From contig PGYM01000001.1 in assembly GCA_002839675.1 (NCBI GenBank), positions 1,071,602-1,095,601 of the forward strand: 24,000 nt of DNA, in the 5' to 3' direction. Numbering within the stretch: position 1 is the first letter of the stretch; each line of letters begins with the position of its first letter. The position numbers and the translations under genes are program-made. Source of the stretch: Methanomicrobiales archaeon HGW-Methanomicrobiales-1 (GTDB taxonomy: Archaea > Halobacteriota > Methanomicrobia > Methanomicrobiales > Methanospirillaceae). The notes under the pieces are model-generated. The model made no database searches. It was not told the DNA's origin and was given only the letters and a program-made list of their open reading frames with translations. Below are positions 1-24,000 of the stretch, in pieces.

Positions 1-2
1 CG

Positions 3-743
3 GTCATAGAATCTCCCGCTGCTGTTCCGCAGGCAGAAACTCCCGCAATGCCGCCAACAGGCGAGGCTCAGCCTGACGGCACTGCACCGTCCACACCACC
101 TCCACTACCACCGGTACCTCCAACCGTACCGGTCGCTTCTCCGCCAAAAAAGCGAAATTTTGTCGCAATTGGTGTGCTCGCCATTGTCATCCTGGCAGTC
201 ATCGGGGGTGTTTTCCTCTTTGCAAATCCATTTGGCACAACTCCGCAGGATACAACAATCACTCCGACAGTTACCCCAATCGTTACTACCGCTACGCCAA
301 CGCCGGTTCCGACCCCATCCCCTGCAGTAACCGTTGAAACCCCGGCAACCCCAACCCCAAAACCTGAAGTGATGATTCCGAAAAACGGTGTGTGGTTGAG
401 AGTGACCTATGACGGGAAATTCAGCGGTACCTATGGTATGCCGGGCAGCCAGTACCCTGTAGGAGATAAGGACACCGGGGACCAGTTCTTCATGGTATCA
501 ACGATTAACGGCCCGGTTGAAGCATCCATCCAGAAACTCGATGGGTCTTCCGATGAGCTTATCCTGGAAGTCTATAAAAATGGTGAGATGATGAAACGTG
601 CCTCAACACAGGCACCCAAAGGCATTGTCGAACTACAAGTCGATCTCAAGCCGGCACCGACCCCGACACCTGTTCCATCTGCAGTCACTCCCGCAACAAC
701 AGCGGCACTGAATACAACTGCCAATGCAACAGGAACGGCATAG
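3..743 (+). CDS. Pro/Thr-rich single-pass membrane protein of unknown function; the 5' end is probably outside the window
   Basis: The track ORF is 48..743, but the same frame stays open back to base 3 (VIESPAAVPQAETPA precedes the first Met), so the true start may lie upstream. It has one hydrophobic helix (FVAIGVLAIVILAVIGGVFLFA) flanked by PT-rich linkers, then a globular segment of about 100 aa (GVWLRVTYDGKFSG...VELQVDLK). Confidence 0.55.
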   Translation, partial: VIESPAAVPQAETPAMPPTGEAQPDGTAPSTPPPLPPVPPTVPVASPPKKRNFVAIGVLAIVILAVIGGVFLFANPFGTTPQDTTITPTVTPIVTTATPTPVPTPSPAVTVETPATPTPKPEVMIPKNGVWLRVTYDGKFSGTYGMPGSQYPVGDKDTGDQFFMVSTINGPVEASIQKLDGSSDELILEVYKNGEMMKRASTQAPKGIVELQVDLKPAPTPTPVPSAVTPATTAALNTTANATGTA

Positions 744-758
744 GTCTCAGTTTAATTC

Positions 759-764
759 TTTTTT
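759..764 (+). terminator. Oligo-T tract downstream of the 3..743 CDS (archaeal-type terminator candidate)
   Basis: A T6 run lies 16 nt after the TAG stop at 741..743. Archaeal RNA polymerase terminates at oligo-T tracts. A second T-rich run and a 9-bp-arm inverted repeat (TTTTTGCAA-n8-TTGCAAAAA) follow. Confidence 0.3.
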
Positions 765-1184
765 CTGGATGTTTCCATTTAAAAAAGCGTTTTTTGCAAT
801 CAACCGTTTGCAAAAAAATCGCAATCGATCTCCGGAAATTTTTTCCAATCGACCCCTCGCCCCCTACCTGAAATTTTTCAATCGGATCTTGATTGTATTT
901 TCCGAACCCTCACACCGGAGAATCAAAAATTTTGTAGCATGTACATGCATTTTGTAGGATAATTATCTGATTGTAGCCTCATCAACTAACACCTTATAAT
1001 CGCGATTAAAATTTTTCATGCAGGATCTGCAAGGAAAATATGCACAAAATTTTGATATCTGGGTACGGTCCGGTTATTGTCCGGCACGGTTTTTGTTAGT
1101 ATTTTGGAAGCAGGATTAGAACGCAGAACTAAAAAGAAAATCAACAAAGATCGAAAAGAAAAGAGGGAATTCATACACCAATGA

Positions 1185-1259
1185 TGCTGCTATGGGGATT
1201 CGAACCCCAGTCGCGGGCGTGAAAGGCCCGCATGATTGGCCGGACTACACTATAGCAGC
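1185..1259 (-). tRNA. tRNA-Glu (anticodon UUC), CCA not encoded
   Basis: The reverse complement folds by hand into a cloverleaf. The acceptor stem is GCUGCUA/UAGCAGC and the D arm is GUGUAGUCCGGCCAAUCAU. The anticodon stem is CGGGC/GCCCG with loop CUUUCAC (anticodon UUC). The T arm is UGGGG-UUCGAAU-CCCCA and the discriminator is A. Confidence 0.9.
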
Positions 1260-1288
1260 AAGTTGCTCTCTATTATTACCCTGTGGCT

Positions 1289-1295
1289 TATAAAT
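1289..1295 (-). promoter_or_regulatory. TATA box candidate for tRNA-Glu
   Basis: On the minus strand, TTTATAA sits about 30 nt upstream of the tRNA 5' end (1259). This is the expected archaeal TATA-to-start spacing. Confidence 0.45.
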
Positions 1296-1376
1296 AGGTT
1301 ATGGAGGGGGAAAAAGACCATTTGGTCTCATTGTTTTTAAAAAGGACTTCATGCTTTTTTTCCGTGAGAAAAAAAA

Positions 1377-2249
1377 TTATTTTTTATTGATGGGATAACC
1401 TTCAGTTGCAGTCACAGATTTGAACGCTTCCATAAGCTGCCGGGTAACCGGCCCGGGTTTGCCACTGCCAATTGTTCGCCCGTCCACCCAGGTAATTGGT
1501 GCTACTTCAGCTGCGGTGCCCGTACAGATTATCTCATCTGCAGTATAAAGATCAAAATACCCCATATTCTGTTCTTTCACACTAATACCCAGTGATTTGG
1601 CACATTCAATAAGGACCTGCCGGGTAATTCCACGAAGATTGTTAAGCGTGGGGGGGGTGATAATCTCACCATTCTTCACTACATAGAGATTATCACCGGA
1701 CCCTTCTGACAGGTAACCATTCGTGTCAAAGAAAATTGCCTCATCTCCTCCTTTGTAATTCGCCTCGATCTTTGCAAGGATGTTGTTTAAGTAATTGAGA
1801 CTCTTGACATTCGGGGGCAGGGATTCTGCAGGATTGCGCCGCACAGAAACGGTGACACCTTTCAATCCTTTCTCGTACAGGTCGCCATACATCGCACCCC
1901 AGGTGACTGCGATAATTATCACGGATGATTTGGGACATTTGCGCGGGTCAAGACCAAGATCCCCGACACCCCGGGTGATGATCGGGCGGATGTATGCATC
2001 TTTTAAGTTATTTTTACGTAGGGTCTCACAGATCGCTTCAGTCATCTCCTCTTTTGATATCGGGGGATGGATATCAATGGTTTTTGCCGAATCGTAAAGA
2101 CGGTCGAGATGTTCCTTTAAACGAAATATCCTGCCGTTATAGGCACGGATACCTTCAAACACACCATCCCCGTACAGGAATCCGTGATCAAAAACAGAGA
2201 CTTTTGCCTGGTCATCCGGCAGAAATTTCCCATCATAATAGATGATCAT
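1377..2249 (-). CDS. ilvE: Branched-chain amino acid aminotransferase (class IV PLP aminotransferase)
   Basis: The 290-aa ORF shows typical class IV features: [17 protein letters not shown], the LDRLYDSA motif, [14 protein letters not shown] and GITR. Length and N-terminus match archaeal and bacterial IlvE. Confidence 0.9.
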
Positions 2250-2436
2250 AGTTTCTCATAGATCGCCGGGGTTTTTGTAGTTTTTTCTTTTAAGCGGGGA
2301 GATAATGACCAGCCAATACATTTTTTATCGTGAATATATATTTGATAATACGAAACGTTAACTCCTGCATATAACAATAGTGTCATGTAAAAACAACGAT
2401 TCGGCCATAGCATAAAGAATGGAGAAATGATATAAA

Positions 2437-3108
2437 ATGTCCCAAAAACAAAAAATCTCTTCATCGGAAAAAGGGATTACTTTTGATTCATCTGATAGCC
2501 TGTTCAAAGAAATTTTTAACCGGATACAAACTGGCATAATTCTCATAGATCCCGATACCCATGCGATTGTTGATGCGAATCCGATTGCTGAACTGATCCT
2601 TGGTGCATCGAAGCATGACCTGATAAACCGGACATGTCACGAATTTATCTGCCCAGCAAAAGAGGGGACCTGTCCGATCACTGACCTGAATACTTCCATA
2701 ATTAATGAAGAGGGGAAATTCCTGAATAAAAAAGGCGAGATGGTAGATATCTTAAAGACGGTAGCCAGGGTTACCATTGCGGGAAAAGAACTCCTGCTGG
2801 AAAGTTTCATTGACATATCAGACCGGAAAAAGGCAGATGACCGGAAAGTTGCTCTTATTGGTTTTATGAATGAATCGATGCTCCGTATCCGCCGGCCCCT
2901 TGAACTGACGAAAATGAATATGCAACTCATTGCAGATCAGGTAAAAACTGGGGAATTTGAACCGGAAGAGATCCGCATGGAACTTCAGATACAAGCAAAT
3001 AATATCAGCCAGATGATAAAAAATCTCGATGACCTTGTCCGGATGGTTGCAGAAGAGCGAGGACAGGATATCCCCAAGGAATTCAGGGAATTCCTTCTCG
3101 GGAAGTGA
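2437..3108 (+). CDS. Soluble PAS-domain signalling protein with a DHp-like helix region lacking the phospho-acceptor His and any HATPase domain
   Basis: The PAS core is FKEIFNRIQTGIILIDPDTHAIVDANPIAELILG...ESFIDISDRKKAD. It carries a Cys/His cluster, C-H-x3-C-P-x5-C-P (aa 67-80). The segment after the PAS domain, FMNESMLRIRRPLELT, aligns to the HisKA H-box (F..xSHELRTPL) but has no His. The ORF ends after a helical region with no ATPase domain. Confidence 0.8.
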   Translation: MSQKQKISSSEKGITFDSSDSLFKEIFNRIQTGIILIDPDTHAIVDANPIAELILGASKHDLINRTCHEFICPAKEGTCPITDLNTSIINEEGKFLNKKGEMVDILKTVARVTIAGKELLLESFIDISDRKKADDRKVALIGFMNESMLRIRRPLELTKMNMQLIADQVKTGEFEPEEIRMELQIQANNISQMIKNLDDLVRMVAEERGQDIPKEFREFLLGK

Positions 3109-3686
3109 GTGATTTGACTGACGCAACCCCGACTGATACTACATTGGATAACGTCCTGTACCTGATGCTCTCTCCTCCTGAAAGTATCCATGCGATGAAC
3201 ATTTCCGTACTGAAAAAGATACTAGGGCGGAACTGCACACCCCTCATTATCACGGTTAACCAGCCTTTTAAAGTGCTGACAAGAACTTATGACCGGGAGG
3301 GCATTGACACTTCAAAAATCTATGTGATAGATACCGTGACTCAATATTCCGGGGGAGTCTGTGAGAACACTCCCCGGGTGAAATATATCAATAACCCTTC
3401 AAACCTGACCGATCTCGGTATTGCCATAACCGAACTCCTGAAACAGATGCCGGAGGAGAAAAAGTGCATTATGTTCGATTCTGTCAGCATGCTTCTCATC
3501 CACATCCCGTCAGCAACGGCATCCAAGTTTTTTCATTTTGTAATAAACAAACTCAAACTCTCCGATGTATCAGGTATTTTCCTCTGCGTGGAGAAAGGGC
3601 TTGACCCGGTCATTCTTTCGCAGATGTCTTCCTTTGTCGATAAAATTATAGATTTTGAAACTGAAAATACGGATAAAGACCAGTAA
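3105..3686 (+). CDS. DUF835/KaiC-like (RecA-fold-like) protein without a Walker A motif; function unknown
   Basis: The 193-aa ORF starts at a GTG that overlaps the upstream TGA (GTGA), implying translational coupling; a later ATG is also possible. The pattern LIITVNQP..L.R.Y...GID.SKIYVID ... NPSNLTDLGIAITELL ... CIMFDSVSMLLIH ... FFHFVINKL ... IFLCVEKGLDP resembles my recollection of archaeal DUF835/KaiC-like domains. No GxxxxGK[ST] motif is present. Confidence 0.55.
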   Translation: MSDLTDATPTDTTLDNVLYLMLSPPESIHAMNISVLKKILGRNCTPLIITVNQPFKVLTRTYDREGIDTSKIYVIDTVTQYSGGVCENTPRVKYINNPSNLTDLGIAITELLKQMPEEKKCIMFDSVSMLLIHIPSATASKFFHFVINKLKLSDVSGIFLCVEKGLDPVILSQMSSFVDKIIDFETENTDKDQ

Positions 3687-3793
3687 GGCATCTTTACGCG
3701 GATAAAATCCGCACTGATACCCGCTCCAATAAAAAAACATGATTATATTTTTTCGGGTTTTACTTTTTTCAACAATAGCAACAATCAGAATAA

Positions 3794-5170
3794 TCAGGTT
3801 TTCTTCCGACAGATACGGACAAAATGTTCGAGCATGCCCTTACTCCCCACCGGGTGCAGGTGGGTGTAACTGCCCAGCGTGTTGCTGATTACAGCGCCAT
3901 CGAGATTATCCTGGATACCGATACCCCGGTTAAGACGGTACGCGTATCGGGTACCGGTTGACAGGACAACATCAGAATGATGGAATTCATGCCCATGAAA
4001 TTGCGCTGCGCCAACAGGAGAGTCCGCATCGCTCGTACCGGTCACATAACTAACCACTCTGCGGGCAGGCATCCGGGTCTCCCCGGAAAAAACCCCGCAC
4101 ATTGCATACTGCCGGTTTTCAGTTGATCCCTGCCAGCCGGCCTGCAGGACAATGCGGTCGGTAAGATACATCAGCCCCCCGCATTCTGCATAAATCGGAG
4201 TCCCATTGGCTGATGCTGCACGGATAGCATCCCGCATAGCCTTGTTGGCTTCCAGTTCCCGGGCATAGAGTTCCGGGTATCCGCCACCAATGATGTAACC
4301 ATCGGCCCGTGGAAGATTGTCATGAACGGGACTGAACATCACGGGTTCTGCACCCAGCGAGCGAAGCACATCAAAGAGATCGGCATAGTAAAAATTGAAC
4401 GCTTCATCGAAGGCGATGCCAATCGTTACATCAGATTCCGTAGTTCTTTCGAATGCCGACGAAGGCTGCAAAGGAACATTCGTTTCTTTCATCAGGGAGA
4501 GCAGCCAGTCAAGATCCACGTATTGCCCGATCTTATCAGTGATCGTGCGAATCCGCGTATCGAAATCCCCTTTTCCGGCACCTTCACGATAAGGTACGAG
4601 TCCCAGGTGGCGCATGGTCAGCTGCATCTCGTCCATACGGGGGATTGCACCAATGACCGGCACCCCGCAGTAATGCTCAATGGCAGCCACCGCTTTTGCC
4701 TTGTGGGAACCGCCTTTTACATTGTTGAGAATGACCCCTGCAATCCGTATCTTCGGGTCAAATGCCTGGAAACCTTTCACGAGAGCCGCTGCACTGCGGG
4801 TAATGCTCTGTGCTGATACCACCAAGATTACCGGAAGATCGAGTTCCTTTGCGATTGCTGCGGTACTTCCTACATCGCTCAGCGCTTCTGCTCCCTCGTA
4901 AAGCCCTCGAACACCTTCGACAAGAGCAATATCGGCATCCCGACAGCCGTACGAGAAAATTTCATGAATCTGGCTGGTTGAGAGGGCAAAACTGTCAAGG
5001 TTCCGGCATGGCCGACCGGAAGCCGCCGCGAGGTAAGATGGATCGATATAATCCATTCCCACTTTAAACGTCTGGACGCGGTAATTTTTTGCGAGAAGCG
5101 CGGTGAGGGCAAGCGTGATACTGGTCTTGCCACTGCCGGATCGATCACCCGTGATAAGGATCTGTTTCAT
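3794..5170 (-). CDS. cfbB: Ni-sirohydrochlorin a,c-diamide synthase (CbiA/CobB-family amidotransferase)
   Basis: The 458-aa ORF has the N-terminal P-loop GDRSGSGKTS, a CobQ/CobB/MinD-type ATPase domain and a C-terminal glutamine amidotransferase domain (YAECGGLMYL, HEFHH). It abuts cfbD with no gap, which favours CfbB over the cobamide paralogue CbiA. Confidence 0.8.
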   Translation of the reverse strand: MKQILITGDRSGSGKTSITLALTALLAKNYRVQTFKVGMDYIDPSYLAAASGRPCRNLDSFALSTSQIHEIFSYGCRDADIALVEGVRGLYEGAEALSDVGSTAAIAKELDLPVILVVSAQSITRSAAALVKGFQAFDPKIRIAGVILNNVKGGSHKAKAVAAIEHYCGVPVIGAIPRMDEMQLTMRHLGLVPYREGAGKGDFDTRIRTITDKIGQYVDLDWLLSLMKETNVPLQPSSAFERTTESDVTIGIAFDEAFNFYYADLFDVLRSLGAEPVMFSPVHDNLPRADGYIIGGGYPELYARELEANKAMRDAIRAASANGTPIYAECGGLMYLTDRIVLQAGWQGSTENRQYAMCGVFSGETRMPARRVVSYVTGTSDADSPVGAAQFHGHEFHHSDVVLSTGTRYAYRLNRGIGIQDNLDGAVISNTLGSYTHLHPVGSKGMLEHFVRICRKKT

Positions 5171-6232
5171 CTACAAGCTCCGGAGAACCGCCCCGAATTC
5201 GCTCTCAACAATGTCGCGGACACCCAGCGTCTTGGGGTGGAGGTCTATTTCGACCATCACGTGCTGGTGACCAAGATCCCGGAGCGGTTCTACCTGTCGG
5301 GGGCCGTTGGTGATGGAGAAACACTCAATTCCCGTTGTATATTCCTGAGGAATGGCATGAGGCACACCGGCAATCAATGCAAATGACGGTGCTATTTCCC
5401 GAATGCGTTTTCCGAGTGCATCGCCATTCGCGCCGTACTCATCCAGGGCACCGAGTAATTCTACCTTCAGGCCCCGTTTTTTCATCTCGTCAAGAATCCG
5501 TGCAGCATCGGCCCGCACTTTAGGCAGTCCCCGCTGGTCGAGATTGACAATATAGGTAATATCTGCATCAGGACACTTATCGTGGAGAGCGATCAGTTCA
5601 TCGGCAAACATGTATGCGGTCTCTTTCTTTGCATTTAAGATCGCAATTCCCTTTGCCCCACTCCGTGCGCATTGTTGTAGTCGCTGTGCTGCCACGTGTT
5701 TCATGTCGCCACGGGATGGTTCTATGTATGACTTGCTGGCTGCACCCCGGACGCGCTCAACCTCGTTGGCTTTCTGCATCAGGAACTGCTGGCGGGTGAG
5801 TTCCTCTTCAGTTATCCAGCCGGCCAGTTGCGCAGCTTCGAGCGTGGCTAGCACACCCGCGATATTTTCCAAAAATCCTGCATGAATATCGACTGCGATA
5901 GTCGGGGTGGTGATACCAGATCCGTCAATAGCGGACTGAAGGTCTTCCCCGATAATCATGGAGACACAGGTGCCGACCACAACCATCCGCTTTGGTGCGA
6001 AATTATCTTCGGCATACCGCAAAACATTCTCAAGCGATGCCTGGCCCCCGAATATGAACTCATTATCCGCAAGAGAGGTGGTGAGCACCCGCAGGCCATC
6101 TTCTTCCAAAAGACGTGCGTGCTTGAATGAACATCCTGACGGGCCGTGCAGGATCGCGACATCGGCTTCAAGATCGCGAGCGGTATAGAGCGCAGCAACG
6201 ATCGAACTGGGGCGGGGGTGCATGTACTTCAT
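5171..6232 (-). CDS. cfbD: Ni-sirohydrochlorin a,c-diamide reductive cyclase, nitrogenase NifD/BchN-like subunit (formerly methanogenesis marker 13 / NflD)
   Basis: The 353-aa ORF has a nitrogenase component-1-like fold signature (HGPSGCSFKHARLLEEDG, VVVGTCVSMIIGEDL). It sits between cfbE and cfbB. Confidence 0.85.
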   Translation of the reverse strand: MKYMHPRPSSIVAALYTARDLEADVAILHGPSGCSFKHARLLEEDGLRVLTTSLADNEFIFGGQASLENVLRYAEDNFAPKRMVVVGTCVSMIIGEDLQSAIDGSGITTPTIAVDIHAGFLENIAGVLATLEAAQLAGWITEEELTRQQFLMQKANEVERVRGAASKSYIEPSRGDMKHVAAQRLQQCARSGAKGIAILNAKKETAYMFADELIALHDKCPDADITYIVNLDQRGLPKVRADAARILDEMKKRGLKVELLGALDEYGANGDALGKRIREIAPSFALIAGVPHAIPQEYTTGIECFSITNGPRQVEPLRDLGHQHVMVEIDLHPKTLGVRDIVESEFGAVLRSL

Positions 6233-6241
6233 GGGTATCAG

Positions 6242-7495
6242 TTATCTCCAGGTTTTTACCGCAAGGACAATGGATCCTTTGTCGGTTTTTTCTACAGCCG
6301 CTCTCCGGCCTTCCTCCAGGGTCGTGCAGTGAGCATCGATACGATGCCGGATTCCACGGAACGCATCTGAACCCGGGTCCGGCATCCGTCCCACCCAGAT
6401 CAGGTTTGTGGGACATACTTTCTCAATTGCACTGATGATCTGGTATGCAGAAAAGCCTTCACAGACTGCACCATCACCTTCCACCTGCCCGATCACCAGG
6501 GTCAGATCTCTGGCCCCGGCGCAATGCCGGGCGTACCGGGAGGCACAGACCGTTGTCATAATATTTGTACCCGTATTGGCATTATCAACAATGATGATAT
6601 CCTTTTCATGGCTGATCGACATCCTTCCCGGGAGTGCGGCAAAATGATTGAGCGGTGTGGGATCCACGTTGAGCATCATTGCAGCTGCTGCGGCAAGCAT
6701 CAGGGGGAGGCGGTACGGGGGCAGGATGAAGAGGGGATTTGTCAGGATAAAACGCAGTCCATCCAGCTCAACCGTGCAGTTCATTCCATCGCACCGGGCA
6801 ATATCTTCAATATGCACGACTTTTTTATGGTCACCGGCAATTCCGTCAGCAACCAGGAGACGTTTTGCGTGTTGTGCCGATGCAATCTTTTCTTTTACGG
6901 CAAACTTCTTGCCGGCAGCAAAGGTATAATCCTCTGCTGAAGTGATGATGGCGAGATCCCCGGACCCAATAACCCCAAGAGAGATCTCAGCGACAAGCCA
7001 GCCATTCATCTGGTTGGCTGACTGCACTGCCGAAAGAACCGATGCGGGAGTAATACTCCGTTTTCCGAGAAACTCTTTTGTCGGATACGCATAGGTTCCG
7101 GTTGAAGTATGCAGTACACCGTTTCCCGGTAACAGGTGGGCAAGAGCATGTGCCGTGGTGGTCTTTCCCCGGGCCCCGGTGATCTCAATCATCGGGTGGG
7201 GAAGTTTTTCGCCCAGCAACCGGCGTACTGCTTCGTGATGGGTGATGACAGGGCTATTTCGGTTTTGTAAAAGCGGGTGTTCCGGGTCAAGGTGAACCGG
7301 TGCTACGATAAGATCATACGTCCAGGTACGGGCATTCTCTGCAATTTCCGGAGTGGTACCAGTATAGACATCCACAACATCAGTGACATGTCCCTGCCCT
7401 GCATACAGGTCGCCAATTTCCCTGCCGCCGTGGATTGTATCCAGTACCAGGATGTGCATAAAAAAGTTAGAGAATGGAAAGTGCTTTTTTTGCAT
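6242..7495 (-). CDS. cfbE: Coenzyme F430 synthetase (Mur-ligase family)
   Basis: It has the Mur-ligase ATP-binding motif EITGARGKTTT and a central/C-terminal Mur-ligase-like organisation. The longest ORF starts at 7495 and overlaps cfbA by 29 nt. The ATG at 7459 (MHILVLDTIHGG) is the more likely start. Confidence 0.85.
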   Translation of the reverse strand: MQKKHFPFSNFFMHILVLDTIHGGREIGDLYAGQGHVTDVVDVYTGTTPEIAENARTWTYDLIVAPVHLDPEHPLLQNRNSPVITHHEAVRRLLGEKLPHPMIEITGARGKTTTAHALAHLLPGNGVLHTSTGTYAYPTKEFLGKRSITPASVLSAVQSANQMNGWLVAEISLGVIGSGDLAIITSAEDYTFAAGKKFAVKEKIASAQHAKRLLVADGIAGDHKKVVHIEDIARCDGMNCTVELDGLRFILTNPLFILPPYRLPLMLAAAAAMMLNVDPTPLNHFAALPGRMSISHEKDIIIVDNANTGTNIMTTVCASRYARHCAGARDLTLVIGQVEGDGAVCEGFSAYQIISAIEKVCPTNLIWVGRMPDPGSDAFRGIRHRIDAHCTTLEEGRRAAVEKTDKGSIVLAVKTWR

Positions 7496-7883
7496 TCTTG
7501 ACCATCAGGTCTGCAAGCAGGGGATCGCTTCCGATAGGATCCGCGTATACAAGCGGGATCGAAGTCCCGTTCATAACAAAGCTCCCTTTCTTGGTACCTT
7601 CAGGAAGTCCGATCTCACCGGGAATATCCTTTTCGATGTGAACACCCTTTGCAAGGAACAGGGGGACAACAACGAGCACATCGATGGGTTCGTTACGGAA
7701 CGCATCGAGCGATTCCTTGATCGAGGGCTTGTTCACATTCATAAAACCGCACTTAACGATAAAATCCGTGTTGCCTGCCTTGATCATTGCAGCGGTTTTC
7801 TCGACAAGATCCTGATTGTAGGGCATCGTGCTGCCATGTCCTACAAGTAACATTCCTTTCTTACTCATTTGCGTAAACTCCAT
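7467..7883 (-). CDS. cfbA: Sirohydrochlorin nickelochelatase (small CbiX-type chelatase)
   Basis: The ORF is 138 aa (133 aa from the alternative start at 7868, MSKKGMLLVGHGS). It shows CbiX(S) hallmarks: the LLVGHGS catalytic His region and VVVPLFLAKGVH. It is the first gene of the cfb operon. Confidence 0.85.
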   Translation of the reverse strand: MEFTQMSKKGMLLVGHGSTMPYNQDLVEKTAAMIKAGNTDFIVKCGFMNVNKPSIKESLDAFRNEPIDVLVVVPLFLAKGVHIEKDIPGEIGLPEGTKKGSFVMNGTSIPLVYADPIGSDPLLADLMVKNAKKALSIL

Positions 7884-8012
7884 GGTATGTTTTTGAGGAT
7901 TTTTTAAATGTAACCATCTGGGTCAGTTCGATTTTCCGTATGCTGAAAAAACAGCACGAGAAAATACTACGTAAGAAAATATACCTGTAATTGTAATAAC
8001 TTTCTTGTTTTG

Positions 8013-8027
8013 ATCGCCATTGGCGAT
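8013..8027. promoter_or_regulatory. Perfect palindrome ATCGCCA-T-TGGCGAT in the divergent cfbA / 8246-operon intergenic region (candidate operator)
   Basis: The arms are 7 bp with a 1-nt centre. It is GC-rich against a very AT-rich 362-bp divergent promoter region. It lies 130 bp upstream of the cfbA ORF start and 219 bp upstream of the 8246 ATG. Confidence 0.3.
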
Positions 8028-8245
8028 AATACCCCTAACAGAGTACTCAATATTTTAAACCTGAAGATTTTGCGGGATTTTCCATTCGCTATCCATTCTT
8101 TTAAAAAAATTCTGCCATGCAAAGCACAATGCCGGAATGACCGGGAAAAATGCGGGAGTCTTAGAAAAAATGTAAAAAGATCCCTGTTTTTCTGAAAAAA
8201 ATATGCAAAGTAATTTGTTCAATCAGCCTCAACGGATATGAACTC

Positions 8246-9385
8246 ATGATGGATGCATTTGAGCGTTTCGGGCTGCTCATCAATGATCGGGTAGTCAGGA
8301 CACCGGTGGGAATTGCGTCCATGGCGGGCATTGTTGATGCACCATATGTGATGGAAAGAGCAGAGCATATCGGTTTTGCTTTCATTGGCGGGTATTCGAT
8401 CGATCAGCGGACCATGGATGCTGCCAGGAGCATTGCCGCAAAGGGAGATCGCAGGGAATTTTTGTATGATGACCCGATCGAAGAGTTGACCCGGCAGATC
8501 GCAATGATGGAAAAAAGCACGGTCATCCCGGGAATGAATCTTCGCGGCAGCACTCCGGAAGCATTCAGTGCCATTGCAGCCGCAATCGGTGACAAGGTAG
8601 TGTACGAAATCGATGCTCATTGTCGCCAGCCCGAGATGATAGCAGCAGGGTGCGGAGAGCACTTCTTAAAAAACCCGGACAAGCTTGTTGCAATCATAAA
8701 AGCATTAAAAAGCCATGGCGTTACCGTGTCAGTGAAGATACGGGCGGGTGTGGCAGCGGATGACCGTATCCTTTCCCGGATCCTCTGGAAAGCCGGGGCT
8801 GATATCCTGCATATCGATCTTATGGATTTTGGCCCGGCAAAACTCCGGCAGATCAGGAACAGTTGTCCCCTGATGCTGATTGCCAACAATTCGATCACCA
8901 GTTTTGACAAGATGAAAGAGATGCTCTCGCACGGCGCTGACCTTGTTTCACTCGCACGACAGTCAGATATCCGTACGCTCTCGGGACTGGATGCGGCCAT
9001 CACCCGGTATGCGGATGAAGAGGGTTGGTATAATGCCCCCAAGCAGCTCTGTCGCGGCGGGGATATCCGTTCACTGACATTCTGCTGCATGCCGGTAAAA
9101 GAGTGCCCCCTGATCCCAACACTCACACGCATCGGCATTACCAAGGAACAGTACATACACATGAAACTGGAGGGGGTGAAAGGCACTCCTCTCGACACCG
9201 GCCAGCAGACCTGTTTTGGCAGTCTTGCATGGTGTTGCAAAATCTCATCTCCCTGCATGTTCCGGGATATGACTATCCAGCAGACCGGTCTTTCAAAGAA
9301 AGAATATATGCGTCTCAAACGCGATCTCTCTGAAACGCTGATGAGCGGTGTCTTTCATGACGTGCCTACCGATGAGAGCAGCTGA
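8246..9385 (+). CDS. Fusion of a DUS/DHOD-like FMN-binding TIM barrel (archaeal FMN-binding family) with a C-terminal duplicated Cys-motif domain (resembles methanogenesis marker domain 9)
   Basis: The N-terminal ~255 aa include VRTPVGIASMAGI, EIDAHCRQPEM..AGCGE..LKNPDKL...IKALK, VSVKIRAG and ADILHIDLMD. This follows the dihydrouridine-synthase-like beta/alpha barrel pattern. The C-terminal ~115 aa carry two copies of C-x6-10-CC-x5-C (LCRGGDIRSLTFCCMPVKEC and TCFGSLAWCCKISSPC). Confidence 0.7.
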   Translation: MMDAFERFGLLINDRVVRTPVGIASMAGIVDAPYVMERAEHIGFAFIGGYSIDQRTMDAARSIAAKGDRREFLYDDPIEELTRQIAMMEKSTVIPGMNLRGSTPEAFSAIAAAIGDKVVYEIDAHCRQPEMIAAGCGEHFLKNPDKLVAIIKALKSHGVTVSVKIRAGVAADDRILSRILWKAGADILHIDLMDFGPAKLRQIRNSCPLMLIANNSITSFDKMKEMLSHGADLVSLARQSDIRTLSGLDAAITRYADEEGWYNAPKQLCRGGDIRSLTFCCMPVKECPLIPTLTRIGITKEQYIHMKLEGVKGTPLDTGQQTCFGSLAWCCKISSPCMFRDMTIQQTGLSKKEYMRLKRDLSETLMSGVFHDVPTDESS

Positions 9386-10178
9386 ACGGGCCCAGCTTGC
9401 CATGATGCTGGAAGTGTGCGCATTTCCCAAGCCCGGTAATGTCGATCGCTGCCACGATTATCCTGAAACACGTCTCGAACATTTTCTTGCATCCACGATC
9501 TTTGCACGCCCGGCACTTGAAGAAGCGGAAAAAGGCGAAGGCAGGATCGGCGAGATCATTCGGCATGCGGTCCAGCAGACCAATTGTCACAAAGGGGGAA
9601 ACACTCATTTTGGTGCATTCATTCTCCTCATTCCCCTTATTTATGGCAGTTCCATTGAAGGAGCAATGAAAGCCATAGAAAAAACAGATACCTCGGATGC
9701 TGTCGCTTTTTACCGGGCATTCGGCCTTACAAAAGTCCACACCTATTCTGATGATGAACTGGATGTGAATGACCCGAAATCCCTTGCGGAGTTGCGGGAT
9801 CGCGGGATGACATTATTGGATGTCATGCAGCATTCTGCTGAGCATGATATGGTGGCACGCGAGTGGGTAACCGGGTTTCCGCTGACCCGGCGGGGTGCAG
9901 ATCTCTTGAAACACTTCGGACCGGGACGGGATTCTATTGTCCAGATGTTCATAACTCTTCTTGCCCAGGAACCGGATACCTTCATTATCAAGAAGCATGG
10001 TACAATCGTTGCACAGGATACGATGCGCAAAGCCCGTGAAGTGCTTGATGGTAATGAGACCCTTGCAGGATTTGACCAGGACTGCATTGACAGGAATATC
10101 AACCCGGGCTCGATTGCCGATATAACGATAGCGGCGATTTTTATTGCCCTGGGAGAAGGATGGGAATGGGACTCTTAA
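9357..10178 (+). CDS. CitG-like protein (triphosphoribosyl-dephospho-CoA synthase family homologue)
   Basis: It carries the family signature LEVCAFPKPGNVDR near the N-terminus. The ORF opens at GTG 9348. The ATGs at 9357 (GGTG 6 nt upstream) and 9372 are alternative starts. Every option overlaps the upstream gene end (9385). Confidence 0.75.
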   Translation: MTCLPMRAAERAQLAMMLEVCAFPKPGNVDRCHDYPETRLEHFLASTIFARPALEEAEKGEGRIGEIIRHAVQQTNCHKGGNTHFGAFILLIPLIYGSSIEGAMKAIEKTDTSDAVAFYRAFGLTKVHTYSDDELDVNDPKSLAELRDRGMTLLDVMQHSAEHDMVAREWVTGFPLTRRGADLLKHFGPGRDSIVQMFITLLAQEPDTFIIKKHGTIVAQDTMRKAREVLDGNETLAGFDQDCIDRNINPGSIADITIAAIFIALGEGWEWDS

Positions 10179-10720
10179 AACCGGGTATTAACGAAGTTAT
10201 TGCAACAACCGGGTTCAACGCAGCTCCCATGGGCATCATTTTCCGGAAAGGTGTGGCAAGAATGGTGCTGTTTTCCGGCACCCACACCGCAAATAATATT
10301 GAGAAAAACGGCTGGGTTGTGGCAAATTTTGTATATGACCCCATCCTGTACGTTACAACGGCCTTTGGGGATATCCCGCAGGACGCTTTTTCTGAAGAGA
10401 TAATCAATGGCAGGAAAATGCACCGGCTCAAGGATGCGGATGCATGGGCTGCGTTCACGGCCACGGTTGATAAAAAGACCTCCGAGGCGCTGATGGTCAC
10501 CCTCACGCTCCAGAAAGAGATCATCGAAGAAGTGTCTGTGCACCCGGTGAACCGCGGTTTTAACAGCATCATCGATATGACGGTGCATGCTACCAGATAC
10601 CAGGTGAACCGCGATCCTGAACTAAAAAAGCAGATCGATTACCATGCAGGAATTGTCAGAAAGTGCGGGGGAAAACAGGAACATGCAGCACTGGAACTTC
10701 TTCTGAACTATATTTCATGA
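10160..10720 (+). CDS. DUF447-like protein (predicted flavin-binding split-barrel type), function unknown
   Basis: The N-terminal pattern NEVIATTGFNAAPMGIIF matches my recollection of the DUF447 family (E.I.TT....NAAPMG). The start overlaps the CitG-like stop by 19 nt. Confidence 0.65.
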   Translation: MGMGLLKPGINEVIATTGFNAAPMGIIFRKGVARMVLFSGTHTANNIEKNGWVVANFVYDPILYVTTAFGDIPQDAFSEEIINGRKMHRLKDADAWAAFTATVDKKTSEALMVTLTLQKEIIEEVSVHPVNRGFNSIIDMTVHATRYQVNRDPELKKQIDYHAGIVRKCGGKQEHAALELLLNYIS

Positions 10721-10876
10721 TTCCCTGTTGAGAGACTTTTTTCTCATAAAAACCACATTTGCATTTCCGGTTAACCACTACGGTTTTATATTACCCAACT
10801 GCAACTCACTATATCTGCGCCCGACTTCGGTTATAACGTGGATGCGGCGAAAAAACCATTTCAGAGGCAGGATACC

Positions 10877-12223
10877 ATGCGCCCTATCAGCAAGGAAAAA
10901 AAGTTTATCTATGATATATTCATCATCATCAGCGTTCTTGCCTCGATAGGAATAACGTACCTCTCCATATCCCGGGGAATTTACGATGTATTCCCTTACT
11001 TCTACCTGATTCCGGTTGTGCTCATCTCCTTTACCCGGCCAAAGATCAGCATCTTTATTACAGTATTTGTCGGGTGGCTCTACATCGCCCTTGTATATTC
11101 CCTGGGTCTCCCGGATACCGGCATATTTGCACGGGCAACCGTGTGGTTCTTTATTTTCGTTTCCATCGGGGTTCTCATTTCGACCTATTCCCGGGAATAC
11201 CGTAAAGAAGGCGAACGGAGCTGTGGATCATTTTTCAACTCGCAGGCGGGGGTATTCGGTTATAACCGGGAAACACTGCTGATCATTGATCCAAACCGGA
11301 AATTTTCCCAGTTCATCGGCTATGAATGCGATGAACTTTTGTTAAAGACGCTGCCTGAGATCATCACCGATACAACAGAACGTGAATTGTTCCTGTCCCA
11401 AGTGCGGGATAAACGAAAGGTTGGAGACATTGAGGTCCGATTTTCCTGTGCAGACGGAAGTAAACGCTGGGCACTGGCATCAGCTACCGATTGCGCTGAA
11501 CCGGCAATTCTCTGTACGGTTGTCGATATTACCGAACAAAAGCAGGCCCAGGATGCCCTCCGCCTTGCAAACCGGAAACTCAATCTGCTCAATAATGTTA
11601 CCCGGCATGATATTCTCAACCAGCTGACAGCGCTCATCGGGTATCTCGAAATATCCCGGGAGGAAGAAAAAGATCCCCGGTTACTGTCCTATGTGACCAA
11701 GGAAGAACAGGCAGCAAATGCCATTCGTCACCAGATCCTGTTCACCCGTGACTACCAGAATATCGGGGTTCATTCTCCCCAATGGTATAATATTGGTGAG
11801 ACAGTCTCACTGGTGATGGCAACTCTCGAAATCCGTCATATCAGGGTTACGATGAATATCGCATCCATTGAAATTTATGCGGATCCGTTACTGGAGAAAG
11901 TATTTTACAACCTGATTGAAAACTCCCTCCGTCATGGGGAACGGGTGACTGAGATAGAGATCATTTCAGAAACGGTTAATGACGGCATCAATATTATTAT
12001 CAGCGACAATGGCACAGGAATTCCTGACGATGCCAAAGAACAGATCTTCCGGAGAGCATATTTCAAACATACCGGATTCGGCCTCTTTTTGACCCGTGAA
12101 ATCCTTGCGATCACCAACCTGACAATCACGGAAAACGGAGTCTTTGGAAAGGGAGCCCGGTTTGTGATCCATGCACCCCCGGGAACATATCGTTCCATTC
12201 TGGGAAATGACACTATAGTATAA
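10877..12223 (+). CDS. Membrane-bound PAS sensor histidine kinase
   Basis: It has four predicted N-terminal TM helices and a PAS domain (...CTVVDITEQKQAQDAL). It also has an archaeal-type H-box (LNNVTRHDILNQLTAL) and an HATPase_c domain (N-box YNLIENSLRHG, G-boxes SDNGTGIP and GFGLFL). The ORF opens at GTG 10838, but ATG 10877 (MRPISKEKK) is the likelier start. Confidence 0.85.
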   Translation: MRPISKEKKFIYDIFIIISVLASIGITYLSISRGIYDVFPYFYLIPVVLISFTRPKISIFITVFVGWLYIALVYSLGLPDTGIFARATVWFFIFVSIGVLISTYSREYRKEGERSCGSFFNSQAGVFGYNRETLLIIDPNRKFSQFIGYECDELLLKTLPEIITDTTERELFLSQVRDKRKVGDIEVRFSCADGSKRWALASATDCAEPAILCTVVDITEQKQAQDALRLANRKLNLLNNVTRHDILNQLTALIGYLEISREEEKDPRLLSYVTKEEQAANAIRHQILFTRDYQNIGVHSPQWYNIGETVSLVMATLEIRHIRVTMNIASIEIYADPLLEKVFYNLIENSLRHGERVTEIEIISETVNDGINIIISDNGTGIPDDAKEQIFRRAYFKHTGFGLFLTREILAITNLTITENGVFGKGARFVIHAPPGTYRSILGNDTIV

Positions 12224-12305
12224 TCCTAAAAAAGAGAGCGGACATTGCCTTAAAAAAGTGTGAATATTGTTTCGGATTACAGGTTTTATTAAAAAGGGGA
12301 AGTAA

Positions 12306-13301
12306 TCAGCACACACGGGGTACTGGATCACCCATGGGCGGTTCAATGAATCGTTCTCCCCCAATGGATGTTTCCATTATAACATGGGAACCTTTTGTTA
12401 CAGTCCCGATTACCGTAGCTTCTCTTCCGTATTTGTGCGACCGGAGGGCTGCAAGGATTGCATCCACGCTGGATGCCGGAACACCCATCACTACCTTCCC
12501 CTCATTTGCCACCTCAAGCGGATCGATACCCAGCATGCCGGCTGCACTTTTTACATTCTTACGAATGGGCACTCTTTCTTCCTGGATACGAACACAAACC
12601 CCACTTTTTCTGGCCATTTCATTGATAGCAGCCGCAAATCCGCCGCGTGTCGGATCCTTCATCGCATGAATGGTACCTGCATCAAGGGCTTTATCAACCA
12701 TATTCCAGAGCGGCGCTACATCGGACTTGATCTGCTCCCCGAGATCAAATCCCTCGCGGTGTGCCATAATTGCCAGACCGTGATCGCCGAGGGTGCCGGA
12801 AACGATGATCACATCACCGGGCATAAGACCATTGTCCCGGACAATGGTTTTTGCTATGCCGATACCGGCAGTATTGATTGCTATGCCATCAATAGCACCC
12901 TTCTCCATAACTTTTGTGTCACCGGTGACGAGGTTCGCCCCGCATTCCCCAAGGGCATCATCCATAGATACAACAATCTTTGCGAGATCATCGATCTCAA
13001 ATCCCTCTTCAATGATCATGCCACAGGAGAGTGCGATTGGACGACCGCCCATCATTGCAAGATCATTGACGGTTCCGCAGACAGAAATTCTGCCGATGTC
13101 GCCCCCGGGGAAAAAGACCGGACGGACAACATGGGAATCTGTGGTAAAAACAATATTTTGTCCATTTAACGGGATGACGGCCCCGTCATCCAGCGCCTCA
13201 AGTCCAATACCTCCGGCATTATTATGTTTGAACTTCGTGAGCGTTTGTAAAAGTTCGCCCATAACTTCTCCACCGGCTCCGTGCATTATATTGACTTTCA
13301 T
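12306..13301 (-). CDS. hypE: [NiFe]-hydrogenase maturation protein HypE (carbamoyl dehydratase)
   Basis: The 331-aa ORF has an AIR-synthase-related fold (LDDGAVI, TTDSHVV.P.FFPGGDIG, GTVNDLAMMG) and the diagnostic C-terminal PRVC tail. Confidence 0.95.
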   Translation of the reverse strand: MKVNIMHGAGGEVMGELLQTLTKFKHNNAGGIGLEALDDGAVIPLNGQNIVFTTDSHVVRPVFFPGGDIGRISVCGTVNDLAMMGGRPIALSCGMIIEEGFEIDDLAKIVVSMDDALGECGANLVTGDTKVMEKGAIDGIAINTAGIGIAKTIVRDNGLMPGDVIIVSGTLGDHGLAIMAHREGFDLGEQIKSDVAPLWNMVDKALDAGTIHAMKDPTRGGFAAAINEMARKSGVCVRIQEERVPIRKNVKSAAGMLGIDPLEVANEGKVVMGVPASSVDAILAALRSHKYGREATVIGTVTKGSHVIMETSIGGERFIEPPMGDPVPRVC

Positions 13302-13639
13302 TAATCATCAACCTCAATTTCAATATTTGTAACAACAATTTCTCTGCCTTTTACCATGTGGGGCAGTGCCCCACACCCGGGACAGACATAAATTTCTTCA
13401 CCAGAATATCCACAAGGGCATGTAGTCTGGGGAGTGACTTCGGTACAGACGAGCTCTGTTTTTTCAAAAAGAGGATCATCTTCTTTGATCGTTCCAAACA
13501 AAAAAGTTACCTGCTCCGGATTTACCATCGCCATCTTACCGACATCAACGCTGATTCGTTTCACTTGTTTTGCATTATTTTCAAGTGCAGCCTTGCGTGC
13601 AGTTGCGTACAGATCATAGGCAATGGATAACTCGTGCAT
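13301..13639 (-). CDS. hypA: [NiFe]-hydrogenase nickel-insertion protein HypA
   Basis: It has the MHELS N-terminus (nickel site) and a C-terminal zinc-ribbon Cys set. The ATG at 13639 overlaps the hypC TGA by 1 nt, with GGAGGAG just upstream. The track ORF begins at GTG 13642. The stop overlaps the hypE ATG (TAATG). Confidence 0.85.
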   Translation of the reverse strand: MHELSIAYDLYATARKAALENNAKQVKRISVDVGKMAMVNPEQVTFLFGTIKEDDPLFEKTELVCTEVTPQTTCPCGYSGEEIYVCPGCGALPHMVKGREIVVTNIEIEVDD

Positions 13640-13863
13640 CACTCCTCCAGCGCAGCATAGACCTGTTTGAAAATTTCCCGGGTCTCAAGACCCTCTTCCC
13701 GGGAAAGCCGCTGGATTGCAAACCCGACATGGACTAAGACAAATTCGCCGACTTTAACATCCACGAGATCCAGTCTCACCTCCTGTTTGAGATCGCCATA
13801 ATCGACAAGACCAATATTTCCCTCTTTGATTTCAAGCACTTCTGCGGGAACTGCAACACACAT
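13639..13863 (-). CDS. hypC: [NiFe]-hydrogenase maturation chaperone HypC
   Basis: The 74-aa ORF has the invariant MCVAVP N-terminus (Cys2) and the HypC/HupF OB-fold size. Confidence 0.9.
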   Translation of the reverse strand: MCVAVPAEVLEIKEGNIGLVDYGDLKQEVRLDLVDVKVGEFVLVHVGFAIQRLSREEGLETREIFKQVYAALEE

Positions 13864-13900
13864 CGATAATCCTCTTTGATCTAGCTATTCCGTACTGTGG

Positions 13901-13913
13901 GTGGTTCAACCAC
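13901..13913. promoter_or_regulatory. Palindrome GTGGTT-C-AACCAC immediately downstream of a TTTTTAT TATA-like element upstream of hypC (candidate operator)
   Basis: Read on the minus strand, the sequence is TTTTTATGTGGTTGAACCACCCACAG...(about 35 nt)...ATG(hypC). A palindrome abutting the TATA box is the usual position for archaeal repressor binding. Confidence 0.3.
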
Positions 13914-14075
13914 ATAAAAACAGTGATATTGATACAGGATAGCATTTTTTGAATAATCAAAAGGAATTCCCAGAATTCATGGCGTTTCCGGCATCATCTT
14001 TGACAGGAAAGGGAAATAGTGAAACGAGAATTAAAATTCAGACACCCAAGATTTTTTTTAAAAGAAGAACAGGAA

Positions 14076-14159
14076 CGCCGGGGAAGAGATTTGAACTCTT
14101 GAGGTGCAGGCACCAGTAGCTTTCAAGGCTACCGCCTTCCCGGACTAGACTACCCCGGC
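14076..14159 (-). tRNA. tRNA-Ser (anticodon UGA), long variable arm, CCA not encoded
   Basis: The reverse complement has acceptor stem GCCGGGG/CCCCGGC. The anticodon stem is GUAGC/GCUAC with loop CUUGAAA (anticodon UGA). The variable arm is GGUGC-CU-GCACC (class II), the T arm is AAGAG-UUCAAAU-CUCUU, and the discriminator is G. Confidence 0.9.
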
Positions 14160-14257
14160 AGTGCTCCATATGTTGGGCGTAGTATGTAAAAAAGGCTTCT
14201 TAATCCAGGTATGATTAAGCCCAAGGTCGACCAAGGGTGTTTTCCCGTATGAGCGGG

Positions 14258-15340
14258 TTATTTTCGCGAAATAAAGATTGCAATGCCGGCTGCCACCAGA
14301 CCAGCGAAAGGAAATAACGGGGACTGTGGTGTTTCGGTTGGAGTCTGGGGAACAGTTACTGCAAACACTGCAGGTACCGTTGGACTCACGAGAACGGAGT
14401 TGACATTTTCTGCATAGAGGAACACTTCACTGCGATCGGCATACGTGTAAGGATATATTTTTACATAAATGGTTTTTCCCTTACCAAGGAATTCAGCTCT
14501 TTCCGGGTTGAGTGCCCCCTGATTATTTTCCATATGGAGAACACCCTTGTCATCCACATATTCGATCACCCAGTCAATGGATGACGAGGTATGCAGGATG
14601 ACCGGCCCGGACACAGTCCTCACAATAAAATATGCCGGTGTATCACGCGAGGATTTTGCATGTGCGGAGAATACCGGGGGCGTGGTCGCTGTTGCCATAG
14701 GGATAAAACTTGTTGTGGTTTCTCCCGAAATGGAGACCGTGCGTGTTCCAATGAAACCTTTCGCATCGGTAAAACTCACTTCATAATCCCCGGGCCCTGT
14801 TATAGAAACATCTGCAGAAAAGCCCCCGGCGTTGTTGGTGTTTATATAACTGGGTCCAAACACCGCGATATTGTCAGGGCCGATTATCTCAATCTGGACA
14901 CCAGAATTTTCACCGCCCTTTATGGTCCCCGCTATATAGATCTTCCCGTTGAATGCCTGACGGGAGAGAGAAGACATCTCAATTTCATCCGAACGATCGA
15001 TTAGCTGGATTAGGCGCATAGGTTCTGATGAACTGCCCAGACTATTGGCCGGCACCTCAACTTTGTAGGTTCCCTTCTTCAGGCGGGTTGTATCAAAAAA
15101 GGTTTTGAAGGTTTGATCCGGCTGGACATAGACAATCTTACGTTCGATTTCAGCGGTAGATGTCTGCTGGTAATAGAGCACTACATCGATGGGAGTTCCT
15201 ATTCCCAGAGTAGTTGTCCCGGTTACGATGAGGGGTTTTCCGATAGACAGGGATTCCGGGGTATCTATATCAACCTGATATGCCGATACAAATCCCCATA
15301 AAAAGAAAAGTCCTATCATAAAAAGGACGATCTTTTTCAT
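14258..15340 (-). CDS. Secreted or cell-surface protein with an N-terminal signal peptide and a C-terminal Thr/Pro linker + TM + basic tail (archaeosortase-type sorting-signal-like)
   Basis: The signal peptide is MKKIVLFMIGLFFLWGFVSAYQ. The body is beta-rich (repeated ...GDYEVSF / GTYKVEV-type strands). The C-terminus is TPTETPQSPLFPFAGLVAAGIAIFISRK. Confidence 0.7.
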   Translation of the reverse strand: MKKIVLFMIGLFFLWGFVSAYQVDIDTPESLSIGKPLIVTGTTTLGIGTPIDVVLYYQQTSTAEIERKIVYVQPDQTFKTFFDTTRLKKGTYKVEVPANSLGSSSEPMRLIQLIDRSDEIEMSSLSRQAFNGKIYIAGTIKGGENSGVQIEIIGPDNIAVFGPSYINTNNAGGFSADVSITGPGDYEVSFTDAKGFIGTRTVSISGETTTSFIPMATATTPPVFSAHAKSSRDTPAYFIVRTVSGPVILHTSSSIDWVIEYVDDKGVLHMENNQGALNPERAEFLGKGKTIYVKIYPYTYADRSEVFLYAENVNSVLVSPTVPAVFAVTVPQTPTETPQSPLFPFAGLVAAGIAIFISRK

Positions 15341-15362
15341 CTATATAGGATCAACTAATAGG

Positions 15363-16355
15363 ATGTTAATGATTTCTGAACGGATCGAAAAACCCCTTGC
15401 AAGCTGGCGGGGAAAAGAGCGGTACGATAACGAACTGCTGGATTGCCTCACGGTAATTTTTAAAACTGCCGGGTGCACCTGGTCAAAATGCCGGATGTGC
15501 AGTTACCGCCACGAGCGGTACGATAAGCAATCATGCGAAAAACTTGCTGAACACCTGTCAGCCCAGCTTGCCTGGGTAAAAAACGAGTTCAAACCCGAGG
15601 ATTACCGGATGGTTAAGATCTTCACATCAGGAAGTTTTTTTGATCCTGCTGAAGTACCGGCAGCATTTCTGGGGGAAGTTGCAAAATATTTCCGCGGCAA
15701 ACTGGTAATCGCCGAGACCCGGCCGGAGTTTGTCGATTCTGACGTGATCCGTACATTCATTGAAAACCTTGACGATGGTACCTGGAAAAAACCGCTCTAT
15801 TGTGCGGTCGGGCTGGAAACGAGCAGCGATCCCATCCGGGAAAAATGCATCAACAAGGGCTTTACCTATGCAGAATTTACAGCAGCAGTATCACGAGCCA
15901 AAGCAGCAGGAGCAGGTATCAAGGCATACCTCCTGTTCAAACCGCTCTTTTTAACGGAGAAAGAGTCGCTTGATGATATGAAACAGTCAATCCGCGATGC
16001 AGCTTCACATACCGAAATGATCTCGATGAACCCCTGCACAGTTCAGCGGAGAACTGAACTTGAATTTTACTGGAAGCGGGGCGCATACCGCCCGCCCTAT
16101 CTCTGGAGTGTTCTTACCCTTCTCAAAGATGCCCCGGTTCATATGACCTGCGATCCGCTCGGTGGCGGGCAAAAACGGGGACCCCATAACTGCGGTACCT
16201 GTGATTATGATCTGGTCAAAGGCATCCGCGACTATTCCTTAAATGCAGACAGGGAGTTGATCAATGCCCTGTTAGAAACACCCTGTGAATGCAAAAAAGA
16301 GTGGGAGTACGTTCTGGCGCATGAAACGCCATTCTGCATGCCACTGACCCGTTGA
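15363..16355 (+). CDS. ELP3-like radical SAM protein of the archaeal RaSEA family (archaeosine biosynthesis partner of ArcS), tentative
   Basis: The 330-aa ORF has a Cys triad C-x4-C-x2-C (AGCTWSKCRMCSY), as in ELP3-type radical SAM enzymes. Archaeal-only family features include FTSGSFFD and a C-terminal Cys-rich tail (HNCGTCDYD, CECKKEW). The specific RaSEA assignment comes from memory of the family, not from a search. Confidence 0.55.
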   Translation: MLMISERIEKPLASWRGKERYDNELLDCLTVIFKTAGCTWSKCRMCSYRHERYDKQSCEKLAEHLSAQLAWVKNEFKPEDYRMVKIFTSGSFFDPAEVPAAFLGEVAKYFRGKLVIAETRPEFVDSDVIRTFIENLDDGTWKKPLYCAVGLETSSDPIREKCINKGFTYAEFTAAVSRAKAAGAGIKAYLLFKPLFLTEKESLDDMKQSIRDAASHTEMISMNPCTVQRRTELEFYWKRGAYRPPYLWSVLTLLKDAPVHMTCDPLGGGQKRGPHNCGTCDYDLVKGIRDYSLNADRELINALLETPCECKKEWEYVLAHETPFCMPLTR

Positions 16356-16372
16356 ATAAAATCGATCCGGTT

Positions 16373-16392
16373 AAAAAAAATATTATTTTTTT
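16373..16392. terminator. Bidirectional oligo-A/oligo-T terminator candidate between convergent genes
   Basis: The sequence is AAAAAAAA-TATTA-TTTTTTT. The T7 run lies downstream of the + strand gene (stop 16353..16355). The A8 run reads as T8 on the minus strand, just downstream of the minus-strand gene stop (16383..16385). Confidence 0.4.
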
Positions 16393-17657
16393 GCTGCAGC
16401 ACTCTGGAGCTCGAGCTGTTTTGCGAGCAGGGGTAGGAATGTTCCGGCATCGGACACGATACCAATTGCCTGTGTCGTGCCACGGTCCATCAGTTTGGTA
16501 AGATGGGCAGGATTGATGTCCACGCAGACCGTCTTGACTTTTGAAGGCAGGCAGTTGCCGACAGCGATGGAGTGGAGGAGAGTTGCAATCATTAACACCA
16601 TGCTGCACCCTTCGATATGCTTGCGCATTGCATCCTGCGCTTCCATGACATCCTGAATTACATCAGGTAAAGGCCCGTCGTCCCGGATAGACCCGGCAAG
16701 GACGAATGGGATATTCTTCTTGACACATTCATACATTATCCCGCTTTTTATTACCCCATTGTCAACGGCATTCTTTATTGATCCCGCTCTCATGATCTCG
16801 CTTATCGCATAGAGATGATGTTTATGACCGCCCATGACGGGTTTTCCCGTTGAAATATCCATTCCGAGGGAAGTACCATAGATATTATACTCGATATCGT
16901 GAGTAGGCAGGGCATTGCCCGCAAAAAGGACATCGATATACCCTTTATGGATCAGTTCCGCCAAGGCTTTGTCCGCTCCGGTATGGATGATCGCAGGTCC
17001 CCCGACAACTGCAATTTTTCCTCCCTTCTTCCGGACGTCAAGAATTTCCCGGGCGATCCGGGCAATGAGGGTCTCACTGGGTCGTTCGGAAGATACCGTG
17101 CCATGCATGAACTCAAATGTGCTCTCCTCGCGGGGACGTTCAGGATAATTCACACTTACTCCCTGTTCCCCGACAATAACCAGATCCCCTTTGCGGATTT
17201 TTCCCAAGGCAACAGCTGCTGCACGTTTCTTTTTTGGATCCACGACAATGAGAAAATCCATCTCTATTGATTCTACCGGAATCCACTCGCCCTGGTATTT
17301 AATTTCCGTGGGATGATTAGAGGTTGTATAGAATCCCTTGGGGACAACGCGATCCGCTTCCGCTGCGACAAGGAAGACATCCTTGACTTCGACCGGGCGG
17401 GCACCGAGACGATGAACTTCGGACAGGATAGAACGGAGGTTCTCATTACTTGAGGCGTTGATCCGGAGGCGGGCATAACTCGGGTCGGTCTTCTTCTTAC
17501 CTATATCAAAGACCAGGATCTCATAGTTGCCGCCCATATCCATGACCCGGTCGAAGAGCTGTGTCATAATCCCGGAGTCTATGATATGACCCCGCAGCTC
17601 TATCTCCTGCGACTCTCCCATAATACCATGATCTTGGTGATGCACCTTAATATGCAT
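16383..17657 (-). CDS. LOR/SDH-domain family protein (the conserved archaeal family I recall as TIGR00300); possibly an ornithine cyclodeaminase-type enzyme
   Basis: The 424-aa ORF has an N-terminal ACT-like segment (IELRGHIIDSGIMTQLFDRVMDMGG.YEI..F.IGK) followed by a Rossmann-like domain (KIAVVGGPAIIHTGA). An alternative start at M13 (17621) is plausible. The function call is weak. Confidence 0.5.
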   Translation of the reverse strand: MHIKVHHQDHGIMGESQEIELRGHIIDSGIMTQLFDRVMDMGGNYEILVFDIGKKKTDPSYARLRINASSNENLRSILSEVHRLGARPVEVKDVFLVAAEADRVVPKGFYTTSNHPTEIKYQGEWIPVESIEMDFLIVVDPKKKRAAAVALGKIRKGDLVIVGEQGVSVNYPERPREESTFEFMHGTVSSERPSETLIARIAREILDVRKKGGKIAVVGGPAIIHTGADKALAELIHKGYIDVLFAGNALPTHDIEYNIYGTSLGMDISTGKPVMGGHKHHLYAISEIMRAGSIKNAVDNGVIKSGIMYECVKKNIPFVLAGSIRDDGPLPDVIQDVMEAQDAMRKHIEGCSMVLMIATLLHSIAVGNCLPSKVKTVCVDINPAHLTKLMDRGTTQAIGIVSDAGTFLPLLAKQLELQSAAAKK

Positions 17658-17727
17658 TCCTGACTAATGTGACTGAATTTGAGCCCGTTTTTGGTTTAAT
17701 GTCACGGATTAGAAAGAATTTTTTAAA

Positions 17728-18354
17728 TTATGAAAATGGTTTTCCTGCAGATTTCGTAACAGGATTTTGCCGGATAAAAATCTCAGCTTCAGCAAGATCA
17801 GCTTTCGTATTAATATTAAGAGCCAGGCGGGGTTCTTCTAAAAGCAGCTGAAACTCATCCTGGGGTTGGTCAATAAGTGCACCATGCAGGATATTTACTC
17901 CCGCCGGGCAAACCATAACACCGAGTATCTCTTCGCGGTAAGGCATACCCTCCCGACAGGATTTTACCATTGCTGCAGGCACCCAGGCAGAACAGGCATC
18001 TTTTCCGCTGGAACGATGCGCATCAGAAATCGTACTGATGATATCCGAGGTAATGCAGGGAAGATCGGAAGCACTGATAAACACCGGTCCTTCATCTTCG
18101 AGCATACCAACCGCTTGTACCATATCTTCCACATACCCGGTACCAGCAGTTTTACAGAATTCAATGCCATGGGCCCGACACCAGTTCTGGGTCATCGGTG
18201 TCCGGAATGAGGTTGCTATAACGGGTTTGCACCCGGCATCTTCAAACGCATCAACCACGTAGGAAACCAAGGGTTGTCCACAGATCAAAATAAGCGGTTT
18301 TTCCCCAAGGTTAAGCCTGCTTCCTGCACCCCCTGCCATGATCAGGGCGTGCAT
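17728..18354 (-). CDS. cobY: Adenosylcobinamide-phosphate guanylyltransferase, archaeal CobY-type nucleotidyltransferase
   Basis: It has the N-terminal NTP-transferase motif LIMAGGAGSRL..EKPL, is about 200 aa, and overlaps the upstream cobD-like gene by 13 nt. Confidence 0.65.
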   Translation of the reverse strand: MHALIMAGGAGSRLNLGEKPLILICGQPLVSYVVDAFEDAGCKPVIATSFRTPMTQNWCRAHGIEFCKTAGTGYVEDMVQAVGMLEDEGPVFISASDLPCITSDIISTISDAHRSSGKDACSAWVPAAMVKSCREGMPYREEILGVMVCPAGVNILHGALIDQPQDEFQLLLEEPRLALNINTKADLAEAEIFIRQNPVTKSAGKPFS

Positions 18355-19340
18355 GCCGCTAAAGCCTCCATGAGCAGAAGATTTTCTTCCCGGGTCCTGA
18401 CTGCAACGCGAATATGGGTAGGCATCCCAAAGGATGTGCAGTTCCTAACAAGAATCAGGCGCCCCTCCAGGCACTCGCAAATCTTTGTGGCATCACGATA
18501 ACATTCCACAAGAATATAATTTACTGATGAGGGGTGACAGTGGAATCCCAGCGCTTCAATCTCCTGGGAGAGCCAGTCACGTTCCTTCCGTATTCGGTCT
18601 CGCGATACCTTAAGATCATCCATATGGAGAAGCGCCTCCATGGCAAAAGCCTCGGCAAAGGAATTCACGCTCCAGGGAGAACGGGATATTTCTATCTTCT
18701 CAACCAGATCCGGGTCCCCAAATCCAAAACCGAACCTGATTCCCGGAACCGAAAAACTTTTTGTTATTGAATGCAGGACAAAGAGATTTGAGTCATTGAC
18801 GCCGGAAAGACTCTGGTCAGGATCAGAAAGGTCAATAAAAGCTTCATCGCAAAAGAGCATCCCGCCATGCGATCTCATATCGGCAAGTTTCTGTACCAGA
18901 CTCTTTTTTTCCTGTAATATACCGGTTGGATTGTTGGGATTGCAGATGAACGAGACATCTGCCATCGCAGGATTATCCACAGGTGTAGCTCCTGCAAGAC
19001 GTGCAGAAAGTGCATATTCACCAAATGTCGGGGATTCACAAAAAAAATGTTTATCCCCGCGAAGCACGACAGAGCAAAACGCCCTGATCAACTCTATCGA
19101 ACCGTTGCCTACACAAATCTCCTCGGGGTCGCGATGGAATATTGCACCAATTCGTTCCTTAAGTTCATGGTAGGAGTCGTCCGGATACGAAGCAAGGAGT
19201 GCCGGATCGCAGTGCCAGGCAAACTGTGGGGGAAAGGGATTGACACTCGCGCTGAAATCCAGCACACTTTTCCGGGTTTTTTCGAGCTGGCGCTTTCCAG
19301 TCCCCCCATGAACCACTCGTTTAGGAAAATCAAGAGTCAC
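18342..19340 (-). CDS. cobD: Class I/II PLP enzyme, probable L-threonine-O-3-phosphate decarboxylase (a HisC-like aminotransferase cannot be excluded)
   Basis: It has the NPNNPTG motif and the PLP-lysine motif SITKSFSVPGIRFG. The GTG start is preceded by AGGAGG. Translational coupling to cobY favours CobD. Confidence 0.65.
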   Translation of the reverse strand: MTLDFPKRVVHGGTGKRQLEKTRKSVLDFSASVNPFPPQFAWHCDPALLASYPDDSYHELKERIGAIFHRDPEEICVGNGSIELIRAFCSVVLRGDKHFFCESPTFGEYALSARLAGATPVDNPAMADVSFICNPNNPTGILQEKKSLVQKLADMRSHGGMLFCDEAFIDLSDPDQSLSGVNDSNLFVLHSITKSFSVPGIRFGFGFGDPDLVEKIEISRSPWSVNSFAEAFAMEALLHMDDLKVSRDRIRKERDWLSQEIEALGFHCHPSSVNYILVECYRDATKICECLEGRLILVRNCTSFGMPTHIRVAVRTREENLLLMEALAACTP

Positions 19341-19420
19341 AAAAATCCCTCCTTTTCTAGAATACTTAGTCTGGCTGTCTTAAATTCGTTTTGAGAATGT
19401 CTGACAACCAAAGGAGAAGG

Positions 19421-19428
19421 TATTTATA
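19421..19428 (+). promoter_or_regulatory. TATA box candidate (TATTTATA) for the cdrS-ftsZ2 transcript
   Basis: This is the only strong TATA-like element in the cobD/cdrS divergent region. It predicts a transcript start near 19450 and a leader of about 80 nt. Confidence 0.4.
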
Positions 19429-19483
19429 CCTAGATGTTTTATTTAGATTCATCTGGTTAAGTCAGACACTAAGACACCCTTTG

Positions 19484-19521
19484 TCTGACATATGAATGAC
19501 AAATGACAGACATATGTCAGA
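19484..19521 (+). promoter_or_regulatory. 11-bp perfect inverted repeat TCTGACATATG-n16-CATATGTCAGA; the spacer holds a tandem AATGACA AATGACA
   Basis: Read directly from the sequence. It lies between the TATA candidate and the cdrS Shine-Dalgarno (GAGGT, 19526..19530). Related GTCAGACA/TGTCTGAC copies sit at 19398, 19461 and 19482. Confidence 0.5.
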
Positions 19522-19534
19522 AATGTGAGGTAAA

Positions 19535-19714
19535 ATGATGCAAAGAATCACGCTCCGATTGCCTGAACAGCAAATCAATCTGCTACAACAGATAGTAGAC
19601 ACGGGAGAATATCCCAACATTTCTGAAGCTGTTCGGGCTGCGGTCCGCGAACTTGTTGAAAAACGTGCAAACCGTGTCTTAAAGGAGAGCGACCAGGTTT
19701 CATTCAAGGTTTGA
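19535..19714 (+). CDS. cdrS: Ribbon-helix-helix (CopG/MetJ-type) DNA-binding protein, CdrS-like cell-division regulator
   Basis: The 59-aa ORF is absent from the track (below 60 aa): [59 protein letters not shown]. It shows the beta-strand plus two-helix RHH pattern. GAGGT lies 5 nt upstream, and the stop is 10 nt before the ftsZ ATG. Confidence 0.75.
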
Positions 19715-19724
19715 GAGGGTAAAA

Positions 19725-20891
19725 ATGCAGAGCATTATTAACGACGCTTTAAAAAATGCTGACCTAGAAAAAGAGATGAAAAAGGCCAGCACATCAAATG
19801 AAACGGATGACGACTTCTGCGGACAGCCACGCATCGTAATTATCGGATGCGGAGGCGCTGGCAACAACACCGTAAACCGTATCCACCACATGGGTGTTTC
19901 CGGTGCAGAGACGATCGCAATCAACACTGACAAGCAGCACCTGGACATGATCCAGGCCGACAAACGTATCCTTATCGGTAAATCATTAACCAAAGGTCTC
20001 GGCGCCGGTGGATACCCCGATGTCGGTAAACGTGCAGCAGAGATGGCTCGCCCCACCCTTGAGGCAATCCTGGAATCAGCAGACCTTGTCTTTATCACAG
20101 CAGGTATGGGAGGAGGTACCGGTACCGGTTCAGCTCCCGTTGTTGCATCCATTGCAAAAGAGCAGGGCGCAATCGTAGTCGGCATGGTCAGCTACCCGTT
20201 CCAGGTAGAAAAGGCCCGCTTGATCCGTGCAGAAGAAGGTCTTGAGGCACTTGCAGCAGCAGCAGACTCCGTGATTGTTCTCGATAACAACCGGTTGAAG
20301 AACTTCGTCCCGAACCTCCCGTTAGGCCAGGCATTCTCCGTAATGGACCAGCTCATCGGTGAGACCGTCAAGGGAATTTCAGAAACAATCACTGAGCCAT
20401 CACTCATCAACATTGACTATGCAGATGTCCGCGCCATCATGTCAAAGGGCGGCGTTGCAGTCATGCTCGTTGGAGAGAGCAAGCAGCAGAACAAGGCAGA
20501 AAGCGTAGTCCGCGAATGCTTAAGCAACCCGATGCTCGACATCGACTACCGCGGCGCAACCGGCAGCCTGATCCACATCACCGGTGGCACTGACCTTACC
20601 TTACAGGATGCAGAAGAAGTTGCAACCTCACTCACGTACGAGCTCGACCCCCACGCAGATGTCATCTGGGGCGCCCGTGTGCGCAGTGACATGGAAGGCA
20701 AGATCCGTGTACTCGCGATCATGACCGGTGTCAAGAGCGCGCAGATCCTCGGTTCACGCCAGTCCTACAAGACCATGGTCAATGATATTGAAAACAAGCG
20801 TTCAAACCCCAAGGCAGTTGAGATGCCTCAAAGCAGAAGAGGCGGCAGGGACCAGCCCAGTGGCGGCGGCGTTCTTGAATGGGTCGGTTAA
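19725..20891 (+). CDS. ftsZ2: Cell division GTPase FtsZ, FtsZ2-type paralogue
   Basis: It has the tubulin signature [23 protein letters not shown] and NTDKQHL. The N-terminal extension ending D-x-F-x-x-PRIVI and the [12 protein letters not shown] segment match my recollection of haloarchaeal FtsZ2. Synteny with the upstream RHH gene supports the FtsZ2 call. Confidence 0.9.
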
Positions 20892-21382
20892 GCATACCGG
20901 AACAATTGTTAACACACCAAATTTCCAAACTCCAGTAATTCAGGGAAATGTTGGCATCATCCAACTACCAACATCCTTTTTGTAATGATTCTGTAAAACC
21001 AGAGTCAATTGTTACTGATAACCAATTGATGTCACTTCGATGAATGTGGCGAAACGCTTAATTATTCCCCAATCCTTTAAAATATAGTACATTCGATCTG
21101 TCCTTCACTGGGAGGAGAGGGGTTTTGCTTTTCAAGAAAAGTGAGACCCGGGTATCGGGAGTTGAACATCATGAACAGAGTGTTGAACAAAGACTTCGCA
21201 TCGAAGTCTCATTCGAAATATACGCTGGTTACATTTTCTGATGTTTTTCACCCTGCATCCTGTATGCAGAGTTGGTATTTGAGTAACAAAGGAGAGACAG
21301 GTTTTCTGCTCTTTTTAGTAAATAAACTCCTTACAATTCATGCACTTCCCGGACAGGAAAATCTGATGAGGAGCTGTAACGC

Positions 21383-22243
21383 ATGTTGAATGACCTTATG
21401 GAAAAAAGAAAAAAAACTCTTGCCGAGTCTGAAGAACACAAAAACCACCGCAACGAACTGAATGCATCTGCAAGCAAGTTTGCCCGCGAAAGAAACACGC
21501 TCAACAACCAGACAAGGGAGTTTGTAGAAGAAGCGCAGAAAAACAAGGATCTCCGGGATAAATATAACCAGGATGTCCTTGATGTCAAGGCCCAGCGCAA
21601 TGATTTTAACGATAAAGCAAACGTTCTTTTCGAAGATATTGAATCCTTTAAAAAGGAACATGGCTCTGCAAAAAGCCGCGGCACCAAAGAACTCCAGAAA
21701 CAGATAGAGTTCATGGAGTACCGCCAGCAGACCGAGGTTTTCACCACCGATAAGGAACGCGAACTGATCGATAAGATCAAGCAGATGAAAAGCCAGGTGC
21801 GGGAACAGGAAGCCGAGTTCGAGCAGAACAAAGAGATGCGCACCAAGATTACTGATGCACGCGAATTTCGCAAGCAGGCATCCGATCTGCACGCAAAAGT
21901 AACTGAAGTCGCAGAACTTGCCCAGAAGCACCACGACCTCATGGTCGAATCTTACCGAAAGGCTGACAAATCACGCGAAGCCGCCGACGCAGCACACAAG
22001 AGTTTTGTCGAGGCACAGGAATCCGCAGATTCCGAGCACAAGTTCTTTATTGCCTGCCAGAAGGAACTTCGCGATTACGATAAGGTCATATCAGGTCTGC
22101 GCAAGAAGACCAAGAAAGTCAAGGTCTCCAAAGAGCAGAAAGCGGTCAGGAAAGAAGCAGAGAGCCTGTTTAAGAATTTCCGGGCCGGAGAAAAACTCAC
22201 TACCGACGATATTTTACTCCTCCAGCGCTCAAAACTCATCTAA
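21383..22243 (+). CDS. Conserved archaeal coiled-coil protein (Lys/Glu/Gln-rich), function unknown
   Basis: The 286-aa ORF is almost entirely heptad-like charged helix (…KAQRNDFNDKANVLFEDIESFKKEH…REQEAEFEQNKEMRTKITDAREFRKQASDLHAKV…). The long antisense ORFs here are low-complexity artefacts. Confidence 0.7.
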   Translation: MLNDLMEKRKKTLAESEEHKNHRNELNASASKFARERNTLNNQTREFVEEAQKNKDLRDKYNQDVLDVKAQRNDFNDKANVLFEDIESFKKEHGSAKSRGTKELQKQIEFMEYRQQTEVFTTDKERELIDKIKQMKSQVREQEAEFEQNKEMRTKITDAREFRKQASDLHAKVTEVAELAQKHHDLMVESYRKADKSREAADAAHKSFVEAQESADSEHKFFIACQKELRDYDKVISGLRKKTKKVKVSKEQKAVRKEAESLFKNFRAGEKLTTDDILLLQRSKLI

Positions 22244-22310
22244 TTTTTTTACCTTACTTTTTTCTCCGTCAGTAACGGTTTAATAGGTTTACTGCAATTT
22301 TATATTAGTA

Positions 22311-23447
22311 ATGACGCAAGGGCGGACATTGGTTCTCAGTGTCGATCGGGATGATGATATCGGCTGGAAAGGAAAAATAGACAGCCCAGTCATTGGCCGA
22401 GCGGCGACGGTAAAAGCAGCGAATACGTTAGCCCTTGCCGACCCTGAGGATTCCGATGTCAATGCAATCTTCATGGCCGTCAAAATCTACGATGAACTCA
22501 CTGGCAAGGGTGAAGATGCGGCCATTGCCGTGGTTGCAGGAAATCACCTGCACATGATAGAAGGGGATCGCCGGATTGCAACCGCACTGGAACAGGTAAT
22601 ACAGGAAACCCAGGCAACTAACTGTATCCTTGTTTCGGATGGCGCTGAAGATGAATACGTTGTTCCCATCATCCAGTCAAAAATCCCTGTGACCTCCATA
22701 ACACGGGTCATCGTCAACCAGATGCCCAATCTCGAAGGCACCTATTATATCTTAAAGAAATTATTCGATGATCCGAAGATCTCCCGCATGATCTTCATCC
22801 CGCTCGGGCTTGCGATGCTGCTCTATGCTTCAGCCTACCTGCTCGGGTATCCCGGGACTGCCACTATCATTGTGGTGGGTGTTATCGGGTGTTACCTGCT
22901 CTACAAGGGATTCGGGTTCGATGAAATTGTCCATGGCACCCTCGATGCACTGCGCATCTCCCTCTCGCGGGGAAGGTTCTCGTTCATCACCTACTCAACG
23001 ACAATCCTACTCGTTATCATCGGGTTTACCACGGGCTTTATCAACGTCTTAAAATATTATTCAACGGACGCGAGTCTTGGTATCCTGCAGTACCTGATGA
23101 CATTTATTTTTGGTTCTGTCGAATGGCTGATTGTTGCCGGACTGGTAACATCCATTGGTATAATTATCGATGTGTATGCCAATGAACGCGAAGCACTCGG
23201 AAAAGTGATCGTCTTTCCCTTCTTTGTCACGGCCCTTGGTCTCATTCTCTACGGAGCCAGCGTATACATTCTGGCAATCGTCAGCAGCCTTCCCGATTTC
23301 CCGCTGAATGCAACAGAAGCACAAAGTGCTATCATGTACTCAACCATAGTGGGCATCATATCTGCCGTGCTGGGAGTTGTTGTCCAGTATTTTGTGAATA
23401 AGAAAATGACAGAACTCCGCAAGCAGGAAATTATCGAAGTAATATAA
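22311..23447 (+). CDS. DUF373-like integral membrane protein (soluble N-terminal domain plus about 6 TM helices), function unknown
   Basis: The N-terminal LVLSVDRDDDIGWKG...ADPEDSDVNAIF pattern matches my recollection of the archaeal DUF373 family. The C-terminal half has multiple hydrophobic helices. Confidence 0.65.
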   Translation: MTQGRTLVLSVDRDDDIGWKGKIDSPVIGRAATVKAANTLALADPEDSDVNAIFMAVKIYDELTGKGEDAAIAVVAGNHLHMIEGDRRIATALEQVIQETQATNCILVSDGAEDEYVVPIIQSKIPVTSITRVIVNQMPNLEGTYYILKKLFDDPKISRMIFIPLGLAMLLYASAYLLGYPGTATIIVVGVIGCYLLYKGFGFDEIVHGTLDALRISLSRGRFSFITYSTTILLVIIGFTTGFINVLKYYSTDASLGILQYLMTFIFGSVEWLIVAGLVTSIGIIIDVYANEREALGKVIVFPFFVTALGLILYGASVYILAIVSSLPDFPLNATEAQSAIMYSTIVGIISAVLGVVVQYFVNKKMTELRKQEIIEVI

Positions 23448-23782
23448 TCTTTTTCCCGATGCAAAAAAACAAGAATTTCTCAATATCTTTTTATCACAAT
23501 AAATCCGGTTGTTTACCGATATTACAGAGTCAGCGATTGAAGATCTGACAAGAGACAACCTGCAATCCGGTTGTAACAGGAAAAATATTCCGGCCGGGGT
23601 TCACAGGTAATAGACAACTGCATGGTTTTGGAATCACTGAAGTATTCTTTCGGCCTGGATACAGTGATACTTTAAAACAGGAACAACCCCCCAATCCGGA
23701 CTGGATATCGTATTTCAATTTCCCCTGCATAAATCAGGAAATAATCCCTGGAAAACAGGGTTCCTGAATGAAGAGAAGCCGG

Positions 23783-24000
23783 TTAGTGGGGCCGACCAGC
23801 AGAGAGCAAACGTTCAGGAGGGGGCGCAGGGAACTCATCTTTGTTGGCGGAGAAATACCCCATGCCGGCCGGAAACTCTTTTACCATAGTAAAGTTGCGC
23901 GAAACCTGGGGTGTCTCGATCGTAAGCGTGGGGATGGCAACATTGAATTCGTGAGATGGATACCAGTATATCCCATTGCCATACGCAAATGCCGCGTCAT
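23783..24000 (-). CDS. 3' end of a CDS continuing beyond the window (product unknown)
   Basis: The minus-strand frame is open from the window edge to TAA (complement of 23783..23785): ...DAAFAYGNGIYWYPSHEFNVAIPTLTIETPQVSRNFTMVKEFPAGMGYFSANKDEFPAPPPERLLSAGRPH*. Third-position GC is about 58%, like neighbouring genes. The competing + strand frame is Arg/Gly-rich and looks like antisense. Confidence 0.45.
   Translation of the reverse strand, partial: DAAFAYGNGIYWYPSHEFNVAIPTLTIETPQVSRNFTMVKEFPAGMGYFSANKDEFPAPPPERLLSAGRPH

Follow-up and report, generated by a model that had tools for sequence, protein, structure and literature searches.

A widely conserved but uncharacterised three-gene module of Methanomicrobiales with genomic ties to methanopterin synthesis and, unexpectedly, to F420

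CitG uses ATP as ribosyl donor, and its chemistry is a 2′-O-ribosylation of an adenosine moiety; formation of an alpha-linkage by an inverting transferase requires a beta-configured donor. In class 1B dihydroorotate dehydrogenase (DHODB), an FMN barrel is paired with an iron-sulfur electron-transfer module, and the class 1A dihydroorotate dehydrogenases (DHODs) reduce fumarate on a barrel of this fold by means of a Cys. In the tetrahydromethanopterin (H4MPT) pathway, we know of no enzyme assigned to the reduction of the ribofuranosyl to the ribityl group or to the addition of the alpha-ribosyl phosphate. Here, we describe an archaeal gene trio that includes relatives of CitG and of the DHODs. 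As an enzyme module, it is widespread, conserved and still uncharacterised, and its neighbours tie it to methanopterin synthesis and, unexpectedly, to F420.

The window, i.e., the whole stretch of 24,000 nt that was analysed, contains three plus-strand open reading frames that overlap at both junctions (8246-9385, 9357-10178 and 10160-10720). In gene 1 (379 aa), a TIM barrel of the FMN type is joined to a Cys-rich methanogenesis-marker-9 domain. Gene 2 (273 aa) belongs to the CitG family without being a CitG/MdcB equivalog and is predicted to encode a nucleotide-dependent ribosyl transferase, and gene 3 (186 aa) encodes a member of DUF447 with a probable relationship to FMN-binding split-barrel proteins. 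In the list of open reading frames, gene 2 runs from a GTG at 9348 to 10178 (276 aa), with ATG 9372 as a further alternative start. Because its close homologues are 273 or 268 aa long, we place the start at ATG 9357 or ATG 9372 rather than at GTG 9348. The stop codon of gene 1 (9383-9385) lies downstream of both ATG codons, and the overlap (9357..9385, plus strand) measures 29 nt, or 14 nt with the start at 9372. Genes 2 and 3 overlap by 19 nt (10160..10178, plus strand), the stop codon of the former being located at 10176-10178 and the start of the latter at ATG 10160, possibly at 10166. The purine-rich run GGGAGAAGG just before this start (10151-10159) contains GGAG and is a putative ribosome-binding site for gene 3. 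In related Methanomicrobiales loci, the first overlap had a length of 29 nt in 71 cases and of 4 nt in 5, and the second a length of 19 nt in 73. The overlapping arrangement reported in an earlier note on this DNA is therefore borne out by the reading frames and by the recurrence of the overlap lengths in 71 and 73 loci; both overlaps are conserved and not a matter of chance. They suggest that the three genes may be co-translated and that their products may form a complex.

The AT-rich intergenic region between the minus-strand gene cfbA and gene 1 (7884..8245), with A/T-rich runs for instance at 8100-8110 and 8195-8210, presumably holds both archaeal promoters. At the other end, a T6 run (10737..10742, plus strand) located 17 nt past the gene 3 stop codon is a possible archaeal oligo-T terminator and could mark the end of the operon. 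The divergent neighbour is indeed the F430 operon, as had been proposed, with CfbA, CfbE, CfbD and CfbB all exceeding their NCBIfam cutoffs. It is kept at this place within the Methanomicrobiales and not elsewhere, and therefore provides no functional clue to the trio.

The barrel of gene 1 (8246..9022, plus strand; residues 1-259) carries the motif EIDAHC126RQPE; the form E[IV][ND]AHCRQ was invariant in the barrel alignment (A4), as was C126 in a second alignment (A6). Homologues with 74-96% identity are annotated as "methanogenesis marker 9 domain-containing protein". The AF2 model gave pLDDT values of 80-97 for most of residues 20-250, and the best Foldseek matches of the barrel were L. lactis DHODB PyrD (E 4e-9, probability 1.00), human DHODH and T. 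thermophilus dihydrouridine synthase (Dus), with a sequence identity of only 13-18%. The model thus places the barrel at the fold level in the DHOD/Dus class of FMN TIM barrels, and FMN binding is predicted. Pfam Dus was recovered with E 5e-7, covering only profile positions 60-216 of 311. Among the NCBIfam models, gene 1 did not reach the Dus equivalog level (DusB 28.9 bits vs 293, DusC 15.8 vs 395), and the barrel stayed far below the DHOD equivalog cutoffs; the C-terminal helical domain of Dus was not found in gene 1, where the marker-9 domain takes its place. TIGR00736, the MJ0144 family, scored 123.5 bits against a cutoff of 218.7, and orthologues from other loci were likewise under the cutoff (110-189 bits); the barrel is thus a sister group and, by the curated threshold, no member. 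The motifs quoted earlier in favour of a dihydrouridine-synthase-like barrel are present in the sequence, and a barrel of the Dus/DHOD type was recovered.

The methanogenesis marker 9 domain follows at 9023..9343 (plus strand; residues 260-366; TIGR03277, 161.8 bits vs a cutoff of 96.2, E 5e-48). It contains two Cys repeats, C-x10-CC-x5-C (nt 9050-9106; Cys 269, 280, 281 and 287) and C-x6-CC-x5-C (nt 9212-9256; Cys 323, 330, 331 and 337), with the motifs FCCMPVKEC and WCCKISSPC of the type [WFY]CC-x-x-K-x-C. The internal duplication claimed for this eight-Cys region (nt 9050-9256) withstood a shuffle test, as residues 269-311 and 323-365 aligned with a local score of 55, compared with 21.9 ± 4.4 for shuffled sequences, none of which reached 55 (0/500). 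The conservation check proposed for the Cys motifs likewise gave a positive result, with all 8 Cys invariant across 9 sequences of 40-65% identity (alignment A6). The domain has no predictable structure in the AF2 model (pLDDT < 50); its Cys pattern suggests that it probably forms two metal or Fe-S sites.

Gene 2 matches Pfam CitG (PF01874) over its full length (E 9e-72; residues 12-267 vs profile positions 1-284 of 284) and PDB entry 3h9p with 1e-37. It shares four motifs with E. coli CitG (KPG-VD, G-NTH-G, D-(T/S) and (N/S)PG--AD), and nine core residues are invariant in an alignment (A5) that includes the E. coli protein (K25, G27, N82, G86, D207, P250, G251, A254 and D255). Retention of these motifs and residues suggests that gene 2 probably carries out the same type of chemistry, with a nucleotide as ribosyl donor and an alpha-glycosidic product. 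The source annotations go further and call these proteins triphosphoribosyl-dephospho-CoA synthase, a product of automatic naming. That gene 2 is a genuine synthase of this kind, supplying the prosthetic group for the ACP of citrate lyase or malonate decarboxylase, would agree with the full-length Pfam match, but this is almost certainly wrong. The scores against the CitG/MdcB equivalog models lie far under the cutoffs (TIGR03125, 38.4 bits vs 272; NF007503, 26.9 vs 477; NF002315, 29.1 vs 280; TIGR03132, 20 vs 282), so that the caution in the earlier note, CitG-like and not CitG, was justified. Moreover, neither the window nor any of the more than 90 related loci surveyed (by tblastn mapping or through their called or annotated genes) contained a citX/mdcG, ACP or lyase gene, in contrast to the E. 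coli operon citCDEFXG. With sub-cutoff scores and partners other than those of CitG/MdcB, dephospho-CoA is not expected to be the acceptor.

Both halves of DUF447 were recovered in gene 3 (DUF447_N, PF04289, E 1e-29, 102.9 bits vs a gathering threshold of 24; DUF447_C, PF20766, E 1e-20, 73.8 bits vs 24.8), and the family predictions made for the trio, i.e., TIGR03277, a Dus/DHOD barrel, Pfam CitG and DUF447_N plus DUF447_C, were all right. The PDB matches are 2nr4 (6e-30), 2iml, 2ptf and 3b5m; crystal structures of DUF447 proteins presumably contain bound FMN. In the profile search, these entries were followed by 1eje ("FMN-binding protein", E 0.012) and 3nfw (flavin reductase-like, 0.058), and a homologue of gene 3 matched PNPOx_N weakly.

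The order of the trio is kept in 80 of the 80 Methanomicrobiales loci, and the trio recurs in a second, Methanomicrobiales-like lineage (L178/L179, with order and overlaps preserved), in Methanosarcina-like loci, again in this order, and in haloarchaea; the synteny anticipated among relatives thus exists. In the Methanosarcina-like loci (L167, L172), whose DUF447 protein is 80-83% identical to PDB 2nr4, the trio is directly followed by dmrX, the gene for dihydromethanopterin reductase (TIGR02700, 409 bits vs 251). In haloarchaea, each of the three families is represented at the orthologue level (38-39% identity), but the marker-9 domain is absent from the barrel protein (0/70 loci). Their typical order is cofD-barrel-CitGlike-DUF447 with cofD directly upstream of the barrel gene, and the same arrangement exists in L087 and L090, the latter with overlapping trio genes. 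This cofD is a true cofD (TIGR01819, 359 bits vs 257). It adjoins the barrel gene, frequently without a gap or with an overlap, in all 54 haloarchaeal loci whose flank is long enough, and the CitG-like gene also adjoins, completing the cluster, in 46 of 57 loci. About 10 haloarchaeal loci have cofD and the barrel gene only, and in Natrinema the CitG-like/DUF447 pair lies 2 kb from cofD-barrel. Methanoperedens, Methanocellales and ANME-2 have the pair alone, its two genes overlapping by 4 nt, and L093 and L177 also have it without an adjoining barrel gene, while the barrel-marker-9 gene stands alone beside a Nuo/Fpo-like operon in four loci (L100, L116, L148 and L163). The widely conserved core is the CitG-like/DUF447 pair, and the barrel gene is adjacent in some lineages only. 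No cof gene lies near the trio in the window, in the 80 Methanomicrobiales loci or in the Methanosarcina-like loci.

In three bacterial replicons, the CitG-like gene stands within mptG-mtdB-mch-RimK-CitGlike(-fae) and the DUF447 gene within afpA-DHPSlike-DUF447. Both homologues thus lie inside H4MPT/methylofuran islands, and none of the three islands examined contains a member of the barrel family. To our knowledge, the proteobacterial H4MPT users in question do not make F420. The placements match orf7 and orf19 of the "archaeal-like" cluster of methylotrophs (PMC3615186, PMC11533326). The bacterial CitG-like gene overlaps the gene for RimK/MyfB, an enzyme of methylofuran synthesis (PMC8141765), so that its pathway is ambiguous even in bacteria.

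Our preferred reading, to which we give a probability of about 0.4, is that the trio is a translationally coupled operon and a module for cofactor tailoring on the ribitol-ribose side chain of H4MPT. From the families, conserved motifs, gene order, overlaps and neighbourhoods that were observed, we infer possible substrates, a reduction step for one or both of the putative flavoproteins, metal binding and complex formation. For gene 2, the ribosyl donor would be ATP or a different beta-nucleotide; a hydroxyl group would displace the base with inversion, and the ribitol of a methanopterin precursor would thereby receive a ribosyl (phosphate) group in alpha-(1->5) linkage. Cell-extract work reportedly identified PRPP instead of ATP as the source of the ribosyl group, which counts against the proposed ATP donor. 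The predicted FMN split barrel of gene 3, the gene 1 barrel with its conserved Cys acid, or both might use flavin for the two-electron reduction in which the beta-ribofuranosyl-aminobenzene is opened to give the ribityl chain, and in methanogens the eight-Cys tail of gene 1 could pass low-potential electrons to the FMN through two metal or Fe-S sites.

The neighbourhoods bear on this reading from both sides. The link to methanopterin suggested in the earlier note gains from the adjacency of dmrX and from the bacterial islands, and loses from the haloarchaeal trio with cofD, from the missing barrel in the bacterial islands and from the separation of the barrel-marker-9 gene from the pair in several archaeal lineages. 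Restriction of the trio to H4MPT users did not hold: haloarchaea, for which the use of tetrahydrofolate and a lack of methanopterin-specific enzymes have been reported (PMC8305020), carry it in abundance, with a barrel protein that has no Cys domain. The finding that had been named as speaking against the idea, an equal occurrence among organisms without H4MPT, has therefore been made at least in part.

A serious rival, albeit one we consider unlikely, is that the gene 1 barrel is the missing archaeal supplier of the phospholactyl moiety of F420. It would act as a flavin ene-reductase that makes 2-phospho-L-lactate from phosphoenolpyruvate, or the lactyl form from EPPG/dehydro-F420-0, with the DUF447 protein as flavin reductase or partner and the CitG-like protein as a nucleotide-dependent accessory. 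The constant position of a true cofD directly upstream of the haloarchaeal barrel gene and the full cluster in most of these loci favour such a role, as do the DHOD fold and the invariant Cys, and the barrel is present in F420 makers (methanogens, haloarchaea) and absent from the bacterial islands examined. Reduction of enolpyruvyl groups by a flavoenzyme has a precedent in FbiB (PMC6450877), and the enzyme that provides 2-phospho-L-lactate in archaea ("CofB") has yet to be identified (PMC8498797, PMC8764529). However, the CitG-like and DUF447 genes occur inside bacterial H4MPT/methylofuran islands, it is dmrX and not a cof gene that follows the trio in the Methanosarcina-like loci, cof genes are missing near the trio in the window and in the 80 Methanomicrobiales loci, and a CitG-type ribosyl transferase has no obvious role in F420 synthesis. 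We also regard it as improbable that one operon serves two pathways, the CitG-like/DUF447 pair acting on a methanopterin-type side chain and the barrel being linked to F420 through tail synthesis or the use of F420H2; co-transcription would then reflect a shared C1 pathway (Mer, Mch) that depends on the two cofactors. The different distributions argue for this division, with the pair alone in several archaea and in bacteria, the barrel-marker-9 gene alone beside Nuo/Fpo-like operons, the roughly 10 haloarchaeal loci with cofD-barrel only and the distant pair of Natrinema. Haloarchaea have also retained Mch, Mer (beside cofE) and an RFAP-synthase-like gene, but no methanopterin-like compound is known from them (PMC8305020), and the length-conserved overlaps in Methanomicrobiales as well as the overlaps in L090 suggest a single functional unit. 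If the division were real, haloarchaea would either make a methanopterin-like product that has escaped recognition or have repurposed the pair.

In a more specific and likewise doubtful form, the barrel would supply the phospholactyl part of archaeal F420, as a flavin ene-reductase with PEP, EPPG or dehydro-F420-0 as substrate, and the alpha-ribosyl-ribitol portion of methanopterin would be the work of the pair. The barrel would then replace the never-found "lactate kinase CofB", an enzyme missing since about 2001, and haloarchaea would still make a methanopterin-like molecule, or use repurposed machinery, beside cofD. Highly improbable, by comparison with all of these, is a function in RNA modification, with gene 1 as a dihydrouridine-synthase-like enzyme acting on RNA and the CitG-like protein adding a 2′-O-ribosyl phosphate to RNA. 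The NCBIfam name of the MJ0144 family points to an RNA dihydrouridine-synthase-like enzyme, Pfam Dus and the T. thermophilus Dus are among the matches, and CitG chemistry would fit, but Dus matches no more than a section of the barrel, the scores for DusB and DusC are far too low, the top fold matches are DHODs rather than Dus, and every informative neighbour (dmrX, cofD, the H4MPT islands) is a cofactor-biosynthesis gene.

Among the described systems closest to the trio is the archaeal-like cluster of methylotrophs, whose orf7 and orf19 belong to homologous families (24-29% identity for the CitG-like and 18-21% for the DUF447 protein). There, orf7 and orf19 stand apart, the former after RimK/MyfB and the latter after a DHPS-like gene, and the bacteria lack an MJ0144-type barrel and a marker-9 domain. 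With CitG/MdcB (EC 2.4.2.52) of citrate lyase and malonate decarboxylase, gene 2 shares the Pfam family, the motifs and the core residues; in place of a CitX/MdcG transferase and an ACP or lyase partner, its fixed partners are the putative DUF447 flavoprotein and often the DHOD-type barrel. [quoted passage not shown] Haloarchaeal cofD adjacency is what suggests this link. With class 1B DHOD (PyrD plus the Fe-S/FAD subunit PyrK) and Dus, gene 1 has the FMN TIM barrel and the active-site Cys in common; its candidate electron module is the fused eight-Cys marker-9 domain instead of a PyrK-type subunit, and its genomic context is cofactor synthesis instead of pyrimidine synthesis. The closest relative of the gene 1 barrel is the MJ0144 family (TIGR00736), and its tail is a clear member of methanogenesis marker 9 (TIGR03277), both of which are hypothetical equivalogs.

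The three genes lie on the forward strand of the window at 8246-9385 (gene 1), 9357-10178 or 9372-10178 (gene 2) and 10160-10720 (gene 3) according to the ORF listing and, for gene 2, the lengths of its homologues. Among the matches listed in the protein search these homologues have 273 or 268 aa, so that translation of gene 2 starts at ATG 9357 or ATG 9372; both had been named as candidates in the earlier note together with GTG 9348, from which the ORF is listed and which the lengths exclude. As had been described, both junctions overlap: either ATG precedes the stop codon of gene 1 (9383-9385), and the ATG of gene 3 (10160), with a GGAG-containing purine run just ahead of it, precedes the stop codon of gene 2 (10176-10178). 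The overlap between genes 1 and 2 measures 29 nt in 71 related loci and 4 nt in five, that between genes 2 and 3 is 19 nt in 73. Single-sequence protein searches returned, among the matches listed, only close relatives from Methanoregula; the best homologues of genes 1 and 2 (94–96% identity, among the matches listed) belong to Methanoregula or Methanomicrobiales MAGs. The window stems from a Methanoregula-like methanogen of the order Methanomicrobiales.

A genome scan extended this picture. The best 80 of 597 matching loci, all from Methanomicrobiales (Methanoregulaceae, Methanoculleus and others), showed the order gene 1-gene 2-gene 3 without exception, and the same order was found at 56% identity in two loci of a more distant lineage (L178 and L179). 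The Methanoregula-type trio together with cfb genes also appeared (77–79% identity) in two MAGs labelled 'delta proteobacterium' and 'Gemmatimonadales bacterium' (L013 and L017), where it probably represents binning contamination. The divergent F430 operon upstream of the trio was likewise recovered, with cfbB, cfbD, cfbE and cfbA contiguous on the reverse strand (3794-7883); cfbE and cfbA overlap by 29 nt, and no cfbC (NifH-like) was seen inside this cluster. The cfb operon lies divergent upstream in nearly all of the 80 loci with enough flank, Methanoculleus included, but this adjacency is confined to Methanomicrobiales and a functional tie between trio and F430 operon was therefore rejected. 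Downstream of the trio follow a PAS/histidine-kinase membrane gene (10838-12223, forward), whose position is kept in a subset of Methanoregula loci, and hypE for hydrogenase maturation (12306-13301, reverse). Further cofactor and modification genes are found at 15363-19340, namely the archaeosine radical-SAM gene RaSEA (15363-16355), a nickel-pincer-nucleotide-dependent ornithine cyclodeaminase (16383-17657) and an overlapping pair of MobA-like NTP transferase and class I/II aminotransferase (17728-19340), a putative counterpart of cobamide CobY/CobD.

The protein encoded by gene 1 carries methanogenesis marker 9 at residues 260–366 (TIGR03277 in NCBIfam, 161.8 bits vs a cutoff of 96.2), behind a barrel that scored 123.5 bits against TIGR00736 (MJ0144 family), under the cutoff of 218.7. 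In the AlphaFold model the barrel is confident (pLDDT mostly 80–97) and the marker-9 tail has a pLDDT below 50. Class 1B and class 2 dihydroorotate dehydrogenases (DHODs) are the top structural relatives of the barrel, followed by dihydrouridine synthases (Dus); the Pfam match to Dus is weak (5e-7), and RNA modification by the trio is unlikely. Alignments over four lineages show no variation in the motif E[IV][ND]AHCRQ, which contains Cys126, and Cys126 is the only universally invariant cysteine of the barrel. A second one, Cys136 (GCG; window 8651-8653), is kept in Methanomicrobiales, haloarchaea and the contig L086, whereas Methanosarcina-like and Fpo-adjacent groups have A, V, I or T in its place. 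All eight cysteines of the tail are invariant among nine sequences of 40–65% identity, and the internal duplication of the Cys motif noticed earlier is borne out by a local alignment score of 55, vs 21.9 ± 4.4 for shuffled sequences (0 of 500 shuffles reached 55). The old COG4008 label makes marker 9 a transcription factor; we rejected this function, as the domain forms part of an enzyme and matched no DNA-binding family.

Gene 3 matches DUF447 in Pfam, in agreement with its previous assignment. Structural genomics has supplied four structures of this family, and its profile next reaches 1eje, an 'FMN-binding protein', and a flavin-reductase-like protein, both with marginal E-values; the single-sequence AlphaFold model reached a pLDDT of 31.6. 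Gene 2 is a full-length match to Pfam CitG (9e-72) and shares four motifs and nine invariant residues with E. coli CitG. Two products of the trio are predicted enzymes of the flavoprotein type and one is a CitG-type transferase; the trio belongs to cofactor biosynthesis.

Outside Methanomicrobiales, two Methanosarcina-like loci (L167:524-4156 and L172:5929-9627) contain the full trio followed directly by a gene for a 239-aa protein, which is the dihydromethanopterin reductase DmrX (TIGR02700, 409 bits vs a cutoff of 251). Their DUF447 proteins are 80–83% identical to the chain of PDB entry 2nr4, which we take to be Methanosarcina mazei MM1853, and their CitG-like proteins are longer (346–360 aa) because of an insertion. 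The CitG-like and DUF447 genes, in most cases overlapping by 4 nt, form a pair without the barrel gene in Methanoperedens, Methanocellales, ANME-2 and two further lineages, and a lone CitG-like gene was found in Ca. Alkanophaga and a Methanospirareceae MAG. When metagenome contigs were scanned with the barrel as seed, 70 high-GC and ten low-GC loci emerged. In all ten low-GC loci the barrel is fused to the marker-9 domain, and the four read in detail (L100, L116, L148 and L163) have this gene by itself, at about 5930-7050 in the three long ones. There it is divergent from a Nuo/Fpo-like complex I operon, whose NuoB/NuoD-type subunits were confirmed as neighbours in L148 (NuoD 495 bits, FpoD model under its cutoff). 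A contig of 31% GC (L086:3-1699) carries a barrel with cut N-terminus, a CitG-like gene and an overlapping downstream ORF; no marker-9 domain was seen in this barrel, and the 42-aa downstream fragment had no tblastn match to gene 3. With a putative DUF447 gene, L086 would add another lineage to those that show the order of the trio. The trio is a real operon, and it is ancient within Halobacteriota.

The haloarchaeal loci have a different neighbour. On a chromid of Natrinema thermotolerans a CitG-domain gene, 38.5% identical to gene 2, overlaps a DUF447 gene, and 2 kb upstream cofD overlaps the gene of a 253-aa 'dihydropyrimidine dehydrogenase' that is 38% identical to the barrel of gene 1 (E 4e-43). 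On a metagenome contig from haloarchaea the barrel, CitG-like and DUF447 genes follow one another with every junction overlapping, and cofD is near. Such clusters were located at L087:3169-8457, at L090:3869-9535 and in the high-GC, haloarchaea-like subset of L094-L173. The barrel proteins of the 70 high-GC loci are strongly acidic (0.8% Lys), and the marker-9 domain is missing from all of them. Immediately upstream of the barrel, all 54 loci with room for it have cofD, and the CitG-like gene follows the barrel directly in 46 of 57; ORF clustering in these loci was noisy and brought out no further conserved neighbours. By its score against TIGR01819 (359 bits vs a cutoff of 257), the haloarchaeal cofD is a true equivalog. 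Haloarchaea have been described as tetrahydrofolate users without methanopterin-specific enzymes, which keep Mch, Mer (beside cofE) and an RFAP-synthase-like gene (PMC8305020), and in organisms from which methanopterin is said to be absent such a cluster was not to be expected. The source of 2-phospho-L-lactate in archaeal F420 is still unassigned (PMC8498797, PMC8764529), and the cluster suggests candidates for this missing step.

Searching plasmid and chromid records by tblastn, we found the CitG-like gene also in replicons of Aquabacterium, Phyllobacterium and Azospirillum (L088:5362-6288, L174:5932-6795 and L175:5923-6867); a DUF447 query gave no match against plasmid records. All three replicons contain a complete 'archaeal-like' island with the orders mptG-mtdB-ATP-grasp-mch-RimK-CitGlike(-fae) and flavoprotein(afpA)-DHPS-like-DUF447, as well as mfnB/E/F-like genes, a HisA-like barrel and fhc/fwd-type genes, but no MJ0144-type barrel. 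These orders agree with the published mch-orf5-orf7-fae and orf19-orf20-afpA (PMC3615186, PMC11533326), and the co-occurrence of CitG-like and DUF447 genes with H4MPT-linked C1 genes, named in the earlier note, holds in all three islands. Orf5, OrfY, Orf9, Orf17, Orf21 and Orf22 are now assigned to methylofuran synthesis, in which MyfB (Orf5) is responsible for polyglutamylation (PMC8141765). The bacterial CitG-like gene (orf7) overlaps the gene of this RimK-type ligase by 4 nt and could for that reason serve the methylofuran or the dH4MPT pathway.

An inverting transferase requires a beta-nucleotide donor to form an alpha-ribosyl link, and methanopterin synthesis requires a reduction that opens the ribofuranosyl ring; we know of no gene for the ribofuranosyl-to-ribityl reduction or for the addition of alpha-ribosyl-phosphate. 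In methanopterin synthesis, the CitG-type enzyme would draw on a beta-nucleotide to set this link, and the ring of the precursor might be opened by flavin-dependent reduction. That the trio is a methanopterin side-chain module, close to the alpha-ribosyl-5-phosphate step of the earlier note, is our tentative reading (probability roughly 0.4). It is supported independently by the bacterial islands and by dmrX beside the trio, and the chemistry fits as well, whereas the trio beside cofD in haloarchaea, reported to use folate, speaks against it. The cofD adjacency, a single but very strong line, would instead make the barrel an F420 tail enzyme, consistent with its distribution and its DHOD-type ene-reductase chemistry; we regard this as less likely, and it would leave the CitG-like enzyme without a role and the bacterial islands unexplained. 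A division in which the barrel is tied to F420 and the CitG-like/DUF447 pair to methanopterin is about as likely as the F420 reading. Under each reading one anomaly is left: a methanopterin-like compound is, or once was, made in haloarchaea, or else the pair took on a new role in bacteria.

Methanogenesis and anaerobic methane oxidation depend on methanopterin and F420 as their two central carriers of C1 units and hydride, and H4MPT also serves bacterial methylotrophy; to our knowledge, both pathways still have missing enzymes. With an inverting ribosyl transferase of the CitG type, a flavin barrel of the DHOD type and the small, putatively flavin-binding split-barrel protein DUF447, the module offers three candidates of fitting chemistry and makes two long-standing pathway gaps directly testable in tractable organisms, Haloferax (genes beside cofD) and Methanosarcina (genes beside dmrX). 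Assigning the missing steps would complete pathways targeted by methane-mitigation inhibitors and aid heterologous cofactor production, and the haloarchaeal result challenges the view that all methanopterin-specific machinery was shed in haloarchaea.

As an orthologue of a widespread module, the locus in the window is ordinary; its families are already in the catalogues, and that orf7 and orf19 are linked to H4MPT islands has long been known. The limited literature reached contained no functional study of DUF447, of marker 9 (TIGR03277/COG4008/MJ0144) or of CitG with methanopterin, and no description of the barrel-marker-9 gene as fixed partner of the pair, of dmrX beside the complete trio or of the haloarchaeal cofD-barrel-CitGlike-DUF447 cluster. 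Compared with true CitG/MdcB, gene 2 reached only 38 bits against equivalog models with cutoffs of 272–477, and no citX, ACP or lyase genes were present in any locus examined. That gene 2 is a bona fide CitG is thus unlikely, and we rejected it on equivalog scores and gene context; the label 'CitG-like' is apt. Because the motifs are kept but the equivalog score is low, CitG-type chemistry is plausible from sequence and CitG identity is not, and the module would represent an uncharacterised variant of this chemistry.
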